Source of the DNA: Nostoc sp. B(2019)
GTDB lineage: Bacteria > Cyanobacteriota > Cyanobacteriia > Cyanobacteriales > Nostocaceae
NCBI GenBank assembly: GCA_010091925.1
Contig: WVID01000006.1
Reading direction: 5' to 3' (one strand)
DNA: 64,000 bases
Part shown: positions 1 to 64,000 of the stretch, in pieces
Layout: each line of letters begins with the position of its first letter
Numbering within the stretch: position 1 is the stretch's first letter
Position numbers and translations under genes: made by a program
Notes under the pieces: model-generated
Database searches by the model: none
What the model was told of the DNA's origin: nothing
The model's input: only the letters and a program-made list of their open reading frames with translations

Positions 1-440
1 CCCCGTTCATAGCGCTGGATATGAATCTTTTTATCTCGCCAAACTGTAACTTCCACTACCTCAGAAAGGGCGTTAACAACAGAAATCCCAACCCCATGCA
101 ATCCACCAGAAACCTTGTAGCCACCGCCACCAAACTTACCCCCAGCATGGAGTACCGTCATCACCGTTTCTAAAGCCGATTTCCCTGTTCGCGAGTGAGT
201 ATCGATAGGAATACCGCGACCATCATCTGTTACAGATACGGAACCATCAGCGTTGATCTCCACCTCTATATGAGTGCAGTAACCCGCTAAAGCCTCATCG
301 ATTGAATTGTCCACCACCTCGTAAACTAAATGGTGGAGTCCTCGCGGCCCCGTAGTACCAATGTACATCCCTGGTCGTTTACGGACGGCTTCCAGACCTT
401 CCAGAACTTGAATCTGATCGGCACTGTAACTGCTCGTCAT
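1..440 (-). CDS. gyrB: DNA gyrase subunit B, N-terminal part (partial; continues beyond window start)
   Basis: The reverse strand from the ATG at 440..438 translates as [54 protein letters not shown]...[15 protein letters not shown]. These are the canonical GyrB/GHKL ATPase N-terminal motifs. The frame is open to the window edge. Confidence 0.9.
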
Positions 441-667
441 GAAAATTCTCCTGATGCGTGGGGTTGAACTCGCCAAAAGGCAAACAAAAGTCAAAACACT
501 CCAAAATTGTAACACAAAAGCCTTGGTGGCGACTGTAGGGCAATTTAAAGAGAAGTTTATCTGGGGGTTGCACTCTAGTGTAGAGATGGCTGGGGACTGG
601 GGACTGGGAATTGGGAGGCGTAGCCCATTGCGAATTAGTTTGACTCTTGACCCTTGACCCTTGACTA

Positions 668-1585
668 ATGACTAAATTGATTGTAATTTGTGGTGCAACA
701 GCAACAGGTAAGTCAAGGTTGGCTTTGGCTTTGGCTTTGCGGTTGGGTTCTGTCATTCTCAGTGCAGATTCTCGTCAAGTTTACCGTGAGTTTGATATTG
801 GTACGGCTAAACCAACTTTGGCTGAACAGAAATTAGTGCCGCACTACTTAATAGATATCTGCGATCCGATAAACATAATGACGGTAGCAGACTACCAGGA
901 ACAAGCACAAGCCTTAATTAATTTCCCCCCTCATCTTTCCCACTCTCCCCTTTTGTTGTTGGTTGGTGGCACAGGTTTGTACATACGTTCCATTGTTCAA
1001 GGGATGAAGATTCCTAGGGTTGCACCACAAACGGAATTGCGATCGCAACTCGAATCTTTAGGTCAACCTCAACTCTATGCGATGTTACAACAAGTTGATC
1101 CAGTTGCCACACAAAAAATTCATCCCCATGACTCAGTGCGGACTTTAAGAGCATTGGAGGTATATTATGTGACTGGAAATCCAATTTCGGAACAGCAAGG
1201 AGAAAATCCACCGAATTATCCGATATTGCAAATTGGCTTGGATTGCAATGTGCAAAACTTAGGCGATTATATTAAACACCGTACTGAGCAAATGATCGCA
1301 GACGGATTAGTAGCTGAAGTAGAGTATCTTTGTCAAAAATATGGCGCTGATTTGTCTTTGTTAAATACTTTAGGCTATCAAGAAATCAAGCAATATTTAG
1401 CTGGGGATAGTTCTTTGGATGAAGCGAAAGAATTAATAGTTTTACATACCAGACAATTTGCTAAACGACAACGCACTTGGTTTAGAGCATATCCGCAAAT
1501 TGAATGGTTTGATGCGGATGACCCTAATTTATTAGAGATAGTTTGGCAGCGGATAAATGAGTTTATTAGTTGCACAAGTTCGTGA
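668..1585 (+). CDS. miaA: tRNA dimethylallyltransferase
   Basis: 305 aa. It has an N-terminal P-loop ([10 protein letters not shown]) and MiaA-like motifs ([30 protein letters not shown]). Confidence 0.9.
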
Positions 1586-1638
1586 AATTTTTTCGCTCAC
1601 GCAAAGACACAAAAACCTTGCGTCTTTACATGAGTATC

Positions 1639-2331
1639 CTAGAGTGTGTCAGGATCTACGCCCATTGCTCGGAGCCTTTCTGCTAGTAGTTGAGTGCGTT
1701 GTTCCGCTTGTTGAGCACGTTCATCTCCAGTCGGTAGAACATTTCCGTCCTGGTAGCACCAGCGTAACCAAACATCCTGTCTACCTTCAAATTCACCTTG
1801 CCATAAAGTTACACCTAAACCAACTTGTTCTAACCAAGTTTCTGAAGTTTCAAAATAACGCATTCCTCTCAATTCATAAACGCGTAGCACTTGTCCCAAT
1901 TGCTGAGTAGGGTCATATAAAATGTAATAACTAGCCCGCATGTGCTCATAAATTTTTAGTTTTTTTCCCAATTCATCACCTTCTTTGTTAGAGACAATTT
2001 CGATGACAACTTCTGGAGGTTTGCCAAAACGCCAAACCATATAACAACGATTTTGCTTCTCCCACCAATTTTGAGGTAATTGGACATCTAAGCTAAGAAA
2101 GACATCAGGTACAATGGGGGGTTGAAGGTCTGTATAGTAAACACCTACATTAGCTTCCGCTAAAAAAGTCTGTGGCTGTATAGAACTGTAAAGAGAACCA
2201 ACTAAGAGACGTTGTTGTTTGGCAGATGCGAAATTGTCCACAGGTGTATCATCTTCAGTGATTAACTGGTTGGCATCTGGCACATAGTAATCATCATCAT
2301 TGATTAGAAGTTGCTCAACCATGACTTTCAT
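1639..2331 (-). CDS. Uma2-family (DUF820) putative endonuclease
   Basis: 230 aa. The ORF matches the Uma2/DUF820 family that is highly expanded in cyanobacteria. It is convergent with miaA. Confidence 0.65.
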   Translation of the reverse strand: MKVMVEQLLINDDDYYVPDANQLITEDDTPVDNFASAKQQRLLVGSLYSSIQPQTFLAEANVGVYYTDLQPPIVPDVFLSLDVQLPQNWWEKQNRCYMVWRFGKPPEVVIEIVSNKEGDELGKKLKIYEHMRASYYILYDPTQQLGQVLRVYELRGMRYFETSETWLEQVGLGVTLWQGEFEGRQDVWLRWCYQDGNVLPTGDERAQQAEQRTQLLAERLRAMGVDPDTL

Positions 2332-2684
2332 CCGGTATTTAAAAGCGTTATTTATAGGTTAGTTGATTCTGCGTAGGAGGGTGCAAATAGAATAAGTCTT
2401 TAGACTGAGAAAACAAAGAGCTTTGTTAAGAGACATCGCACTTCCTTTAGACTGAATGCGTAGACACATAGACACCTGAAAGGCGGCTTCTCGTCAGACA
2501 TCGCCTTTACTCACCCTTGACTGCTATTCCTGCAACAATAGTAATCAAAGCCGTTCGACAAAGCTTGCAATCCGCCATGATAGAAGCAGCAGTTAGCACT
2601 CACTCAAGTGAGAACCGCTATATCTGAGGAAATAATTTCAATTTTAAGCAACCTATAAACATCTACCTTTAATTTGGAAAAAAT

Positions 2685-4157
2685 ATGCTTACCCAAGATA
2701 AAAAACAAATCAACTGGAAACCCATTATCAAAGCATTTGAGGCGGTACTTGGCAAAAATGGCGTGATACAACGTCGTGAGGAGCTTATTACTTATGAATG
2801 CGATGGTTTGACTGCCTATCGTCAACGTCCCGCGATGGTGGCGTTACCTAGAACTACAGAACAAGTTGCCGCTGTGGTGAAGATATGTAACCAATATTCT
2901 ATCCCCTTCATCGCACGCGGTTCTGGTACTGGTTTATCTGGTGGCGCTTTACCGTTGGAAAATTCTGTTTTGATTGTCACTTCATTAATGCGGCAAATCC
3001 TCAGTATAGATTTGGAAAATCAGAGAGCAGTCGTACAACCAGGGGTAATTAACAGTTGGGTAACACAAGCCGTCAGTGGTGCTGGATTTTACTATGCTCC
3101 CGATCCCTCTAGCCAAATTATCTGCTCTATTGGGGGCAACATTGCGGAAAACTCTGGTGGAGTGCATTGTTTGAAGTATGGTGTCACCACTAACCACGTT
3201 TTAGGATTAAAAATTGTCACACCTGAAGGAGAAATTATTGACTTGGGGGGACAAATCCCGGAAATGCCTGGTTATGATTTAACGGGTGTATTTGTCGGTT
3301 CTGAAGGCACTTTGGGTATTGCCACAGAAATTACCCTGCGAATTCTAAAAAGTGCAGAATCAATTTGTGTACTATTGGCAGATTTTACCAGCGTTGAAGC
3401 TGCTGGAGCCAGCGTTTCTGATATCATCAGTGCTGGGATTATTCCTGGTGGAATGGAAATGATGGATAACATCAGCATCAACGCGGTTGAAGATGTTGTA
3501 GCCACTAATTGTTATCCCCGCGATGCAACTGCCATCTTACTAGTAGAAATAGATGGTTTAGAAATTGAAGTAGCAGAAAATAAAAAGCGTATTACCAAAA
3601 TTTGTCAAGATAATGGTGCGCGTAACGTCACCACTGCTAATGACCCAGAAACCAGATTAAAATTGTGGAAAGGTCGCAAAGCTGCCTTTGCCGCCGCTGG
3701 ACATTTAAGTCCAGATTATTATGTTCAAGATGGTGTGATTCCTCGTACTCAATTGCCTTATGTTCTCCAAGAAATTGAGGCATTAAGTCAAAAGTATGGT
3801 TATCAAATTGCGAACGTATTTCACGCTGGCGATGGGAATCTCCACCCACTGATTCTTTTTGATAATTCTGTGCCTGGAGCATTAGAAAAAGTAGAAGAAG
3901 TTGGAGGAGAAATTCTTAAACTTTGTGTAAAAGTTGGTGGTAGTATTTCTGGTGAACATGGTATTGGTGCAGATAAAAAATGTTATATGCCAGATATGTT
4001 TAGTAAAGCTGATTTAGAAACTATGCAATGGGTGCGTCAAGTGTTTAATCCTCAAGGATTAGCAAATCCTGATAAGATATTCCCTACACCACGTACTTGT
4101 GGAGAAGCAGCAAACGCATCAAAGATCAAGCAATTTGAAGGAGTTGACAAATTTTAA
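2685..4157 (+). CDS. glcD: FAD-linked glycolate dehydrogenase/oxidase subunit GlcD
   Basis: 490 aa. It has an FAD-binding PCMH-type N-terminal region (ARGSGTGLSGGALP) followed by a GlcD-like C-terminal domain. Confidence 0.85.
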   Translation: MLTQDKKQINWKPIIKAFEAVLGKNGVIQRREELITYECDGLTAYRQRPAMVALPRTTEQVAAVVKICNQYSIPFIARGSGTGLSGGALPLENSVLIVTSLMRQILSIDLENQRAVVQPGVINSWVTQAVSGAGFYYAPDPSSQIICSIGGNIAENSGGVHCLKYGVTTNHVLGLKIVTPEGEIIDLGGQIPEMPGYDLTGVFVGSEGTLGIATEITLRILKSAESICVLLADFTSVEAAGASVSDIISAGIIPGGMEMMDNISINAVEDVVATNCYPRDATAILLVEIDGLEIEVAENKKRITKICQDNGARNVTTANDPETRLKLWKGRKAAFAAAGHLSPDYYVQDGVIPRTQLPYVLQEIEALSQKYGYQIANVFHAGDGNLHPLILFDNSVPGALEKVEEVGGEILKLCVKVGGSISGEHGIGADKKCYMPDMFSKADLETMQWVRQVFNPQGLANPDKIFPTPRTCGEAANASKIKQFEGVDKF

Positions 4158-4272
4158 TTTTTTACTAAGATGTGTAGGCTAACTTACAGGCTAAAAGTAG
4201 GTTTTTTGTCTAGCTTTTTTACATACAGCAGATTTCAGGTAAATGAACTACATAAATAAAACCCGAAACCCT

Positions 4273-4300
4273 GTAGAGACGTTACATATAACGTCTCTAC
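4273..4300. repeat. perfect 12-bp-stem palindrome GTAGAGACGTTA-CATA-TAACGTCTCTAC
   Basis: The palindrome was read directly from the sequence. A related copy lies at 44079..44107 and a half-copy near 4500. Confidence 0.8.
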
Positions 4301-4364
4301 GTATGATTCATGAAAATGCAAACTGCTGTAAGTAGGTAGGCACAAATAATTAGAAGATACCAGG

Positions 4365-4389
4365 GTGTGTTACGGAAGCCGTAACACAC
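4365..4389. repeat. perfect 11-bp-stem hairpin GTGTGTTACGG-AAG-CCGTAACACAC
   Basis: The hairpin was read directly from the sequence. It lies in the 540-bp glcD-downstream spacer. Confidence 0.8.
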
Positions 4390-4699
4390 GATAAACCAAA
4401 AACGGTGCGTTTGCTAACGCCGTAATTAACGTCATTTGCTACAACGAAGGGAACCCACCGAAGTTTGGATTGCAGGAAGCCTCTGCTGATAACTTTGAAA
4501 CGTCTCTACTACTGTTAGTAATCTTTGGAATTGGAAGAAGTGAACAGATTTTAATTCTGCATCAAAGTATAAAGGTATAAAGTCTCAATTAGGTCTTCTT
4601 GACCTGGCTGTAAAATCAGCATCCCTTTATATAATCCGGAGGGTTATAACTTTATTTTGTAGTTATATCTATTCCGATCGCACTAGGTCAAATTTACAG

Positions 4700-5938
4700 A
4701 TGAATCGGGTTGCTCGCCGTTGGTTTTATTACTTACTGTGTTTGGGATTAGTCGTCAGTTTAACAATATTTTCACTCTCTTCACCTCCTGTTTATTCGCA
4801 AAAAGTAACTGTAACTACAGAAATTCGCGGCGTTTGGCTCACTAATGTTGCGAGTGGGGTACTATTTGTACCCTGGGGTATTAACCGCGCTTTAAATCAA
4901 TTATCGGCACTCAACTTTAATACAGTTTATCCTGTAGTTTGGAATCGAGGACAGACTTTTTACAAAAGCGCTGTAGCCAAAAATTTTACAGGTTCAGATA
5001 TTCAACCTTTCCTCAAATTAATGCATGGTGGACGGGATACTTTAACAACACTGGTGAAACTTTCTAAAACTAAAGGTTTGAGTATTATCCCTTGGTTTGA
5101 ATACGGGTTGATGACGCCGCATAATTCACAATTGGCAAAGCGTTATCCTGACTGGTTGACAATTGGTCAAGAAGAGATAAATTCTATTCAAGATAACCTT
5201 CCAGAAGAAATAGACAACGGCTTGGTAACTAAGCAAGCTTGGCTGAATCCTCTACATCCAGAAGTTCAAAAGTTTATCCAAGCGCTAATTGTGGAAGTGG
5301 TCAAAAATTACGATGTAGATGGCATTCAACTTGATGATCATTTTGGAATGCCAGTACAGTTCGGCTATGATCCCTTCACTATTGATCTCTACCAGCAAGA
5401 ACATCAAGGTAAAAGTCCCCCAAGCAACCCTTTTAATTCAGAATGGATGCGTTGGCGAGCAGATAAAATTACTGATTTAATGGCAGAAATCTATCAAGCT
5501 GTAAAGGCTGTCAAACCTAATGCCAGGATATCTCTGTCTCCCAACTATCAAGCTTTTGCCTACAAATATTATTTGCAAGATTGGGAAAGTTGGGTAAAAA
5601 AAGGTTTAGTTAATGAGCTAATTTTACAAGTATATCGAAATGATCAAAGCAGTTTTATCGCTCAACTCAAGCAACCAGCAGTAGAATTTGCTCGTAGTCA
5701 AATTCCCGTAGGAATTGGTATATCAACAGGAACACCGCGTAATCCTGTACAAATTGCACAAATTAGAAAACAGGTTCAAGCAGTGCGCGATCGCAATTTT
5801 AACGGCGTCTCCTTTTTCTATTGGGAGAGTTTATGGGGTTACATTACACCTGAATCACCGCAACAGCGACGCAAAGTTTTTCTTAAAATGTTTGATGCCA
5901 AAGCTGTCAGACCTTCATTACCACTAGAGAGAGTTTGA
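4700..5938 (+). CDS. secreted family-10-like glycosyl hydrolase (GHL10-type) protein
   Basis: 412 aa. It has an N-terminal signal peptide (MNRVARRWFYYLLCLGLVVSLTIFS). The sequence resembles the cyanobacterial proteins commonly annotated as family 10 glycosylhydrolase. Confidence 0.55.
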   Translation: MNRVARRWFYYLLCLGLVVSLTIFSLSSPPVYSQKVTVTTEIRGVWLTNVASGVLFVPWGINRALNQLSALNFNTVYPVVWNRGQTFYKSAVAKNFTGSDIQPFLKLMHGGRDTLTTLVKLSKTKGLSIIPWFEYGLMTPHNSQLAKRYPDWLTIGQEEINSIQDNLPEEIDNGLVTKQAWLNPLHPEVQKFIQALIVEVVKNYDVDGIQLDDHFGMPVQFGYDPFTIDLYQQEHQGKSPPSNPFNSEWMRWRADKITDLMAEIYQAVKAVKPNARISLSPNYQAFAYKYYLQDWESWVKKGLVNELILQVYRNDQSSFIAQLKQPAVEFARSQIPVGIGISTGTPRNPVQIAQIRKQVQAVRDRNFNGVSFFYWESLWGYITPESPQQRRKVFLKMFDAKAVRPSLPLERV

Positions 5939-6507
5939 TGCCATTAGCGCCTGGAGATACAAGATTTAGCTTTGCATTGCTGTGGACTTTCGCTACTTTT
6001 GGTGGTTTTTTACTGAGTTTGTTGTTAATTGAAGTTGGCGAAAAGCCAGATATTGGAGTGGTAGAAGCTGCTATCGGTGGATTTGCGATCGCACTTCCTC
6101 AAGGCTGTCTGCTCAAACAACCTATTTTCTGTGTCAGGTGGGTTTTGTCAAGCCTTTTGGGCTGGGCTTTGATCACTGCTACTGGTATTGGTGGTATGGG
6201 ATGGGTTGTACCTAGCACTCAGCTTCTACCCCTGAGACTCCTGCATGGGGTAATTTATGGCACAATTGGCGGCTTTGGAATTGGATTAGCACAATGGTTA
6301 GCAATTCCCCAGCCATTTCCTTGGGCGTGGCGATGGATATTCGTCAGCTCAGCAAGTTGGGCGGTGGCTTTACCTCTAGGTTATTTTGTGGGGAGCGTTT
6401 TGCGTCACCTGACGCAGTTATTCTTAGGCGAAGTTATGGGATTAGCTATCACCTGGCTTGTGGTTGGTATCCTCACAGGAATTGATGCTCACAAATTGCG
6501 ATCGTGA
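5935..6507 (+). CDS. hypothetical polytopic membrane protein
   Basis: 190 aa and strongly hydrophobic, with about 5 predicted TM segments. Its ATG overlaps the stop of the upstream gene (ATGA), which suggests translational coupling. Confidence 0.5.
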   Translation: MMPLAPGDTRFSFALLWTFATFGGFLLSLLLIEVGEKPDIGVVEAAIGGFAIALPQGCLLKQPIFCVRWVLSSLLGWALITATGIGGMGWVVPSTQLLPLRLLHGVIYGTIGGFGIGLAQWLAIPQPFPWAWRWIFVSSASWAVALPLGYFVGSVLRHLTQLFLGEVMGLAITWLVVGILTGIDAHKLRS

Positions 6508-6887
6508 GTCATCCTGAAATAATTCTCACCAAACTGCTGCTCAATCCTCAGCACTTTTTGATCCGTATATTAATAATTATAAAATTTTATGAAGATAATG
6601 ATCGACTGCGTTTGGGTATATGCAACAATCTGAAGATATTATTAACAAAAAGTTTTTTCAGTAACTTTGCGCTAACCTGCAAATGTATTTTCGCCTTCAA
6701 ATAGCAGGATTTGTTAAGCTGACTCCTTTTAGCTTTCCTAGATTTCTGATAAGAAGTAGAGAAAGATCCAACTTTTAATGAGCAACGGCTGACAATTCTT
6801 TGCTTCAGGCGCTAAGGAGCATTTTCTACAAGCATAATTACATGTGAGCGCCTAGAAGAGTCAGTAATACCAGACAGGGACTCTCGC

Positions 6888-8750
6888 ATGACCATAAATC
6901 CAGCTGAATCAACTATAGAGTTGACACAACAATCATCACCTCAGATTCTTTTCGGCACAGAAGTAGCTGATCGGGATCAACTACTAGAAGCGATCGCCAC
7001 GCGGATTCACCAATCTGTAGAATTAGAGACAATTCTCCATCAGACAACAAAGGAAGTCAGGCAATTTCTAGAAAGCGATCGCGTACTAATTTATCGCCTA
7101 GAGTCTGATGGCAGTGGAGTAATTATTGCAGAATCAACGGTAGTTGCCACTGGTTCACTGTTGGGAAAAAACATTACTGATCCCTGCTTGATTGGCAAAT
7201 ATCGAGAACACTATAACCGGGGTTGCATTCAAGTCGTCGAGGATATCTATGCAGCCGGACTGCATCCTTGCCAAATAGACTTACTCGCCTCTTTACAGGT
7301 AAGAGCTAATCTGGTTGTGCCAATTTTCTTAGGGCAAAATGTCTGGGGGCTATTCATTGCTCAGCATTGTCGTGAAACACATCAATGGCAGCAAACAGAA
7401 ATTGACCTACTTAAGCAGCTAGCAACCCAAATTGGCATTGCTGTTCATCAGGCAGAACTTCATCAGCAAATTAAGGATTTCAAAGCACAGTTGGAGTTGC
7501 ACAAGCAGAAGCACATAGCTCAGTTGCAACAGGTGCAAAACTTTGAAGCCTTAGTGCGACGCATGACAGAACAAATCCGCGACAGTCTAGATGAAAGTCT
7601 GGTGTTGCACACAGTGACTCAGGAATTGGTGCAGTTACTAAACCTTGACCGTTGCCAAGTTGAACTCTACGACACTTGCCACACGCTGGTAACTGTTGCC
7701 TACGAATACACCACTACTCTACCTCAGTGCCAGGGATCAACTCGACAGATTGCAGACTCGCCTGAAGTCTATCAACCACTATTGCAAAAACAACCCTTGC
7801 AATTTTTGGAAATTATTCCCGGATGGCAACCAAAGCTAGTTGTGAGCGCACAGATGGCTTGCCCAATCTTCGATACTCAAGGGATTTTAGGGAATATTTG
7901 GCTGACAAGAGCAACACAAGAGGCGTTTGAGGAATTTGAAATTGGGTTAGTGCAACAGGTAGCAAATGAATGCGCGATCGCTATTCGCCAAGCCCAGCTT
8001 TACGAGAAAAATCAGGCCCAGGTGAGAGAATTAGAAAAACGCGATCGCCTCAAAAACGAATTTCTCAGAACCTTGTCCCAAGAACTACGAACACCAATAA
8101 CTAGCATCAGTCTCGCAGCCCAAACTCTCGAAAGTGTCCTCACACCTGAAGAAATCTCAGATATAGAGATAATTCCCCAACTCTTGCAAATTTTGCATAA
8201 CGAGTGCGGACGAGAAAGCAAGTTAATTAACGATCTGCTCACGCTCACATATCTAGAAGCCGAACCCGAACCCCCAACTTTGATAGCCATTGACTTACAA
8301 AGTTGGCTTCACCCCATTGTCGAATCATTTCGCGATCTGACAATCTGCCAGCGACAGCATTTAAACCTGACTGTTGAAACTGCACTCCCGCCTTTAGAGA
8401 CAGATATTACCGACTTAGAGCGAATTGTCAGCGAATTGTTAAACCATGCTTGCAAATACACCCCAGCAGAAGAATCAATCACGGTGTCTGCTTACCAGAC
8501 AGGGGAAACAGTAGAGCTTAGTATCAGTAATTCTGGAATAGAGATTACCACCGATGAACTTTCGCGTATTTTCGAGCCGTTCTATCACCTTTCTAAAAAT
8601 GATCCCTGGAAATATAGTGGTACTGGACTAGAACTAGCATTAGTGCAGAAAATGGTCAGACATTTAGGCGGCGCAATTGATGTAGAGAGTACAGCCGGTC
8701 AAACTACCTTCACTGTTAAATTCCCCAGAGCAATTTCACCTTCTATTTGA
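6888..8750 (+). CDS. GAF-domain sensor histidine kinase
   Basis: 620 aa. Two GAF-like regions are followed by a HisKA motif and a HATPase_c C-terminus (GTGLELALVQKMVRHLGG). Confidence 0.8.
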   Translation: MTINPAESTIELTQQSSPQILFGTEVADRDQLLEAIATRIHQSVELETILHQTTKEVRQFLESDRVLIYRLESDGSGVIIAESTVVATGSLLGKNITDPCLIGKYREHYNRGCIQVVEDIYAAGLHPCQIDLLASLQVRANLVVPIFLGQNVWGLFIAQHCRETHQWQQTEIDLLKQLATQIGIAVHQAELHQQIKDFKAQLELHKQKHIAQLQQVQNFEALVRRMTEQIRDSLDESLVLHTVTQELVQLLNLDRCQVELYDTCHTLVTVAYEYTTTLPQCQGSTRQIADSPEVYQPLLQKQPLQFLEIIPGWQPKLVVSAQMACPIFDTQGILGNIWLTRATQEAFEEFEIGLVQQVANECAIAIRQAQLYEKNQAQVRELEKRDRLKNEFLRTLSQELRTPITSISLAAQTLESVLTPEEISDIEIIPQLLQILHNECGRESKLINDLLTLTYLEAEPEPPTLIAIDLQSWLHPIVESFRDLTICQRQHLNLTVETALPPLETDITDLERIVSELLNHACKYTPAEESITVSAYQTGETVELSISNSGIEITTDELSRIFEPFYHLSKNDPWKYSGTGLELALVQKMVRHLGGAIDVESTAGQTTFTVKFPRAISPSI

Positions 8751-8822
8751 GTGGTTTACAGCTGATTGCTTACTCAATTACTAGCGAATACGCCAGAAAT
8801 GTGCTATGATCAGCTTTGGTGT

Positions 8823-8895
<73 letters not shown>

Positions 8896-9175
8896 TTTTT
8901 AAGTATTTTCAAAGCCTGTTGGTCAATAATTGGTAGTTTTGAGCCTAAAGCTTACATCTGCATAAATGCTATTTTAGGAACGCTAGCCGAAACCGTGTTT
9001 GTTTTCTAACATTCACTGTTCTCAGCTTGTGTAGACTGGCTTTATTCATATAATCGCGATTTCAGCCGTTTGGCTTATCTAGTCAACTAGAAATACTCAT
9101 TTTGTCAGTTTGTCTATTTATGCTATGTCTGGTAAATAAAATAAATAGCCTACATGGTCGGCTGTTATTCTACAC

Positions 9176-9454
9176 TTGACACAAAGCATTGTGAGTGCTA
9201 AACGTCTGCCAGAAACCATTGCCCATGTCAAAATTACCCGCCAATCTTGGCAACACGGCTTCCTTGAGGGCGAAGTGAGTGCAGGTGACTTTGAATGGCA
9301 TTTCCAATGGCATTTCCGCCGGGGAGAACTTTCTGTTAAGCCTTCCCAAGGCCGTGCCTTAATTAAAGAACCCCTCGGTCGCTTCTTGGAGAAACAAGAT
9401 TACCAGCTAGAGCCTGGAGGAGACTATGCTTTTACTATTCGGGCTGAGCTTTAG
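9176..9454 (+). CDS. hypothetical small protein
   Basis: 92 aa. Composition and codon use look plausible. The ORF abuts ruvX convergently. No family was recognised. Confidence 0.4.
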   Translation: MTQSIVSAKRLPETIAHVKITRQSWQHGFLEGEVSAGDFEWHFQWHFRRGELSVKPSQGRALIKEPLGRFLEKQDYQLEPGGDYAFTIRAEL

Positions 9455-9897
9455 CTATTAACTGATTCAGTTAGGCGATTTAAGTATCTTTCAATCAAGA
9501 GAATGGCAACAATGTCGTCTATTGGGCGTGGTGGCTGTCGCATACTCTGTGGCAATAGCTTTGTTAGTCCTTTAGGCGGGTACATTTGCCAATAGCGATC
9601 GCGTGCTTCTAAAGTTGTATAGCGCTCATCTACTAAAATAATATTCAGCGGTTCGGCTAATTCCTGAGACATTCGCTGTTTCCACTGCTTGGCTGTGGTT
9701 TGGTCGCCCATAACCATCAAGGAGATCGGAAACTTTTGACGCAGTGTCTCAATGGTAGCGATCGCTTCTTTTGCGAGTACAACTTGATGATAGTGGAGTT
9801 GCCGATCCAGTCCCATCACTGCTAAACCACACTTATCTCGACCTGGATCAAAGCCCAAGATGACTGGTTGTGTTGGCGAAAATTCCCGGAAAGTCAT
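9451..9897 (-). CDS. ruvX: Holliday-junction resolvase-like nuclease RuvX/YqgF
   Basis: 148 aa. It has the YqgF motifs ILGFDPGRDKCGLAV and DERYTTLEA. Confidence 0.8.
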   Translation of the reverse strand: MTFREFSPTQPVILGFDPGRDKCGLAVMGLDRQLHYHQVVLAKEAIATIETLRQKFPISLMVMGDQTTAKQWKQRMSQELAEPLNIILVDERYTTLEARDRYWQMYPPKGLTKLLPQSMRQPPRPIDDIVAILLIERYLNRLTESVNS

Positions 9898-9969
9898 ATA
9901 AAATTAGCTGAGATCCTAACTAATAATAGTGTGTAAACATTTTTAATATCACGCTGAATTTTTAATTCT

Positions 9970-11460
9970 TTAAGTACTAAAAATAACTTGCCCGTTGACT
10001 ATTGCCACTAGTTTTACTCTCAACGGCCCAGCTGTATAAGTATTCCCTGCTGCGATCGCTTTAATCTCCAATGGTTGCTGGTACTGCCCCAGTTGGCTAA
10101 CAAAGCGCAAGAAAGTACCTTCTATTTGCACACTTTCTACAATTCCGGCATTACGCGCCCGAAATTGGGAAGCGGAAATCAACAAATCTAGCCGCTGCCT
10201 CAGTTGATAAGATGTCATGGTTTTAGGATCAGCAGTGGTTGTAGCTAATATCTCGCCTTCCGAAAACACCAGTTGATTCCGCGCAGTATCAGCAAAAAAT
10301 TCTATCTGCTTTTCTCCTCTAACATAGTTGCCAGCGGAAAAAATTCGCATTACATATTCCCGACCATCCTGAATTTGCTTGCTCAATAGCTCTACCCTCT
10401 CTTCGGTAACACGTAGTAGCTCTACATTTCCAGGATTTGCACCAGGCTCGCTTAATTCGAGGTTGGCATTTCGGTTAGCTTCTTGTAAAAGTCGGATTAC
10501 AGCCTCACGGGCTGCGGTGGCTTGATTAACGCGAATCACGGCAGCTGCAAGAACTTGACCGCGAACTATAGCCAGCTTACCCAGACGCAGATCGCGGTAG
10601 GACTGATAATATTTTTCTAGTCTGGCGACTTCTTCTTCTAGATAATCTTGTTGTTTTTCTAATTCTCGAAGGCGAGATTCCCGTTTAGCAATAACTTGCT
10701 CTCGCGCTGCAACTTCTAAATTGCGTTTTTGAATCAGTCGATCTAGTTGGGCAATTTTTTGATCGCGCTGTGTAATCGCTTCTTGACGGTTAGCAAGTTC
10801 GCGATCGCGTTTTTGAATGGCTGTTTTGGCTTCGTCAATCGCTTTTTTAGCTTCGGCGTAGAGTCGTTGTCTTTCTGTTTTAAGTTGTTCAACTGCCGCT
10901 TGCAGTTCTTTTCTTTGGTTATAAAGGCTTTGCAGCTCAGCTATGGCTTGTTTATATTGAGTTACCACTTGACCCAGCTGGCTTTGAGTACCTTGGAGTT
11001 GAGCTTGGGTCTTAGCTTGTTGGCTAATAGTACGGTTTAGTTGAGCCTGCGTTTCCCTTTGTTTGGCGTTTGCCGCTTGCAAGGACTTATTAATTGCTTG
11101 CAATTCTTGCTGTGCTTTTTCTTGTTCAATTTTTGCTTGGTTTAACTCAGTCTCTACCTGGCTTTTCTGGGTTTCTGCGGTTTTTAGCTGTTCCCGTTTT
11201 TGTCTCAGGTCTGTTTGAATATCCTCTAGCTGAAAGACTCCTTTGCGTAATCCGTCATCAATAGCAAACAAAATCCCTAAAGTCGATGCTGAAATTAAAC
11301 CACCCGTAAAAATAGTTACCAGTACAGCGGTGTTTTTCGGGCGTAGGTTAAATAGTGAGAGGCGTGCCTTGCCAACTCGTGTGCCGATTCGATCGCCCAC
11401 GGTTGCAATTACGCCTCCCACAATTAAAATCGCTGCTATGAGGATGTACCCGGTGGTCAT
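9970..11460 (-). CDS. DUF3084-type coiled-coil membrane-anchored protein
   Basis: 496 aa. An N-terminal TM helix is followed by a long Q/E/K-rich coiled coil and a conserved C-terminal domain. This architecture is typical of cyanobacterial DUF3084 proteins. Confidence 0.6.
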   Translation of the reverse strand: MTTGYILIAAILIVGGVIATVGDRIGTRVGKARLSLFNLRPKNTAVLVTIFTGGLISASTLGILFAIDDGLRKGVFQLEDIQTDLRQKREQLKTAETQKSQVETELNQAKIEQEKAQQELQAINKSLQAANAKQRETQAQLNRTISQQAKTQAQLQGTQSQLGQVVTQYKQAIAELQSLYNQRKELQAAVEQLKTERQRLYAEAKKAIDEAKTAIQKRDRELANRQEAITQRDQKIAQLDRLIQKRNLEVAAREQVIAKRESRLRELEKQQDYLEEEVARLEKYYQSYRDLRLGKLAIVRGQVLAAAVIRVNQATAAREAVIRLLQEANRNANLELSEPGANPGNVELLRVTEERVELLSKQIQDGREYVMRIFSAGNYVRGEKQIEFFADTARNQLVFSEGEILATTTADPKTMTSYQLRQRLDLLISASQFRARNAGIVESVQIEGTFLRFVSQLGQYQQPLEIKAIAAGNTYTAGPLRVKLVAIVNGQVIFST

Positions 11461-11627
11461 CTTCAGCTACCAAAACGCTTCCAGATACAGCCTACTACTT
11501 TCAACCATTTTCTGTGGGGGAGCCTAAATTGGCAATAGCTGAAGTTACTCAATTTTTAGATTTACCTCCAATTGTGGGTGTTATTTCTAAAAACACAACA
11601 TGCACCACATATATCCCCCAATTGCTT

Positions 11628-12299
11628 TTAAGTAAATTGTCTACTCAACGTAACAGGTTTATGCACAGTAATCTTCTTCTTGTGGATAGAAATCATCTTT
11701 TTCTCACGCAAATCTCCCAGTAACCTAGTGACGGTAACGCGAGTAGAACCAATTGCCTCTGCGATCGCCTGATGAGATAGTTTCAGATCAATTGTGATCC
11801 CATCTGCACAAGGAACACCAAAATCACGACAAAGAATTAATAAAAAACTCACCAACCTAGAACCCATATCTCGGTGAGCAAGAGTTTCAATCATCATCTC
11901 TGTCTGTAAAATCCGCGAAGAAAGACCCCGCAGCATTAACATAGATAATTCTGGGTTTTCCTTGAGAGCTTGCTCAACCTGTTCAATTGGCGCCGATAGC
12001 AATTCTACAGGGGTAAATGCAACCGCATGGTAAAACCTATCTGACTTATTTCCCGTCAACAATGACAACACACCAAAAACACTATTTTCCCGCAGCAGTG
12101 CTACCGTTATTTCTTCTCCTGCCTCATATACCCTGGAAAGTTTCACAGCACCCTTGAGAAGAAAATAAACTCGTTCGGCAGGATCGCCGGGAAAAAAGAT
12201 CGTTTTGTTGCGTTCAAACGTTTCCACAACTGGCGGAAACGCCCCGGTCGCCATCTGACGAAATACATTTGCTAGGGCTTTATCTTGTGTCACGATCAT
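11628..12299 (-). CDS. ntcA: global nitrogen regulator NtcA (CRP/FNR family)
   Basis: The translation [58 protein letters not shown]...[37 protein letters not shown] is collinear with Anabaena NtcA as I recall it. The ORF track extends 13 codons further upstream, to 12338. The start is taken at MIVTQDK. Confidence 0.95.
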
Positions 12300-12387
12300 C
12301 TCCCTTCCCCTACCCAATGCCGGAAAAACAAAAACCAATTACCTAAGAATACACCTGAAAAATCAATAAAGCACCGTCAACCTTTCT

Positions 12388-12401
12388 GTACTTTCCTATA
12401 C
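12388..12401 (-). promoter_or_regulatory. candidate NtcA box GTA-N8-TAC (GTACTTTCCTATAC), 89 nt upstream of the ntcA start
   Basis: The motif is present. It matches the established NtcA consensus GTAN8TAC. An AT-rich segment resembling a -10 element (TATTGA) lies about 20 nt downstream on the ntcA strand. Confidence 0.4.
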
Positions 12402-12677
12402 TCCAACTTATTGCTTCATAACTCTTTGTTTATAATGATACATAATAGTTGATCCTTTGAGCTAGTAATTGTTGATATGTAGTGAAAAAAGATGTATTAA
12501 AAAGATTTTTTGAAGAACAATTGAAGAGATCTTGAGAATATCTTAAGAAATAAATAAGAATTTTCTGGCAGCAAAAACTCTTTCCAATATTCATTTTTAC
12601 AAATAGCGTACAAAACAAAGACAAAGTAGCCTCAGATTCTAGTATGCTCCTAGTGATTGATCGCATTCACAATTTTT

Positions 12678-13454
12678 ATGCTTAATCTAACTGGAAAAAA
12701 CGCCCTAGTTACAGGTATTGCCAATAACCGCTCGATCGCCTGGGGTATTGCCCAACAATTACACAAAGCTGGGGCGAACCTGGGTATTACTTACCTACCA
12801 GATGAACGCGGCAAGATGGAGAAAAAAGTTGCAGAATTAGTAGAACCCCTCAGCCCCAGCTTATTTCTTCCTTGCAATGTCCAAAATGACGAACAGATTC
12901 AGTCTACTTTTGAGACAATTCGCGATAAATGGGGAAAGTTAGACATTCTCATCCATTGCCTGGCCTTTGCCAATAAAGACGATTTAACAGGAGATTTTAG
13001 CCAAACTTCTCGTTCTGGCTTCAACACAGCTCTAGAAATCAGCACCTACTCGCTCGCGCAGCTAAGTGGTGCAGCTAAACCATTGATGACAGAGGGAGGT
13101 AGTATCGTCACCCTCACATATTTGGGCGGTGTCAGGGCAATCCCCAACTATAACGTCATGGGAGTTGCTAAGGCAGGTTTGGAAGCAAGTGTACGTTACT
13201 TAGCAGCTGAACTTGGTTCGCACAATATCCGGGTGAATGCCATCTCTGCGGGCCCCATCCGCACTTTGGCATCTTCGGCGGTTGGCGGAATTTTGGATAT
13301 GATTCATCACGTAGAGCAAGTAGCTCCTCTACGACGCACTGTGACTCAGCTAGAAGTGGGTAATGCTGCTGCTTTTTTATGTAGTGATTTGTCCAGCGGA
13401 ATCACCGGACAAGTCCTTTATGTAGATGCAGGATATGAAATTATGGGAATGTAA
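12678..13454 (+). CDS. fabI: enoyl-ACP reductase (NADH)
   Basis: FabI motifs are present: LTGKNALVTGIANNRSIAWGIAQ, the catalytic Y-x6-K region, and SAGPIRTLA. The ORF opens at 12657. The start was chosen at MLNLTGK. Confidence 0.85.
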   Translation: MLNLTGKNALVTGIANNRSIAWGIAQQLHKAGANLGITYLPDERGKMEKKVAELVEPLSPSLFLPCNVQNDEQIQSTFETIRDKWGKLDILIHCLAFANKDDLTGDFSQTSRSGFNTALEISTYSLAQLSGAAKPLMTEGGSIVTLTYLGGVRAIPNYNVMGVAKAGLEASVRYLAAELGSHNIRVNAISAGPIRTLASSAVGGILDMIHHVEQVAPLRRTVTQLEVGNAAAFLCSDLSSGITGQVLYVDAGYEIMGM

Positions 13455-13462
13455 TACGATTT

Positions 13463-13565
13463 GGGAATAGGGCATAGGGAATTGAGCATTGAGCATTGAG
13501 TATTAGTAAAATTCTTGCCTATTCCCCATTCCCCATTCCCCATTCCCCCCTTATCCCCATTCCCT
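13463..13565. repeat. STRR-type tandem heptamers (TTGAGCA x3; CCCCATT x4) with imperfect inverted GGGAATAGGG/CCTATTCCC arms
   Basis: The repeats were read directly. STRR1 (CCCCA[A/G]T) is a known family in heterocystous cyanobacteria. Confidence 0.8.
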
Positions 13566-14210
13566 ATGCAAATCAGCGACCGCCAAATTAATTCTTTAAA
13601 CTACGACCAGTTCACTAAAGCCCCTCGAATTGCCACTGTTCACCGCACCACTGGCGAAACCGATGTGCAAGTTACCATCAACTTAGATGGTAGAGGAACC
13701 TGCAAAGCAGCAACAGGGGTTCCATTCTTGGATCACATGTTGCATCAAATTGCCTCTCACGGACTAATTGACTTGGATGTCCAAGCCAAGGGAGACTGGG
13801 AAATTGATGATCACCACACTAATGAAGATGTGGGCATTACCTTGGGGCAAGCTTTGAATCAAGCACTAGGTGACAGAAAAGGTATTGTCCGCTTTGGTAA
13901 TTTCCTTGCACCTTTAGATGAAGCTTTAGTTCAGGTAGCGCTAGACTTTTCCGGCCGACCTCATCTTAGCTATGGCTTGCAAATTCCTACCCAGCGGGTG
14001 GGAACCTATGATACCCAACTGACACGCGAATTTTTTGTAGCGCTGGTGAACCATAGCCAAATGACACTGCACATTCGCCAACTGGATGGCATTAATTCCC
14101 ATCACATCATTGAGGCGACATTTAAGGCGTTTGCAAGAGCAACGCGGATAGCTGTAGAAATCGATCCCCGTCGTGCTGGTACGATTCCCAGTTCCAAGGG
14201 CGTTTTATAA
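13566..14210 (+). CDS. hisB: imidazoleglycerol-phosphate dehydratase
   Basis: HisB motifs are present ([29 protein letters not shown]). The start is taken at MQISDR, and the ATG lies inside the STRR array. The ORF opens at 13515. Confidence 0.85.
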
Positions 14211-14413
14211 AGGAGATGGGAGATAGGAGATTTACTGGCTTCTGTCTCTCTCTATATAAAGCATATAAAGCTGGTTATAATTACTTAGCACGAATGAAAC
14301 TTATGGTATTAATTAGCTACTCAGTTTGTGATAATTGACAGACTAGGCGGTGATGGTTATTATCAGCCTACTGAGTAACTTGTAATTAATACTAAGTAGG
14401 TAATTGAAACCAG

Positions 14414-15379
14414 ATGAAGTCTGTTGCAGACGACGCGGATTCTCAGATGAATACCAAAGATACTCCGCCAGTAGTCCTAATCTCTGAGTTGCGAAAAGTT
14501 TATCGTACTGGCTTTTGGCTGAATCAAAAAATCGTATCCCTCAAAAGCTGTTCTTTAAAAGTTTACAAAGGGGAAACATTTGGGTTGTTGGGGCCAAATG
14601 GTGCTGGTAAAACAACCCTTTTAAAACTGCTGCTGGGTATTATTCGTCCCACTTCTGGACAAGGATTATTGTTGGGTAAGCCTCTAGGCGATCGCAGTAT
14701 TAAGCAACACGTCGGCTACCTGCCAGAAAATCCCTATTTGTATGACTATCTCACAGGCTGGGAATTTTTACAGCTAGCAGCTGGGTTATTTCAAATTCCC
14801 AAAAAGGTGCAACGCCAGCGCATTCCGCAACTGCTGGAATTAGTAGGTTTATCTCAAGCCGATGCTCGTAAAAAGCAGATTCGCCGCTACTCTAAGGGAA
14901 TGTTACAGCGTGTCGGTATGGCGCAGGCGCTTATTAATGAGCCAAAACTGGTCTTTTTAGATGAGCCTATGTCTGGACTTGATCCCGTGGGACGCTACCA
15001 AATGCGGGAAATTATCCTGGCGCTAAAAGCCGATGGTAAGACAATTTTTTTTAACAGCCATATTCTCAGTGAAGTAGAGCAAATTTGCGATCGCATTGCT
15101 ATCCTTGCTCAAGGTGAATTAATTTGCTCTGGTTCCCTCAATGAACTCTTAGGCATGAACAACATATATCATGTCAAAGGTCAAGGTGGTGATTGGGAAA
15201 TTCTTAAAAAATGGATACCCAGTTTAGTTTTCGAGCCTGATGGCTCTTGGCAAGGTACACTACAAGACAATTACTATGATTTTCTTGCCAGTCTCCGTCT
15301 CATGGAAGGACAAATTATTGCGATGAAATTGTCTCGTCACTCCCTAGAAGAATTTTTTATCCAACAGATCCAAAAATAA
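14414..15379 (+). CDS. ABC transporter ATP-binding protein (ABC-2/CcmA-like)
   Basis: Walker A (GPNGAGKTT), the ABC signature (YSKGMLQRV) and Walker B (LVFLDEP) are all present. Confidence 0.8.
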   Translation: MKSVADDADSQMNTKDTPPVVLISELRKVYRTGFWLNQKIVSLKSCSLKVYKGETFGLLGPNGAGKTTLLKLLLGIIRPTSGQGLLLGKPLGDRSIKQHVGYLPENPYLYDYLTGWEFLQLAAGLFQIPKKVQRQRIPQLLELVGLSQADARKKQIRRYSKGMLQRVGMAQALINEPKLVFLDEPMSGLDPVGRYQMREIILALKADGKTIFFNSHILSEVEQICDRIAILAQGELICSGSLNELLGMNNIYHVKGQGGDWEILKKWIPSLVFEPDGSWQGTLQDNYYDFLASLRLMEGQIIAMKLSRHSLEEFFIQQIQK

Positions 15380-15980
15380 AATAGCTCACCTAATATTAAA
15401 TTCTCCAACTATATATATATTGTTTAAAAAACTAAGTAACGTATATAAAAAGGCTTGCGACAAAGCTTTTTATATGTGTCTTCATTACGAATTACTGTCT
15501 TCGTAGCCTATTACGAGTTAGTATAACTAGTCTTGCTATCAAACAGTTTTCTCTTTTAAAATACAGGTTGTTCAATCTGTACTTACTCATTTAGCAGGTA
15601 AATTTAGTTAATGGTGTTAATAATAACTTTGCCAAAAATAACTATCTATAGGGTATTTGAAATCACCAGCAAATTGCCAGAATATTGATTTAGTTCAGAA
15701 GATTTTATTTACAAGTATATGGTTACACAGTAGACAATTTGTTCTGTAAACTAGATTTATATGCGTAAGTCCTATATTCCTTGAGGATTGTTATATTCAA
15801 GCTGGTTAAACTTTAAGTTAACTTCACTAAAAGTTCAAATTCAATCGATAACTTTACTCCGGAAAATTACACTTTTCTAGGAAAATAAGAGTGTCGGGGA
15901 ACTTGAATAATTAAGTCTAGTCAAAATAAAAATGTTTAGACAGTACTTTACCAATCGTAGTCTCAGAGTCTCAGGTAAAT

Positions 15981-17510
15981 ATGCTTAACACAGGTTTGTT
16001 GAAATTCCTCACCCAGCCAGCTGCGGGTGTGGCCTTGTTAGCGGCTGTCAATGTCGCTGTGCCATCTGCCATAGCTCAGGGACAACCAGTATTACCCACT
16101 ACACAAATAACACCACTTACGCAAATAACACCAATAACACCTACTAGACAAACACCACTGACTACACAAACATCACCTAGTATACCAATAGATACCAATT
16201 ACTCATTAGGAGGCGGCGATCGCATCCGTGTAAATGTATTTGAAGTCCCCGAATATACAGGTGAATATCAAATTCCTCCAGGTGGAGCGATTAACCTACC
16301 CTTAATTGGTAGTGTACCGGTTCTGGGGCTAACAACCGAACAAGCTTCCGATGAAATCGCCAGAAGATACTCTCGCTTTCTCAAACGTCCTCTGATTTCA
16401 ATCAACTTACTATCGCCTCGCCCTATAAACGTTTTCGTTGCCGGAGAGGTAACACGTCCAGGGGCTTATACTCTGAGTTTAAGCGGCGGCGCAGGGGACA
16501 ATCCAGGCGTACAATATCCAACTGTTTTAGCTGCACTCACCACAGCGCAGGGGACACTTGGTAGTGCGGATATGACTCAAGTGCAGTTACGGCGTAAAGT
16601 AGGACGTGGCCCAGAGCAAGTAGTCACGCTCAATTTGGAAGAACTCGTCCAAACAGGTAGGTTAACGCAGGATATTACCTTGCGGGATGGAGACACTATA
16701 GTCGTGCCAACAGCAACCACATTTGACTTGGCAAGAGCACGCAATTTATCTGCCGCTAACTTTGCCGCCAGCCAAACCACACCGCGCACCGTCGCCATTG
16801 TAGGAGAAGTCAACCGTCCTGGCGCGTATCTTGTCACTACAGGTAGCACGGAAGGAGGGAACGCCACTACTACAGGCACTAGTCAGCCAACTGGTAGCGG
16901 ACAACCAACCATAACGCGAGCAATTCAACTAGCTGGAGGAATTACGCCACAAGCAAATGTTCGCAATATTATCCTCCGCCGACCCACAAGAAGCGGCTCA
17001 GAACAAACTGTAGATATCAACCTCTGGCAACTCTTAGAGAGTGGTGATATCAATCAAGACTTGATTGTGCAAGACGGAGATACGATTTTTATTCCTACGG
17101 CAACTGAGATTAATCCAGCAGAAGCTACTCAGTTAGCTACTACTACTTTGTCTCCTGGACGCATTCAAGTTGGTGTAGTAGGTGAAGTTAAAAGGCCGGG
17201 AGCTGTAGACATTCAGCCTAATAGCTCTTTAAATCAAGCACTACTCGCAGCGGGGGGATTCAACGATGCTAGAGCTAGTAGGGCTGTTGTAGATTTGGTT
17301 AGGCTCAACCCCAATGGTTCTGTGACTAAACGTCAAGTAAAAGTGGATTTCTCCCAAGGAATTAATGAGGAAACTAATCCTATACTCCGCAATAATGACG
17401 TTGTGCTAGTTAGCCGCTCTGGCATAGCCAAGACTAGCGATACCTTAAGCGCCATATCAGGGCCTATAGGCACGATCTTAAATATTGTCAGGTTTTTCAC
17501 TGGTTTTTAG
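15981..17510 (+). CDS. Wza-like polysaccharide export protein (Poly_export plus SLBB repeats)
   Basis: 509 aa. A signal peptide and a Poly_export motif (PGGAINLPLIGSVPVLGLTTEQASDEIARRY) are present. The repeated SLBB-like segments carry DGDTIVVP and DGDTIFIP. Confidence 0.75.
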   Translation: MLNTGLLKFLTQPAAGVALLAAVNVAVPSAIAQGQPVLPTTQITPLTQITPITPTRQTPLTTQTSPSIPIDTNYSLGGGDRIRVNVFEVPEYTGEYQIPPGGAINLPLIGSVPVLGLTTEQASDEIARRYSRFLKRPLISINLLSPRPINVFVAGEVTRPGAYTLSLSGGAGDNPGVQYPTVLAALTTAQGTLGSADMTQVQLRRKVGRGPEQVVTLNLEELVQTGRLTQDITLRDGDTIVVPTATTFDLARARNLSAANFAASQTTPRTVAIVGEVNRPGAYLVTTGSTEGGNATTTGTSQPTGSGQPTITRAIQLAGGITPQANVRNIILRRPTRSGSEQTVDINLWQLLESGDINQDLIVQDGDTIFIPTATEINPAEATQLATTTLSPGRIQVGVVGEVKRPGAVDIQPNSSLNQALLAAGGFNDARASRAVVDLVRLNPNGSVTKRQVKVDFSQGINEETNPILRNNDVVLVSRSGIAKTSDTLSAISGPIGTILNIVRFFTGF

Positions 17511-17523
17511 TTAGAGCTGCAAA

Positions 17524-17556
17524 CTGGGGACGCTAATCTATCCTCCTCGTCCCCAG
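17524..17556 (+). terminator. stem-loop CTGGGGACG...CGTCCCCAG followed by ATTT
   Basis: A 9-bp perfect stem starts 14 nt after the exporter stop. Its loop is 15 nt and its U-tract is weak. Confidence 0.45.
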
Positions 17557-18236
17557 ATTTCCACAAACCTGGATTTTGACCAACAACGTTACGCTTTATT
17601 AACTCATTTAGCAGAAGTCCCACATCTCAATTTTAGGAGTGTGGGTACGCCAGTCGCCTGCGACGGGAAACCCGTCTACAGCGCTGGCTTATGAATGCGC
17701 GTGAGTTGACGACAGTTCTCCTATACTAATTGCTAATTACACAGTCTCAACTTAGAGACTGAATTATAAAAATTTGCCAAAACAGGGAAATCACAGAAGC
17801 TCTACAAATCTATGCTCCTTGTTGAAGCTTTAAAGCCTCTTTCCTTAAAGGCCAAAGTATATTGCATACAAACTAAAACCGCCATAATTCCACAGCGAAA
17901 AGACAACCAGTGGGTGGGATAGAAGTTTTTGTAGCATTTATGCAAGGCCTAAGTTTTAACTTTTAGCAAGTCCACATAAATGGCACCTGGTTGCGTAAGT
18001 AAAGTTTATGACAAAAGTACTCCTTGCCAGTGTGTGATCAAGGTGCTTTAATAGCGATCGCATTGCGCCATAATGTCCTGCATGTATAAGACGTACAAGA
18101 TGCACAGCGACTTGTCATCAGACATCGCTACTAGTGTTCATAAAATCACAGACTCAAAACATTAGACTGAAAGGTAAGACAAGGTAGTACCATGTCCTTT
18201 ACACTAAATTCTCCCAAAAGCTGAACAGGAGCATAT

Positions 18237-19079
18237 ATGGAGCCAATCATTGCTATAGTCTTAGCGCTTATAGGTTATGCCTTGGGTTCTGCAAAACTGA
18301 TTAATCAAGGTAATGAAGCCCTAGTCGAACGCTTGGGGCGGTATCATCGAAAACTTAAGTCTGGACTGAACTTTATTGTTCCCTTGCTCGATCAGGTTGT
18401 GATGGAGGATACCACGCGAGAGCAAATTTTAGACATCAAGCCTCAAAATGTGATCACCAGAGATAATATCTATTTGGAAGTTGATGCTGTTCTCTTCTGG
18501 CGCATTAGAGATATTGAGAAAAGCTTTTATGCAATTGACGATCTCCAAGGGGCGCTGACACAACTAGCAGCAACTACACTCCGAGAAATTATTGCCCAGA
18601 ACACCGTAGAGGAAACTAACATTTCCCGGTCTGAGATGGACAGAGCCATCCTAGACCAGTTGAATCAGATAACGGCAGATTGGGGAGTTGAGATTATCCG
18701 CTTAGATATTCAGAGTATTACACCGCCTGAGAGTGTACGGAGGTCAATGGAAGAACAGCGGGCAGCTGAAATTAAAAGCCGCGCTGTGATACTAGAAGCC
18801 GAAGGCGAAAGGCAAGCCGCCATTAAGAAAGCAGAAGGAACTATGACTTCAGTGCAAATAATTGCTCAAGCCTTACGTTCTAATCCTGAAAGTAAAGATA
18901 TTCTGCGGTATCTTGTAGCTCAAGATTATGTAGACGCTAGCCAAAAACTCGGTGAGAGCAATAATGCCAAAATTGTTTTTGTAGACCCAGCTAACTCGAC
19001 TGAAATGTTTCAGGAATTGATTGCCGAGTCCGTAACTCAAGAAGGTCATGGCAAAAACTCCGAAAATGGTACAACCTAA
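18237..19079 (+). CDS. SPFH/band-7 (stomatin/prohibitin-like) family protein
   Basis: 280 aa. It has an N-terminal TM helix followed by an SPFH core. Confidence 0.8.
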   Translation: MEPIIAIVLALIGYALGSAKLINQGNEALVERLGRYHRKLKSGLNFIVPLLDQVVMEDTTREQILDIKPQNVITRDNIYLEVDAVLFWRIRDIEKSFYAIDDLQGALTQLAATTLREIIAQNTVEETNISRSEMDRAILDQLNQITADWGVEIIRLDIQSITPPESVRRSMEEQRAAEIKSRAVILEAEGERQAAIKKAEGTMTSVQIIAQALRSNPESKDILRYLVAQDYVDASQKLGESNNAKIVFVDPANSTEMFQELIAESVTQEGHGKNSENGTT

Positions 19080-19936
19080 TAGTCCCCCTGCGCTGCATGG
19101 CGGAACAGTGTATCAGCTACCAGCGATACATCGCGCATTTCTTGAACATCATGAACTCGGAGGATATCAGCGCCATTAAAGATAGCAGCACAACATGCTG
19201 CTGCCGTTCCCCAAACTCGTGCTTTCGGATCTGGTTGATTTAAAATACGACCAATGAAGCTTTTACGGGATGCTCCTACCAAGATAGGGCAGTTAAGTGA
19301 TTTAAGCGATCGCAACCGCCGAAAAATTTCTAAATTTTGCTCATAGTTCTTAGCAAAGCCGATACCAGGATCGATGATGATTTTCTCCTGGTCAATACCT
19401 GTAGCACTTGCTGCTGCAATTTGATTTGCCAAAAAACTATAAATCTCTCCCAGTAAATCTTGGTAATCAGTCTGTTTTTGCATTGTTTGCGGGTTTCCCC
19501 GGATGTGCATTAAAACAATTGGCACACCTAAACTTGCGACTGTAGGCAACATTTCTAAGTCAAATGTGCCGCCAGAAATATCATTAACCATATCTGCCCC
19601 AGCTTCCACAGCAGCCTTTGCAACAGATGCCCTAGTTGTATCTACAGAAATCGGTATTGAAATCTCTGGTCGTAGTACTTGTAATATCGATAATACTCGG
19701 TCAAGTTCCTCTGCAAGAGTTATTTGCCTTGCTCCTGGTCGAGTTGATTGACCACCCACATCTATGATGTCAGCACCAGCGGCTACCAATGTTTGCGCCT
19801 GTGCTAAAGCGGCAGAGATGGTATTAAACTCACCGCCATCACTAAAACTATCAGGCGTCACATTCAAAATACCCATCAAATGAGTCCGCTGTCCCCACTC
19901 GAAACAGCGTCCCCGAATTATTAACTTATTTGGCAT
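19076..19936 (-). CDS. folP: dihydropteroate synthase
   Basis: GILNVTPDSFSDGG and the pterin-binding barrel motifs are present. Confidence 0.9.
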   Translation of the reverse strand: MPNKLIIRGRCFEWGQRTHLMGILNVTPDSFSDGGEFNTISAALAQAQTLVAAGADIIDVGGQSTRPGARQITLAEELDRVLSILQVLRPEISIPISVDTTRASVAKAAVEAGADMVNDISGGTFDLEMLPTVASLGVPIVLMHIRGNPQTMQKQTDYQDLLGEIYSFLANQIAAASATGIDQEKIIIDPGIGFAKNYEQNLEIFRRLRSLKSLNCPILVGASRKSFIGRILNQPDPKARVWGTAAACCAAIFNGADILRVHDVQEMRDVSLVADTLFRHAAQGDY

Positions 19937-20084
19937 AAACTCACACTACTAGTTACCAGGCTGAGCCTGGTAATGCCCTTACAGGAGGCTTTGCCTCACT
20001 TTTGAGCAAAAAGAGGCAGAGCCTCATTGTATGCATTCCCCGACGGAGCCAGGGAATGAGAAGACTAGAAAATAGCACAAGAAA

Positions 20085-20825
20085 TTACTGATAGTTAATA
20101 ATCTTAGCGAAACTCGCAGGTTCCAGACTTGCTCCTCCCACTAAAACACCATCAATTTCTGGTTGAGCCATGATCTCATCAATATTATTTGGCTTGACTG
20201 AGCCACCGTATTGTATTGATACATTGGGATTACCCAACTGGCTCCGAATTAAACCAATTACTCGATTTGCCTCCGTTGCTTCACAAGTGTCACCAGTGCC
20301 AATCGCCCAAATCGGTTCGTATGCAATTATCAAATTATCCTGATCAACATCTACTAAGCCTTTGTCTAATTGAGCACTAATCAGGGATTCAATTTCTCCA
20401 GCATCTCGTTGTTTTTTAGTTTCCCCAACACAGAGAATCGGAGTCAAACCATACCTTTGAGCAGCTTTGAGGCGCAAATTGACGGTTGCATCCGTTTCAC
20501 CAAAGTATTGTCGTCGTTCGCTATGACCGACAATTACAAAGCGCACACCAATTTCCGTCAGCATGGGTGCAGAAATTTCACCCGTGTAGGCTCCATTTTC
20601 TTCCCAGTGGACATTTTGCGCCCCTAACTGTATGCGGCTACCATGCAAATACTTTGACAAACTGTTTAAGTCAGTGAAAGGAGGACACAGTAACACTTCT
20701 CGCGCTTCGGGTGTTTCCTCTAAGTGGGGCAGAAATTCTCGTAAGAAATCCTCGGATTCTGCCTGGGTTTTGAACATTTTCCAGTTACCGGCAATAACTA
20801 TTTTCCGCACAGGTGATTTAGTCAA
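20085..20825 (-). CDS. tpiA: triosephosphate isomerase
   Basis: [12 protein letters not shown] and GGASLEP are present. Confidence 0.9.
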
Positions 20826-20860
20826 GATCCTAACGCTACTAGATGCATTTTTCAGTTTAT

Positions 20861-20935
20861 GACTTTTTGGCAGTCAGGAGACAGGAGACAGGAGACAGAA
20901 GTCAAAAGTCAAGAGTCAAAGGTCAGTATTTATTC
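20861..20935. repeat. tandem heptamer array (CAGGAGA x3, then GTCAAAA/GTCAAGA variants)
   Basis: The array was read directly. It lies between the divergent tpiA and GTPase genes. Confidence 0.8.
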
Positions 20936-20937
20936 CC

Positions 20938-22548
20938 TTGTGCTCCCCTGCTCCCACTCCCCCCATCTCTTCCGCTCATCTCCGCAATACCTTGCTAAAA
21001 ATAACTACCATAAAAGATGGGGTTAATCTAAATACCCAATTTCAAATTGATATGACTTCTACATTGCCATTGCCCGATCCTCATCACAACGGTTCAGCCA
21101 ACACTGACGCAAATTCTCTCAACTGGGAGGAAGAACTGGATAGTGCCATTTTTAGCTTTGAAGATATTCAAACGGAACTCAACTATAAACAGGCACAAAC
21201 GGCGCTGCGAAACTTAGTAACCAGTCTCGACTTAACTGCTCAGGAAAAAGAAGGATTAGAGGCGGAAATTGCTGATTTGGAAAGCATGTTGGGGAAACTA
21301 GACCGCATGGTGGTGCAGATTGCTGCTTTTGGCATGGTAGGACGCGGTAAGTCTTCCCTACTTAATGCTTTGGTTGGGCAAACGGTATTTGAAACTGGGC
21401 CACTGCATGGCGTCACCCGTACTGCACAACGAGTTAATTGGAGTATTAGTGAAGAGGCTGTTGGAGAAACTGAACGCGCCTTGCGAGTCACTCTACCTGG
21501 AATAGGTCAATCGCAAGTGGAATTAATTGACACTCCTGGGTTAGACGAAGTGGATGGTGCAACCCGTGCTGCATTAGCTGAACAGGTGGCAAAACAGGCG
21601 GATCTAATCTTGTTTGTGATTGCTGGCGACATGACGAAGATAGAACATGAAGCCCTTTGCCAGTTGCGGGAAGCTGGTAAACCGATCATTTTAGTGTTTA
21701 ACAAAGTAGACCAGTATCCAGAAGCAGACCGGATGGTAATTTACCACAAAATCCGGGATGAAAGGGTGCGCGAGTTACTTACGCCTCTAGAAATTGTCAT
21801 GGCAGCTGCATCACCATTGGTGAAGACAGCGATTCTTCGCCCCGATGGTACTAGGGGCTTGCAATTGCGTACAGGTAATGCTCAAGTCGAAGAACTGAAG
21901 CTGAAAATCTTGGAGATTCTGCACCGTGAGGGCAAAGCTCTAGTTGCCCTCAATACCATGCTTTATGCTGATAACGTGAATGAGCAGTTGGTGCAGCGAA
22001 AACTGATGATCCGAGAGCAGAATGCCAATCAGTTGATTTGGAAAGCTGTGATGACCAAGGCAGTAGCGATCGCACTTAATCCGATAACTGTAGTAGATAT
22101 ACTTAGTAGTGTAGTAATCGATATTGCGCTAATTTTGGGTTTATCTAAACTCTATGGCATACCCATGAATGAAAGCGGTGCTGTACAATTGCTCCAAAAA
22201 ATCGCTTTGAGTATGGGCGGTATCGGTGCTAGTGAACTGCTGGCGAACTTAGGCTTGAGTGGGCTGAAAACTTTACTTGGTATCTCTGCACCAGTTACCG
22301 GGGGGGCTTCGTTAGGCCCCTACGTAACGGTGGCACTAACGCAAGCAAGTGTAGCTGGTGTTTCTTCTTATGGCATTGGACAAGTTACTAAAGCTTATTT
22401 AGCTAATGGAGCAACTTGGGGCCCCGATGGCCCCAAAGCAGTCATCCGTCGGATTCTGGCGACTCTGGATGAGACTTCAATCCTCAACCGTATTAAAGAT
22501 GAATTGCAACTGAAGCTAAAAGTTAAAAAGGTGAAAAATGCGGATTAG
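20938..22548 (+). CDS. GTP-binding protein with C-terminal DUF697 (YcjF-like) membrane domain
   Basis: The G1 motif GMVGRGKSSLLNALVG and the G3 motif DTPGLDE are present. The hydrophobic C-terminus is DUF697-like. The start may lie downstream, at MTSTL (about 21052). Confidence 0.7.
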   Translation: MCSPAPTPPISSAHLRNTLLKITTIKDGVNLNTQFQIDMTSTLPLPDPHHNGSANTDANSLNWEEELDSAIFSFEDIQTELNYKQAQTALRNLVTSLDLTAQEKEGLEAEIADLESMLGKLDRMVVQIAAFGMVGRGKSSLLNALVGQTVFETGPLHGVTRTAQRVNWSISEEAVGETERALRVTLPGIGQSQVELIDTPGLDEVDGATRAALAEQVAKQADLILFVIAGDMTKIEHEALCQLREAGKPIILVFNKVDQYPEADRMVIYHKIRDERVRELLTPLEIVMAAASPLVKTAILRPDGTRGLQLRTGNAQVEELKLKILEILHREGKALVALNTMLYADNVNEQLVQRKLMIREQNANQLIWKAVMTKAVAIALNPITVVDILSSVVIDIALILGLSKLYGIPMNESGAVQLLQKIALSMGGIGASELLANLGLSGLKTLLGISAPVTGGASLGPYVTVALTQASVAGVSSYGIGQVTKAYLANGATWGPDGPKAVIRRILATLDETSILNRIKDELQLKLKVKKVKNAD

Positions 22549-22636
22549 GGATGAGGCAGAATTTTCGAGATATTTTCTACATTCCTAATGTTTACAGGTG
22601 CGTTATCCGAGATTTAAAGATAAACCTGTATTCCAA

Positions 22637-24301
22637 TCAGCTTCTACCTTTGAAAGAATTTAGCCATTCTTGAACTTGCTCTCGTGCAATATCACGACCG
22701 CCCAGACCAAAAGCTAGGGCCGTAGCGACAGCGATCGCACCAAGTAGAAGTCCAAAAGCTAAATTTACAATATCACTAGCAATCCCAATTTGTTGTAGTG
22801 CCATTGCTGAGACTAAGGCAATAATGGCAATCCGTGCTACCTGACCCAAAATTCGGGCTTGAGGATTACCGGAACTGGTAATGATGTTAAAAGCCAGATT
22901 TGCTAAGAACAAACCAATGCCAAACACCACCAATCCCGCCAAAATCCGCCCAAATATGACCAAAATGCCAGTTACCAATGCTGTCAGCGCTGGAATATTC
23001 AAGATATTCACCGCTGCTACAGTTGCAAACAGCATAATACCGACTAAAACGACGATGCCAGCAATTTCTGATGGCGTACGGGTTGATAGCGTAGGAGGTA
23101 CTTCTCCTTCTGTGGAATATACTGTTCGTCTAGCAGGCGTTGGCAAACCTAGGACAGAGAAAATGTTGTTAAATCCTAAACTTGTAAGGATACTAGTAAC
23201 CAAATCCGCTACAAACCGCCCTAGGAAATAAGCAATAATTAAAATTGCCAAGGCTGTAAAGATTGCAGGCAGAGCATTGAGAATCTGTTGCAGCATTGCG
23301 ATCGCCGGCACAGATATCGCATCAATTCGTAAGGCATTGAGCGCTGCGATCGCTACAGGAATCAAAATCAAAACATAGACAATTGTGCCAATAATCGTCG
23401 ATAAAGACTGCACCCCGGCAGATGAAGAGAGTCCAAACCGACTTCCCAAATGGTCGATTCCCGTTGTTGCTAACAAGTTCGTCACAATCCGCCGCACCAC
23501 ATTAGCTAGAAACCAGCCGACTGCGGCAATTAGTGCCGCGGCTAGAATGTTTGGCAGAATTGAGAGAATCTGTGTAATTAGAGTTTGTACTGGTAGTAGT
23601 GCCTGCTGTAGCCCCAGAGTATCTAGTATTGGGATGAGAAACAGTAAAAAGATGAACCAATACAAGGCATTGCCAATTGTCTGACTCAAAGACAACTGAT
23701 CGAGGCTGAGTGTATCCTCTTGTGTTTGTTGATTCAAACGCTCATCTAGTCTCAATGCCCGTAGTCCGGTTATCGTCAGCAGCTTGACGACAGTAGCTAA
23801 TACCCAGGCAACACCGAACCAGATTGCTGCACCTACCAACTTGGGCAAGAAGCCAACAATTACATCGAGAAAATTATTTAGAGGTCGAGAAGCTACCTCC
23901 AGTTGTAGTGTCTGTAAAACGGCTACAACCGTCAACAGAATCACAATCCAAAAAACTAAGCCGGAGATTAATTTCTCCACTTGGGGAAGTTGCCCACGAT
24001 CGCCCCGCCCCGTAATCCCTGCGGCAATGCGGTTATCTATATCAGTGCGATTGAGGATTCCCCGCGTCACCGCCGCAGCGATCGCCGCAATCAGCCAGCC
24101 AACCAACAAAATCGCCACTGCTGCCAACAAACGGGGTAAAAACGCAACTATCTGCTGGAAAGTTCCTTGTACATAATCGATTCCTTGAGTAACTCCTGGT
24201 TGATTTAGTTGCAGGTTTGGCGATTGTGCCAAAAATTGCTGCACCCTTGTGGATAAACTATCTCCTATTACCTGGGTTATTCCTTGCCAAGTTGCATTCA
24301 T
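22637..24301 (-). CDS. multi-pass membrane protein with conserved TM-helix repeats (mechanosensitive-channel-like)
   Basis: 554 aa. It contains many repeated amphipathic TM segments with a GW/IA-rich pattern. Confidence 0.45.
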   Translation of the reverse strand: MNATWQGITQVIGDSLSTRVQQFLAQSPNLQLNQPGVTQGIDYVQGTFQQIVAFLPRLLAAVAILLVGWLIAAIAAAVTRGILNRTDIDNRIAAGITGRGDRGQLPQVEKLISGLVFWIVILLTVVAVLQTLQLEVASRPLNNFLDVIVGFLPKLVGAAIWFGVAWVLATVVKLLTITGLRALRLDERLNQQTQEDTLSLDQLSLSQTIGNALYWFIFLLFLIPILDTLGLQQALLPVQTLITQILSILPNILAAALIAAVGWFLANVVRRIVTNLLATTGIDHLGSRFGLSSSAGVQSLSTIIGTIVYVLILIPVAIAALNALRIDAISVPAIAMLQQILNALPAIFTALAILIIAYFLGRFVADLVTSILTSLGFNNIFSVLGLPTPARRTVYSTEGEVPPTLSTRTPSEIAGIVVLVGIMLFATVAAVNILNIPALTALVTGILVIFGRILAGLVVFGIGLFLANLAFNIITSSGNPQARILGQVARIAIIALVSAMALQQIGIASDIVNLAFGLLLGAIAVATALAFGLGGRDIAREQVQEWLNSFKGRS

Positions 24302-24688
24302 AGTTTTCTGGAATTAAGGTTAAGTAAGATGCTTCTGGAGTAGATTGCTCTAAACAATCTCTCATCTCCGTAAGTTCACTAGTGTTTTGCCTATCAATTT
24401 ACCTTACCAGTAAAAATAAACATATATAGCGTTGATATCAAGAGTAATTTTTGGCTTTGTAACAAACAAGGGCAGCAGGTTTGAGAGCTATATAGCATCA
24501 ATCAGGCTTAGGCTTGATTAGAGCTAAACAAGTTTATTAATGCGTCTTTCAACAGATAGATGAAAAAACAATACGAGCGTCATAGGTTAATTATTGGTTT
24601 TACACTACATTTGTAGAGTTGATGTAATGCGCTGACAGTGCTTAATTTTGCGTTACTCTAATTGCAGCAACATCATACAAGATGTAAA

Positions 24689-25141
24689 ATGTCCCAGGTT
24701 TTAGTACAATCAATTGAAATTAATGCTACAGCTACGGTTGTGGAGCGCTGTATTACCGATTTAGCACTCATGCACCGCTGGCTCAACCCTGTCTTACGTT
24801 GCGAACCTGTGGGCGAAGCCTGGAGTACTGATCTAGGTAGTCAAAGTCGTTTTGTGATTCAAATACCTTTAGTTAAACCCACCCTGAACAGCGTTGTCGT
24901 GGAGCGGAAACCGGGTTTAGTGGTTTGGGAATTTCAGGGATTTTTTCAAGGACGCGATCGCTGGGAATGTCAACCTGTAGCCAAGAGAACACGCTTACTT
25001 AACCGCTTTGAGTTTGAGATTCCCAATCCTCTAGTGAGTTGGGGCTTTAAAACCTTTGCCGCGTCTTGGACAAAAGAAGATATGCAAGCCCAGTTGCGCC
25101 GCCTCAAACGAGTCGCAGAAGAAGTACAAATTGGTTATTAG
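24689..25141 (+). CDS. SRPBCC (polyketide cyclase/dehydrase-like) family protein
   Basis: About 150 aa. It begins MSQVLVQSIEINATATVVERCITDLALMHRWLNP, which matches the SRPBCC pattern. The ORF opens at 24662. Confidence 0.55.
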   Translation: MSQVLVQSIEINATATVVERCITDLALMHRWLNPVLRCEPVGEAWSTDLGSQSRFVIQIPLVKPTLNSVVVERKPGLVVWEFQGFFQGRDRWECQPVAKRTRLLNRFEFEIPNPLVSWGFKTFAASWTKEDMQAQLRRLKRVAEEVQIGY

Positions 25142-25178
25142 TCATTAGTTATTGGTCATTTGTCCTTTGCCCAGTCTT

Positions 25179-26003
25179 TTAAACGTCTTTACCCAACTTA
25201 GCAAGTAACTGCCGAATCACAGATGCATCTTCGGCATCAGGAATCTTTGCTAGATAACTTTGTAAGTCATCTACAGCTTGGGAATAATGACCGAGTTGAT
25301 AGTAGAGAAGGCCGCGATCGCGTATTTCTAGGGATACGCCGGGAAACAGTAACAAAATTCGTTCAACTGCTGCTAGCGTTTTTTCTAACTCTTGCTGTCT
25401 GAGGTAAATATATTTGAGATTTGTTAGCATCCGTGCCAAAAAGTGCCGATGACTAACTACGGCTAAAAATTCTGGTTGTAGCGTCACGGGTTGCTGATAA
25501 ATTTGAGACAGCTTTTCTTGACAATCCTGTGCAAATATTATTTCACCGCCATTGAAGGCATCAACGAAAATCTCTATATCGGGAATATCTGGGCGGATCA
25601 AGAAATGTCCTGGCATCCCTACACCCACCATCGAAAAGTCTATTCTCCGGGCGACTTCTAGATAAACTAACGCCAAAGTAATAGGAATTCCCAGTCGTCG
25701 GTCAATCACATCATTGAAAAAGCTGTTGCGCGGGTCAGAGTAGTATTTTTCATTACCAGCAAATCCCAAGTCATTGTAGAGATACTGATTAATAGTTTGA
25801 ATCATCCGCAGAGGATATCGTGACGAAGGCAAGCGTTCTTGTAGCTCCACTGCCATTGTATCGAGAGCGTTGATGTATTCCTCTGGATCTAGGTTGGGAT
25901 ATTCTTCCTGTGCAATGTACAAAGCAGCTTTTGCCAGGTCAATATGCTCGTCAGGCTGCTGAATTTCTTGGTAAAAATATTGTCGTGCTGACGAGAAATT
26001 CAT
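25179..26003 (-). CDS. SirB1/UPF0162-like transglutaminase-fold plus TPR protein
   Basis: 274 aa. The N-terminal region resembles E. coli YchA/SirB1 homologs. The C-terminus is TPR-like. Confidence 0.55.
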   Translation of the reverse strand: MNFSSARQYFYQEIQQPDEHIDLAKAALYIAQEEYPNLDPEEYINALDTMAVELQERLPSSRYPLRMIQTINQYLYNDLGFAGNEKYYSDPRNSFFNDVIDRRLGIPITLALVYLEVARRIDFSMVGVGMPGHFLIRPDIPDIEIFVDAFNGGEIIFAQDCQEKLSQIYQQPVTLQPEFLAVVSHRHFLARMLTNLKYIYLRQQELEKTLAAVERILLLFPGVSLEIRDRGLLYYQLGHYSQAVDDLQSYLAKIPDAEDASVIRQLLAKLGKDV

Positions 26004-26527
26004 AAGTAATTACTCGGTGATATATACGGATGAAGCGGGTTAACTGACACCAGTTTCCTCTAACTATCTTTATTTTAGAGATATTCAGAGGATTTGGAAA
26101 TGTAATTTGTACAGAGGTTATAAAATTTTTTCTAATTACTAATTATTTATATCTGTAAAAGGCGTTGAAAATATATTTAAGTACAATCACGTATGTATAG
26201 CTGAGCGATAAATGGCATTGTTTTTAGAATCTAGCTATTAGTATAAATGAATATAAGAGTTAGATAAAAATGATTGATAACCTAGCTAATAATTAGAAGA
26301 CAAAGATAAAATTAAAAATTTAGTTATTCTCAGATTTTAATGATATCTGCGCTCATAGCAATAGACTGAAGTATAGCTGTAATAAAAAAGCTTTACTGGC
26401 AATTTTGTATCCGATATCTTTAAGTGATTGAAAGTCTTTTCAACAGTAACTACACGTTTTTGGAAACAATAGTTTCATTGATAACTTAACAATAGGCGGT
26501 ACAAAGTCTGTTCCTTAACCTGCTTCA

Positions 26528-26632
26528 ATGATAGGACTTCTAGCTTTTGGTGCTTTCGGCGTTGCTTCACTCCACAAGCGTAAACAGCAACACAATACCA
26601 TAAGGCATACATTATATACCATTGTATTTTGA
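26528..26632 (+). pseudogene. orphan, decayed PEP-CTERM tail fragment
   Basis: It translates as MIGLLAFGAFGVASLHKRKQQ..., with a stop codon 3 codons upstream. It parallels the C-terminus of the 27120..28166 protein (MLGVLAIGAFGMGSLHKRNQQ). Confidence 0.45.
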
Positions 26633-27119
26633 GTGTTATGTAGTTTTTTAATTGTTTTGTTACTATATTTAAATTTAATTTACTGACATATCTGCCGGCA
26701 AACACGTATATAAACTTGCTTTAAAGTAGTAGCATACTTTTACAAAGTTTTATCTGTTTATTTATCAGATTCTTTAGTCATAAGTCTTGCCAAGTAAATG
26801 CTTTGATTTAGATTGCATCTAAATCAGCGTGTATTTTTTCTGTAAATGCACGTAGAAAAACTAGTCGCCAAAAAAAATCGCTAGTAAGCTATGTAAATAC
26901 ACAGGTGAGGCAAATACTGATACCAACCTCACTCCTAACTTGAAGACGAAAGCTAAGTTAAATGCTGTAGTCATTTTCACCATCTCTTAAATCTGCGATC
27001 GCAGCGGAAGGCTGCACTTCATACGTCACATGTGAGGTGTTATTTGCAATTTCGCCGAAATGTTTGCGTCTGCAATTGGGATATTTTCACCATTAATATT
27101 TTTTGTAGGAGTCAGTTCA

Positions 27120-28166
27120 ATGATCAGATTTCAAATCAGTAAAAATTTTCAAAATGCTTGTAAAAAAAGTCTAAAAACATTTGCAGTTTTAAGTATTAGC
27201 GCACCCTTAAGTCTAGGATTAATTACTAGTGCCAATGCGGCATCAATTATTAGTAACGGTACTATTCAGTTAGGAATAAATGATGAAGGTCATCTCAATG
27301 TATCTGGTGGTACACCATCTTTGGGAGGAGTTACCGACGTTGGTTTGAGATTTCTGCCAACTGGTGCTGAAGCAACTGCTCCAGGCTGCCTTTGTGAGGG
27401 TTGGGGTGTAGCAGATGCGATTACAGGACTGACAGGTTACGCCAACGTCTCTACAGATGGGGTTCAAAATCTAAGTCTGATCTCTTTCATTGCCGATGCT
27501 ACTAAAGCTACTTCTATCGTTCAACTTGGCGATAGTCTTAAAATAACTCATGACTATGCACCAGTAGCCGTAACGCCCTATGTGTATAAAGCCGCAGTTA
27601 CTATAGAAAACATTGGCACAGCCGCTATTGGAGATCTGCGCTATCGCCGTGTCATGGATTGGGATATCGAACCAACACCTTTTAGTGAGTTTGTGACGAT
27701 TAAAACAAGCGGTGCTAGCAATGTGCTGTTTACCAGTGATAATGGTTTTGCCTCGGCAAATCCTTTGAGTCTACCAACCAGCATCGACTTTACAGGAGAA
27801 GCTGTTGACTCTGGCCCCAGTGACCACGGTGCTTTATTCGATTTCGGCTTCGGTTCGCTGGCTATTGGAGCCAGCCGCACGTTTAATATCTTTTACGGTG
27901 CGGCTCCAACTGAAACAGAAGCGTTGGCTGCACTGGTTGCTGCCGATGCTGACAGGGTATACTCTTTAGGGCAAACAAGTGTGCCAGATGGGCCAAGTAC
28001 CGGAATGCCCAATACCTTTATCTTTGCCTTTTCAGGAGTTGGTGAACCTCCTAGCAAGTCTGTTCCCGAATCTGGTTCTATGTTGGGTGTGTTAGCAATA
28101 GGTGCTTTCGGTATGGGTTCACTCCACAAGCGTAATCAGCAACAGAAAGCCGCAGCTAAAGTCTAA
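27120..28166 (+). CDS. PEP-CTERM sorting-domain secreted protein
   Basis: A signal peptide is present. The C-terminus reads VPESGSMLGVLAIGAFGMGSLHKRNQQQKAAAKV, which contains a PEP motif, a TM segment and a basic tail. The ORF opens at 27060. The start is taken at MIRFQ. Confidence 0.75.
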   Translation: MIRFQISKNFQNACKKSLKTFAVLSISAPLSLGLITSANAASIISNGTIQLGINDEGHLNVSGGTPSLGGVTDVGLRFLPTGAEATAPGCLCEGWGVADAITGLTGYANVSTDGVQNLSLISFIADATKATSIVQLGDSLKITHDYAPVAVTPYVYKAAVTIENIGTAAIGDLRYRRVMDWDIEPTPFSEFVTIKTSGASNVLFTSDNGFASANPLSLPTSIDFTGEAVDSGPSDHGALFDFGFGSLAIGASRTFNIFYGAAPTETEALAALVAADADRVYSLGQTSVPDGPSTGMPNTFIFAFSGVGEPPSKSVPESGSMLGVLAIGAFGMGSLHKRNQQQKAAAKV

Positions 28167-28192
28167 ATCATTTCTAAACTACTGCTTGAACT

Positions 28193-28227
28193 GCTGTGTC
28201 TTTTACTACAAGACGCAGCATTTTTTT
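28193..28227 (+). terminator. rho-independent terminator (GCTGTGTCTT-TTACTAC-AAGACGCAGC followed by ATTTTTTT)
   Basis: A 10-bp stem with one G.U pair is followed by a T7 run. It sits 27 nt after the PEP-CTERM stop. Confidence 0.7.
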
Positions 28228-28572
28228 ATTTTGGTTTTTCCTTAGATGTTATTTGGGTTAAAGGAGGCAAATCTTTCATCGTCAGTCTAAGACAGATCCC
28301 GGAACCTAACTTTGAGTGACAGCCGTGCAGGCGATCGCCTAACACGCCTATTTTCGGCTTTAAGTCTCCCCCAGCCATTTGAAAATTTGACCTAATATTT
28401 AAACATTTACCCCAAAGCATCAGGTCAGCAGGCTAAGCTTTTCAGGATGAGGGTTACAGCCAAAGCAGCCAAGCTGTTTTTTAAGGAATTACTAAGGGAG
28501 TTATGTCCCCCTCCGGTGCTAGAGTGAAAGATGACATTGCTTAATCATTATGTCTTCTTCGACCTTATCTGA

Positions 28573-30048
<1,476 letters not shown>

Positions 30049-30104
30049 AAATTAGTCAATAGTCCAGAGTCAATAGTCAATAGTCCAAAGCTAATTGACT
30101 GTTG

Positions 30105-30335
30105 GCCCTTTACCCTTGAACGCCAGTTCACTCAACAACGGCGGGAACCTCCCGTAAAGCCCTTCTCCCAAAGGGAGACGCCAAAGGCGAACGGGCATGG
30201 CTTCGCTTACCGCGCAGCGTCTTTGCTAGGAAAAGTTCAGATGCCTAGGTTGGGCTGCGCCAACGCCGGTTCGCCTTTGGCGTTCCCGCAGGGTAGCCGG
30301 CGCTCCGACTTCTCTGTGCACGTGACTGGCTCCCC
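30105..30335. repeat. GC-rich, highly structured small-dispersed-repeat cluster between atpD and atpC
   Basis: The arms CGCCAAAGGCGAAC and GTTCGCCTTTGGCG are inverted. The module CGTTGGCGCAGCCC is shared with 47024..47040 in the opposite orientation. Heptamers flank the cluster. Confidence 0.6.
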
Positions 30336-30373
30336 TTAACCCTTGACTGTTGACCTTTGACCCTTGACAACTT

Positions 30374-30787
30374 ATGACATTAACCGTCCGTGTAATTTCC
30401 CCAGACAAAACAGTATGGGATGCCGCAGCTGAAGAAGTAGTTTTGCCCAGCACTACCGGTCAGCTAGGTATCTTAACTGGACACGCGCCACTTTTGACCG
30501 CTTTAGATACGGGTGTAATGCGAGTACGTGCCGCTAAAAATCAGAATTGGCAAGCGATCGCCCTTTTGGGTGGCTTTGCCGAAGTCGAAGAAAATGAAGT
30601 GACAATTCTGGTTAACGGTGCTGAACGGGGTGACAAAATTAACCTTGAGGAAGCCCGTACTGCTTACAACCAAGCAGAAACCCGTCTAAATCAAGTGACA
30701 GCAGGCGATAGGCAAGCACAAATTCAGGCTACCCAAGCCTTTAAACGTGCTCGCGCTCGATTTCAAGCCGCTGGTGGTATGGTCTAA
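30374..30787 (+). CDS. atpC: F0F1 ATP synthase epsilon subunit
   Basis: 137 aa. It has an AtpC-like N-terminal beta-sandwich ([16 protein letters not shown]) and a C-terminal helical hairpin. Confidence 0.9.
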
Positions 30788-30808
30788 TTTGACTTTCTAT
30801 TTCGCTTA

Positions 30809-30833
30809 TTAGGTTGGGCAATACCCAACCTAA
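30809..30833 (+). terminator. hairpin TTAGGTTGGG-CAATA-CCCAACCTAA after atpC
   Basis: A 10-bp perfect stem lies 21 nt after the stop. An AT-rich tail follows. Confidence 0.55.
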
Positions 30834-30946
30834 TAAAATATTTATTAATTAATTTTTTTAAAACAATTACGCCAAGTTTAAGAAATCGCAGCCAGCCTTG
30901 GTGAAGTGTTAACTTAACTAATTAGTTGCCCAAAAGGGCACAAATT

Positions 30947-33055
30947 ATGAAAAGTTTTCCATCTTCCCTTGGTACGCGTAAACAAAATAAAATAGCTCGT
31001 TTTGCCGCATCTGTTGTAGCAACATTAGCGTTCGCTGGTAGTATTAATTATGCTAACGCTACTCCTGTAAAAACACTCACTGTATCCTCAGAAATTACCT
31101 CAAAATCAGTCCAGCTTGGTCAAACCAAACCTACAATAACTCAGTTACAAACCAGCAGGACTCAATATCAAGCTATGCAGCTGTCACCATGGGGACTTAT
31201 CCCTATTGTTGTAGTTGGCGGCGTAATTCTATTTGTCCCCCTGTTCTTTGGCGGATTGGTGGTCATCGGCGAACGTGAAGTCGGTATTGTGGTGAAAAAA
31301 TTTGCCGTTTCCGGGCGCGGACTCCCTGCTGGCCGGCTAATTGCCCTCAACGGCGAAGCTGGCTTGCAAGCAGATACTCTGGCTCCTGGTTGGCATTGGG
31401 GACATTGGCCTTGGCAGTACTCGGTTCGTAAAGAGTCGGTAGTTGTCGTTCCCCAAGGTGAAATCGCCCTGATTGTGGCAGCAGATGGGGCATCCAACCC
31501 ACCAGAGCGCATCCTGGGCAAAATCGTCGATTGTGACAATTACCAAGATGCCCGGAAATTTCTCACCCAAGGTGGAGAAAAGGGTCGTCAAATGGGTTTT
31601 CTCACAGCCGGGACTTACCGCATTAACACGGCACTATTTAAAGTGATCATGGCATCAAATGCTACTGCTCACGGCATGAGTCCAGAACAGTTACGGGTAT
31701 ATAGCCTTGCATCTGACAAAGTTGGCATCGTCACCACCTTAGATGGTTTGCCAATTTCCGCTGGTGAACTCGCAGGTCCAACAATCGACGGACATGACAA
31801 CTTCCAGAATGGTCAGAAATTTATTGATGGTAGTGGACGGCGGGGTTTGCAAGAACAGACGCTACTTTCGGGTTCATGGAACCTAAATCCCTGGTTTGTC
31901 CAGGTTGAGCAAGTACCGATGACGGAAATTCCCATTGGGTATGTGGGTGTGGTGATTTCTTTCGTAGGTAAGGCTCATCAAGATGTCAGTGGCGCAGCCT
32001 TTACCCACGGTAACTTAGTGAATCAGGGACATAAGGGCGTGTGGGTTGAACCGCTGTATCCTGGCAAACACCCCATCAATTCCCGGATCATGAAGATTGA
32101 ACTAGTGCCCACAACCAACATAGTATTAAACTGGTCAGGTCGCACCGAACGCCACAGCTATGATGCTAAATTAGAATCTTTGACAGTGCGATCGCGAGAT
32201 GGGTTTGCTTTCGATTTGGAAGTAGCGCAAATTATCCACGTCGGTGCTTTGGATGCCCCAAAAGTAATTTCCCGCGTTGGTGCAATGCAAAATTTAGTAG
32301 ACCATGTATTAGAACCTACTATCGGTAATTACTTCCGCAACTCAGCCCAAGATTATACTGTACTGGACTTTTTGACTGCTCGGAGTGAGCGGCAATCTGA
32401 GGCTGCTGAGTATATTAAAGCAGCACTGCGGGCTTACGATGTACAAGCGATCGATACCTTAATTGGTGATATTCAGCCACCAGCAACGCTGATGCAGACA
32501 CAGACAGACCGGAAAATTGCCGAAGAAGAACGCAAGACTTACGAAGTTCAGCAGATGGCGCAAACCCAACGGCAGCAACTAGTCCGAGAAACAGCCCTGG
32601 CTGATATTCAACAAGAAATGGTGAAATCAGAGCAGAGTGTGCAGATTGCCGACCTGAAAGCCCAAGCCCAAATTAAGCAGGCGACAGGTGAAGCCGAGGG
32701 CACAAAACTCCGGGCAATTGCTGAGGCTGAAGGTATCCGTGCCACAGGTAACGCCAAAGCAGAAACTTACCGCGCGGGTGTGGAAGCTTTGGGATCACAA
32801 GGTTATACAGCAATGCAACTGATGCAGATTATAGGCGATCGCAATGTTCGCTTGATTCCAGATGTCTTGGTTGGTAGCAACAGCAGCAATAACGGCTTAG
32901 TAGATGGGCTACTGTCGATGATTTTATGGAATCAAACTGGTAAACATGGTGAGCTAACACCAACGCCTTTACATCCCCAACCAGTAACCCAAACACAACC
33001 CACTACAGATAATGGTATTCCACCGATAGTTGTTAACCTTCCTGTGGATAAGTGA
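30947..33055 (+). CDS. flotillin-like SPFH-domain protein
   Basis: A signal/TM N-terminus is followed by an SPFH core and a flotillin-type E/A/Q-rich coiled coil (AEAEGTKLRAIAEAEGIRATGNAKAE). The ORF opens at 30926. Confidence 0.7.
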   Translation: MKSFPSSLGTRKQNKIARFAASVVATLAFAGSINYANATPVKTLTVSSEITSKSVQLGQTKPTITQLQTSRTQYQAMQLSPWGLIPIVVVGGVILFVPLFFGGLVVIGEREVGIVVKKFAVSGRGLPAGRLIALNGEAGLQADTLAPGWHWGHWPWQYSVRKESVVVVPQGEIALIVAADGASNPPERILGKIVDCDNYQDARKFLTQGGEKGRQMGFLTAGTYRINTALFKVIMASNATAHGMSPEQLRVYSLASDKVGIVTTLDGLPISAGELAGPTIDGHDNFQNGQKFIDGSGRRGLQEQTLLSGSWNLNPWFVQVEQVPMTEIPIGYVGVVISFVGKAHQDVSGAAFTHGNLVNQGHKGVWVEPLYPGKHPINSRIMKIELVPTTNIVLNWSGRTERHSYDAKLESLTVRSRDGFAFDLEVAQIIHVGALDAPKVISRVGAMQNLVDHVLEPTIGNYFRNSAQDYTVLDFLTARSERQSEAAEYIKAALRAYDVQAIDTLIGDIQPPATLMQTQTDRKIAEEERKTYEVQQMAQTQRQQLVRETALADIQQEMVKSEQSVQIADLKAQAQIKQATGEAEGTKLRAIAEAEGIRATGNAKAETYRAGVEALGSQGYTAMQLMQIIGDRNVRLIPDVLVGSNSSNNGLVDGLLSMILWNQTGKHGELTPTPLHPQPVTQTQPTTDNGIPPIVVNLPVDK

Positions 33056-33168
33056 AATCAAGGTCAGATGATTACCTATTCGGCATTCCCTAAAGTAAGC
33101 ACAGCAGTTTTTGATAACTTGCACACTAAATTTAGGTAAAATATAATGCCATTGTTGCGGCAGTTCTC

Positions 33169-34239
33169 ATGACTTCATCTGCGTCTTTTGACACATTAGA
33201 GTCTCTCCAGGCGGATATCGCTGAATTAATTGATCACTTACCGACGTTAAAACATCGGCAATTTATCAAACAGGCATTGGCTACAATAGTCCGTCTGGCT
33301 GATAGTGAAATTGATCGTCTCGATTGGAAGATCTTATCCGCAGCTTTAGCAGACATGGAACGCGGTTTCCAGCTATTTCATGCCTACCGACATGTTCGCA
33401 AAGTCACTATTTTTGGTTCTGCTCGCCTAGCCACAGATACCCCTGAGTACCAGATGGCGCTTGAGTTTGCTCAGGCTGTTTCTCGATTGGGATTTATGGT
33501 CATGACAGGCGGTGGTGGTGGCATTATGCAAGCTGGTCATGAAGGTGCTGGACGAGAAAATTCCTTTGGCTTGAATATTCAGTTGCCCTTTGAACAACAA
33601 GCAAACCCTTTTATTGAGGGTGATCCCAAGCTAATTCACTTCAAGTATTTCTTTACGCGCAAGCTGTTTCTTCTGAAAGAAAGTGATGCTGTTGCTTTGT
33701 TTCCTGGAGGCTTTGGCACTCAAGACGAAGCTTTTGAATGCATGACACTCAGCCAGACTGGTAAATTTGGCCCAGTACCTCTAGTTTTAATTGATCATCC
33801 TGGTGGTGATTACTGGCGGTCTTGGAGCGAATACATTGATAAGCAATTAGTGCAAAACGGTCTTGTGAGTCCTGAAGACCCCAGCCTTTACACGGTGACA
33901 GATAACCTGGATGTGGCTTGTGATGCCATTACCCGTTTTTATCAGGTTTATCACTCATGCCGCTACGTAGGTGATAATTTAGTCATCCGTCTTAAGACAG
34001 ATTTATCAGATGCTCTTGTAGAGCAACTTAATGCTGATTTTAGCGACATTATTCTTAACGGACGGATTGAAAAAAGTCAGGCGTTACCTCAAGAAGCACA
34101 AGATGAAACTGTTGGGCTACCCCGCCTCATTTTGTACTTCAATCAACGCGACTTAGGACGCCTATATCAAATGATTGCAGCGATTAACCAGATGGGTACT
34201 CCTTCACCAGAAGATGCGGCACATCCAGAAAGGAAGTAG
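33169..34239 (+). CDS. LOG-family (TIGR00730-like) protein with N- and C-terminal extensions
   Basis: TIFGSARLATDTPEY, GGGGGIMQAGHEGA and PGGFGTQDE are present. Confidence 0.7.
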   Translation: MTSSASFDTLESLQADIAELIDHLPTLKHRQFIKQALATIVRLADSEIDRLDWKILSAALADMERGFQLFHAYRHVRKVTIFGSARLATDTPEYQMALEFAQAVSRLGFMVMTGGGGGIMQAGHEGAGRENSFGLNIQLPFEQQANPFIEGDPKLIHFKYFFTRKLFLLKESDAVALFPGGFGTQDEAFECMTLSQTGKFGPVPLVLIDHPGGDYWRSWSEYIDKQLVQNGLVSPEDPSLYTVTDNLDVACDAITRFYQVYHSCRYVGDNLVIRLKTDLSDALVEQLNADFSDIILNGRIEKSQALPQEAQDETVGLPRLILYFNQRDLGRLYQMIAAINQMGTPSPEDAAHPERK

Positions 34240-34639
34240 GTGCTAAGGGTGGATTTACCACCCTGGCATTTCTTCTTCAACTTGCCATCTTGGCATTTTC
34301 TTTTCCCAGAAGAGGTTTATCATGAAAGCCAATTCCCAGGTTTTTCGGGTTTATAAAAATATGAGCTTCAATTTTCTTTATAAGATTTATTCCTAACTGT
34401 AAATTTATTTTTGAAACTAATTACTAGCACTACTTTAGTTAGAAATTTTTCTATTTTCCTGCGCCTGGAGTTAGCAACTATATGCATTATGGGATTATCA
34501 AATGCCTAACAAAAGCAATATCAACTGCATTTTTGGATGAGAAAAACACTATTTATTACAACTCAATGCTGATTACCTGCAAAAAGCTTGTATATTAGCA
34601 CAGGAAACAATTTACCACATCCTAGTAGGGGAATAAAAC

Positions 34640-35965
34640 ATGCTGGTGGAATTACTGGGTTCAGGTTTAGCATCGCTCTGGCTGGAAATGGCTGGCGTAC
34701 AAATCAAGCCTTTTGATGCCTTAGATGCATTGGCTTGGCAAAGTAGCCCTGGCTTAGTTCTTGCTCCTGATCCAAATCCAACTGGGGCTACTACAGTCCA
34801 GCAATATTTGAAAGGACTAACAACATCGAAATTAGTAGTGCAGAATCTAACGCAAAGTCAAGGAATTTGGATGCAGTCGGGGCCGATGCTGATGGCTAAT
34901 CACCAAGGTACGACACCTCTGCCTGCTGCCTCTTTAACTAAGATTGCCACTTCACTAGTTGCTTTAAAAACTTGGGGGCCAGATCACCAATTTGAAACTT
35001 TGGTAAGTGCCACAGGGCCAGTGGTAAATGGGGTTTTAAAAGGCGATTTGGTAATTGCTGGCGGTGGCGATCCGATGTTTGTTTGGGAAGAAGCGATCGC
35101 CCTTGGTAATACTCTCAATAAAATGGGGATCAAGCAAGTAAAAGGGAATTTGGTAATTACTGGCAATTTCGCCATGAATTTCCAACGTCATCCGTTAATG
35201 GCAGGTCAATTCCTCAAGCAAGCTATGAATCATAAGACTTGGACTCGTCCCGCTAATTATATATACTCAATCATGCCCAAGGGTACACCCAAGCCTCAAG
35301 TCGTAATTGCAGGTGGTGTCAAATTTGAGCCACAATTAAACCCTCAACAAACCTTGCTACTACGTCATCACTCTTTACCTTTGCAGCAACTCATCAAGGA
35401 GATGAATGTTTTTAGTAACAATGAGATGGCAGAGATGCTAGCAGAGTCAGTGGGAGGAGCAACTGTAGTAGAATCAACAGCAGCCAACCTTGCCAGAGTG
35501 CCGCAGTCAGAAATTCAGTTAATTAATGGTTCCGGTTTGGGGCCAGAAAATCGGATCTCCCCAAGAGCTGCCTGTGCCATGTTGATGACGCTACAACGAG
35601 AAGCAGTCGCGCATAAATTGACTTTAGCTGACTTGTTTCCTGTGTCTGGGTTCGATCATCGAGGCACAATGCATTCCAGACATATCCCTGCTGCCACTGT
35701 GATTAAAACTGGTACTCTCCGGGATGTTAGTGCTTTAGCTGGAGTTATGCCTACACGCGATCGCGGTTTGGTTTGGTTTGCTATTATCAACCGTGGCACA
35801 AATGTGTCAGCTTTCCGCACAGGACAAGATAACCTGTTGCAACGTCTTGTAAAACAGTTGCAAGTAGCTCCTTCTGTTCCTGCTGCTCTTACACCCCACT
35901 CAGCTATCAACTCTCTACCTCAACTGGGTGCAGGCGATCGTAATGATATTTTGTTTAGAAGTTAA
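34640..35965 (+). CDS. dacB: D-alanyl-D-alanine carboxypeptidase/endopeptidase (PBP4, peptidase S13)
   Basis: An SxxK-type motif (AASLTKIATS) and PBP4-like downstream motifs are present. Confidence 0.7.
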   Translation: MLVELLGSGLASLWLEMAGVQIKPFDALDALAWQSSPGLVLAPDPNPTGATTVQQYLKGLTTSKLVVQNLTQSQGIWMQSGPMLMANHQGTTPLPAASLTKIATSLVALKTWGPDHQFETLVSATGPVVNGVLKGDLVIAGGGDPMFVWEEAIALGNTLNKMGIKQVKGNLVITGNFAMNFQRHPLMAGQFLKQAMNHKTWTRPANYIYSIMPKGTPKPQVVIAGGVKFEPQLNPQQTLLLRHHSLPLQQLIKEMNVFSNNEMAEMLAESVGGATVVESTAANLARVPQSEIQLINGSGLGPENRISPRAACAMLMTLQREAVAHKLTLADLFPVSGFDHRGTMHSRHIPAATVIKTGTLRDVSALAGVMPTRDRGLVWFAIINRGTNVSAFRTGQDNLLQRLVKQLQVAPSVPAALTPHSAINSLPQLGAGDRNDILFRS

Positions 35966-36045
35966 GTTAGTCCACAGTCCAAAGTCAAAAATCCAAAATA
36001 ATTAATTTTGACCTTTGACTTTTGACCCTTGACTTTCGACTATTG
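35966..36045. repeat. long imperfect inverted repeat built of heptamers (GTCCAAA/GTCAAAA arms opposite TTTTGAC/CTTTGAC arms)
   Basis: The repeat was read directly. It lies between two convergent genes and is a probable bidirectional terminator. Confidence 0.6.
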
Positions 36046-37311
36046 ACGCTTTACATTTTCTTGCGGAATAATCTCCGTTACCACCCTGTTGCCAGAACTA
36101 CCACCTTTAACCACCATATTTTCTGTTTGCAGATTACCGACGGCTGTTTCACCTGTAAAATTTAATGGTGGGTCAACTTGCCGATAAACCACATTTCCTT
36201 GAGCTTCAATCAACTTATTATCTAAATACCAAGTTAGTGTATTAGATTTTAATGATTGGCGACGCTGCCCAACAGCATTGACGTTACCTGTTAAATAAAC
36301 CGTTTTTTGTGGTATTTTCATTTCGCCTTGATTGGCGGTTACTGTAACTTTTTCAGTTTGGTGGTAGACACGCACTGGTGAATTTGTATTGACAGTTTCA
36401 GCATTCATATTCCAGATCATAGAGTTACTAGCTATTTGCATTGGTGGTTCTAGTAATTCCATTTGGGCATTTTGTTTGACAGTGGCAATTTTAGTTTTTA
36501 AGTTGACTTCGGCAGAATTTCCTCTGCCACGATCAGTAATTTGATTATTTTTGTAGCGGTCAATTTGTATAGGGCGATCGCCAATTAATTTCTCCTCTTT
36601 AATCTGCCAAATCAAATGCTCGGTTCTGATTTGCATTTGGGGATCAGCTGAATTTGCAACTACCCCTCCCGAAAATTCCATGCGTTGCTCGCGGGTTTTG
36701 ACTCGCGCTTCCTGCGCCACTGCTTGTAGTTGTTTATGAGTGCCGTTTAGCTGGTTGCGGACAATCAATAAATCTTCTTTGGGCCGCCATTCTAATTCAT
36801 TACCTCGCAACACAATACCATTGCGAGGATCTGTAGCAAGTATTTTACCTTTAAGAAATAGTTGTTTTCCATCCTGTTCAATGTCTGCCACATCTGCCTT
36901 GACTTGGTAAACCACTTTGCCATCTTGGTAGAGTTCACCATAAGGACTTTCAGCCTGACCAATTTGTTTTTCTTGAGTGTATTTTGCCTGTTTAGCTCTG
37001 ACTTTCCAAACTGGTCTTCCTACTTCATCTGCCTGTTCTAAAGTGACATCAAAGAAAGTTAAATTGCTGTCTCGGTCAGATGCACCTGAATCAGTTGATT
37101 TAGAGGCTATGGGGGATTTTCCCCCGCAGCCAACTAACCCAATTATCAATAAAAAGGTTAAAAACAAAAGAAAGAAGGAGGAACGCAGGCGAGGAGTGGA
37201 CGAGTGAAGCAGTAGAGGAGGTGAGTGAAGAATTATTCTTATCCCTCCTTCTCCTCCTCCTGTTATCTCCCCCTCCTCTTGTCTCCCCCTCTGATTAAAT
37301 TGATGCTTCAT
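36040..37311 (-). CDS. LptC/OstA-like periplasmic lipoprotein; start uncertain
   Basis: A lipobox (LVGC) is followed by an OstA/LptC-like beta-jellyroll region. The first roughly 45 codons are low-complexity (GGGEGG, SPPLLLHSSTP), so the true start is probably internal. Confidence 0.45.
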   Translation of the reverse strand: MKHQFNQRGRQEEGEITGGGEGGIRIILHSPPLLLHSSTPRLRSSFFLLFLTFLLIIGLVGCGGKSPIASKSTDSGASDRDSNLTFFDVTLEQADEVGRPVWKVRAKQAKYTQEKQIGQAESPYGELYQDGKVVYQVKADVADIEQDGKQLFLKGKILATDPRNGIVLRGNELEWRPKEDLLIVRNQLNGTHKQLQAVAQEARVKTREQRMEFSGGVVANSADPQMQIRTEHLIWQIKEEKLIGDRPIQIDRYKNNQITDRGRGNSAEVNLKTKIATVKQNAQMELLEPPMQIASNSMIWNMNAETVNTNSPVRVYHQTEKVTVTANQGEMKIPQKTVYLTGNVNAVGQRRQSLKSNTLTWYLDNKLIEAQGNVVYRQVDPPLNFTGETAVGNLQTENMVVKGGSSGNRVVTEIIPQENVKRQ

Positions 37312-37949
37312 TATTCTTGAATTTCCAGGTGTCCATCACTCGCTCTTGGGTCTTCTAAAAAACCCATACTAGATAATGGTCGATATGGATAGCTTTGGCG
37401 AGGGGTTTTTTGGATATCTTCTTTGATGGCTTCTAAATCAATATAGCGATCGCTAACATTAATTAAGCTATCACTGGTCATCGAACGCAAACTCACCACC
37501 TCTACCCGCACACCCCGATAGCTTACCGAATTCACCGCATAAGCCAAATCCCCATCACCACTTACTAATACAGCGGTATCATAAGAATCAACTAACGCCA
37601 TCATATCTACTGCTATTTCTACATCCAGGTTAGCTTTTTTGGAGCCATCTGGTAGCTGCACTAAATCTTTAGCGATGACTCTATAGCCATTACGACGCAT
37701 CCACAACAGAAACCCTTGCTGTTTCTCGTTTGTCCGGTCTACCCCAGTGTAGAAAAAAGCTCGCAGCAGCCTAGAACCTCCAGTTAATCGACACAACAGC
37801 TTTGTGTAATCAATTTCGATCCCTAGTTGTAGTGCCGCATAAAATAGATTTGAGCCATCAATAAATATAGCGACCCGACCCCGATTTTCCAAAACTTGTT
37901 CTGGCGTAAATATTGAGTCGTTTTCCAAATTATTCAACATTGTTGTCAT
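37311..37949 (-). CDS. NYN-domain (LabA-like) protein
   Basis: RVAIFIDGSNLFYA, VLVSGDGD and other NYN/PIN-like motifs are present. The stop overlaps the next ORF's start as TAATG. Confidence 0.75.
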   Translation of the reverse strand: MTTMLNNLENDSIFTPEQVLENRGRVAIFIDGSNLFYAALQLGIEIDYTKLLCRLTGGSRLLRAFFYTGVDRTNEKQQGFLLWMRRNGYRVIAKDLVQLPDGSKKANLDVEIAVDMMALVDSYDTAVLVSGDGDLAYAVNSVSYRGVRVEVVSLRSMTSDSLINVSDRYIDLEAIKEDIQKTPRQSYPYRPLSSMGFLEDPRASDGHLEIQE

Positions 37950-38110
37950 ACCTCAGTTTTATCCCTGTTATTTTTGATACAAATTACCAGCTTTTACATG
38001 CAAGTTAGAGCGGCTTATGATAATCTTCAGGGGCTAACTTCAGTTAAGCCCCGATAAATTTTTTGAGAGAATTTAGTAGAGATTCAACAAAATCGGAGTT
38101 TGATAAGGGG

Positions 38111-39712
38111 TTAATCGTTTTTTGGGGGTTCTATGCGTTTAAAAATGGGTTGGGGTGTACCCAACTGTTGTTTACTGGATAGTATCCCCCATGTTGCATG
38201 AATGGCAAAAGGAGCAGTAATTGAACTTTGTATTTGATCGTTAAAATCTATTCCAAAACCCAGCTGTTGATAAATATCGCTACTGATGTTAGGAATAATG
38301 GGGGATAGGAGATAAGCTGCTAGTCTAACTGATTCTAGAACTGCATACAGTACTTTTTCTAATGCTTGTTGCTGTCCTTGCTTATATAATGACCAAGGAG
38401 CTTGTTCATCAATAAACTTATTGCTGGCTTGCACCAGTAGCAGGATAGCCTCACAGGCTTGATTGAAAGCTAGCGCCTTGTATGCTTGTTTTACCTGTTC
38501 CCCTAGACGTAAACCGATCGCTTTCAACGGATTCTCATCAGGAATAGCTTCATTGGCAATTGGTGGTACATTGCCAGCACAGTATTTCTTCACCATGTTC
38601 AAGGTGCGATTGAGCAAATTGCCTAAATCATTTGCTAAATCTGCATTCAGAACATTAATGAACCTAACTTCATTAAAATCTCCATCTTTGCCAAATTCGA
38701 TTTCCTTAAGGAAGTAATAACGAACGGCGTCACTACCATAGCGCTGAACTAGATCTACGGGATCAAGGGTATTACCCATAGTTTTCCCCATCTTCTGACC
38801 ATCTTTGGTCAAAAAGCCATGCCCAAAAACTCGTTCTGGCAAGGGTAAGCCAGCTGACAACAGCATTGCTGGCCAGTAAACTGCATGGAAGCGCAGGATA
38901 TCTTTACCAATTAGATGCAGGTTGATTGGCCACCATGTCTCTAAAGCATTTGCTAAAGTCGGTTCTGCATCTGGCTCAAGCAATGCAGTTACATAACCCA
39001 GCAGCGCATCAAACCAGACATAAAGGGTGTGCTTGGGATTAACTGGTACTGGAAAACCCCAGTCTAGATTTACCCGCGAAATTGAAAAGTCTTGCAAACC
39101 TTGGCTTACAAAGCTCAAAACTTCATTTCGCCGACTCTCTGGTTGGATAAAATCCGGTCTAGATTGGTAAAACTCTTCCAGTTGAGTTTGATATTTGGAT
39201 AAGCTAAAGAAGTAGTTTTGCTCGTCTCGCCACTCGACTTCTTTATTAGTATGAATTGGGCAACGTCGTCCCTCTAACAGTTCCCGTTCTTCTTTGAATT
39301 CTTCACAAGATACGCAGTACCAGCCTTGTTGTTGTCCTTGGTAAATGTCACCAGCTTCCCAAACTCGCCCGAAGAATTCTTTAACAATCGCTTCATGACG
39401 AGTCGCGGTAGTCCGACTAAAGCGATCATATTGAATGTTCAACAACTGCCATAAGTTAACAAAGCTAGGCACAATTTCATCACAAAATTCTTGAGGCGGT
39501 AGCCCTTTACTCTCAGCGGCTCGCTGAATTTTCTGCCCATGCTCATCTGTACCTGTAATTAATAGTACCCGATGCCCCAGTAGCCTTTGAAACCGTGCTA
39601 TTACATCTGCTGCCATTGTTGGATAAGCACTGCCAATGTGAGGCACATCGTTTACATAATATAAGGGTGTTGTCAGTGCAAATGTCTTTTCTGTTTTATC
39701 CACTAGATTCAT
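38111..39712 (-). CDS. metG: methionyl-tRNA synthetase
   Basis: The HIGH region (PHIGSAY), the KMSKS-like region (KMGKTMGN) and the Zn-knuckle region are present. Confidence 0.9.
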   Translation of the reverse strand: MNLVDKTEKTFALTTPLYYVNDVPHIGSAYPTMAADVIARFQRLLGHRVLLITGTDEHGQKIQRAAESKGLPPQEFCDEIVPSFVNLWQLLNIQYDRFSRTTATRHEAIVKEFFGRVWEAGDIYQGQQQGWYCVSCEEFKEERELLEGRRCPIHTNKEVEWRDEQNYFFSLSKYQTQLEEFYQSRPDFIQPESRRNEVLSFVSQGLQDFSISRVNLDWGFPVPVNPKHTLYVWFDALLGYVTALLEPDAEPTLANALETWWPINLHLIGKDILRFHAVYWPAMLLSAGLPLPERVFGHGFLTKDGQKMGKTMGNTLDPVDLVQRYGSDAVRYYFLKEIEFGKDGDFNEVRFINVLNADLANDLGNLLNRTLNMVKKYCAGNVPPIANEAIPDENPLKAIGLRLGEQVKQAYKALAFNQACEAILLLVQASNKFIDEQAPWSLYKQGQQQALEKVLYAVLESVRLAAYLLSPIIPNISSDIYQQLGFGIDFNDQIQSSITAPFAIHATWGILSSKQQLGTPQPIFKRIEPPKND

Positions 39713-40106
39713 GCAGAATAAAAAACAACTAACTTATTAAAACGTTTTATAATATCTTATTTTTATCGGCAAAACCACGTAATTATATAACGATACTGCC
39801 TTTTTTTCAAATAACACTTTAATATTAGCAAGTTTCTAGATTTAAGAATTGTTTGATGATAGATATAAATCTAGCTTATCTATTAGCTACAAGACAGAAA
39901 TTAGCTAATAATAATGCTTTTGAATGCTTTTTTTCACACATAAGTGTGATTAGGAATACATAAACTATAACTCGGAAAATATAGTTTGCTTTGTAGTTCG
40001 GACATTTCTATCTTAAGGCGGTCGTGGCAGTAGTAAAGAAATGTAAAAATAAAGTTAAGATAAACTACAATAATAAATATTTTTTGGAAAATATAATTGA
40101 TTAGGT

Positions 40107-40832
40107 ATGAGTCGAAATAGCCCCCTGGAGATTTCTCGCGCTTTCCTGGCGGCGCTCTCAACACAAATGTTTCGCTATTACGAGGATCGGATTCCCCAGG
40201 ATGCAAGCGTGTTGGTAGTCAGCAATCACCGCAGCTTTATGGATGCACTAGTTTTAATGACGGCGTTATCGAGTCCGATTCGCTTTGCTTGCCATCATTA
40301 CATGGGACAAGTGCCAATAATGCGAGAGATTGTTACCGGACAGTTGGGGTGCTTTCCCTTAGAAGAAACCCATAACCGCCAGCAAAGCTTTTTTGTGCAG
40401 TCACAGATGCTATTGCAGTCCAAGCAGATGGTAGGAGTATTTCCAGAAGGGACTGAACCAATGGTGAAATTTACTCAGCCAAACATGGTAAGTGAATTTC
40501 AGCGGGGATTTGCTCATTTGGCATTGCGATCTGATGTGCGGGATTTAGCAATTTTACCGATCGCGATCGCCTCGTTAGACGAGGTAAACACTTCTGGCTT
40601 CCCCTTACGGCTTTTGAGTTTATTTGATCCTTCAGAACCTTTATTTAATCAGTCTGGCTGGCATCCTTTGGTACTCTATCGTCGGGTAGCCGTGCTCATT
40701 GGTCATCCTTATTGGATTACGCCCCAACATCAAAAAAAATATCACGGAAAACAAGCTAGAACGGTTGTGGCTGAATTAACGGAACATTGTCATGGCGAAA
40801 TTAGCAACTTACTACGTCAAGGCTGTTATTAG
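40107..40832 (+). CDS. lysophospholipid acyltransferase (PlsC family)
   Basis: The NHxxxxD motif (VVSNHRSFMDALV) and FPEGT are present. Confidence 0.7.
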   Translation: MSRNSPLEISRAFLAALSTQMFRYYEDRIPQDASVLVVSNHRSFMDALVLMTALSSPIRFACHHYMGQVPIMREIVTGQLGCFPLEETHNRQQSFFVQSQMLLQSKQMVGVFPEGTEPMVKFTQPNMVSEFQRGFAHLALRSDVRDLAILPIAIASLDEVNTSGFPLRLLSLFDPSEPLFNQSGWHPLVLYRRVAVLIGHPYWITPQHQKKYHGKQARTVVAELTEHCHGEISNLLRQGCY

Positions 40833-41182
40833 GGCGTTTGGCACTGTTTATCTGTCAATTAGCCCTTCTACATCTGCACAGCTAAATATCAGACAAAGGT
40901 CAATTAACTTATTGACCGAAACTTCATATATTCTGCAAGGAGGATTTATAAATTAACTTTTATCTGTTTCTGAAAAGCTAATTGCTGTGTTGCTGAATCT
41001 AGGTTTAACTATTGCTAGCAACTTCAGCTATATTCAACGTGATTTATACGCTCCACGCTATGATTTTATCAGACATTTGATTATACTATCGCACTTCAAT
41101 CTGCGTGTAATCCCAGACCTATAAGTATGGGTTTTAACAGAAAAAATTCTACAAAACTAAGAAATTCAATTTAAATTTTACA

Positions 41183-41995
41183 ATGTCAGAAGTTGAGCTA
41201 AGCCCTTGTTTCCTTACTCCTAAACGAGTACAACCAGAGTATCCGCTGTTTGTATATTTGCCAGGAATGGATGGAACAGGTCAACTGTTGCGATCGCAAA
41301 CCGCAGGATTAGAAGTTGGCTTTGATGTCCGCTGTTTAGCACTCCCACGAAAAGACCTTACCACCTGGGATGTACTAACTAAGAATGTATTGAATTTGAT
41401 CCATGCAGAATTAGAAAAAAGCTCCCAGAGGTCAGTTTACCTGTGTGGTGAATCCTTTGGCGGTTGTTTGGCGATGAAAGTAGCGATCCAAACGCCGCAG
41501 TTATTTAAGCGAATTATTCTAATTAACCCGGCTTCTGCCTTTCATCTGCGCCCTTGGTTGAATTCGGCATCTCAACTAACTTCCTTAGTACCAGAACCAC
41601 TTTATGACGTCGGCGCACTGGGGTTATTACCATTTTTAGCATCTTTGCCACGCATCTCCAGAAGCGATCGCCACGAGTTGCTGAAAACTATGCGTTCTAT
41701 CCCGCCTGCAACCGTTCTCTGGCGGTTGTCTTTACTGCGGGAGTTTCATGTAGATGATGAGCAGTTGCGTCGCCTGACTCAACCAGCGTTGCTAATTGCT
41801 GGTGCTAGCGATCGGCTTTTGCCTTCTGTGACTGAAGTGAAGCGGATAGCGAATATTTTACCCAATGCCAAAACAATGGTACTGCCCGATAGTGGACATG
41901 CCTGCCTACTGGAGAAAGATATTTATCTCTATGAGATTCTCAAGAGCCAAAACTTTTTAGAAAGTAAGTCTAAAACAGTTAAATCATCTGTGTAA
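41183..41995 (+). CDS. alpha/beta-fold hydrolase
   Basis: The GxSxG nucleophile elbow (GESFGG) is present, together with downstream Asp/His positions. Confidence 0.7.
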   Translation: MSEVELSPCFLTPKRVQPEYPLFVYLPGMDGTGQLLRSQTAGLEVGFDVRCLALPRKDLTTWDVLTKNVLNLIHAELEKSSQRSVYLCGESFGGCLAMKVAIQTPQLFKRIILINPASAFHLRPWLNSASQLTSLVPEPLYDVGALGLLPFLASLPRISRSDRHELLKTMRSIPPATVLWRLSLLREFHVDDEQLRRLTQPALLIAGASDRLLPSVTEVKRIANILPNAKTMVLPDSGHACLLEKDIYLYEILKSQNFLESKSKTVKSSV

Positions 41996-42103
41996 AATAA
42001 ATTATTTATTTGCAATTCAAAATGAAAAAAGCTGAATTTGCAAGCATTTTGACTACCTAATGTATGCAAATTATATGTGAAAAAGCTTACAATTTAACTA
42101 ATC

Positions 42104-42367
42104 TTGCTAACACACCTCATGAGCCAAGAAATTGTAAAACTCCAAATTCCTTTTGAATCCTTGGTAAATGCGATCGCTTCACTAGGACTTGAAGAAAAAC
42201 GCAGGTTGTGGCAAATGCTGAATGAGCAGATTACACAAGCAGAAGAAGATTTACTAGAATCAGAACCTTATAATTGGGGACACGAAGGACAGCCGAAAGG
42301 CAAGCCAGTGGAGTATATTCCTGGAGTCGGGCTAGCAGTTATCGGCGGTAAGGATGCTCCAGCCTGA
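42104..42367 (+). CDS. putative antitoxin (unrecognised family) of a type II TA pair
   Basis: 87 aa and acidic. It overlaps the downstream toxin ORF by 14 nt. No known antitoxin fold was recognised. Confidence 0.4.
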   Translation: MLTHLMSQEIVKLQIPFESLVNAIASLGLEEKRRLWQMLNEQITQAEEDLLESEPYNWGHEGQPKGKPVEYIPGVGLAVIGGKDAPA

Positions 42368-42731
42368 TTTACTTGAGTGTGGTGATGTGGTCATAGTAAC
42401 TTTACCCAACCATATTCCCAGAGGGCGAGAGCAACAAGGAACTAGACCTGTTGTAGTGGTTGGCTTACCTTGGGGAAAAGTCCGCTATCCAATGCTAATG
42501 ATTACACCTTTGACTACTCAAACAGGTTCATGGGCGGTCAATAACCCCAACTTATATCCACGTTTGGAAGCTGGTGCTGGTGGTTTATCTCAACCTTCCA
42601 TAGTACTGCTGGATCAAGTCAGGGGGTTAGACACTCATCGAATATTGGCGTATCTAGGAACACTGACCTCTGAGCAATATGCTCCAATTGTTGAGGGACT
42701 AATGCAGTTGTTAATACCAGAGAATTATTGA
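42354..42731 (+). CDS. MazF/PemK-like toxin
   Basis: GDVVIVTLP, RPVVVV and ITPLTTQ, together with C-terminal DQVRGLD...LG.L, match the PemK/MazF pattern. Confidence 0.6.
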   Translation: MLQPDLLECGDVVIVTLPNHIPRGREQQGTRPVVVVGLPWGKVRYPMLMITPLTTQTGSWAVNNPNLYPRLEAGAGGLSQPSIVLLDQVRGLDTHRILAYLGTLTSEQYAPIVEGLMQLLIPENY

Positions 42732-42881
42732 TTTTGAGTAGGCTAAAAATACCAAATAGCAATATTATCTACTTAAAGTTATTCACCTTTTATTTAACAA
42801 GTTGTGCTTGTTGGGAGATGTCAAGCCCCTCACACTTTCGCTACAACCTGAATAGAAAGACTTTCAGGACGGTGCTGAGCA

Positions 42882-44054
42882 ATGACAACAGATAAATCCC
42901 AACAACAAACAAAGGTGAATCAATCAGTTAATTCACCCACAAAATCTTTAGAAGTAGAAATCAAAGCTAAACCATCAGCAGAAGCGGAACCGTCTGTATT
43001 CGAGTCTTTTGTCAAAAATGTCGCCCAAGTTGTAAGTACAGCGATTGAAGTGGGACAAGCGGCGACGAAACAAACACACAACTTAATTGAGCAAACAACT
43101 CAAACCACCGGAAAGGTGGTGAATCGCCTTAGCGAAAATTGGCTGATTAGAAAACTATCTGGAGTATTAAATCTTAATTGGCTGATTGGTGCTACTGATG
43201 TTGTGGATTTGGAAAAAGCAGAAGTTGAGGTGAATAAGTTAAAGCAACAATATCCCAATGAATCACCCAGTCAGATTTCTCACCGAATTATGGTGGAAAA
43301 AGCAACTAAAGCAGGCGGAATTGGTCTAGCAACTAGTATTTTGCCAGGAGTTGCAGTAGCATTCCTAGCAATTGATTTAGCAGCAACAACAAAATTGCAG
43401 TCAGAAATGCTTTATCAGATTGCATCAGCTTATGGCTTAAATTTAAAAGATCCGGCTCGAAAAGGTGAAGTTTTAGCAATTTTTGGTCTGGCGTTGGGTG
43501 GTGGTCGTCTTTTGAAAGCTGCGGGTTTAGGTTTGCTGCGAAACGTGCCTTTTGCTGGTGCAGCGATCGCCGCTAGCTCGAATGCAACGATGATCTATTC
43601 ATTGGGATATGCGGCTTGTCGATTTTATGAAGCCAAGCTGGATGAATCAACTTCCCTCAACTCTCCACAGACATTGGCAAATTTAAAAGCTGAGAGTGAA
43701 AAGTATCTGGAAAAAGCGATCGCTCAAGAAGCAGTCATGGATCAAATCTTAGTTCACATGATCCTAGCGAGTCATCCAGAGAAAGCTTGGGAACAGATTT
43801 TACCAGAGTTGCAAGCTGTTAACCTCAGTTCTGCCTCGTTGGATGCGATAGCGCAAAACATCAAATCACCCCAGCCTTTAGATACTCTGCTCAACCAACT
43901 AAATCGTGATTTTGCCATACCTTTGTTAGCACAGTGCTACAAAATTGCCCACCTTGATAATCAGACTACACCAATTGAAGAACAGATAATTGCAGCGATC
44001 GCCAGCAAATTTGACATTGACTTGAACACAATTAAATCAACACTCAATAGTTAG
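42882..44054 (+). CDS. EcsC/DUF697-like domain protein
   Basis: 390 aa. The central region (GGIGLATSILPGVAVAFLAIDLAATTKLQSEMLYQIASAYGL) resembles the EcsC/YcjF-type membrane-associated domain. Confidence 0.4.
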   Translation: MTTDKSQQQTKVNQSVNSPTKSLEVEIKAKPSAEAEPSVFESFVKNVAQVVSTAIEVGQAATKQTHNLIEQTTQTTGKVVNRLSENWLIRKLSGVLNLNWLIGATDVVDLEKAEVEVNKLKQQYPNESPSQISHRIMVEKATKAGGIGLATSILPGVAVAFLAIDLAATTKLQSEMLYQIASAYGLNLKDPARKGEVLAIFGLALGGGRLLKAAGLGLLRNVPFAGAAIAASSNATMIYSLGYAACRFYEAKLDESTSLNSPQTLANLKAESEKYLEKAIAQEAVMDQILVHMILASHPEKAWEQILPELQAVNLSSASLDAIAQNIKSPQPLDTLLNQLNRDFAIPLLAQCYKIAHLDNQTTPIEEQIIAAIASKFDIDLNTIKSTLNS

Positions 44055-44078
44055 CAACGAAGAAGACCGATAACCTCT

Positions 44079-44107
44079 GTAGAGACGTTGCAATGCAAAG
44101 TCTCTAC
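44079..44107. repeat. palindrome GTAGAGAC-GTTGCAATGCAAA-GTCTCTAC
   Basis: Its termini match the 4273..4300 hairpin. It sits 25 nt after the stop of the preceding gene. Confidence 0.7.
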
Positions 44108-44203
44108 TCATACATCCCTGTGTTCTATCTCCTCAGAGCATGAAGAAAGAAAGAATTTTAAGCAATACTGGTACAAGAAGGAATACTTACACAAAATCTC
44201 AAA

Positions 44204-45685
44204 ATGGCAATTCAACCTAGTGATACGCCTTTGCTAGAGTGGGCAGGCGATAGTTTGGCAATTGGATTATTTGAAGATGCAGTAGAGTTAACTGGTGAAC
44301 TAGCAACTTTAAATGAAAAGCTTGGTGGAATCTTAAAAGAACTGATTGCTGAAGAGGAATTTACAGGGAAAGCTAACAGCACTATTTTTACCCGCGTAGG
44401 TGCTGGTAGCCCAGTTCGGAAAGCGATTCTAGTAGGTTTAGGAAAACCAGAAGCATTAAAATTAGACACACTGCGACGCGCTGCTGCGGCTGTAGCCAGG
44501 GTAGCAAAAAAGCAAAAAAGCAAAACTTTGGGGTTTAGTTTTCCATTATGGAATAACGATCCCGCGGCAACTGCTCAAGCGATCGCCGAAGGTACACAAC
44601 TGGCCCTTTACCAAGATATTCGCTTTAAGTCAGAGCCAGAAGATAAAGGGCCACAAGTCGAAACCGTAGATTTACTAGGATTCGGTGGACAAGAAGCAGC
44701 CATTAGCCGCGCCAATCAAATCGTATCAGGAGTAATCTTAGCGCGGCAATTGGTAGCAGCCCCAGCCAACGCAGTTACACCAATTACTTTGGCAGAAACG
44801 GCTCAAGCGATCGCCAAAGATCACGGTTTACAAGTAGAAATTCTGGAACGAGAAGACTGTGAAAAATTAGGTATGGGTGCTTTTTTAGGTGTCGCTCAAG
44901 CTTCTGATTTGCCACCTAAATTCATTCACCTAACTTACAAGCCAGAAGGTATACCCAAAAAGAAACTGGCAATTATCGGCAAAGGCTTAACCTTCGATTC
45001 CGGCGGACTCAATATTAAAGGTGCTGGTAGCGGCATCGAAACCATGAAAATTGATATGGGTGGAGCCGCTGCTACTTTCGGCGCAGCAAAAGCAATTGCT
45101 CAGATCAAGCCAGATGTTGAAGTCCACTTTATCTCAGCAGCGACCGAAAATATGATTAGCGGTCGTGCTATGCACCCTGGAGACGTTCTTAAAGCATCTA
45201 ATGGCAAAACAATTGAAGTAAACAACACCGACGCTGAAGGACGTTTAACCTTAGCAGATGCCTTGGTATATACAGACAAACTAGGATTAGATGCGATCGT
45301 TGATTTAGCCACCTTGACTGGTGCTAACGTCATAGCTTTGGGTGATGATATTGCTGGTTTATTTACTCCCAATGATGCTATAGCTGCTGAACTAGAGAAA
45401 GCTGCGGAAACATCAGGAGAAAAGATTTGGCGGATGCCAATGGAAGAAAAATATTTTGAAGGGCTAAAATCTGGCATTGCGGACATGAAAAACACTGGGC
45501 CGCGTCCAGGCGGTGCTATTACCGCAGCCCTTTTCCTTAAGCAGTTTGTCAAAGAAACCCCTTGGGCACACTTAGACATTGCTGGCCCAGTGTGGACAGA
45601 TAAAGAAAATGGCTACAACGGTTCGGGTGCAACTGGTTATGGCGTTCGTACTTTAGTTAACTGGGTACTGGGGGCTGGGGAGTAG
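44204..45685 (+). CDS. pepA: leucyl aminopeptidase (M17)
   Basis: NTDAEGRL and the M17 metal-binding motifs are present. Confidence 0.9.
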
Positions 45686-45907
45686 GGACTAGGGAGACAA
45701 GGGGGACAAGGAAGAATTGTTGAACAAGTCTCTCCCTGATCTACCTTGTCTTTTCTCAATACCTAGTCCCTTACAACTCGTATTATTCTTTGGCTGTCCG
45801 CCAAAATTTGTTGTATTAGTAACAGACATCAATTGGCAGTTATAAATTTACGCTTTTTCAGCAAAGCCATCTGGTAAAATTTGTAAGGTTTCTAATAGCT
45901 CTGAGCA

Positions 45908-46930
45908 ATGGGATCGACTCGCGTACGGATCGCAATTGATGCAATGGGAGGGGATCACGCACCCGGTGAAATCGTTGCTGGCGCACTGCGGGCACGAGAA
46001 GAATTGGGCGTGGAAGTATTGTTGGTAGGTGATCCCCAACAAATTAAAGCTGCTTTGCCGCCAAAAACAAATTTCGGGCAGGTAGAGATCGTTCCTGCAC
46101 AGGAGGCGATCGCGATGGACGAGGAGCCTTTAAGCGCAGTTAGACGCAAACCCCAAGCCTCCATCAACGTGGCTATGGATTTAGTCAAGCAACAACAGGC
46201 AGATGCCGTTTTTTCTGCCGGACACTCTGGAGCTGCAATGGCAGCAGCTTTGCTGCGCTTAGGACGATTACCGGGAATTGATCGCCCAGCAATAGGGACT
46301 GTTTTTCCCACGATTGTCGCTGGCAAACCAGTACTCATACTTGATGTCGGCGCAAATGTAGACTGTCGTCCTAAGTTTTTAGAGCAGTTTGCCGTAATGG
46401 GATCAGCTTACAGTCAGTATGTCTTAGGTACTACCGAACCCAAGGTAGGTTTGTTAAATATTGGAGAAGAAGATTCTAAGGGCAATGACGCAGCCGTCCG
46501 CGCCCACCAAATGTTACGCGAAAATTCCCAAATTACTTTTATTGGTAATGCTGAAGGGCGTGATGTGCTTTCTGGCCGCTTTGATGTAATTGTCTGTGAT
46601 GGCTTTGTCGGCAATGTATTATTAAAATTCGCCGAAGCGGTCGGAGAAGTAATTTTGCAAATATTGCGGGAAGAATTACCCCAAGGATTGCATGGTCAAA
46701 TAGGCTCAGCACTTTTAAAACCAAACCTGAAGCGGATTAAGCAGCGGATGGATCATGCAGAACATGGAGGTGCTCTGTTGTTAGGTGTCGCCGGAGTCTG
46801 TTTTATTGGTCACGGTAGCTCCCAAGCACCTTCAATTTTTAACGCAATTCGGATGGCAAAAGAAGCTGTTGACAACGAGGTGCTGCAACGAATTCAGTCA
46901 CAATACATCCTAGAGCGCGAAAGCGGTTAG
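45908..46930 (+). CDS. plsX: phosphate acyltransferase
   Basis: RIAIDAMGGDHAP is present. Confidence 0.9.
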   Translation: MGSTRVRIAIDAMGGDHAPGEIVAGALRAREELGVEVLLVGDPQQIKAALPPKTNFGQVEIVPAQEAIAMDEEPLSAVRRKPQASINVAMDLVKQQQADAVFSAGHSGAAMAAALLRLGRLPGIDRPAIGTVFPTIVAGKPVLILDVGANVDCRPKFLEQFAVMGSAYSQYVLGTTEPKVGLLNIGEEDSKGNDAAVRAHQMLRENSQITFIGNAEGRDVLSGRFDVIVCDGFVGNVLLKFAEAVGEVILQILREELPQGLHGQIGSALLKPNLKRIKQRMDHAEHGGALLLGVAGVCFIGHGSSQAPSIFNAIRMAKEAVDNEVLQRIQSQYILERESG

Positions 46931-47105
46931 CGATTAGTCATTAGTCATTGAGTAACTTGTCATTTGTAAAAACGAAGGACGAAGGACAAATGACAAAGCG
47001 CAAAGTCTGAGCGGAGGTTTCCTCCGTTGGCGCAGCCCGCCGAAGGCATCAGAACTTTGTAAGAGAGGACAAAGGGCAAAAAGCTGATAGCTTGGGAGAT
47101 TAAGA

Positions 47106-48098
47106 GTGCAAAACTTAGGGATAGCAATTACCGGAAGTGGCTCAGCAGTACCAGCAACTTCCTTAGACAATCAAAGCTTGTCTAAATTAGTTGAGACATC
47201 AGACGAGTGGGTAACAACAAGAACGGGAATTCGTCAACGGCGATTAGCGCAGCCATCTGAGTCATTAAGTGTACTCGCCACTGCGGCTAGTCGCCAGGCG
47301 ATCGCATCTGCTGGAATCGCTGCATCTGACTTAGATTTAATTTTGCTGGCGACATCCACTTCTGACGACTTGTTTGGTACTGCTTGTCAAGTACAAGCTG
47401 AATTGGGAGCCACCAAAGCAGTAGCCTTTGACTTGACGGCAGCCTGCTCCGGCTTTGTTTTTGGGCTAGTAACAGCCGCCCAATATATCAAAACAGGCGT
47501 TTTTCAAAATGTACTATTGATAGGGGCGGATATCCTCTCTCGCTGGGTAGATTGGCAAGATAGGGGTACCTGTGTATTGTTTGGTGATGGTGCAGGAGCA
47601 GTAGTATTGCAAGCATCCAAAAGCGATCGCCTATTAGGATTTGCACTCAAAAGCGATGGTACTCAAAATCATCACCTTAATCTTTCATATACAGCCTCTT
47701 CTCAAGAACTGCTCCCAGGCATAAATGTCACTAAAGGCACTTACCAACCCATAACCATGAACGGCAAAGAAGTCTACCGCTTCGCCGTCCAAAAAGTGCC
47801 AGAAATCATCGACAAAGCCTTGTTTCAAGCTAACCTGAATGTTGACCAAATAGATTGGTTAGTATTGCATCAAGCCAATCAGCGGATTCTCGATGCTGTT
47901 GCCCAACGCTTAAATATTCCACAACATAAAGTTATTAGTAATCTTGCTCAGTACGGCAATACCTCCGCCGCTTCCATCCCCCTAGCCCTAGATGAAGCAG
48001 TACGGCAAGACAAAATAAAACCCAATGACATCATTGCTACATCCGGCTTTGGTGCCGGTCTTACTTGGGGCGCGGCAATTTTTCAATGGGGAAGATAA
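47106..48098 (+). CDS. fabH: 3-oxoacyl-ACP synthase III
   Basis: The active-site region AACSGF, and the downstream His and Asn motifs, are present. Confidence 0.9.
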   Translation: MQNLGIAITGSGSAVPATSLDNQSLSKLVETSDEWVTTRTGIRQRRLAQPSESLSVLATAASRQAIASAGIAASDLDLILLATSTSDDLFGTACQVQAELGATKAVAFDLTAACSGFVFGLVTAAQYIKTGVFQNVLLIGADILSRWVDWQDRGTCVLFGDGAGAVVLQASKSDRLLGFALKSDGTQNHHLNLSYTASSQELLPGINVTKGTYQPITMNGKEVYRFAVQKVPEIIDKALFQANLNVDQIDWLVLHQANQRILDAVAQRLNIPQHKVISNLAQYGNTSAASIPLALDEAVRQDKIKPNDIIATSGFGAGLTWGAAIFQWGR

Positions 48099-48165
48099 AT
48101 ATTCAGTCAAGAGTCAAAAGTCAAAAGTAATAAATAACCCTTGACCCTTGACCCTTGACTCTTTA

Positions 48166-48265
48166 ACGCCACTTGCTTTAAGCCCTTCGGGTTCGCAGTC
48201 CCCTACGGAGGGAAACCCTCCTTCAGGGCTGTCTCACCGGGAAACCCTAGTAGAGCAGTGGCTCC
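48166..48265. repeat. approximately 100-nt GC-rich structured dispersed repeat (copy 1), flanked by inverted heptamer arrays
   Basis: A 79-nt stretch is identical to 52959..53037. It includes the internal hairpins GGAGGG-AAA-CCCTCC and CGGG-AAA-CCCG. Confidence 0.85.
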
Positions 48266-48295
48266 TCTTGATCCTTGACTCTTGACTCTTGACTA

Positions 48296-49177
48296 ATGAC
48301 TAAAACTGCATGGGTATTTCCCGGACAAGGTTCTCAAGTACTGGGAATGGGAATGGACTTATTAGATATACCCTCCGCCAAAGACAAATTTGTCCAAGCT
48401 GAGGCTATTCTGGGCTGGTCTGTAACAGAAATCTGTCAAAAAGACGAAGAAAAATTATCACAGACGTTATATACACAGCCAATTCTTTATGTAGTAGAAA
48501 GCATTCTCGCTGATCTTATCCGGGAACGGGGACATCAGCCAGATTTAGTTGCTGGTCACAGTTTGGGCGAATACGTTGCCCTTTACGTTGCTGGTGTCTT
48601 TGAATGGTCGGCGGGGTTACATTTAGTCAAACGTCGTGCGGAACTTATGGATAGTGCCGCAGGTGGAATGATGGCGGCTCTATTAAACTTTGACCGCGAA
48701 CAGTTGGAAAAAGTCATTGCCGAAACGCCCGATGTAGTGCTAGCTAATGACAACAGTCCGGCTCAAGTTGTAATCTCTGGAACTCCAGACGCCGTACAAG
48801 CAGTGATTTCTCAAGTTAAAGCCAAGCGTGCTATTCCTCTAAAAGTTTCTGGAGCATTTCATTCACACTTAATAGCACCAGCGGCAGCGGAGTTCCAAGA
48901 CATTCTAGAATCTGTGGAATTTCAACCAGCGGTTGTGCCAGTGTTATCTAATGTAGAACCAGTTCCATCTATTGATGCCGAAATTTTAAAGCAGCGCTTA
49001 AACAAACAAATGACTGGTTCGGTACGGTGGCGAGAAATTTCTCTACAATTACCAGCAAAAGGCATCCAGCAAGTAATAGAAATTGGCCCCGGTAACGTAC
49101 TAACTGGTTTAATTAAACGTATTAGCCCTGATTTAATCTTAAAGAACGTCCGTAATGCCACTGAATTACCGAACTAG
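48296..49177 (+). CDS. fabD: malonyl-CoA:ACP transacylase
   Basis: GHSLGEY is present. Confidence 0.9.
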   Translation: MTKTAWVFPGQGSQVLGMGMDLLDIPSAKDKFVQAEAILGWSVTEICQKDEEKLSQTLYTQPILYVVESILADLIRERGHQPDLVAGHSLGEYVALYVAGVFEWSAGLHLVKRRAELMDSAAGGMMAALLNFDREQLEKVIAETPDVVLANDNSPAQVVISGTPDAVQAVISQVKAKRAIPLKVSGAFHSHLIAPAAAEFQDILESVEFQPAVVPVLSNVEPVPSIDAEILKQRLNKQMTGSVRWREISLQLPAKGIQQVIEIGPGNVLTGLIKRISPDLILKNVRNATELPN

Positions 49178-49189
49178 GGATTGGAGACT

Positions 49190-49325
49190 GGGGACTCTTA
49201 ACAGGGGTAAAAGGTTAAAGGTTAAAGGTTAGAGGGATGATTTTTCCTTTTCCCCTTACCCCTTTCCCTTTCCCCAATGCCCAATGCCCAATGCCCAATC
49301 CCCGATACCCAGTCCCCAATTTCCT
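49190..49325. repeat. STRR arrays: AAAGGTT x3, the complementary CCTTTCC set, then CCCAATG/CCCCAAT x6
   Basis: The arrays were read directly. The ORF track's upstream start at 49284 would translate these repeats. Confidence 0.8.
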
Positions 49326-49964
49326 ATGTCTCAAAGCCGCGAACCGTTTATTAGTCTGGCACTTTACCACGCCTTTAAATGGTCGGTCGTCAGCCCCATG
49401 CTTCATGCTTACTTTCGGGGCCAGATTTATGGTGTGGAAAATGTCCCTAAATCAGGGCCACTGGTGGTAGTGAGTAATCATGCTAGTTACTTTGATCCAC
49501 CTATTGTCTCTAATTGTGTATGTCGTCCAGTGGCGTATATGGCTAAGGAAGAGTTATTCGATATCCCAATTTTGGCAAAAATGATTAAATTATACGGTGC
49601 TTACCCGGTGAGTAGGGGAAGTGCCGATCGCACTGCTATCCGTTCTGCCCTAGAATATCTCAACAAAGGTTGGGCTGTCGGGGTTTTTTTGCAAGGCACT
49701 CGTACTCCAGATGGTCGAATTACAGATCCCAAGAGAGGTGCAGCACTGCTGGCGGCCAAGGCAAAAGCACCGATATTACCAGTAAGTTTGTGGGGTACTG
49801 AGGGGATTTTAGAAAAAGGCTCAAAGCTACCTCGTGCAGTTCCCATCACTGTAAGGATTGGCAAATTAATTGATACTCCTAGTTCTACTAATAAAGAAGA
49901 ATTAGAAGCCATAACACAAAAATGTACCACAGTGATCAATGAGATGCATGATTTAGGCCGATGA
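49326..49964 (+). CDS. plsC: 1-acyl-sn-glycerol-3-phosphate acyltransferase
   Basis: The NHxxxxD motif (VVSNHASYFDPPI) is present. The start is taken at MSQSREPF so that the STRR repeats are not translated. Confidence 0.8.
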   Translation: MSQSREPFISLALYHAFKWSVVSPMLHAYFRGQIYGVENVPKSGPLVVVSNHASYFDPPIVSNCVCRPVAYMAKEELFDIPILAKMIKLYGAYPVSRGSADRTAIRSALEYLNKGWAVGVFLQGTRTPDGRITDPKRGAALLAAKAKAPILPVSLWGTEGILEKGSKLPRAVPITVRIGKLIDTPSSTNKEELEAITQKCTTVINEMHDLGR

Positions 49965-50119
49965 GTTAAATCATACTGGGGAATATGCTTTAGGGAAGTG
50001 GCGATCGCCACTCAGTTTCTATATGTTTAAAGTTAATGCGCCATAGCAAATCAAGTAAGACTTTGTGCTTAAATGCAACAGCTAGGCTAAATCACCAATA
50101 CCTTTTCTCTAGATAGTAT

Positions 50120-51157
50120 ATGAGCGGCTTTGAAGCCAAAAACTTTTGGGATCGATTGAATAATCTGGCGTTAGTCCGCTTTTTACTTTTAGTGGCTTCT
50201 GGCTGGGCAATTGTGCAGCTTTTAGCTTACTTTGAGATAGTCATAGTTATTTTTACATTCGCTGCAATTTTGGCTTTTTTGCTCAGCTATCCTGTACAAT
50301 GGCTGCGGCGTTTTTTGCCCCACGGCATAGCAGTTGTTGTAGTTTTCTTGCTTAGTGTTGTGATTCTTGGCGGTATAGCTGTTACCGTTGGATTAACGAT
50401 ATTATCTCAAGGACAACAATTAATTGACAGCATAACTGGGTTTTTGAATTCTTTAGTACCTCTATTAGAGCGATTAGAAGTATTTCTACGAAGCCGTAAT
50501 CTTCAAATAGATTTGAGTGTAATTGAAGGACAATTACGGGATCAAGCTGTAACAACTCTTGTAACTAGCTTGGCAATTTTACAAAGTTTTATGACTAACT
50601 TTGTAACTTTTATATTGGTTGCAGTTGTAGCTTTTTTCATGCTCCTAGATGGAGACAAGCTCTGGAGCTTTATCTTAAAAGTAGTACCAAAGCAGCGCCG
50701 TAATCGATTTACAAATATAATCAGACGCTCATTTCTAGGATTTTTTAGAGGTCAGTTGTTATTAAGCCTATTTCTCGCAACTTCGACTTTTCTAGTGTTC
50801 GTATTATTAAAAGTACCTTTTGCCTTGATATTGTCAGTGATAGTTGGAATCGTTGATATCATTCCTGGCATAGGAGCAACATTAGGAATTGGTACAATTA
50901 CTCTAGTTGTGTTGTCTCAAGGTGTTTGGTTAGCATTGAAAGTATTGGCAGCTTGTATTGTTCTTCAGCAGATACAAGATAACTTAATTGCGCCCCGCAT
51001 TATGCAAGGTGCGCTCAATCTTAATCCTGTAGTCGTGTTCTTCGCTTTACTTGTAGGTGCTAAAGTAGCAGGTCTATTAGGTGTTTTTATATCTATTCCG
51101 ATCGCTGGAGTAATTGTGTCTTTGTTTGAAATTGATGAGATGAAAGCAGAAGTGTAG
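50120..51157 (+). CDS. AI-2E family (PerM/YhhT-like) transporter
   Basis: 345 aa with about 8 TM segments and an AI-2E-like topology. Confidence 0.75.
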   Translation: MSGFEAKNFWDRLNNLALVRFLLLVASGWAIVQLLAYFEIVIVIFTFAAILAFLLSYPVQWLRRFLPHGIAVVVVFLLSVVILGGIAVTVGLTILSQGQQLIDSITGFLNSLVPLLERLEVFLRSRNLQIDLSVIEGQLRDQAVTTLVTSLAILQSFMTNFVTFILVAVVAFFMLLDGDKLWSFILKVVPKQRRNRFTNIIRRSFLGFFRGQLLLSLFLATSTFLVFVLLKVPFALILSVIVGIVDIIPGIGATLGIGTITLVVLSQGVWLALKVLAACIVLQQIQDNLIAPRIMQGALNLNPVVVFFALLVGAKVAGLLGVFISIPIAGVIVSLFEIDEMKAEV

Positions 51158-51286
51158 TCAATATAATTCATAATTCATAATTGATAATTCATAATTAAAA
51201 TCAGTGTGAGCTTCTGTACAGTGTCTTTAATTAGGAATTAGTTAAATAAACTACTGAGTAGTGAATAATATAAACGTTTGGGAGTT

Positions 51287-51583
51287 ATGTCGGATTTAAG
51301 AGCGGAATTAACAGAAATACTAGATGAGGCAGAATGGGAGTGGCTGATTCCTCATGTGCAGCGAGATGCAGTAATTTTAGTGGCACTTAAGCTAAATTTG
51401 GTGGATGTTGGGGAAGCGATCGCCAGCGATAACATTCCCTCAGTACAGCAGTGGATTGATGAGCAATTGATTACTAAACCATCACCAGTACAAGTAGGAG
51501 AATGGAATAGCGATCGCACCAAGCGATTTCATACCCTCATCGTCCAGCCCTACGTTCTGGTGCAAGAAATAGCTGCTGCGTAA
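51287..51583 (+). CDS. DUF2288-like small protein
   Basis: About 100 aa. It is a conserved small acidic cyanobacterial protein. The alternative start is 51278. Confidence 0.45.
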   Translation: MSDLRAELTEILDEAEWEWLIPHVQRDAVILVALKLNLVDVGEAIASDNIPSVQQWIDEQLITKPSPVQVGEWNSDRTKRFHTLIVQPYVLVQEIAAA

Positions 51584-51648
51584 GCTAAATTTAAGTGTCA
51601 CAGAACGGCTAGAATTGTTACCATAATTTCAGATTAGATGTTGAAACC

Positions 51649-54222
51649 TTGATCCAATCTGAAACCTTAGAACTACTAGAATGGCATCGCCTCTGCCAGC
51701 ACCTTTCCACGTTTGCGGCAACTAAGCTGGGGGCGACAGCTGCGCGTCATCTGAAAATACCTGATTCTCAGGCAGAAAGCGAACAGTTGTTAGAGCAAAC
51801 CAAAGAAGTCTACCAACTAGAAAGTCGTCTGACTACAGGACTGTCGTTTGAGGGAATTCAAGATATTGGTGATTCTTTAGAACGGGCAGAACGCAGCGGT
51901 ATTTTAACAGGGGATGAACTGTTAGCGATCGCTACCACCCTCGCTGGTGCTAGAAATTTGCGCCGTGTAATTGACAACCAAGAAGATTTGCCAATCTTGA
52001 CTAATTTGGTTGCCGATTTGCGAACTTATCCCGAACTAGAACAGGAAATTCACCGTTGTATAGATGAACGAGCACAGGTAACTGACCGCGCCAGCCAAAA
52101 GCTGGGAGAAATTCGCACAGACTTGCGGCGATTACGCACTCAAATTACCCAAAAACTGCAAAATATTTTACAGGCAAAAGCTGGGGCAGTTCAGGAACAG
52201 CTAATTACCCAACGGGGCGATCGCTATGTAATCCCTGTGAAAGCACCTCAAAAAGATGCCATCCCCGGCATTGTCCACGATACCTCTACCAGCGGTGCGA
52301 CGCTGTATGTAGAACCTAATTCTATCGTGCCTCTAGGCAACCAACTGCGGCAGATAATTAGAAAAGAGCAAGCAGAAGAAGAAGCGATTCGCCGTGTTTT
52401 AACGGAGCAAGTAGCAGCAGTCAAACCTGATTTGGAGAGGTTATTAGCAATTGCTACCACTTTGGATCTCGCAACCGCCAGATCACGATATAGTTTCTGG
52501 CTAGGAGCTAATCCCCCGCGATTTATCAACCGGGAGGAAAGTGAAATCATTACCTTACGGCATTTGCGTCATCCATTGTTAGTGTGGCAGCAACAGCACG
52601 AACAAGGGCAACCAGTAGTTCCTGTAGATTTGTTCATCAGTCCACAAATTCGGGTAGTAACGATTACCGGGCCAAATACTGGCGGTAAAACTGTTACCTT
52701 AAAAACTCTAGGGTTAGCAGCATTGATGGCCAAGGTAGGTTTATTTGTCCCCGCCCGCGAACCAGTCGAAATCCCTTGGTTTGACCAAGTGCTGGCAGAT
52801 ATTGGCGATGAACAATCCCTACAGCAGAGTTTATCCACATTCTCCGGTCACATCCGCCGCATCAGTCGGATTTTAGACGCACTGGGAACTGGGGAAGCAG
52901 AGGAGCAGGGGAGCGGAGGGGCAGAGGAGAAACTTGGTACTCAGCAACGCCAGTCCGACGCCACTTGCTTTAAGCCCTTCGGGTTCGCAGTCCCCTACGG
53001 AGGGAAACCCTCCTTCAGGGCTGTCTCACCGGGAAACCCGTCCAACGCAGTGGCTCCTCAAGTCGGGGAACCCGCCCACGCGGCTGGCTCCTCAGCACTC
53101 GTCTTACTCGATGAAGTTGGCGCAGGAACCGATCCAGTTGAAGGTAGTGCCTTAGCGATCGCTTTGCTGCAATATCTCGCTAACCACGCTCAGCTAACAA
53201 TCGCTACCACTCACTTTGGTGAACTAAAAGCGCTGAAATATGAAGATGAGCGGTTTGAAAATGCCTCGGTAGAATTTGACGAAAGTACTCTGTCGCCAAC
53301 TTACCGCCTGCTGTGGGGAATACCCGGACGTTCCAACGCCTTGACAATTGCTTTGCGTTTGGGGCTAAAACCAGAAGTTGTGGAACAGGCGAAATCCCAA
53401 GTGGGAGAAGCAACAGATGAAGTTAACCAAGTCATTGCTGGGTTAGAAGCGCAACGTCGTCGCCAGGAAACTAAGGCTACTGAAGCACAAAATGTGTTGC
53501 AACAAGCAGAACGTTTGTACAAAGAAGTATCCGAAAAAGCCACAGCTTTACAAGAGAGAGAAAGTGCATTGCGGGCTTCACAGGAAGTAGCTGTTCAACA
53601 AACGATCGCCCAAGCAAAAGGTGAAATTGCCCAAGTAATTCGCCGCTTGCAGCAAGGTACACCCACAGCCCAAGATGCCCAGCAAGCGACTAATGCCTTG
53701 AATCAAATTGCCCAGAAATATCAGCCAGCAACGCCACCAAAACCAAAACTTGGGTTTATGCCCAAAGTAGGCGATCGCCTCCGTATTCCCAAGTTGGGAC
53801 AAACAGCAGAAGTGTTAACCGCCCCCGATCATGATGGGGAGTTAACTGTGCGCTTTGGGATTATGAAGATGACAGTCAAACTAGAAGATGTAGAATCTCT
53901 AGATGGTCAAAAAGCCGAAGCAGTTGTCAAAGCAAAGCCAGCCCCAACAGTAGTTACACCACCATCGCAGCCAGCCCCAGCGATTCGCACTTCCCAAAAT
54001 ACCGTCGATTTACGTGGTAAGCGAGTGGCTGACGCCGAATTCATTCTCGACAAAGCCATTTCGGAAGCTACAGGGCCAGTATGGATTATTCACGGGTACG
54101 GTACTGGTAAGCTGCGGCAAGGTGTTCACACCTTTTTGCAACAGCATCCCAGAGTCAGCAACTATGAAGCAGCAGAACGAGCAGACGGTGGCAGTGGTGT
54201 CACTATTGCTCATATAAAATAA
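51649..54222 (+). CDS. mutS2: endonuclease MutS2 (MutS domains III-V plus C-terminal Smr) carrying an in-frame repeat insertion
   Basis: Walker A (GPNTGGKT) and Walker B (LVLLDEVGAGTDP) are present, and the C-terminal Smr domain reads VDLRGKRVADA...IHGYGTGKLRQGV. The start is TTG in the ORF track, so the exact start is uncertain. Confidence 0.85.
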   Translation: MIQSETLELLEWHRLCQHLSTFAATKLGATAARHLKIPDSQAESEQLLEQTKEVYQLESRLTTGLSFEGIQDIGDSLERAERSGILTGDELLAIATTLAGARNLRRVIDNQEDLPILTNLVADLRTYPELEQEIHRCIDERAQVTDRASQKLGEIRTDLRRLRTQITQKLQNILQAKAGAVQEQLITQRGDRYVIPVKAPQKDAIPGIVHDTSTSGATLYVEPNSIVPLGNQLRQIIRKEQAEEEAIRRVLTEQVAAVKPDLERLLAIATTLDLATARSRYSFWLGANPPRFINREESEIITLRHLRHPLLVWQQQHEQGQPVVPVDLFISPQIRVVTITGPNTGGKTVTLKTLGLAALMAKVGLFVPAREPVEIPWFDQVLADIGDEQSLQQSLSTFSGHIRRISRILDALGTGEAEEQGSGGAEEKLGTQQRQSDATCFKPFGFAVPYGGKPSFRAVSPGNPSNAVAPQVGEPAHAAGSSALVLLDEVGAGTDPVEGSALAIALLQYLANHAQLTIATTHFGELKALKYEDERFENASVEFDESTLSPTYRLLWGIPGRSNALTIALRLGLKPEVVEQAKSQVGEATDEVNQVIAGLEAQRRRQETKATEAQNVLQQAERLYKEVSEKATALQERESALRASQEVAVQQTIAQAKGEIAQVIRRLQQGTPTAQDAQQATNALNQIAQKYQPATPPKPKLGFMPKVGDRLRIPKLGQTAEVLTAPDHDGELTVRFGIMKMTVKLEDVESLDGQKAEAVVKAKPAPTVVTPPSQPAPAIRTSQNTVDLRGKRVADAEFILDKAISEATGPVWIIHGYGTGKLRQGVHTFLQQHPRVSNYEAAERADGGSGVTIAHIK
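52880..53100 (+). repeat. in-frame insertion (about 72 codons) of a GC-rich dispersed repeat (copy 2) inside mutS2
   Basis: The stretch 52959..53037 is identical to 48168..48246. It translates as a G/A/P/S-rich linker located between the RILDALGT segment and the Walker B motif. Confidence 0.8.
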
Positions 54223-54571
54223 GACGGCAATAAATGTAACTGGGCAGAGTTAATGATTGTTAATTGCTAATTACTAATTAGCTGATGGTGATTAGAGATT
54301 AGCAATTAGCAGTTATCAATTTTAGGTTTGTTTATTTATACTCTTGTACCTAGCTAGTAGCTAAAGTTAGGTAAACCTTAACTTGGGCTGATAATTTTCT
54401 ACTTTGATGAAAAGAAGTTTTCATTTAGAGTAAGACAAAGATAACTGCTGTTTACTACAGAGAAAAGCTAGTTGAAGCTTCTAGCTCATAGCTATAGGAA
54501 ACCAACTTTGATGCTTGAGAGTCTGGTTTCAAAATGGGTAACAGCAACAGTCCCTATCAGCCTGATCACCT

Positions 54572-55177
54572 ATGCTAAAAGTTATGCACACGGCCGCCAA
54601 CTCAGCCACTCCAAATTCCCCATGGGAGGATTTAATCAAGCTTCCAGCGCCAGATGCAGTTCAATGGGACAATATCAAAACCCAGTTAGACTTGGTGCTG
54701 TTGGCGCTAGAAACTTTAACTGGTATTGGTTCCGAAGCAATGCTTTCGGCGGCAACTAATCTGAATTTAGAGTCAAGAGTGCCCGATCGCGTAGCTTTGT
54801 GGCGACTGCGCCAGTCCAACCCCTTACGCAAAGGTCAAGGAGGGCGAAAAAAACTAGATATAGAAGAAGGGCGATCGCTTGTTCTGATCACCTGTTACCT
54901 AGCCAAGGAGCACCAGGAATTAATTCGCCGTGCTGTCGGTCTATTAGAACAAATGGCGGAAAACAAACGGGAACCTCATCAGGCTGCTCTACTTGGAGAT
55001 TACATAGATGCTTTCTGCAACACCTACCAAGAGCGGATGGAAGAGGATGACCAAATCTCGACAGATTTACTTACCAATCTGGCACTAAAACTGCTTGTAG
55101 ATTTACTTTTTTATAGTGCCCCTGGTGGACACCGCCGTCTCTGGCTAGCACTTATAGACCGTTCCACAAAATTTTAG
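54572..55177 (+). CDS. DUF3038-like hypothetical protein
   Basis: 201 aa. It is a conserved cyanobacterial protein of unknown function. Confidence 0.4.
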   Translation: MLKVMHTAANSATPNSPWEDLIKLPAPDAVQWDNIKTQLDLVLLALETLTGIGSEAMLSAATNLNLESRVPDRVALWRLRQSNPLRKGQGGRKKLDIEEGRSLVLITCYLAKEHQELIRRAVGLLEQMAENKREPHQAALLGDYIDAFCNTYQERMEEDDQISTDLLTNLALKLLVDLLFYSAPGGHRRLWLALIDRSTKF

Positions 55178-55408
55178 ATTTGAGATTTGAGATTTCTCAT
55201 CCAAAATCCGTTTTGGAAAGTTTGCTAAGTCGGAAAACCAAAGTCAGTTCGGACATTTAATTATGTCCCAAACCTCTGCTCAGAATTCTTTGAGCAAGCG
55301 ACTGGCTCAATCCGCAAAATCTATTTTGAAAAGTTTGCTACGGAGACACCCGCTGACGCTCGATCGCCTTGGGCGTGCAGGCAAGACTCGCTAACTCTAT
55401 GGCAACTT

Positions 55409-57064
55409 TTGTCTCCGACACGCTACGCGAACGCAAAATCCCAAATAATAATAGACCTCGTAGTTCCTGCCATGCCTCTATCAAATTCTGTTATTCGTCG
55501 TTATACGCCTCCCACTTGCACGCTAGAAGTCTTAGCGCAAAGCTCGCCTTTGACCCGTTGGATGGGGAAAACAGTCCTTAAACAGTTAAGCTTTGAGTTA
55601 CGTTTTGACGATCCGCGATTACCAGAAGATCGTAGAGTGCCAATTCGGGGCGATCGCGACCAACTCGAAGCTTTGTGTGATGCAGTCACAACCTACGTAC
55701 AAGAATTTCTCCAACAGTCTCCAGAAAGCTTTTGGGTTACATTTTCAGGGCCGCAAGAGTCAAGCAAAGTACTTGATGAGTCAGAAGAATCAAGAGATTT
55801 ACATCCCGCTTCACTGTCTGCTAAAACATTAAAGCCCTTGACCTCCCAGATCCCAGGAGCAGAGATCCGCTTAGAACCGAATAGCTATTTAACTCACAAC
55901 CTATTTCTTGGTTCCCTCGCTAACCAAGCATCTGGTCGTGTTATTCAACTGAGTTTGCTGCAACTTTTTGATTTGGCAAGCGCCTTAGATGAATACTCCG
56001 CTGATGTTATGGTATTGCCAACTCTCAGCAGCAGCAGCAGTTCGAGTATGAGTTTTCCTACTTGGGCACCTGTCGCCGCAGTCTTAGTCTTAGCTTTGGG
56101 TTTAACACCAATCACTTGGCAATATGCTAACAACATCAGGCAAAAACAACAGCAGACTGCCAAAACTGTAGAGCCAACAGAGACAAATATTGCTGCCCTC
56201 GAAAGTTCACCTTCACTAAACTTTTCCACTCCTCAATCTGAACTCATTCCTCAAGATAATTTCCAATCATCGCTACCACCTCTAGGCTCTAGTCCTGGGC
56301 TACCCACTTCCAGTTTGCCCCCAAAACCCCTAACATCCCCTAATTCAGCCTTTTCCACCAAGTCTCAAATATCCCCTAATTCCAGTTTGCTTACGACTCC
56401 CCAATCCCCCAATTCAAATTTCTCTTCAACGCCCCTACTATCTCCAAAAGATCCACTAACTCTACCTCAGACGAAAACTCCAACCGTTCCCAGCAATCCC
56501 AAAAGCACAGCACTTACCAAAATCCCAGGACAGGAAACTCCCATTCAACCAAATCTTGGACAAAACCCAGCACGATCAATTCCCCAAGCGGGAATCGCTT
56601 TGCCTGAGAGACAGAGTTCGCCATCCAGTCCCCAAAATGATAATTCTTTAGGAATTTCTGCCGCAAACAAACTCTCTCCAGAACTGCCCTCTTCAACTAC
56701 TCCTTCTAGAACACCTGAAAGTAATCCATTTATCGATAGATTAGGGGATGGAAGTAAAAACCCCACTTCTGGCACATTGTTTGACACACCTCAAATAGCA
56801 GAAGCTAGAGAATATATAACAAAGCGTTGGCAGCCCCCTGCGAGATTGGGACAAACATTAGAATACAGTGTATTACTAGGTGTTGACGGCAAAATTGAAC
56901 GAATATTTCCCCTGAATAAGGCAGCAAGAGAATTCGTTGACAGCGCTGGGATGCCTGACATTGGAAAACCTTTTGTCTCCGCCAATAAATCTGGGCAAAA
57001 TCTCAGAATTCGAGTTGTTCTTAGCCCTGATGGCAAAGTACAAACATTTCCTGAGTCTGATTAA
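55409..57064 (+). CDS. DUF4335-like protein with long Pro/Ser-rich linker
   Basis: The N-terminus carries IRRYTPPTCTLEV. A low-complexity P/S/T region of about 200 aa follows, and a conserved C-terminal domain ends the protein. The start is probably MPLSNS, about 55470. Confidence 0.5.
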   Translation: MSPTRYANAKSQIIIDLVVPAMPLSNSVIRRYTPPTCTLEVLAQSSPLTRWMGKTVLKQLSFELRFDDPRLPEDRRVPIRGDRDQLEALCDAVTTYVQEFLQQSPESFWVTFSGPQESSKVLDESEESRDLHPASLSAKTLKPLTSQIPGAEIRLEPNSYLTHNLFLGSLANQASGRVIQLSLLQLFDLASALDEYSADVMVLPTLSSSSSSSMSFPTWAPVAAVLVLALGLTPITWQYANNIRQKQQQTAKTVEPTETNIAALESSPSLNFSTPQSELIPQDNFQSSLPPLGSSPGLPTSSLPPKPLTSPNSAFSTKSQISPNSSLLTTPQSPNSNFSSTPLLSPKDPLTLPQTKTPTVPSNPKSTALTKIPGQETPIQPNLGQNPARSIPQAGIALPERQSSPSSPQNDNSLGISAANKLSPELPSSTTPSRTPESNPFIDRLGDGSKNPTSGTLFDTPQIAEAREYITKRWQPPARLGQTLEYSVLLGVDGKIERIFPLNKAAREFVDSAGMPDIGKPFVSANKSGQNLRIRVVLSPDGKVQTFPESD

Positions 57065-57078
57065 TTAAATCAAGGGGC

Positions 57079-57534
57079 TTGATGCCAATTGCAAAACTGG
57101 TACATAGTTTGTACCAGTTTTTATTTGATTTAAGTGCTCTGGAGCTAGCCTTTTTGAGTCCAGTTACCAAACTGGTAAGACTATTGTGCCTAGCAAGTGT
57201 ACTAATCAATACAATCACAGTTAAATCACTCAGATTAAAAGTAAGAAATATGCAAACAATTGGCCCTCAAAAAGACAGCGCAGCTTGGGTTATTCAAACT
57301 TGGGCAGCTTTTGTGATTTCTATTTCTATGACCACTTTCGGTATTGTAAACTTACCTGTGGATAGCTGGGTGAAAGGCTTTATGGGTATGGGTTTGGCTT
57401 TCTCTATTGGCTCAACTTTTACTTTGGCAAAAACTACTAGAGATTTGCACGAAACTAGAAGATTAACCGCTAGGCTCGACGAGGCAAAAGTAGAAAAATT
57501 ACTTTCACAACACGATCCTCTCAATCTAAAATAA
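57079..57534 (+). CDS. small membrane protein (YiaA/B-like two-helix); start uncertain
   Basis: A hydrophobic two-helix core is present. The alternative start is ATG 57250 (MQTIGPQKDSAAW). Confidence 0.4.
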   Translation: MMPIAKLVHSLYQFLFDLSALELAFLSPVTKLVRLLCLASVLINTITVKSLRLKVRNMQTIGPQKDSAAWVIQTWAAFVISISMTTFGIVNLPVDSWVKGFMGMGLAFSIGSTFTLAKTTRDLHETRRLTARLDEAKVEKLLSQHDPLNLK

Positions 57535-57680
57535 AGGCAGTAAGCATCTTACAAAGTATTTTGGATTTTAAATAGTTGGTTATCGCTTTTATTTCCACAT
57601 TAGAAAAAATTAACTACATAACAAAAAACAAAAGGACTGAGTTTACCAGTCCTTTTTTATATTGATTTAATCTTTTTATC

Positions 57681-58142
57681 TTAATAACGAGACTTTTTGG
57701 TCTTTACCTTTTGCTTCCTACGCCGCCGTTCGCTAGCAGCAACCGCATGTTCCACCGGATAACCCACAACAGGAATTACCTGAAATTTGCGTTCTTCCTC
57801 TAACTTTTTCAGATTGGTGTAATCAACCCAGTGAATGCAATCAACCGGACAAGTGTCAATTGCCTCTTGGATGATTTCCTCTGCGTCCCCATCTTGGCGA
57901 ACCACGCGCGATCGCCCATAATCTGGTTCAATGTAAAAGGTGTTACGTGCAACGTGAGCGCAGTGCTTACAACCAATACAGGTGATTTCGTCAACATAAA
58001 CACCTTTTTGACGCAGCATACCACCCAATTCTGGTTCAAAACCAGAACGTTCAGGGGCATCCCGTAAGAAACCGCCTAATTCTGGTTCTAAACCGGAACG
58101 GTTGTCTTCTTGCTCTTCCGGCGACGGTAGGAAATCAGCCAT
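57681..58142 (-). CDS. 4Fe-4S ferredoxin-family protein
   Basis: The Cys pattern reads CIGCKHCAHV...CPVDC. An N-terminal internal duplication reads SGLEPELGGFLR / SGFEPELGGMLR. The start overlaps the ycf35 stop as TAATG. Confidence 0.75.
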   Translation of the reverse strand: MADFLPSPEEQEDNRSGLEPELGGFLRDAPERSGFEPELGGMLRQKGVYVDEITCIGCKHCAHVARNTFYIEPDYGRSRVVRQDGDAEEIIQEAIDTCPVDCIHWVDYTNLKKLEEERKFQVIPVVGYPVEHAVAASERRRRKQKVKTKKSRY

Positions 58143-58528
58143 TACGCACTCCAGCGCTGTACTACCAGACGAATCGAACCATCTTCATTTTTTTGTTGTT
58201 CAGCGACTTGAAAACCCACACGAGTAGTTTCTTTCACAACTGTTTGGTAAGCATAACGCTGGCTTACCTGGCGTAAGAAACCGTCCACAGATAAATTTTG
58301 CTGCCAATATTGTAAGTCAGCCACCAATTCATATTCTTTGCCATTCCATCTAAAGCCGATGTCATAGCCATTTTCCTGCTCAATAGTAACTTCGGCAGGA
58401 TGAGTTTGACCACGATAGCCACGTACCTCACGTGGGCCTGGTTTCCAGTCTATGCCCAATTCAGTCAGAGCGTCTTTCAAAGAATCAAGGTTACGGATTT
58501 GAGTCTTAATTTGGCTAAAGTGTGACAT
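58142..58528 (-). CDS. ycf35: Ycf35/DUF1257 protein
   Basis: 128 aa. It begins MSHFSQIKTQIRNLDSLKDALTELG, which is Ycf35-like. Confidence 0.6.
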   Translation of the reverse strand: MSHFSQIKTQIRNLDSLKDALTELGIDWKPGPREVRGYRGQTHPAEVTIEQENGYDIGFRWNGKEYELVADLQYWQQNLSVDGFLRQVSQRYAYQTVVKETTRVGFQVAEQQKNEDGSIRLVVQRWSA

Positions 58529-58567
58529 GGTGGTTGTGAATTAATAACACTAAACTACTGTGAAAAC

Positions 58568-58777
58568 TTACCAATCGCTGTAAGTGGTTTGCGTATTCGC
58601 CAGACTAGATTGCTGCACCTTAGCGGCGAAATATTCTGAGGTTGGCTCATGACTAAGTACTAGCCCCAACTGTGCTTCTATTGCTGCTGTAACCTCAGCG
58701 CAAGAAGCACCCACAATGCCAGTGACTTTCTCTTGTACCCGACCATCTGGATAAATTATGAACTCTAATGTCTCCAT
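58568..58777 (-). CDS. DUF2997-like small protein
   Basis: 69 aa. The sequence reads METLEFIIYPDGRVQEKVTGIVGASCAEVT. It lies immediately upstream of ycf35. Confidence 0.5.
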   Translation of the reverse strand: METLEFIIYPDGRVQEKVTGIVGASCAEVTAAIEAQLGLVLSHEPTSEYFAAKVQQSSLANTQTTYSDW

Positions 58778-59488
58778 GCTCTTGGCAAACCACTATAGTA
58801 CGCTTGAACTGTACTGCTCTAGCAAAATGCTAAAATTATAGCCGTCGGAACTTTTCTACTTAGATATAAACAAACTTGCCATTTGTTAACTAATGTTCCA
58901 TCTCTCAAAATATATATCTCAGAATCTTTACAAAAATTATTATTTTATGAGCGTACACGTCAGTTATTAGTTAGTGTCTCTTAACCTAATCAATTAGTCA
59001 AGTTCACAATTGAGCCTATAGGAGAAGTAGTAAAAGTCCTAAAAACAAGCATTAGCAGTAGTATGGCCAGCAAGTGAATTTACAAAAATATAAATTTTAT
59101 TGAAAAGCTTTATCATTATCATTAACTTGACCCTATTCACCCAATGATTACTTAGAAGGTAGATAAGTAGTGTTGGATGGAGTGCAGTGTAATCCAAAAG
59201 TAAGATTTTGGGGTATGCGATCGCATTAGGATTTATGTCTACATACGTAGGTCTAATCCAACCCAGGCATCGTATTAGCTCTTTGATATAGTCGCTTTAC
59301 CTTGCATCTAGTGTAAACAGATTTTTAGACTGCGATCGCCACAATATAGAGATAGTAAAAGTTTTTAACCTAAGCATGTTCTAGGTTTTCTGGCGTCAAC
59401 TATACAGCAAGGCGATCGCTTTAGAGTTTATACGTGTGATGCGTAGGCGTAGCCAGCCGTAGGCATCGCTTTTTGCACTAACGCTTAT

Positions 59489-59556
59489 CCTGTAACCATT
59501 TTCAATACTGAATCAGGAAATACTGGCTCAAAATGTAATAGTATTTTGAGTCATTT
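59489..59556 (-). pseudogene. degenerate duplicate of the 3' end of the DUF4926 gene
   Basis: It aligns to 60285..60348. The cores ACTGAATCAGG and CTGGCTCAAAATGTAA are conserved, but the reading frame is disrupted by stops. Confidence 0.5.
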
Positions 59557-59589
59557 GTATCACTCTAGATATTACAACCTCTAGATCGC

Positions 59590-59919
59590 TCACTCTGCAA
59601 ACATCTCAGCTAAGGTATCGAGAACATCTCTTTGTTCATGGTCACTAATTTGACCAAGCTGTTTGACCAATCTAGCTCTATCTACTGTACGAATTTGATC
59701 AAGAATAATTTGCCCATCTTTACCTTGAAACTGACAAGGTATGCGTGTGGGATATACTTGCCCCTTTGTAGTCATTGGAGCAACAATCACGGTAGCAATA
59801 TGGCGGTTCATCTCGTCTGGCGAAATCACTACACAGGGACGTGTCTTCTGAATTTCACTACCAATAGTGGGATCAAGATTAACTAAGAAAATATCAAAAC
59901 GCTTGACTACCATTCCCAT
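59590..59919 (-). CDS. mazF: MazF/PemK-family toxin
   Basis: FDIFLVNLDPTIGSEIQKTRPCVVISPDEMN, VAPMTT and DQIRTVDRARLVKQLGQIS are present. Confidence 0.8.
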   Translation of the reverse strand: MGMVVKRFDIFLVNLDPTIGSEIQKTRPCVVISPDEMNRHIATVIVAPMTTKGQVYPTRIPCQFQGKDGQIILDQIRTVDRARLVKQLGQISDHEQRDVLDTLAEMFAE

Positions 59920-60170
59920 TCAGCCTGATCCCAGTTTGTTACGCTTACGTCGTCATCTAGCAGAACATCATCATGTTGTTCAGCCATTGCTGCAAAAGCT
60001 TCGTCCCATCCAACTCGTAATTCTGGTGCTGCGCGAACAACTAGGTGATCACTATGAACCTCAATTTCAACCTCTGTGTGAATACCACTTTGCTCTAACA
60101 GGGGTTTGGGAATACGAACACCTTGAGAATTACCGATTTTCACAATTTTAGTTCTAATAGCTGCGCCCAT
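59907..60170 (-). CDS. mazE: AbrB/MazE-type (SpoVT_AbrB) antitoxin
   Basis: The sequence reads MGAAIRTKIVKIGNSQGVRIPKPLLEQSG. It overlaps the toxin by 13 nt. The ORF track opens at 60224. Confidence 0.7.
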   Translation of the reverse strand: MGAAIRTKIVKIGNSQGVRIPKPLLEQSGIHTEVEIEVHSDHLVVRAAPELRVGWDEAFAAMAEQHDDVLLDDDVSVTNWDQAEWEW

Positions 60171-60279
60171 ATTTAGATTACTTTGGAAATAATAGTAATT
60201 ACATTGTAGACACAGCTTTAGCAATGATCAAATGCAGCGAATCAATTAAACTTTAAATTTCAATACTGTAGGCGATCGC

Positions 60280-60528
60280 TTAGGCTGTCACCATTTCTGG
60301 GACTGAATCAGGGGATGCTGGCTCAAAATGTAACACCATAATTTGCTCTGGGCGTAAACCGACAGATTCGTATGTGCGCCCATTGCGATCGCTAAATTCA
60401 ACCTCAAACGCAGCGCCACCAGCTAATAATTCTACTACTGTGCCAACTTGACCACAGTACAGGTTATATTCAGGTAGATTAACTGTCAGTGCTACTACAT
60501 CCAGCAACTTGACCGTATTTTTAGTCAT
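60280..60528 (-). CDS. DUF4926-like small protein
   Basis: 82 aa. No family-diagnostic motif was identified in the sequence. The DUF4926 assignment rests on overall resemblance as recalled and was not checked. Confidence 0.5.
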   Translation of the reverse strand: MTKNTVKLLDVVALTVNLPEYNLYCGQVGTVVELLAGGAAFEVEFSDRNGRTYESVGLRPEQIMVLHFEPASPDSVPEMVTA

Positions 60529-60595
60529 CTTCTATCACTTCTAAATATTTACAGCAGATAGCAGGTTGTTAATCTTGGGACATCAGAACCATTTT

Positions 60596-60694
60596 CTATA
60601 ATCCCGTCTTTAGGTCTTTAATGCCTAAAGTTTTTTCTACAGCAGCTTCTACACCTTTTTCAACAGCTTTATTGGCAATATCTTCAAAACTCAT
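60596..60694 (-). CDS. candidate 32-aa small protein (MSFEDIANKAVEKGVEAAVEKTLGIKDLKTGL)
   Basis: An AGGAGA sequence lies 8 nt upstream of the ATG. The K/E/A-rich content resembles CsbD-like stress peptides. The ORF is below the track's length cutoff. Confidence 0.35.
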   Translation of the reverse strand: MSFEDIANKAVEKGVEAAVEKTLGIKDLKTGL

Positions 60695-60951
60695 AAATTA
60701 ATTTCTCCTAATCTGGTAAGCGATCTAATACTACTGTAGTACATTTAATACTAATTAAGTGGCAGTATTAATACTTAGATATTTCGTTACATCCCAAATC
60801 ACCAACGAAGACTTTCCAGTAAAAAAACGCATCGGTCAGCCGAAGAACCAAGGATAATAAAGCATAATTAGCCTCTATAGCTTTTAGCCATCAGCCACAA
60901 GCCGGAAACTGAGATGGTGAATGCTAAAAACTGTTAACTCAACTCAACAAA

Positions 60952-61962
60952 TTGGCCATGAATACAGAAAAAGCGAACAAAACAATCCGTGTCGGTGTCC
61001 TGGGTTTCGGCGGACTAGGACAAGCAGCCGCTAAGCTACTTGCTGGCAAACGGGAAATGATTTTAGTCGCAGCAGCAGATCAAAAAGGCTACGCTTACGC
61101 TGCTGATGGTTTAAATACTCAAGAATGCATTGCAACTTACCAGTCTCAAGGTTCAGTGGGTTATTTAGAGCCAGTTGGTAATTTAACAAATCAAAGTATT
61201 CAGGATTTAATCGAAAGTACACAAGCTGTAGATGGCTATTTTCTAGCTTTACCCAACCTACCTAATGACTTTATACCTAATGTAGCTAAGCAGTTTATCA
61301 AATCCGGCTGGCGTGGAGTGTTAGTAGATGCGATTAAGCGCACTAGTGCTGTAGAACAACTACTAGCAATGAAAGAGGAAATGCAAGCAGCCGGAATTAC
61401 CTACATGACAGGATGTGGGGCCACACCTGGATTGTTAACAGCAGCAGCAGCAATAGCCGCTCAAAGCTACGCGGAGATTCATCAAGTTGAAATTACTTTT
61501 GGCGTGGGAATTGCCAACTGGGAAGCTTACCGCGCCACAATCCGCGAGGATATTGGACACATGCCTGGTTATACAGTAGAAACTGCTAGAGCTATGAATG
61601 ATGCAGAAGTAGAGGCATTATTAGATAAAACTAATGGCGTGTTGACCTTAGAGAATATGGAACACGCCGATGATGTGATGCTAGAAGTAGCGGGAATTTG
61701 CGATCGCGATCGCGTTACTGTTGGTGGTGTAGTCGATACTCGCAATCCCAAAAAACCACTCAGTACTAACGTTAAGGTAACAGGGCGCACTTTTGAAGGT
61801 AAGATTTCCACTCATACCTTTACTCTCGGAGATGAAACCAGTATGGCAGCCAATGTCTGCGGCCCTGCCTTTGGTTATCTCAAAGCTGGTAGACAATTGC
61901 ACCAGCGCGGCATCTATGGAATATTTACTGCTGCCGAAATTATGCCCCAGTTTGTTAGGTAA
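60952..61962 (+). CDS. NAD(P)-binding Rossmann-fold oxidoreductase, family not resolved
   Basis: An N-terminal GxGxxG motif ([11 protein letters not shown]) is present, together with a GCGATPG motif. Confidence 0.4.
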
Positions 61963-62091
61963 TAATTAGGAGTTAGGAGTTAGGAGTTAAAAGTTTGAAT
62001 TGAAAACTTAAACTTGTATGTAACTTCAGAATCTTTGGCTTTGCTGAAAATTTCCAACTCCTAACTCCTCACCGTTAACTCCTATCTTCTT

Positions 62092-62652
62092 CTAAGCTGG
62101 TGGAATTTCTGGAGACAAAGTATCTATGAGATTATCCTCAACTAACCATTGAGGCGTTTCAATGACAAATGGTAGTTCTGCTCCTATAAAGCCTCGTTGA
62201 ATGCATTCTGATGTCTCAGCAAAAACTACGAACAAAGGATATATAGTATTAGCACCCTCGCTCAAAATATGGCTGTGGCGAGGAGGCATTAGCCACTCAT
62301 AATCATTGTCTAGGCAAACTTGGGTTTGTCGCCAGCGTCCTAACAAGTCAGAAAAGTCTTCATGAGGACGATGAATAAAGAGCAAAATTTCTGCTCCAGT
62401 TTTAATTTTCCACTCAGGATCGCACATCAAAATTGCTACATCACAGGATAAGGAAGTCGCCTGTGGAACTGTCGTTATAGCGTTGCGGAGGCGAACAATT
62501 GGCAAAGGGATAGTGATAATACTTTCATCTGGACGGCGCAGACTGGGAATCATTTCCAAGTAAGGTCGGTGTTGCTTGAGTAAGGCGATCGCAGCTAGAT
62601 GATTGCTATACTCTGCCAAGCTCGCTTCATAGTGAGATTTTTGCACAGGCAT
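62092..62652 (-). CDS. hypothetical protein
   Basis: 186 aa. No motif was recognised. Confidence 0.35.
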   Translation of the reverse strand: MPVQKSHYEASLAEYSNHLAAIALLKQHRPYLEMIPSLRRPDESIITIPLPIVRLRNAITTVPQATSLSCDVAILMCDPEWKIKTGAEILLFIHRPHEDFSDLLGRWRQTQVCLDNDYEWLMPPRHSHILSEGANTIYPLFVVFAETSECIQRGFIGAELPFVIETPQWLVEDNLIDTLSPEIPPA

Positions 62653-62732
62653 GGTTTTATCAATTATGAAGTATGAAATTTAAAGGATGAAGAATAATAT
62701 TTTGCTGTCTTCATCCTTTATCTGCTCATCAC

Positions 62733-63956
62733 CTATCCCAACTTTTCAAATACCGCAAACATAGGCAGATACATCGCTAACAAAATGGTTCCAACCATTC
62801 CCCCTAGAACTACAATCATCACCGGTTCCAAAATACTGGTCATTGCTTTTACTGCTTGCTCGACTTCATCTTCATAGAAATCGGCAACTTTCATCAACAT
62901 TGCATCTAATTCTCCAGTTTCTTCTCCGATACTAATCATCTGAATTGCCATAGTCGGAAAAACGCTATCTTTTTGTAAAGCAATGCTAATCATACCTCCT
63001 TGTTGAATCTCCATGCGGGCTGCATCTATGGCATTAGCAATTACTTGGTTTCCTGATGTATCTCTGACAATTTCTAAGCAAGTTAAAATTGGTACACCTG
63101 AACGAGTCAAAGAACCAAAAGTTCGGCTAAAGCGAGCAACCGAAGACTTTTGAATTAAGTCACCAAATAATGGCATCTTGAGGGAAAGGCGATCAATTGT
63201 TTGGCGGCCAACAGGAGTTTTATAGTACTGTGAATAGGCAATTTTCAATCCTACAAGAATAGCGATAAGTACGAAAACCTTTGGACTTCTCAAAAATTGG
63301 CTACAATCCATCAGGAATTGTGTTAGAAGTGGTAATTCAGTTCCAATTTCTGTAAAAATCTTTGCAAAAATGGGAATGAGAAAAATGGTCATACCAAGAA
63401 AGATAGCAACTGCTATACAACCCACAACCACTGGATAAGACAATGCTGATTTAATTTGGTTTTGTAAGCGGGCAACATCTTCTAACAACTTAGCTAAGCG
63501 ATTCAATACTTCGTCCAGAACACCACCAACTTCGCCAGCTTGAATCATACTCACATATAATCCATCAAAGCAGTCAGGATGCTTCCGCATTGACTCTGAA
63601 AGATTCATTCCACTTTGAACATCGTTGCTAATATCAACAAGCGCTTGTTTCAGTTTAGGATTACTACACTGTTCAGAAAGTACCCCCAGACTTCTAACGA
63701 TCGCAACTCCCGCATTCATCAAAACGGCAAATTGACGGGAAAAAACTGCTTTGTCTTTAACAGAAACCTTAACCAAAGAAGTCTGAAATTTTTTCAAATC
63801 AAAGCTTGCCTGGAAGCCTTGAAATTGTTTAAGTTCTTGGACTACAAAACCTTGATCTCTGAGATTAGTACGGGCTTGCGTCAAGGATTCGGCAACAAAT
63901 TTTTCTGTTCTGGATTTTCCTTGCGAGTCCCGAACACGGGCAACATAGGTTGGCAT
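62733..63956 (-). CDS. pilC: type IV pilus assembly platform protein (GspF/PilC family)
   Basis: Two GspF-type repeats, three TM segments, and the characteristic C-terminal sequence LGGMVGTILLAMYLPMF are present. Confidence 0.85.
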   Translation of the reverse strand: MPTYVARVRDSQGKSRTEKFVAESLTQARTNLRDQGFVVQELKQFQGFQASFDLKKFQTSLVKVSVKDKAVFSRQFAVLMNAGVAIVRSLGVLSEQCSNPKLKQALVDISNDVQSGMNLSESMRKHPDCFDGLYVSMIQAGEVGGVLDEVLNRLAKLLEDVARLQNQIKSALSYPVVVGCIAVAIFLGMTIFLIPIFAKIFTEIGTELPLLTQFLMDCSQFLRSPKVFVLIAILVGLKIAYSQYYKTPVGRQTIDRLSLKMPLFGDLIQKSSVARFSRTFGSLTRSGVPILTCLEIVRDTSGNQVIANAIDAARMEIQQGGMISIALQKDSVFPTMAIQMISIGEETGELDAMLMKVADFYEDEVEQAVKAMTSILEPVMIVVLGGMVGTILLAMYLPMFAVFEKLG

Positions 63957-64000
63957 GGATTTAAAAATTCAAAATAGTCAAAAGTCAAGATTCAAGAGTC

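Follow-up and report, generated by a model that had tools for sequence, protein, structure and literature searches.

The small dispersed repeats (SDR) that Elhai et al. reportedly described in Nostoc punctiforme and its relatives in 2008 (Genome Res 18:1484) are said to be tiny, hairpin-forming units that lie in tandem heptamers, nest within themselves and show compensatory changes in their stems. [quoted passage not shown] Small repeats residing in frame within protein genes are represented by the Rickettsia palindromic elements (RPE), selfish palindromes (Ogata et al. 2000; reviewed in PMC2229807 and PMC10969869); translation and retained activity were shown for an RPE-containing guanylate kinase. 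Bacterial MITEs fused in frame to ORFs include ERIC, the 107-bp form of Correia and YPAL (PMC2229807), and among the cyanobacterial MITEs are Nezha and the Anabaena MITEs (cited in PMC10969869).

In the window analysed here (the whole stretch of 64,000 nt from Nostoc sp. B(2019), to which all coordinates refer; all features described lie on its + strand), mutS2 occupies positions 51649..54222 and its reading frame is open throughout, encoding 857 aa according to the ORF list. The product is a member of the MutS2 family, the members of which act as ribosome-rescue and anti-recombination factors, and all the features that define this class, namely the domain V ATPase, the KOW/SH3-like MSSS domain and the C-terminal Smr domain, are present with intact motifs (Pfam: MutS_V, 3.5e-29; MSSS, 2e-15; Smr, 1.6e-18). 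The Pfam match to MutS_V consists of two stretches, one on each side of the insert site, and MutS2 of Bacillus subtilis (7qv3) aligns over the full length except for the insert (7e-131). The gene order around mutS2 is conserved in relatives. An AlphaFold2 model of the whole protein built with 41 close orthologs was too poor for use (mean pLDDT 42.7, pTM 0.22). The label of an "essential-type ATPase", given to this protein in the preliminary description of the locus, finds no support in these data.

From the post-signature helix (..RILDAL) to the strand of Walker B (ALVLLDEVG), the protein has a hypervariable connector, which the 7qv3 alignment delimits as residues 413-480 (52885..53088) and where the B. 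subtilis protein has 1 residue opposite 68; the insert site has the helix that comes after the STFSGH motif on one side and the Walker B strand (LVLLDEVGAGTD) on the other. Spacer length is 14 aa in 114 of the 132 diverse MutS2 sequences, ranges from 22 to 77 aa among Nostoc orthologs and reaches 81 aa here. Contrary to the original statement that MutS2 orthologs have "only a short connector" at this point, a cassette of short tandem repeats is present in frame in 120/120 Nostoc orthologs. These connectors consist of translated 7-9-nt tandem repeats and other small elements, the latter carried by some lineages, and both the length and the content of the cassette vary even among proteins that are ~97% identical elsewhere. 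At the DNA level, the arms of the ortholog cassettes include (ACTCAGC)n, translated as STQHSAL, (CTCATCA)5, (CCCACTC)3 and (GGGGACT)~17; the array here uses only units that contain no stop in any of the three frames. Among the long ORFs of the window, only mutS2 carries such arrays deep inside.

In the cassette, an arm of purine-rich 8-mers and an arm of CTCAGCA heptamers enclose an AT-rich loop. Its 5' arm (52892..52929) consists of purine-rich ~8-nt tandem repeats (GGGAAGCA GAGGAGCA GGGGAGCG GAGGGGCA GAGGAG), is read as GEAEEQGSGGAEE and is common to orthologs such as P0041 (L125) and P0031 (L122). The arm is followed by the loop AAACTTGGTA (52930..52939), assigned by analogy with the loops in L120, L121 and L125, and by the first CTCAGCA unit of the 3' arm (52940..52946), recognized from the ortholog (ACTCAGC)n, which abuts the insertion on its 5' side; the second CTCAGCA heptamer and CTCGTC (53091..53103) complete the 3' arm and run into the codons of the Walker B strand. 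The extra segment had been credited with about 72 added codons; such a segment exists, but it was sized incorrectly, the peptide quoted being 68 aa long (residues 415-482), with its first ~20 codons (GTGEAEEQGSGGAEEKLGTQ) belonging to the cassette that is present in orthologs as well and the new insertion accounting for 48 codons.

This insertion, a lineage-specific nested composite B[A[Y]] of 144 nt (145 with the ambiguous C at 53091), occupies positions 52947..53090 between the two CTCAGCA heptamers of the 3' arm. Its G+C content is 65%, compared with 48% for the mutS2 gene. The ortholog comparison that accompanied the preliminary description as a check for an ancestral segment leaves the claim of an insertion standing: the 144-nt part is absent from 120/120 orthologs examined, including those that are 96-98% identical outside the segment. 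Deletion of 52947-53090 yields ...EEKLGTQHSALVLLDEVG, which matches the ortholog sequence STQHSALVLLDEVG, and both junctions run on into ortholog-like sequence with the frame kept, the 3' junction being ambiguous by 1 nt (GGCTC/C/TCAGCA). The claim that the segment sits between the conserved segment and Walker B without breaking the 857-aa frame likewise holds, the ORF being intact. The CTCAGCA present on both flanks is also the local tandem unit and occurs in several copies in orthologs; the pair could nevertheless be a 7-bp target duplication instead of two earlier heptamers.

Two of the three forward frames of the insertion are open, whereas all three reverse frames contain stops. Since the orientation and frame in which it lies are stop-free, the insertion is most likely translated, as a 48-residue extension of the loop that is rich in Gly, Ala, Pro and Ser. 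The predicted peptide includes ...QQRQSDATCFKPFGFAVPYGGK... and QQRQSDATCFKPFGFAVPYGGKPSFR. Going by the alignment to the solved MutS2 structure and the tolerance of orthologs to extra residues, the insert may lie in a surface loop. In the predicted fold of the insertion, the ends are paired (-59.7 kcal/mol, z = -2.3).

The insertion is a three-level nest of hairpin units that belong to one family (ACGCCAGT...GGGAAACCC...CTGGCTCC), the units of which are ~45 nt long, begin with ACGCCA and finish with TGGCTCC, and form composites of 100-214 nt. The outer unit B is split into a 5' part, ACGCCAGTCCG (52947..52957; cf. the simple unit at 17647-17691 and L116), and a 3' part, TCAAGTCGGGGAACCCGCCCACGCGGCTGGCTC (53058..53090), which shares homology with the 3' end of A, as 1.9 copies at a period of 34 nt. 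Between them lies the middle unit A (52958..53057), 100 nt of the form ACGCCACTTGC...GCAGTGGCTCC with the terminal inverted repeat GCCACT(T)GC / GCAGTGGC, which is shared with the copy in the fabH-fabD spacer. Unit A in turn encloses module Y (52975..53030), a hairpin, CCCTTCGGGTTCGCAGTC-CCCTACGGAGGGAAACCCTCC-TTCAGGGCTGTCTCACC, that is widespread in Nostocales. Unit B has the inverted repeat GCCAG / CTGGC, and the ends of A and of B pair in the predicted fold. The original interpretation as a mini-element is retained insofar as the sequence is dispersed and structured, but instead of a single unit it is this three-level nest of related hairpins. Further nested insertions of family units are seen at many loci.

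A repeat search of the window detects a 102-nt direct repeat with 94% identity between 48166-48267, in the intergenic region between fabH and fabD, and 52958-53059. The first 82 nt (48166-48247 and 52958-53039) are identical; a 7-nt block then differs (GTCCAAC vs TAGTAGA), and beyond it GCAGTGGCTCCTC is identical again (53047-53059 = 48255-48267). The match between a small dispersed repeat in mutS2 and the fabH-fabD spacer, on which the first report of the locus was built, is thereby confirmed at 82 nt identical and 102 nt similar; the repeat is real, and only the limits given for it (79 nt, 52959-53037 and 48168-48246) need correction, being a little too short and shifted by one base relative to each other; the true offset between the two copies is 4792. 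A 45-nt probe has exactly two matches in the window, at 48168-48212 and 52960-53004, and none is expected from 100 shuffles. The spacer copy of A[Y] proper (48166..48265) is flanked by TCTTTA and TCTTGA and resides in the 3' arm of an intergenic heptamer hairpin (48105..48301; AGTCAAR arm, loop, CCTTGAC arm; RNA fold z = -5.5). Simple homologous exchange between mutS2 and this copy 4.8 kb upstream was rejected because the flanks differ, being B halves in the one case and CCTTGAC heptamers in the other.

The window contains four members of the family (17647, 30120, 48166 and 52947). Apart from the two copies of A[Y], these are a simple un-nested intergenic unit, ACGCCAGTCGCCTGCGACGGGAAACCCGTCTACAGCGCTGGCT (17647..17691), and a nested composite of 214 nt, ACGCCAGTTCAC...GTGACTGGCTCC (30120..30333), hosted by the 3' arm of an intergenic heptamer hairpin (30053-30370). 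At 30120, 48166 and 52947 of the window, as well as in L121, family units occupy the 3' arm of a heptamer hairpin; the copy in L022 likewise lies inside a heptamer array.

Beyond the window, the 21-mer core of module Y is present in at least 118 genome stretches, including contigs from outside Nostocaceae (Leptolyngbya, Phormidesmis, Phormidium tenue and Pseudanabaenaceae), where it is frequently located within transposase genes; some of the hairpins that host module Y elsewhere begin with GTAGGGGCGAAC. A plasmid BLAST search detected module Y on 16 plasmids, matching only this inner module and not the whole composite, and two scans of JGI metagenomes with a junction specific for unit A gave no match. 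In-frame copies of module Y were found in QueA, two TnpB genes, a Ser/Thr kinase-AAA_16 protein, an RRXRR-HNH protein and one protein that combines DinB_2 with FGE-sulfatase; in these genes, Pfam matches flank the module on both sides, and across unrelated genes it is read through in two different frames. In the peptide search, the insert matched only two small ORFs of Nostoc sp. B(2019), which contain the Y-A-B junction peptide, and the sole in-frame occurrence of the full composite was in mutS2 of this genome; the sensitivity of this search is limited, the in-frame copies in QueA and TnpB having been missed by it and found via DNA. The outer stem of module Y shows double-sided changes in 5 of its 8 pairs, and its covariation reaches 0.133, compared with 0.065 in shuffles (0/500 reach the observed value) and at most 0.078 in slid controls, a signal that may partly reflect subfamily descent given that the sequences are interrelated.

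Compared with the systems outlined at the outset, these units resemble the Nostoc SDR in being short, dispersed, hairpin-forming, located in heptamer arrays and self-nested and in showing compensatory stem changes, a likeness that is set by description rather than by the SDR1-8 consensus sequences. They differ in that the inner module Y also occurs in contigs of Leptolyngbya and Phormidesmis and so is not confined to Nostocaceae, and in that the element described here lies inside a conserved coding region. The mutS2 cassette itself recalls the STRR of heterocystous cyanobacteria, with 7-nt tandem arrays that form inverted arms around a loop and GGGGACT arrays in several orthologs; unlike the G-rich repeats, which are scarce in coding regions, the mutS2 array is permanently inside the ATPase domain and in frame. 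As for MITEs, the shared features are a size of 100-200 bp, terminal inverted repeats, paired ends, the lack of own coding capacity and rare intragenic in-frame copies, and with inverted termini and lengths of 100 and 144 nt, the units fall within the ~100-300 bp typical of that class. By contrast, modular self-nesting is atypical of MITEs, and any target-site duplication would be hard to tell from the flanking heptamers, which resemble one. The ends of the units, ACGCCA...TGGCTCC, do not carry the GTAG or CGTC tag found at the palindrome end in the RAYT-associated REP and REPIN.

The closest functional parallel would be the RPE, by analogy of function only. Both are palindromes of ~105-150 bp with open frames that are tolerated in frame in conserved enzymes, and the occurrence of the same element in unrelated genes and in intergenic DNA, characteristic of RPE, applies here to module Y. 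The sequence families and the phyla are unrelated, however, and the Nostoc element, composed of smaller nested units, landed in a prior tandem-repeat cassette rather than in unique coding sequence; translation and activity were shown for the RPE-containing guanylate kinase, whereas those of MutS2 with its insert are predicted.

Taken together, the comparisons make it probable that the composite B[A[Y]] is selfish or neutral DNA that was recently captured in frame by an older repeat cassette. Under this scenario, the MutS2 connector of Nostocaceae would have acquired long ago an in-frame cassette of 7-9-nt tandem repeats, laid out arm-loop-arm like the STRR-type heptamer hairpins found between genes in these genomes; this cassette would evolve via slippage and capture of small elements and hence be hypervariable. 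The composite of 144/145 nt would then have entered the 3' arm in the recent past, between two of its CTCAGCA heptamers, in a stop-free orientation and frame, and produced the 48-residue extension in a loop that in relatives already accepts 8-63 extra residues. Such an insertion would represent selfish or neutral DNA, lodged where it is tolerated, rather than an adaptation. With respect to mobility, a structured single-strand intermediate (RNA or ssDNA) that targets hairpins or tandem repeats might be involved, in which case no target-site duplication would be needed; both the neutrality and the mobility mechanism are our inference.

A different role for the cassette, possibly including the insertion, would be that of a functional element, either a structured mRNA that modulates MutS2 translation or a landing pad that is maintained and serves as a contingency locus prone to slippage, at which 7- or 8-nt units shift the frame and switch mutS2 off and on. 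The presence in every Nostoc ortholog of long in-frame arrays with a unit that is not a multiple of 3, up to ~17 copies of GGGGACT in P0080, the retention of the arm-loop-arm layout across lineages and the confinement of deep internal arrays to mutS2 among the long ORFs of the window are all in line with such a role. If this were the case, slippage by 7-8 nt would quickly reset the frame after the insertion of an element, which would explain the build-up of elements at the mutS2 connector. Nevertheless, this possibility appears improbable: all 120 orthologs were retrieved in frame, and the single broken allele fetched (L126) is on a contig named '3x', where gene calling divides mutS2 into several short neighbouring genes, and is read as an assembly error; the truncated MutS2 fragments in databases are mostly on short contigs. 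Furthermore, neither the length nor the sequence of the cassette is conserved, in keeping with neutral drift in a permissive loop, and the insertion is unique to this genome among those compared. Repeats of this kind do break or confuse assemblies, and several database fragments end in the cassette (for example, P0132), so that a mis-assembly through repeats, or else a decaying inactivated copy of mutS2, has to be considered; the continuity of the junctions with ortholog-like sequence, the preserved frame, the undamaged ATPase, MSSS and Smr motifs and the synteny with relatives make either of these very unlikely.

It is highly improbable that the segment is removed from the mature product as an intron, as an intein or by translational bypass, even though its strong closed hairpin might conceivably favour bypassing. 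Among Rfam families, introns included, none covers the segment (47500-54500, E <= 1), the only match in this range being to a sub-threshold miRNA model outside the segment, and an intron or described RNA family was rejected on this basis; at 144 nt, moreover, the segment is shorter than known self-splicing introns. An intein was rejected as well, given that Pfam returns MutS_V, Smr and MSSS only, with no intein or Hint family, and the insert is just 48 aa long. The reading of module Y in two frames in unrelated genes and the existence of intergenic copies also speak against removal. Finally, some extension at the connector is ancestral to Nostocaceae, but descent of the segment from an ancestral MutS2 linker that was lost in other lineages is extremely improbable and was rejected: it is already contradicted by the orthologs, close ones included, in which the 144-nt part is missing, and is at odds with the 82-nt identity to an intergenic copy, the G+C content that exceeds that of the gene and the composition of the segment from dispersed repeat units.

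The capture of the composite by the older cassette, the reading preferred here, would provide a clean, datable cyanobacterial instance in which a small non-coding repeat has turned into protein sequence, by predicted translation, within a conserved NTPase, a phenomenon that is best documented for the RPE of Rickettsia. The entry route would be a prior in-frame tandem-repeat cassette, a favoured target of these elements. The MutS2 connector may be regarded as a natural insertion-tolerance experiment, in which the stretch from the signature helix to Walker B varies from 14 to 81 residues, a range that could be of use for protein engineering and for asking how repeats make disordered loops. For annotation, the implication is that G+C-rich repeat-derived segments in the proteins of Nostocales should not be taken for domains, introns or errors.

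The mutS2 ORF (51649-54222, plus strand) is unbroken and encodes a protein of 857 aa in which the MutS_V, MSSS and Smr domains are recognized (Pfam), the MutS_V match being split in two around the site of the insertion. The protein aligns with Bacillus subtilis MutS2 (PDB 7qv3; E = 7e-131) over residues 3-412 and 481-857, which correspond to chain residues 2-406 and 408-785, respectively, and the 68 intervening residues (413-480) lie opposite a single residue of the B. subtilis protein. The helix after STFSGH precedes these extra residues and the LVLLDEVGAGTD strand follows them; this strand is the Walker B motif known from MutS/ABC-type ATPases. B. subtilis MutS2 is described as a splitter of stalled ribosomes (PMC10897456).

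Among 120 aligned Nostoc-type MutS2 orthologs (798-853 aa), none contains ATCFKPFGFAVPYGGKPSFRAVSPGNPSNAVAP. The segment between RILEALG and LVLLDEVG varies in length and content in nearly every lineage and resembles translated short tandem repeats (GDWGLGTGDWGLGTG, GDEGDEGDEG, EEQGSRGAGEQGSRGA, STQHSALSTQHSAL, IPNPQSLIPNPQSL), sometimes broken by other peptides (STSLRDAARTTTLSD, ASYPILRQRSVQVPH). Outside this segment, the query shares 96-98% identity with its nearest orthologs (Nostoc sp. MG11, aff. Roholtiella LEGE 12411, Komarekiella), whose segments are nevertheless unrelated to that of the query. FSxH and Walker B are 14 aa apart in 114 of the 132 diverse MutS2 cluster representatives, 53-81 aa apart in a few other cyanobacterial clusters, and 22-77 aa apart (mode 25) among the Nostoc orthologs; with 81 aa, the query is the longest.

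In the ortholog DNA fetched, the shared layout is an arm of purine-rich tandem repeats, then a short loop rich in A+T and an arm of pyrimidine-rich heptamers, the last being (CTCATCA)5 in Komarekiella (L120), (CCCACTC)3 in Roholtiella (L121) and (ACTCAGC)n in ortholog P0041 (L125); in P0080 (L123), about 17 GGGGACT units are opposed to AATCCCC units, and in P0031 (L122) and P0009 (L124) the arms carry other small G+C-rich elements, inserted independently (e.g., ..TCTCTACGAGACGCTGCGCGAACGACTACGCTCAGTGAC..). In the window, the cassette consists of a 5′ arm of ~8-nt repeats (52892-52929; GGGAAGCA GAGGAGCA ...), a loop (52930-52939; AAACTTGGTA) and a CTCAGCA heptamer (52940-52946), followed by the inserted block of 144 nt (52947-53090) and a second CTCAGCA (53091-53097), then CTCGTC. 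Removal of the 144 nt in silico yields ...EEKLGTQHSALVLLDEVG, an ortholog-type sequence, so that the lineage-specific insertion amounts to 48 codons. The 3′ junction is ambiguous by 1 base (GGCTC/C/TCAGCA), and the heptamers on either side of the block could be a 7-bp target duplication or units that were there beforehand. The cassette is built like the intergenic heptamer hairpins that these genomes carry, for instance in the fabH-fabD spacer (arms AGTCAAR and CCTTGAC around a loop; RNA fold z = -5.5). By direct reading, the mutS2 heptamers CTCAGCA and GGGGACT contain no stop in any of the 3 frames; the spacer heptamer CCTTGAC includes TGA.

The insertion consists of three related hairpin units, nested one inside the other: the outer unit B (ACGCCAGTCCG ... 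TCAAGTCGGGGAACCCGCCCACGCGGCTGGCTC), the middle unit A (52958-53057; ACGCCACTTGC ... GCAGTGGCTCC), which is the portion in common with the spacer copy, and the inner module Y (52975-53030; CCCTTCGGGTTCGCAGTCCCCTACGGAGGGAAACCCTCCTTCAGGGCTGTCTCACC). Units A and B are homologous at their 3′ ends (period 34 nt, 1.9 copies). The predicted fold of the insertion has paired ends (-59.7 kcal/mol, z = -2.3), and that of unit A alone reaches -43.3 kcal/mol (z = -3.6). A 45-nt element probe has exactly two exact matches in the window (48168-48212 and 52960-53004; 0 expected from 100 shuffles), and a repeat search delineated a direct repeat of 102 nt with 94% identity (48166-48267 and 52958-53059). Its longest identical run is 82 nt (48166-48247 and 52958-53039), after which come a 7-nt mismatch block (GTCCAAC vs TAGTAGA) and renewed identity at GCAGTGGCTCCTC.

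The preliminary description had proposed an in-frame dispersed repeat, common to mutS2 and the fabH-fabD spacer and without a counterpart in orthologs, in a gene whose frame stays open, and all of this holds. Its repeat coordinates were right in location, 1 base off in register and slightly short. The extent and context of the insert require revision: of the ~72 codons assigned to it, the first ~20 belong to the older repeat cassette, and the spacer of orthologs, considered to be only a short connector, is variable in length and content.

Un-nested relatives are intergenic at 17647-17691 (ACGCCAGTCGCCTGCGACGGGAAACCCGTCTACAGCGCTGGCT) and, in Roholtiella (L121), within the 3′ arm of an intergenic heptamer hairpin (ACGCCACTTGCTTTAAGTCGGCAGAGCCGCCCAACGCAGTGGCTCC). 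Another such hairpin in the window (30053-30370) hosts in its 3′ arm a 214-nt composite of the ACGCCAGT...CTGGCTCC family (30120-30333), itself holding further small units such as TTCTCCCAAAGGGAGACGCC, and in L022 a composite is duplicated in tandem together with a CAAAATC heptamer. Whenever a unit is embedded in heptamers, it occupies the 3′ arm and points the same way. The fabH-fabD spacer is a second hot spot for small inserts. In three relatives (L119 2615-2735, L120 2398-2658, L121 2292-2423), this spacer lacks unit A and its heptamer hairpin bears other small inserts; among them, Komarekiella has a hairpin unit that is related but not identical and is oppositely oriented, and Roholtiella has a GTACAGAAACGATTAATCGCGTCTATAC unit.

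The window contains other repeats as well. At 61957-62087, TTAGGAG and AACTCCT heptamer arrays form an inverted pair, with arms of 40 nt that are 73% complementary, and make up a further heptamer hairpin; a 92-nt direct repeat with 78% identity occupies 26504-26595 and 28056-28147, 1.55 kb apart. The arrays GGTTAAA x4.3 and CCCAATG x6.9 (49206-49320) enter the listed 5′ end of a PlsC-like acyltransferase ORF (49284-49964); heptamers are translated as the first residues of its product, MPNAQSPIPSPQFPM, and, since the products of relatives are 212-240 aa long, the real start probably lies downstream or varies.

Beyond the window, species-representative genomes contain the 21-mer core of module Y in 118 stretches or more, which, among the matches listed, belong mostly to Nostocales (Stigonema, Rhizonema, Brasilonema, Scytonema, Iningainema, Calothrix, Nostoc) and also to some Leptolyngbya, Phormidesmis and Phormidium. 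The outer hairpins that host module Y are many and varied, and the module is in turn broken by further small units, again among the matches listed. In an alignment of 119 copies from these matches (76 distinct), five of the eight pairs of the outer stem show double-sided changes (e.g., column 12-40, CG 39 vs UA 24), and the covariation score is 0.133 vs 0.065 ± 0.006 for shuffles (0/500 reach 0.133), and no slid control exceeds 0.078. This covariation supports selection on the Y hairpin, although the support is qualified by the relatedness of the subfamilies by descent. In a BLASTN search against plasmids, Y alone was matched, on 16 plasmids (Nostoc, Trichormus, Calothrix, Scytonema, Brasilonema, Aulosira), none of which carries the composite; the A-specific junction was not found in JGI metagenomes. 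Two small ORFs of Nostoc sp. B(2019), both probably spurious, encode the peptide KPSFRAVSPGNPSNAVAPQVGEPAHAAGSS, which spans the Y-A-B junctions; we take this to mean that the composite itself recurs in at least one other genome. Outside Nostocales (contigs L016, L023, L026, L033, L107, L114 and others of Leptolyngbya and Phormidesmis), the core context is constant among the matches listed, TCTTAC(A/C)CAGTC...CAGGGCTGTGCGCT, and in at least L018, L039 and L069 lies inside an IS256-type transposase frame, which suggests a separate spread tied to insertion sequences.

Of the 120 core matches listed, 31 fall in spans that run for 150 aa or more without a stop. Six of these matches lie in real genes of other cyanobacterial genera with Pfam domains on either side of module Y: QueA (L082 3640-3690), two TnpB (L098 740-790, L008 405-455), a Ser/Thr kinase-AAA_16 protein with Y directly ahead of the P-loop (L110 ~6883-6933, minus strand), an RRXRR-HNH protein (L054 7521-7571) and a DinB_2 + FGE-sulfatase protein (L067 2925-2975). 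In the IS256-type transposase of L069, the Pfam match is downstream of Y only. The in-frame copies are read in two frames (...FGFAVPYGGKPS... and ...SPTEGNPPSGL...), which fits the 144-nt block, where two of three forward frames are open and all three reverse frames contain stops. We accordingly estimate that ~1 in 9 random insertions would be tolerable by frame alone. An adaptive explanation is unnecessary.

The best-supported reading is that the insertion is selfish or neutral DNA. An intron or described RNA found no Rfam match, and an intein is at odds with the insert of just 48 aa and with a protein that has no intein or Hint family (Pfam). An ancestral linker is contradicted by its absence from all 120 orthologs, by the unrelated segments of the 96-98% identical relatives and by the clean removal of 144 nt; mis-assembly or a pseudogene is made unlikely by junctions that are both continuous with ortholog-like sequence, intact motifs and preserved synteny. 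The site may instead be a functional contingency locus, in which slippage of the 7-8-nt units switches or restores the mutS2 frame; every retrieved ortholog is in frame, and the sole broken allele fetched (L126, ENA ctg301367_3x_l) comes from a contig named '3x' with mutS2 called as several short adjacent genes, which we read as an assembly error, unusable for natural frameshift alleles.

As selfish or neutral DNA, the insertion would stem from a small structured element that targets tandem-repeat hairpins and its own copies, and that hit the sole mutS2 spot resembling its usual intergenic target and tolerant of extra residues. The paired ends, the covarying stems, the preference for hairpin contexts and the fact that no target duplication is clear lead us to infer movement via a single-strand intermediate (RNA or ssDNA).

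The small dispersed repeats of Nostoc are reportedly tiny hairpin units in tandem heptamers, self-nested and with compensatory changes, and the present family, a candidate member of the group, resembles them in behaviour. SDR5 is noted to insert in HIP1 (PMC5861425). The closest functional parallel is provided by Rickettsia palindromic elements and other MITEs fused in frame to host ORFs (PMC2229807, PMC10969869). Given that the G-rich heptamer repeats examined in one study of Nostoc are reported to be under-represented in coding regions (PMC4692102), the permanent in-frame MutS2 cassette is the less expected part of the locus. The chief advance over the preliminary description is the recognition that, across the lineage, the MutS2 ATPase domain has a hypervariable site which is built of repeats and captures such small elements.

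What the first reader, a model, noticed from the sequence alone, without database searches (positions are those of the whole stretch)
59489..60528. mazEF cassette bracketed by a direct, degenerate duplicate of the DUF4926 gene 3' end
The last roughly 65 nt of the DUF4926 gene (60285..60348) recur, degenerate, at 59489..59556, immediately beyond the mazF stop. The shared cores are ACTGAATCAGG..ATRCTGGCTCAAAATGTAA. The motif TTCAATACTG also appears both at 60260 and in the distal copy. The distal copy is out of frame, so it is a relic. The arrangement is gene-3'end / mazE / mazF / repeat-of-gene-3'end. This is what insertion of a TA cassette by recombination at or near the end of DUF4926 would leave behind, or alternatively a duplicated attachment-like site.
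Basis: seen in the sequence. Interest (0 to 1): 0.6.

Follow-up and report, generated by a model that had tools for sequence, protein, structure and literature searches.

The report
Decayed second DUF4926 gene behind mazEF
The repeat is real: it is the decayed remnant of a second copy of a small putative immunity gene, left behind when a mazEF toxin-antitoxin pair came to lie between the two copies by recombination in a variable toxin-antitoxin region of Nostoc genomes, which is an ordinary kind of genomic scar.

Summary
The window comes from Nostoc sp. B(2019). The direct repeat exists: 59482-59538 and 60277-60333 share 57 nt at 81% identity, and these are the only two copies in 64 kb. On the minus strand the distal copy matches the last 17 codons and the stop codon of DUF4926, codon for codon.

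Directly upstream of it, 59541-59576 matches the DUF6883 stop codon, the intergenic spacer and DUF4926 codons 1-5. The distal copy is therefore a DUF4926 pseudogene with a 179-nt internal deletion. mazF ends just before the last codons of a lost DUF6883 gene.

An empty-site allele exists. In Nostoc sp. CCCryo 231-06 an intact DUF6883-DUF4926 pair is followed directly by the spacer that follows the relic here. Sister strain MG11 keeps mazEF and the relic but has lost the intact DUF4926.

The interval between the conserved 336-aa gene and DUF2997 ranges from 467 bp to 5.9 kb in 52 related loci plus the window. At least two other cassettes there are bracketed by DUF4926 repeats of different lengths, each with an empty allele elsewhere.

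The best explanation is recombination at a border of homology: one homologous crossover and one illegitimate junction. This resembles toxin displacement in T6SS and Rhs loci. It is not an attachment site. The finding is ordinary and of modest interest.

The parts
60952..61962 (+). Conserved 336-aa dehydrogenase-like gene that forms the left border of the variable region
   Evidence: Weak Pfam ELFV_dehydrog match. Relatives at 85-94% identity in 80 Nostocales genomes served as the synteny anchor.
60596..60694 (-). 32-aa ORF, the N-terminal stump of a 192-aa Gly/Ala-rich protein, cut by a deletion at about 60604/60605
   Evidence: Cluster C35 is intact in L019, L043 and L056. Window homology to DUF6883 begins only at 60604.
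60549..60604 (-). Remnant of DUF6883 (predicted BECR-Tox3 RNase toxin): only about the last 18 codons and the stop survive (the 76 nt at 60529-60604 also include the 20-nt spacer before DUF4926)
   Evidence: 93% nucleotide identity to the DUF6883 3' end in L001 and other loci. Family assignment from Pfam on the cluster representative and from bioRxiv 10.64898/2026.08.28.747851.
60280..60528 (-). Intact DUF4926 gene (82 aa), the putative immunity partner of DUF6883; this is the proximal copy
   Evidence: Pfam PF16277, 89.6 bits. The best 120 listed homologues are 83-100% identical at near-full length. The C-terminal tail LHFEPxSPDSVPEMVTA is conserved in the subfamily.
60277..60333 (-). Proximal 57-nt repeat: DUF4926 codons 66-82, the stop codon and 3 nt
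59907..60170 (-). mazE antitoxin (87 aa); a promoter-like site lies at 60231-60203
   Evidence: Pfam PF04014, 32.2 bits. Promoter scan. Overlaps mazF by 13 nt.
59590..59919 (-). mazF (PemK) toxin, 109 aa
   Evidence: Pfam PF02452, 112.9 bits. The best 120 listed homologues are 80-93% identical and come from several cyanobacterial lineages.
59577..59589 (-). Novel junction between the end of the mazEF cassette and the distal DUF6883/DUF4926 remnant
   Evidence: Homology to the DUF6883 stop region begins at 59576. MG11 has 10 extra nt here.
59541..59576 (-). Distal remnant, 5' part: DUF6883 stop (TGTAA), intergenic spacer and DUF4926 codons 1-5 (ATGACTCAAAATAC)
   Evidence: Local alignment score 24 to 60515-60553. 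This is the best match in the window (next best 17), and 0 of 5000 shuffles reach it. Alignments.
59482..59538 (-). Distal remnant, 3' part: DUF4926 codons 66-82, the stop and 3 nt, decayed.
   Evidence: 81% identity to 60277-60333. 9 of the 11 differences are G/C to A/T (read). MG11 has two indels in it.
59139..59481 (-). Spacer that follows the resident DUF4926. It is shared with the empty-site allele L019 and includes a small insert in a HIP1 site at 59441-59469.
   Evidence: Window 59311-59538 aligns collinearly with L019 downstream of its intact DUF4926. Other mazEF-bearing loci lack this spacer.
58568..58777 (-). DUF2997 gene, the right border of the variable region (followed by DUF1257 and a ferredoxin)
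   Evidence: Pfam. Conserved in 52 related loci with both borders, plus the window.

Best explanation
mazEF lies between two copies of DUF4926, the small gene that normally follows the predicted RNase toxin gene DUF6883.

The upstream copy (60280-60528) is intact. The downstream copy (59482-59576) is a pseudogene. It keeps the last bases of DUF6883, the intergenic spacer, codons 1-5, and codons 66-82 with the stop. It has lost 179 nt in between. This much is shown.

mazF therefore ends where the body of a DUF6883 toxin gene should be. The downstream copy sits in the position the intact gene occupies in a genome that lacks mazEF. This too is shown.

The most likely origin is inferred. Two versions of this variable region recombined, one carrying DUF6883-DUF4926-mazEF and one carrying DUF6883-DUF4926-spacer. 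One crossover was homologous, in shared flanking or DUF6883/DUF4926 sequence. The other join was illegitimate, just after the mazF stop. This is homology-facilitated illegitimate recombination, or the equivalent repair of a break copied from another DUF4926 locus.

The displaced copy became redundant. It decayed through AT-biased substitutions and an internal deletion.

Later deletions removed the DUF6883 body in B(2019) and the intact DUF4926 in MG11.

Homology between arrays ends at the DUF4926 stop codon, so illegitimate joins cluster there. This explains why DUF4926 3' pieces recur in this region in other genomes.
For: - Repeat and in-register coding.
- 5' part of the distal copy.
- Empty-site allele L019, where DUF6883-DUF4926 is followed by the same spacer, including the same small insert in a HIP1 site.
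- MG11 (L014) is collinear at 96.5% over window 57600-60264, including the relic. It lacks 60265-60570. That deletion cuts DUF6883 mid-codon and is flanked by ATT, so the window arrangement is ancestral to both strains.
- L024 keeps the same post-mazF junction and part of the remnant.
- DUF4926-mazE-mazF travels as a block. L094 is contiguous at 83% identity in a different neighbourhood. L046, L024, L070 and L097 show the same adjacency.
- The relic evolves neutrally. 9 of 11 differences are G/C to A/T, and MG11 has indels in it.
- The interval ranges from 467 to 5852 bp and holds many toxin-antitoxin-like pairs.
- Independent parallels exist. In L044, C31-PIN_12 lies between DUF4926 and a copy starting at codon 46, with L042 as the empty allele. 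In L043, a DUF6887-like ORF lies between DUF4926 and a copy starting at codon 69, with L046 as the empty allele.
- DUF6883/DUF4926 is proposed as a toxin-immunity pair.
- The same model has been proposed for T6SS effector-immunity arrays.
Against: - No allele with an intact distal DUF4926 behind mazF was found in the 52 related loci. A metagenome scan for a mazF end followed by a DUF4926 start gave 0 hits.
- Donor and recipient cannot be told apart, so microhomology at the junction cannot be assessed.
- The distal remnant is no closer to L019's gene or to the proximal copy than to other genomes' copies.
- In the other type-A mazEF loci the post-mazF similarity to the DUF4926 5' region is not significant (p 0.1-0.4). 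The age of the event is therefore uncertain.
- Natural transformation has not been shown for this strain.
Confidence: 0.7

Rival explanations
1. Campbell-type integration. A circular DNA carrying DUF4926 (or part of it) plus mazEF was excised from another array. It integrated by a single homologous crossover within the resident DUF4926/DUF6883 sequence, giving gene-cassette-gene. The distal copy then decayed.
For: A single crossover with a circle produces exactly this outcome: direct repeats bracketing a cassette, with an empty-site allele. The repeats in L044 extend about 80 nt past the stop on both sides of the cassette, as expected if a circle carried that segment. The DUF4926-mazEF block occurs in different neighbourhoods.
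Against: No circular form or junction read is available. The sequence data cannot separate this from one-sided homologous plus illegitimate recombination, because both need one novel junction after mazF.
Confidence: 0.15
2. Local tandem duplication of the DUF6883-DUF4926 module within this lineage, followed by replacement of the second DUF6883 by mazEF and decay of the second DUF4926.
For: Tandem toxin-immunity modules are common. The distal copy keeps the DUF6883 stop, the spacer and the DUF4926 start in the right order.
Against: The distal remnant is not closer to the proximal copy than to copies in other genomes; the proximal copy ranks fourth. None of the 52 related loci has two intact tandem modules. 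DUF4926-mazEF adjacency is seen elsewhere as a block. This model needs more events.
Confidence: 0.08
3. The DUF4926 tail is an attachment or integron-like site used by a site-specific recombinase to capture toxin-antitoxin cassettes.
For: Cassettes bracketed by DUF4926 3' pieces recur. XisH/XisI genes occur in some versions of the region. HIP1 sites lie at two boundaries.
Against: No integrase or transposase is found in 49.6-64 kb of the window. Repeat lengths and breakpoints differ: from before the start codon, codon about 41, 46, 51, 53, 66, 69 and 74. The two copies here share no perfect core longer than 16 nt. The distal copy includes the gene's 5' end, which an att model does not predict. 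HIP1 occurs once per kb anyway.
Confidence: 0.04
4. Chance similarity, or a generic dispersed repeat unrelated to DUF4926.
For: Nostoc genomes are rich in short repeats, and one lies 12 nt away at 59441-59469.
Against: There are only two copies in 64 kb and none in shuffles. The repeat matches codon for codon, including the stop. The tail is conserved in the protein family. An orthologous intact gene sits at the same place in L019.
Confidence: 0.01

Closest known systems
Displacement of T6SS effector genes with retention of orphan immunity genes in Vibrio cholerae (Kirchberger et al. 2017, PMC5361080), and C-terminal displacement and orphan modules in Rhs/CDI loci (Poole et al. 2011, PMC3150448)
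   Same: - A conserved upstream sequence serves as the homology anchor.
- New material is added behind it.
- The old toxin is displaced.
- The old immunity gene, or a 3' piece of it, is pushed downstream and left as an orphan.
- Different strains carry arrays of different content.
- Homology-facilitated illegitimate recombination is the proposed mechanism.
   Different: - No secretion or delivery system is linked here.
- The modules are small cytoplasmic toxin-antitoxin-like pairs.
- The incoming cargo (mazEF) is unrelated to the displaced DUF6883 toxin.
- The displaced immunity gene is not kept intact but is decaying.
Homology-facilitated illegitimate recombination during natural transformation (de Vries and Wackernagel 2002; Prudhomme et al. 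2002; Meier and Wackernagel 2003, as cited in PMC5361080; E. coli conjugation, PMC3240628)
   Same: The product has one homologous side and one novel, non-homologous junction. Foreign or extra DNA is trapped at the border of a homologous segment.
   Different: Here this is inferred from comparative genomics only. The donor, the microhomology at the junction and the uptake route are all unknown. The outcome duplicates the anchor rather than deleting recipient DNA.
Chromosomal mazEF (PemIK-type) type II toxin-antitoxin operon
   Same: The order is antitoxin then toxin, with a 13-nt overlap and strong Pfam matches. The operon is patchily distributed and highly conserved across cyanobacteria.
   Different: Nothing unusual about the operon itself. 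Its activity was not tested.
Integrative elements that duplicate the 3' end of their target gene (tRNA or protein-gene att sites)
   Same: There is a direct repeat of a gene's 3' end on both sides of inserted DNA, with the intact gene on one side.
   Different: There is no integrase and no constant core. Repeat length varies between instances, and the distal copy also contains the gene's 5' end.

Membership tests
Type II toxin-antitoxin system mazEF (PemK/MazF toxin with MazE/AbrB-type antitoxin) | Toxin matches PemK/MazF and antitoxin matches the MazE family, both above the curated cut-offs | tested here: met
   PF02452 scores 112.9 bits against a cut-off of 23.1. PF04014 scores 32.2 bits against a cut-off of 24.7.
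Type II toxin-antitoxin system mazEF (PemK/MazF toxin with MazE/AbrB-type antitoxin) | Bicistronic operon with the antitoxin first and overlapping or adjacent reading frames | tested here: met
   mazE (59907-60170) and mazF (59590-59919) lie on the same strand and overlap by 13 nt.
Type II toxin-antitoxin system mazEF (PemK/MazF toxin with MazE/AbrB-type antitoxin) | Toxin is an mRNA interferase neutralised by the antitoxin | not testable with these tools
   This needs expression and rescue assays.
DUF6883 (BECR-Tox3) / DUF4926 toxin-immunity pair | A DUF4926 gene immediately downstream of a DUF6883 gene | tested here: met
   The pair is intact in L001-L012, L019, L038, L056 and other loci. 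In the window only about the last 18 codons and the stop of DUF6883 remain upstream of the intact DUF4926, and only its stop region remains upstream of the distal copy. The association is reported in bioRxiv 10.64898/2026.08.28.747851.
DUF6883 (BECR-Tox3) / DUF4926 toxin-immunity pair | DUF6883 is toxic and DUF4926 neutralises it | not testable with these tools
   This is only predicted in the literature.
Homology-facilitated illegitimate recombination product | One side of the inserted DNA is joined through extended homology | tested here: inconclusive
   DUF6883/DUF4926 and both flanks are 85-93% identical between genomes, so anchors exist. The actual crossover point cannot be located.
Homology-facilitated illegitimate recombination product | The other side is a novel junction without homology, usually with a few bases of microhomology | tested here: inconclusive
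   The novel junction lies at 59577-59589, right after the mazF stop. Microhomology cannot be judged without the donor sequence.
Homology-facilitated illegitimate recombination product | An allele without the insertion exists in related genomes | tested here: met
   L019 serves for the window, L042 for L044, and L046 for L043.
Site-specific integration (att site or integron-like cassette capture) | A linked tyrosine or serine recombinase | tested here: not met
   No recombinase is found among the ORFs of 90 aa or more (and the smaller gene calls near the finding) that were scanned in 49.6-64 kb, nor in the array gene clusters scanned. XisH/XisI occur in other genomes only.
Site-specific integration (att site or integron-like cassette capture) | A constant core sequence at every cassette boundary | tested here: not met
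   Repeat lengths run from 48 to about 280 nt. 5' breakpoints lie before the start codon or at codons of about 41, 46, 51, 53, 66, 69 and 74.
Polymorphic-toxin orphan arrays (Rhs, CDI, T6SS effector-immunity) | Linked delivery machinery or a large delivery domain upstream | tested here: not met
   The neighbours are a dehydrogenase-like gene, DUF2997, DUF1257 and a ferredoxin. DUF6883 proteins here are 117-160 aa.
Polymorphic-toxin orphan arrays (Rhs, CDI, T6SS effector-immunity) | Displaced 3' ends or orphan immunity genes lie downstream of the current module | tested here: met
   This holds in the window, MG11, L031, L043, L044 and L045.

The most novel reading that the evidence does not exclude
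The conserved DUF6883-DUF4926 module may act as a recombinase-independent capture platform. Homology between genomes (and between loci within a genome) ends exactly at the DUF4926 stop. One-sided recombination would therefore repeatedly trap new toxin-antitoxin or defence cassettes behind it and push older copies downstream. This would build the variable region between the 336-aa gene and DUF2997 in Nostocales, much as T6SS and Rhs arrays grow.
Probability: 0.25. Interest if true: 0.5.

Novelty: new member of a known kind. Interest (0 to 1): 0.3.

Why it matters
The finding gives a clean, dated example, with empty-site alleles, of how toxin-antitoxin cassettes are added to a chromosomal hot spot in filamentous cyanobacteria without any dedicated mobility gene. 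It extends the displacement logic described for secreted polymorphic toxins to small cytoplasmic modules.

It also shows sister strains losing opposite partners of the predicted DUF6883/DUF4926 toxin-immunity pair. That bears on which partner is dispensable.

It does not reveal a new kind of element.

Tried and rejected
- Dispersed-repeat idea. Rejected: only two copies in the window.
- Snap-back footprint. The 13-bp palindrome at 59524-59553 first looked like a snap-back footprint at an illegitimate junction. Rejected: its left arm is the DUF4926 start (ATGACTCAAAATAC), brought next to codons 65-70 by the internal deletion.
- Terminator for mazF. The palindrome scores as terminator-like only on the plus strand. 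The RNA fold of the minus strand is not unusual (z = -1.39).
- Shared breakpoint at codon 48 in L016, L017, L025 and L031. Rejected: it is an artefact of a roughly 24-nt small insert in the HIP1 site of the gene, and homology continues upstream in L025 and L031.
- DUF4926 5' remnant behind mazF in the other type-A mazEF loci (L044, L045, L046, L053). Not significant (p 0.1-0.4).
- Nearest-neighbour analysis of the distal remnant to identify donor versus resident. Uninformative.
- Metagenome scan for a mazF end followed within 20-50 nt by a DUF4926 start, looking for an undecayed intermediate. It gave 0 hits.
- Rfam search of 56-63 kb. Nothing found.
- Exact-protein look-up of the window's MazF. 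It returned only one short contig carrying the window's gene order (L013).
- Elhai et al. 2008 could not be read.

Full report
**Source and genes.** The DUF4926 protein of the window is 100% identical to a protein of Nostoc sp. B(2019). All genes at the finding are on the minus strand. Pfam confirms mazF/PemK (59590-59919), mazE (59907-60170) and DUF4926 (60280-60528). It also confirms the neighbours DUF2997, DUF1257 and a ferredoxin on one side, and a 336-aa dehydrogenase-like gene (60952-61962, plus strand) on the other.

**The observation.**
- The repeat finder reports one direct repeat, 59482-59538 and 60277-60333, of 57 nt at 81% identity.
- Its core occurs nowhere else in the 64 kb window and never in shuffles.
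- Read on the minus strand, the distal copy translates as LHFEPVFPDSVLKMVTG* and the gene end as LHFEPASPDSVPEMVTA*.
- The Pfam DUF4926 domain covers residues 8-65, so the repeat begins just after the domain.
- The tail is nevertheless a conserved feature of this 82-aa subfamily: all 120 closest homologues carry LHFEPxSPD...MVTA-like ends.
- The repeat is therefore real, is derived from DUF4926, and is not a generic element.

**The distal copy is larger than reported.**
- A blastn-short comparison of the gene with the region behind mazF matched the first 14 nt of the gene (ATGACTAAAAATAC) to ATGACTCAAAATAC immediately upstream of the 57-nt repeat.
- A global alignment extends this through the 20-nt spacer between DUF6883 and DUF4926 and the DUF6883 stop (TGTAA).
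- The 36-nt match (59541-59576 against about 60515-60553) is the best match for that segment in the whole window: score 24 against a next best of 17. None of 5000 shuffles reaches it.
- The distal copy is thus a DUF4926 pseudogene lacking gene nt 15-193 (179 nt, a frameshift).
- This explains the 13-bp palindrome at 59524-59553. It is the gene's start placed next to codons 65-70.
- It also explains why the 3' piece is out of frame relative to the remnant ATG.
- Of the 11 differences between the 57-nt copies, 9 are G/C to A/T in the distal copy.
- In the sister genome the relic has two indels. It is evolving neutrally.

**Related genomes.** The 336-aa gene was used as a synteny anchor and 80 Nostocales loci were fetched. 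With the loci fetched earlier through DUF4926, 52 related loci plus the window contain both the anchor and DUF2997. The interval between them ranges from 467 bp (Brasilonema; 620-760 bp in Fischerella, Westiellopsis, Pelatocladus and others) to 5852 bp.

Its content is a changing set of small paired genes:
- mazEF, of two types;
- DUF6883/DUF4926;
- DUF6887;
- UPF0175/DUF3368;
- DUF433/DUF5615-PIN;
- ParE pairs;
- DUF2442/DUF4160;
- PIN_12;
- DUF6972;
- XisH/XisI.

This is a toxin-antitoxin hot spot.

**Key alleles.**
1. L014 (Nostoc sp. MG11) is collinear with window 57600-60264 at 96.5%, including the relic, mazF and mazE. It lacks 60265-60570, which is the intact DUF4926. The deletion starts inside the DUF6883 3' end and is flanked by ATT. 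The window arrangement is therefore ancestral to both strains, and MG11 lost the intact gene later.
2. L019 (Nostoc sp. CCCryo 231-06) has DUF6883 and an intact DUF4926, followed directly by sequence homologous to window 59311-59481. That sequence includes the same small insert in a HIP1 site, and the common flank follows it. There is no mazEF.
3. L046 (Nostoc sp. DedSLP01) has DUF4926-mazE-mazF without relic or spacer.
4. L024 (aff. Roholtiella LEGE 12411) has flanks 95% and mazEF 93% identical to the window. It keeps the same sequence after the mazF stop and part of the remnant (CTGTAA ... CCAGAGTGATTCAC), then has a deletion. The junction is therefore older than the B(2019)/MG11 split.
5. 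L094 carries DUF4926-mazE-mazF as one contiguous block (83% identity over 869 nt) next to different genes. L097 has a DUF4926 tail remnant in front of mazE. DUF4926 and mazEF therefore travel together.

**Window-specific change.** Upstream of 60604 the DUF6883 body is missing. A deletion joins the first 30 or so codons of a 192-aa Gly/Ala-rich gene (the 32-aa ORF at 60596-60694) to the 3' end of DUF6883, of which about 18 codons and the stop remain.

**The pattern recurs.** A nucleotide search with the DUF4926 module finds fragments in many loci. Nearly all of them include the gene's 3' end or its 3' half. Three cases with bracketing repeats and an empty allele are clear:
- The window itself.
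- L044: DUF4926 plus about 80 nt, then C31-PIN_12, then DUF4926 from codon 46 plus the same 80 nt, then DUF2442/DUF4160. L042 is the empty allele.
- L043: DUF4926, then a DUF6887-like ORF, then DUF4926 from codon 69. L046 is the empty allele.

L031 and L045 show further variants. The repeat lengths (48 to about 280 nt) and the breakpoints differ.

**Mechanism.**
- Shown: there are two DUF4926 copies with mazEF between them.
- Shown: the distal copy lies in the ancestral position, preceded by the last bases of DUF6883, and a novel junction follows directly after the mazF stop.
- Inferred: one homologous crossover and one illegitimate join took place between two versions of the region. This is homology-facilitated illegitimate recombination, or break repair copied from another DUF4926 locus and then end-joined.
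- Between arrays, homology runs through DUF6883-DUF4926 and stops about 5 nt after the DUF4926 stop. That makes the gene's end a border where such events should cluster.
- A recent preprint assigns DUF6883 to a BECR RNase toxin family, with DUF4926 as the likely immunity partner.
- The arrangement then parallels the displacement of T6SS effectors with retention of orphan immunity genes, for which the same mechanism was proposed, and the Rhs/CDI orphan arrays.
- Campbell-type integration of a circular DUF4926-mazEF molecule would give the same product and cannot be excluded.
- A site-specific mechanism is unlikely. No recombinase is nearby, there is no constant core, and the repeats vary in length.

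**What could not be resolved.**
- Which partner was donor and which recipient.
- Whether there is microhomology at the junction.
- How old the event is. The similarity behind mazF in the other type-A loci is not significant.
- A metagenome scan for an undecayed intermediate found nothing.
- A nearest-neighbour analysis of the remnant was uninformative.
- No Rfam family matches the region.

**Verdict.** It is wrong on the position of the junction and on the attachment-site alternative. This is an ordinary product of genome evolution and a new example of a known kind of process. Its modest wider interest lies in the recurrent use of the DUF4926 border in a Nostocales toxin-antitoxin hot spot.

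Noticed in passing
window 59441-59469; also L016, L017, L025 and L031 inside DUF4926 fragments: GCGAT|GCCTACGGCTGGCTACGCCTA|CGC looks like a roughly 21-nt mini-element inserted into a HIP1 site (GCGATCGC). About 20 copies, nearly all in the same GCGAT...CGC context (a few with one changed base), occur in 1.2 Mb of related Nostoc loci. One sits in the HIP1 site at DUF4926 codons 46-48 in several genomes and breaks BLAST alignments there. It resembles the small dispersed repeats of Elhai et al. 2008 (own knowledge; the paper is not held).
   Followed up: partly
window 60596-60694 (minus strand), junction at about 60604/60605: The 32-aa ORF is the N-terminal stump of a 192-aa Gly/Ala-rich protein with no Pfam match. 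That protein is intact in L019, L043 and L056. A deletion fuses the stump to the 3' end of DUF6883.
   Followed up: partly
L014 (Nostoc sp. MG11) against window 60265-60570: Sister strains lost opposite partners of the predicted toxin-immunity pair. B(2019) lost the DUF6883 body and kept DUF4926. MG11 lost DUF4926 through a 306-bp deletion flanked by ATT, and its DUF6883 is split and lacks its last codons.
   Followed up: partly
window 58778-60951 and the same interval in 52 related loci: The interval between DUF2997 and the 336-aa gene is a hot spot, ranging from 467 to 5852 bp. It holds changing sets of small toxin-antitoxin-like pairs, Fic, XisH/XisI and unannotated genes (clusters C9, C24, C31, C45, C58).
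   Followed up: partly
window 59524-59553: An imperfect 13-bp palindrome scores as terminator-like on the plus strand. It was created by the internal deletion, which placed the DUF4926 start next to codons 65-70. No function is evident.
   Followed up: yes
window 59590-59919 and 60280-60528; The 82-aa DUF4926 and the 109-aa MazF are 80-95% identical across distant cyanobacteria: Nostocales, Leptolyngbyaceae and Phormidesmis for DUF4926, and Nostocales, Pleurocapsa, Pseudanabaena and Picosynechococcus for MazF. This suggests frequent horizontal exchange or unusually strong constraint.
   Followed up: no
L031, about 3000-3060 of the oriented interval: A fragment of mazF (the ...RTVDKARL... region) is fused directly to DUF4926 at about codon 41, upstream of a second, type-B mazEF. 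This is another layer of older displaced modules.
   Followed up: no
window 62092-62652 (minus strand): A 186-aa ORF with no Pfam match. A gene of the same size with no annotation lies next to the anchor gene in L095 and L097, so it is probably a conserved gene of unknown function.
   Followed up: no
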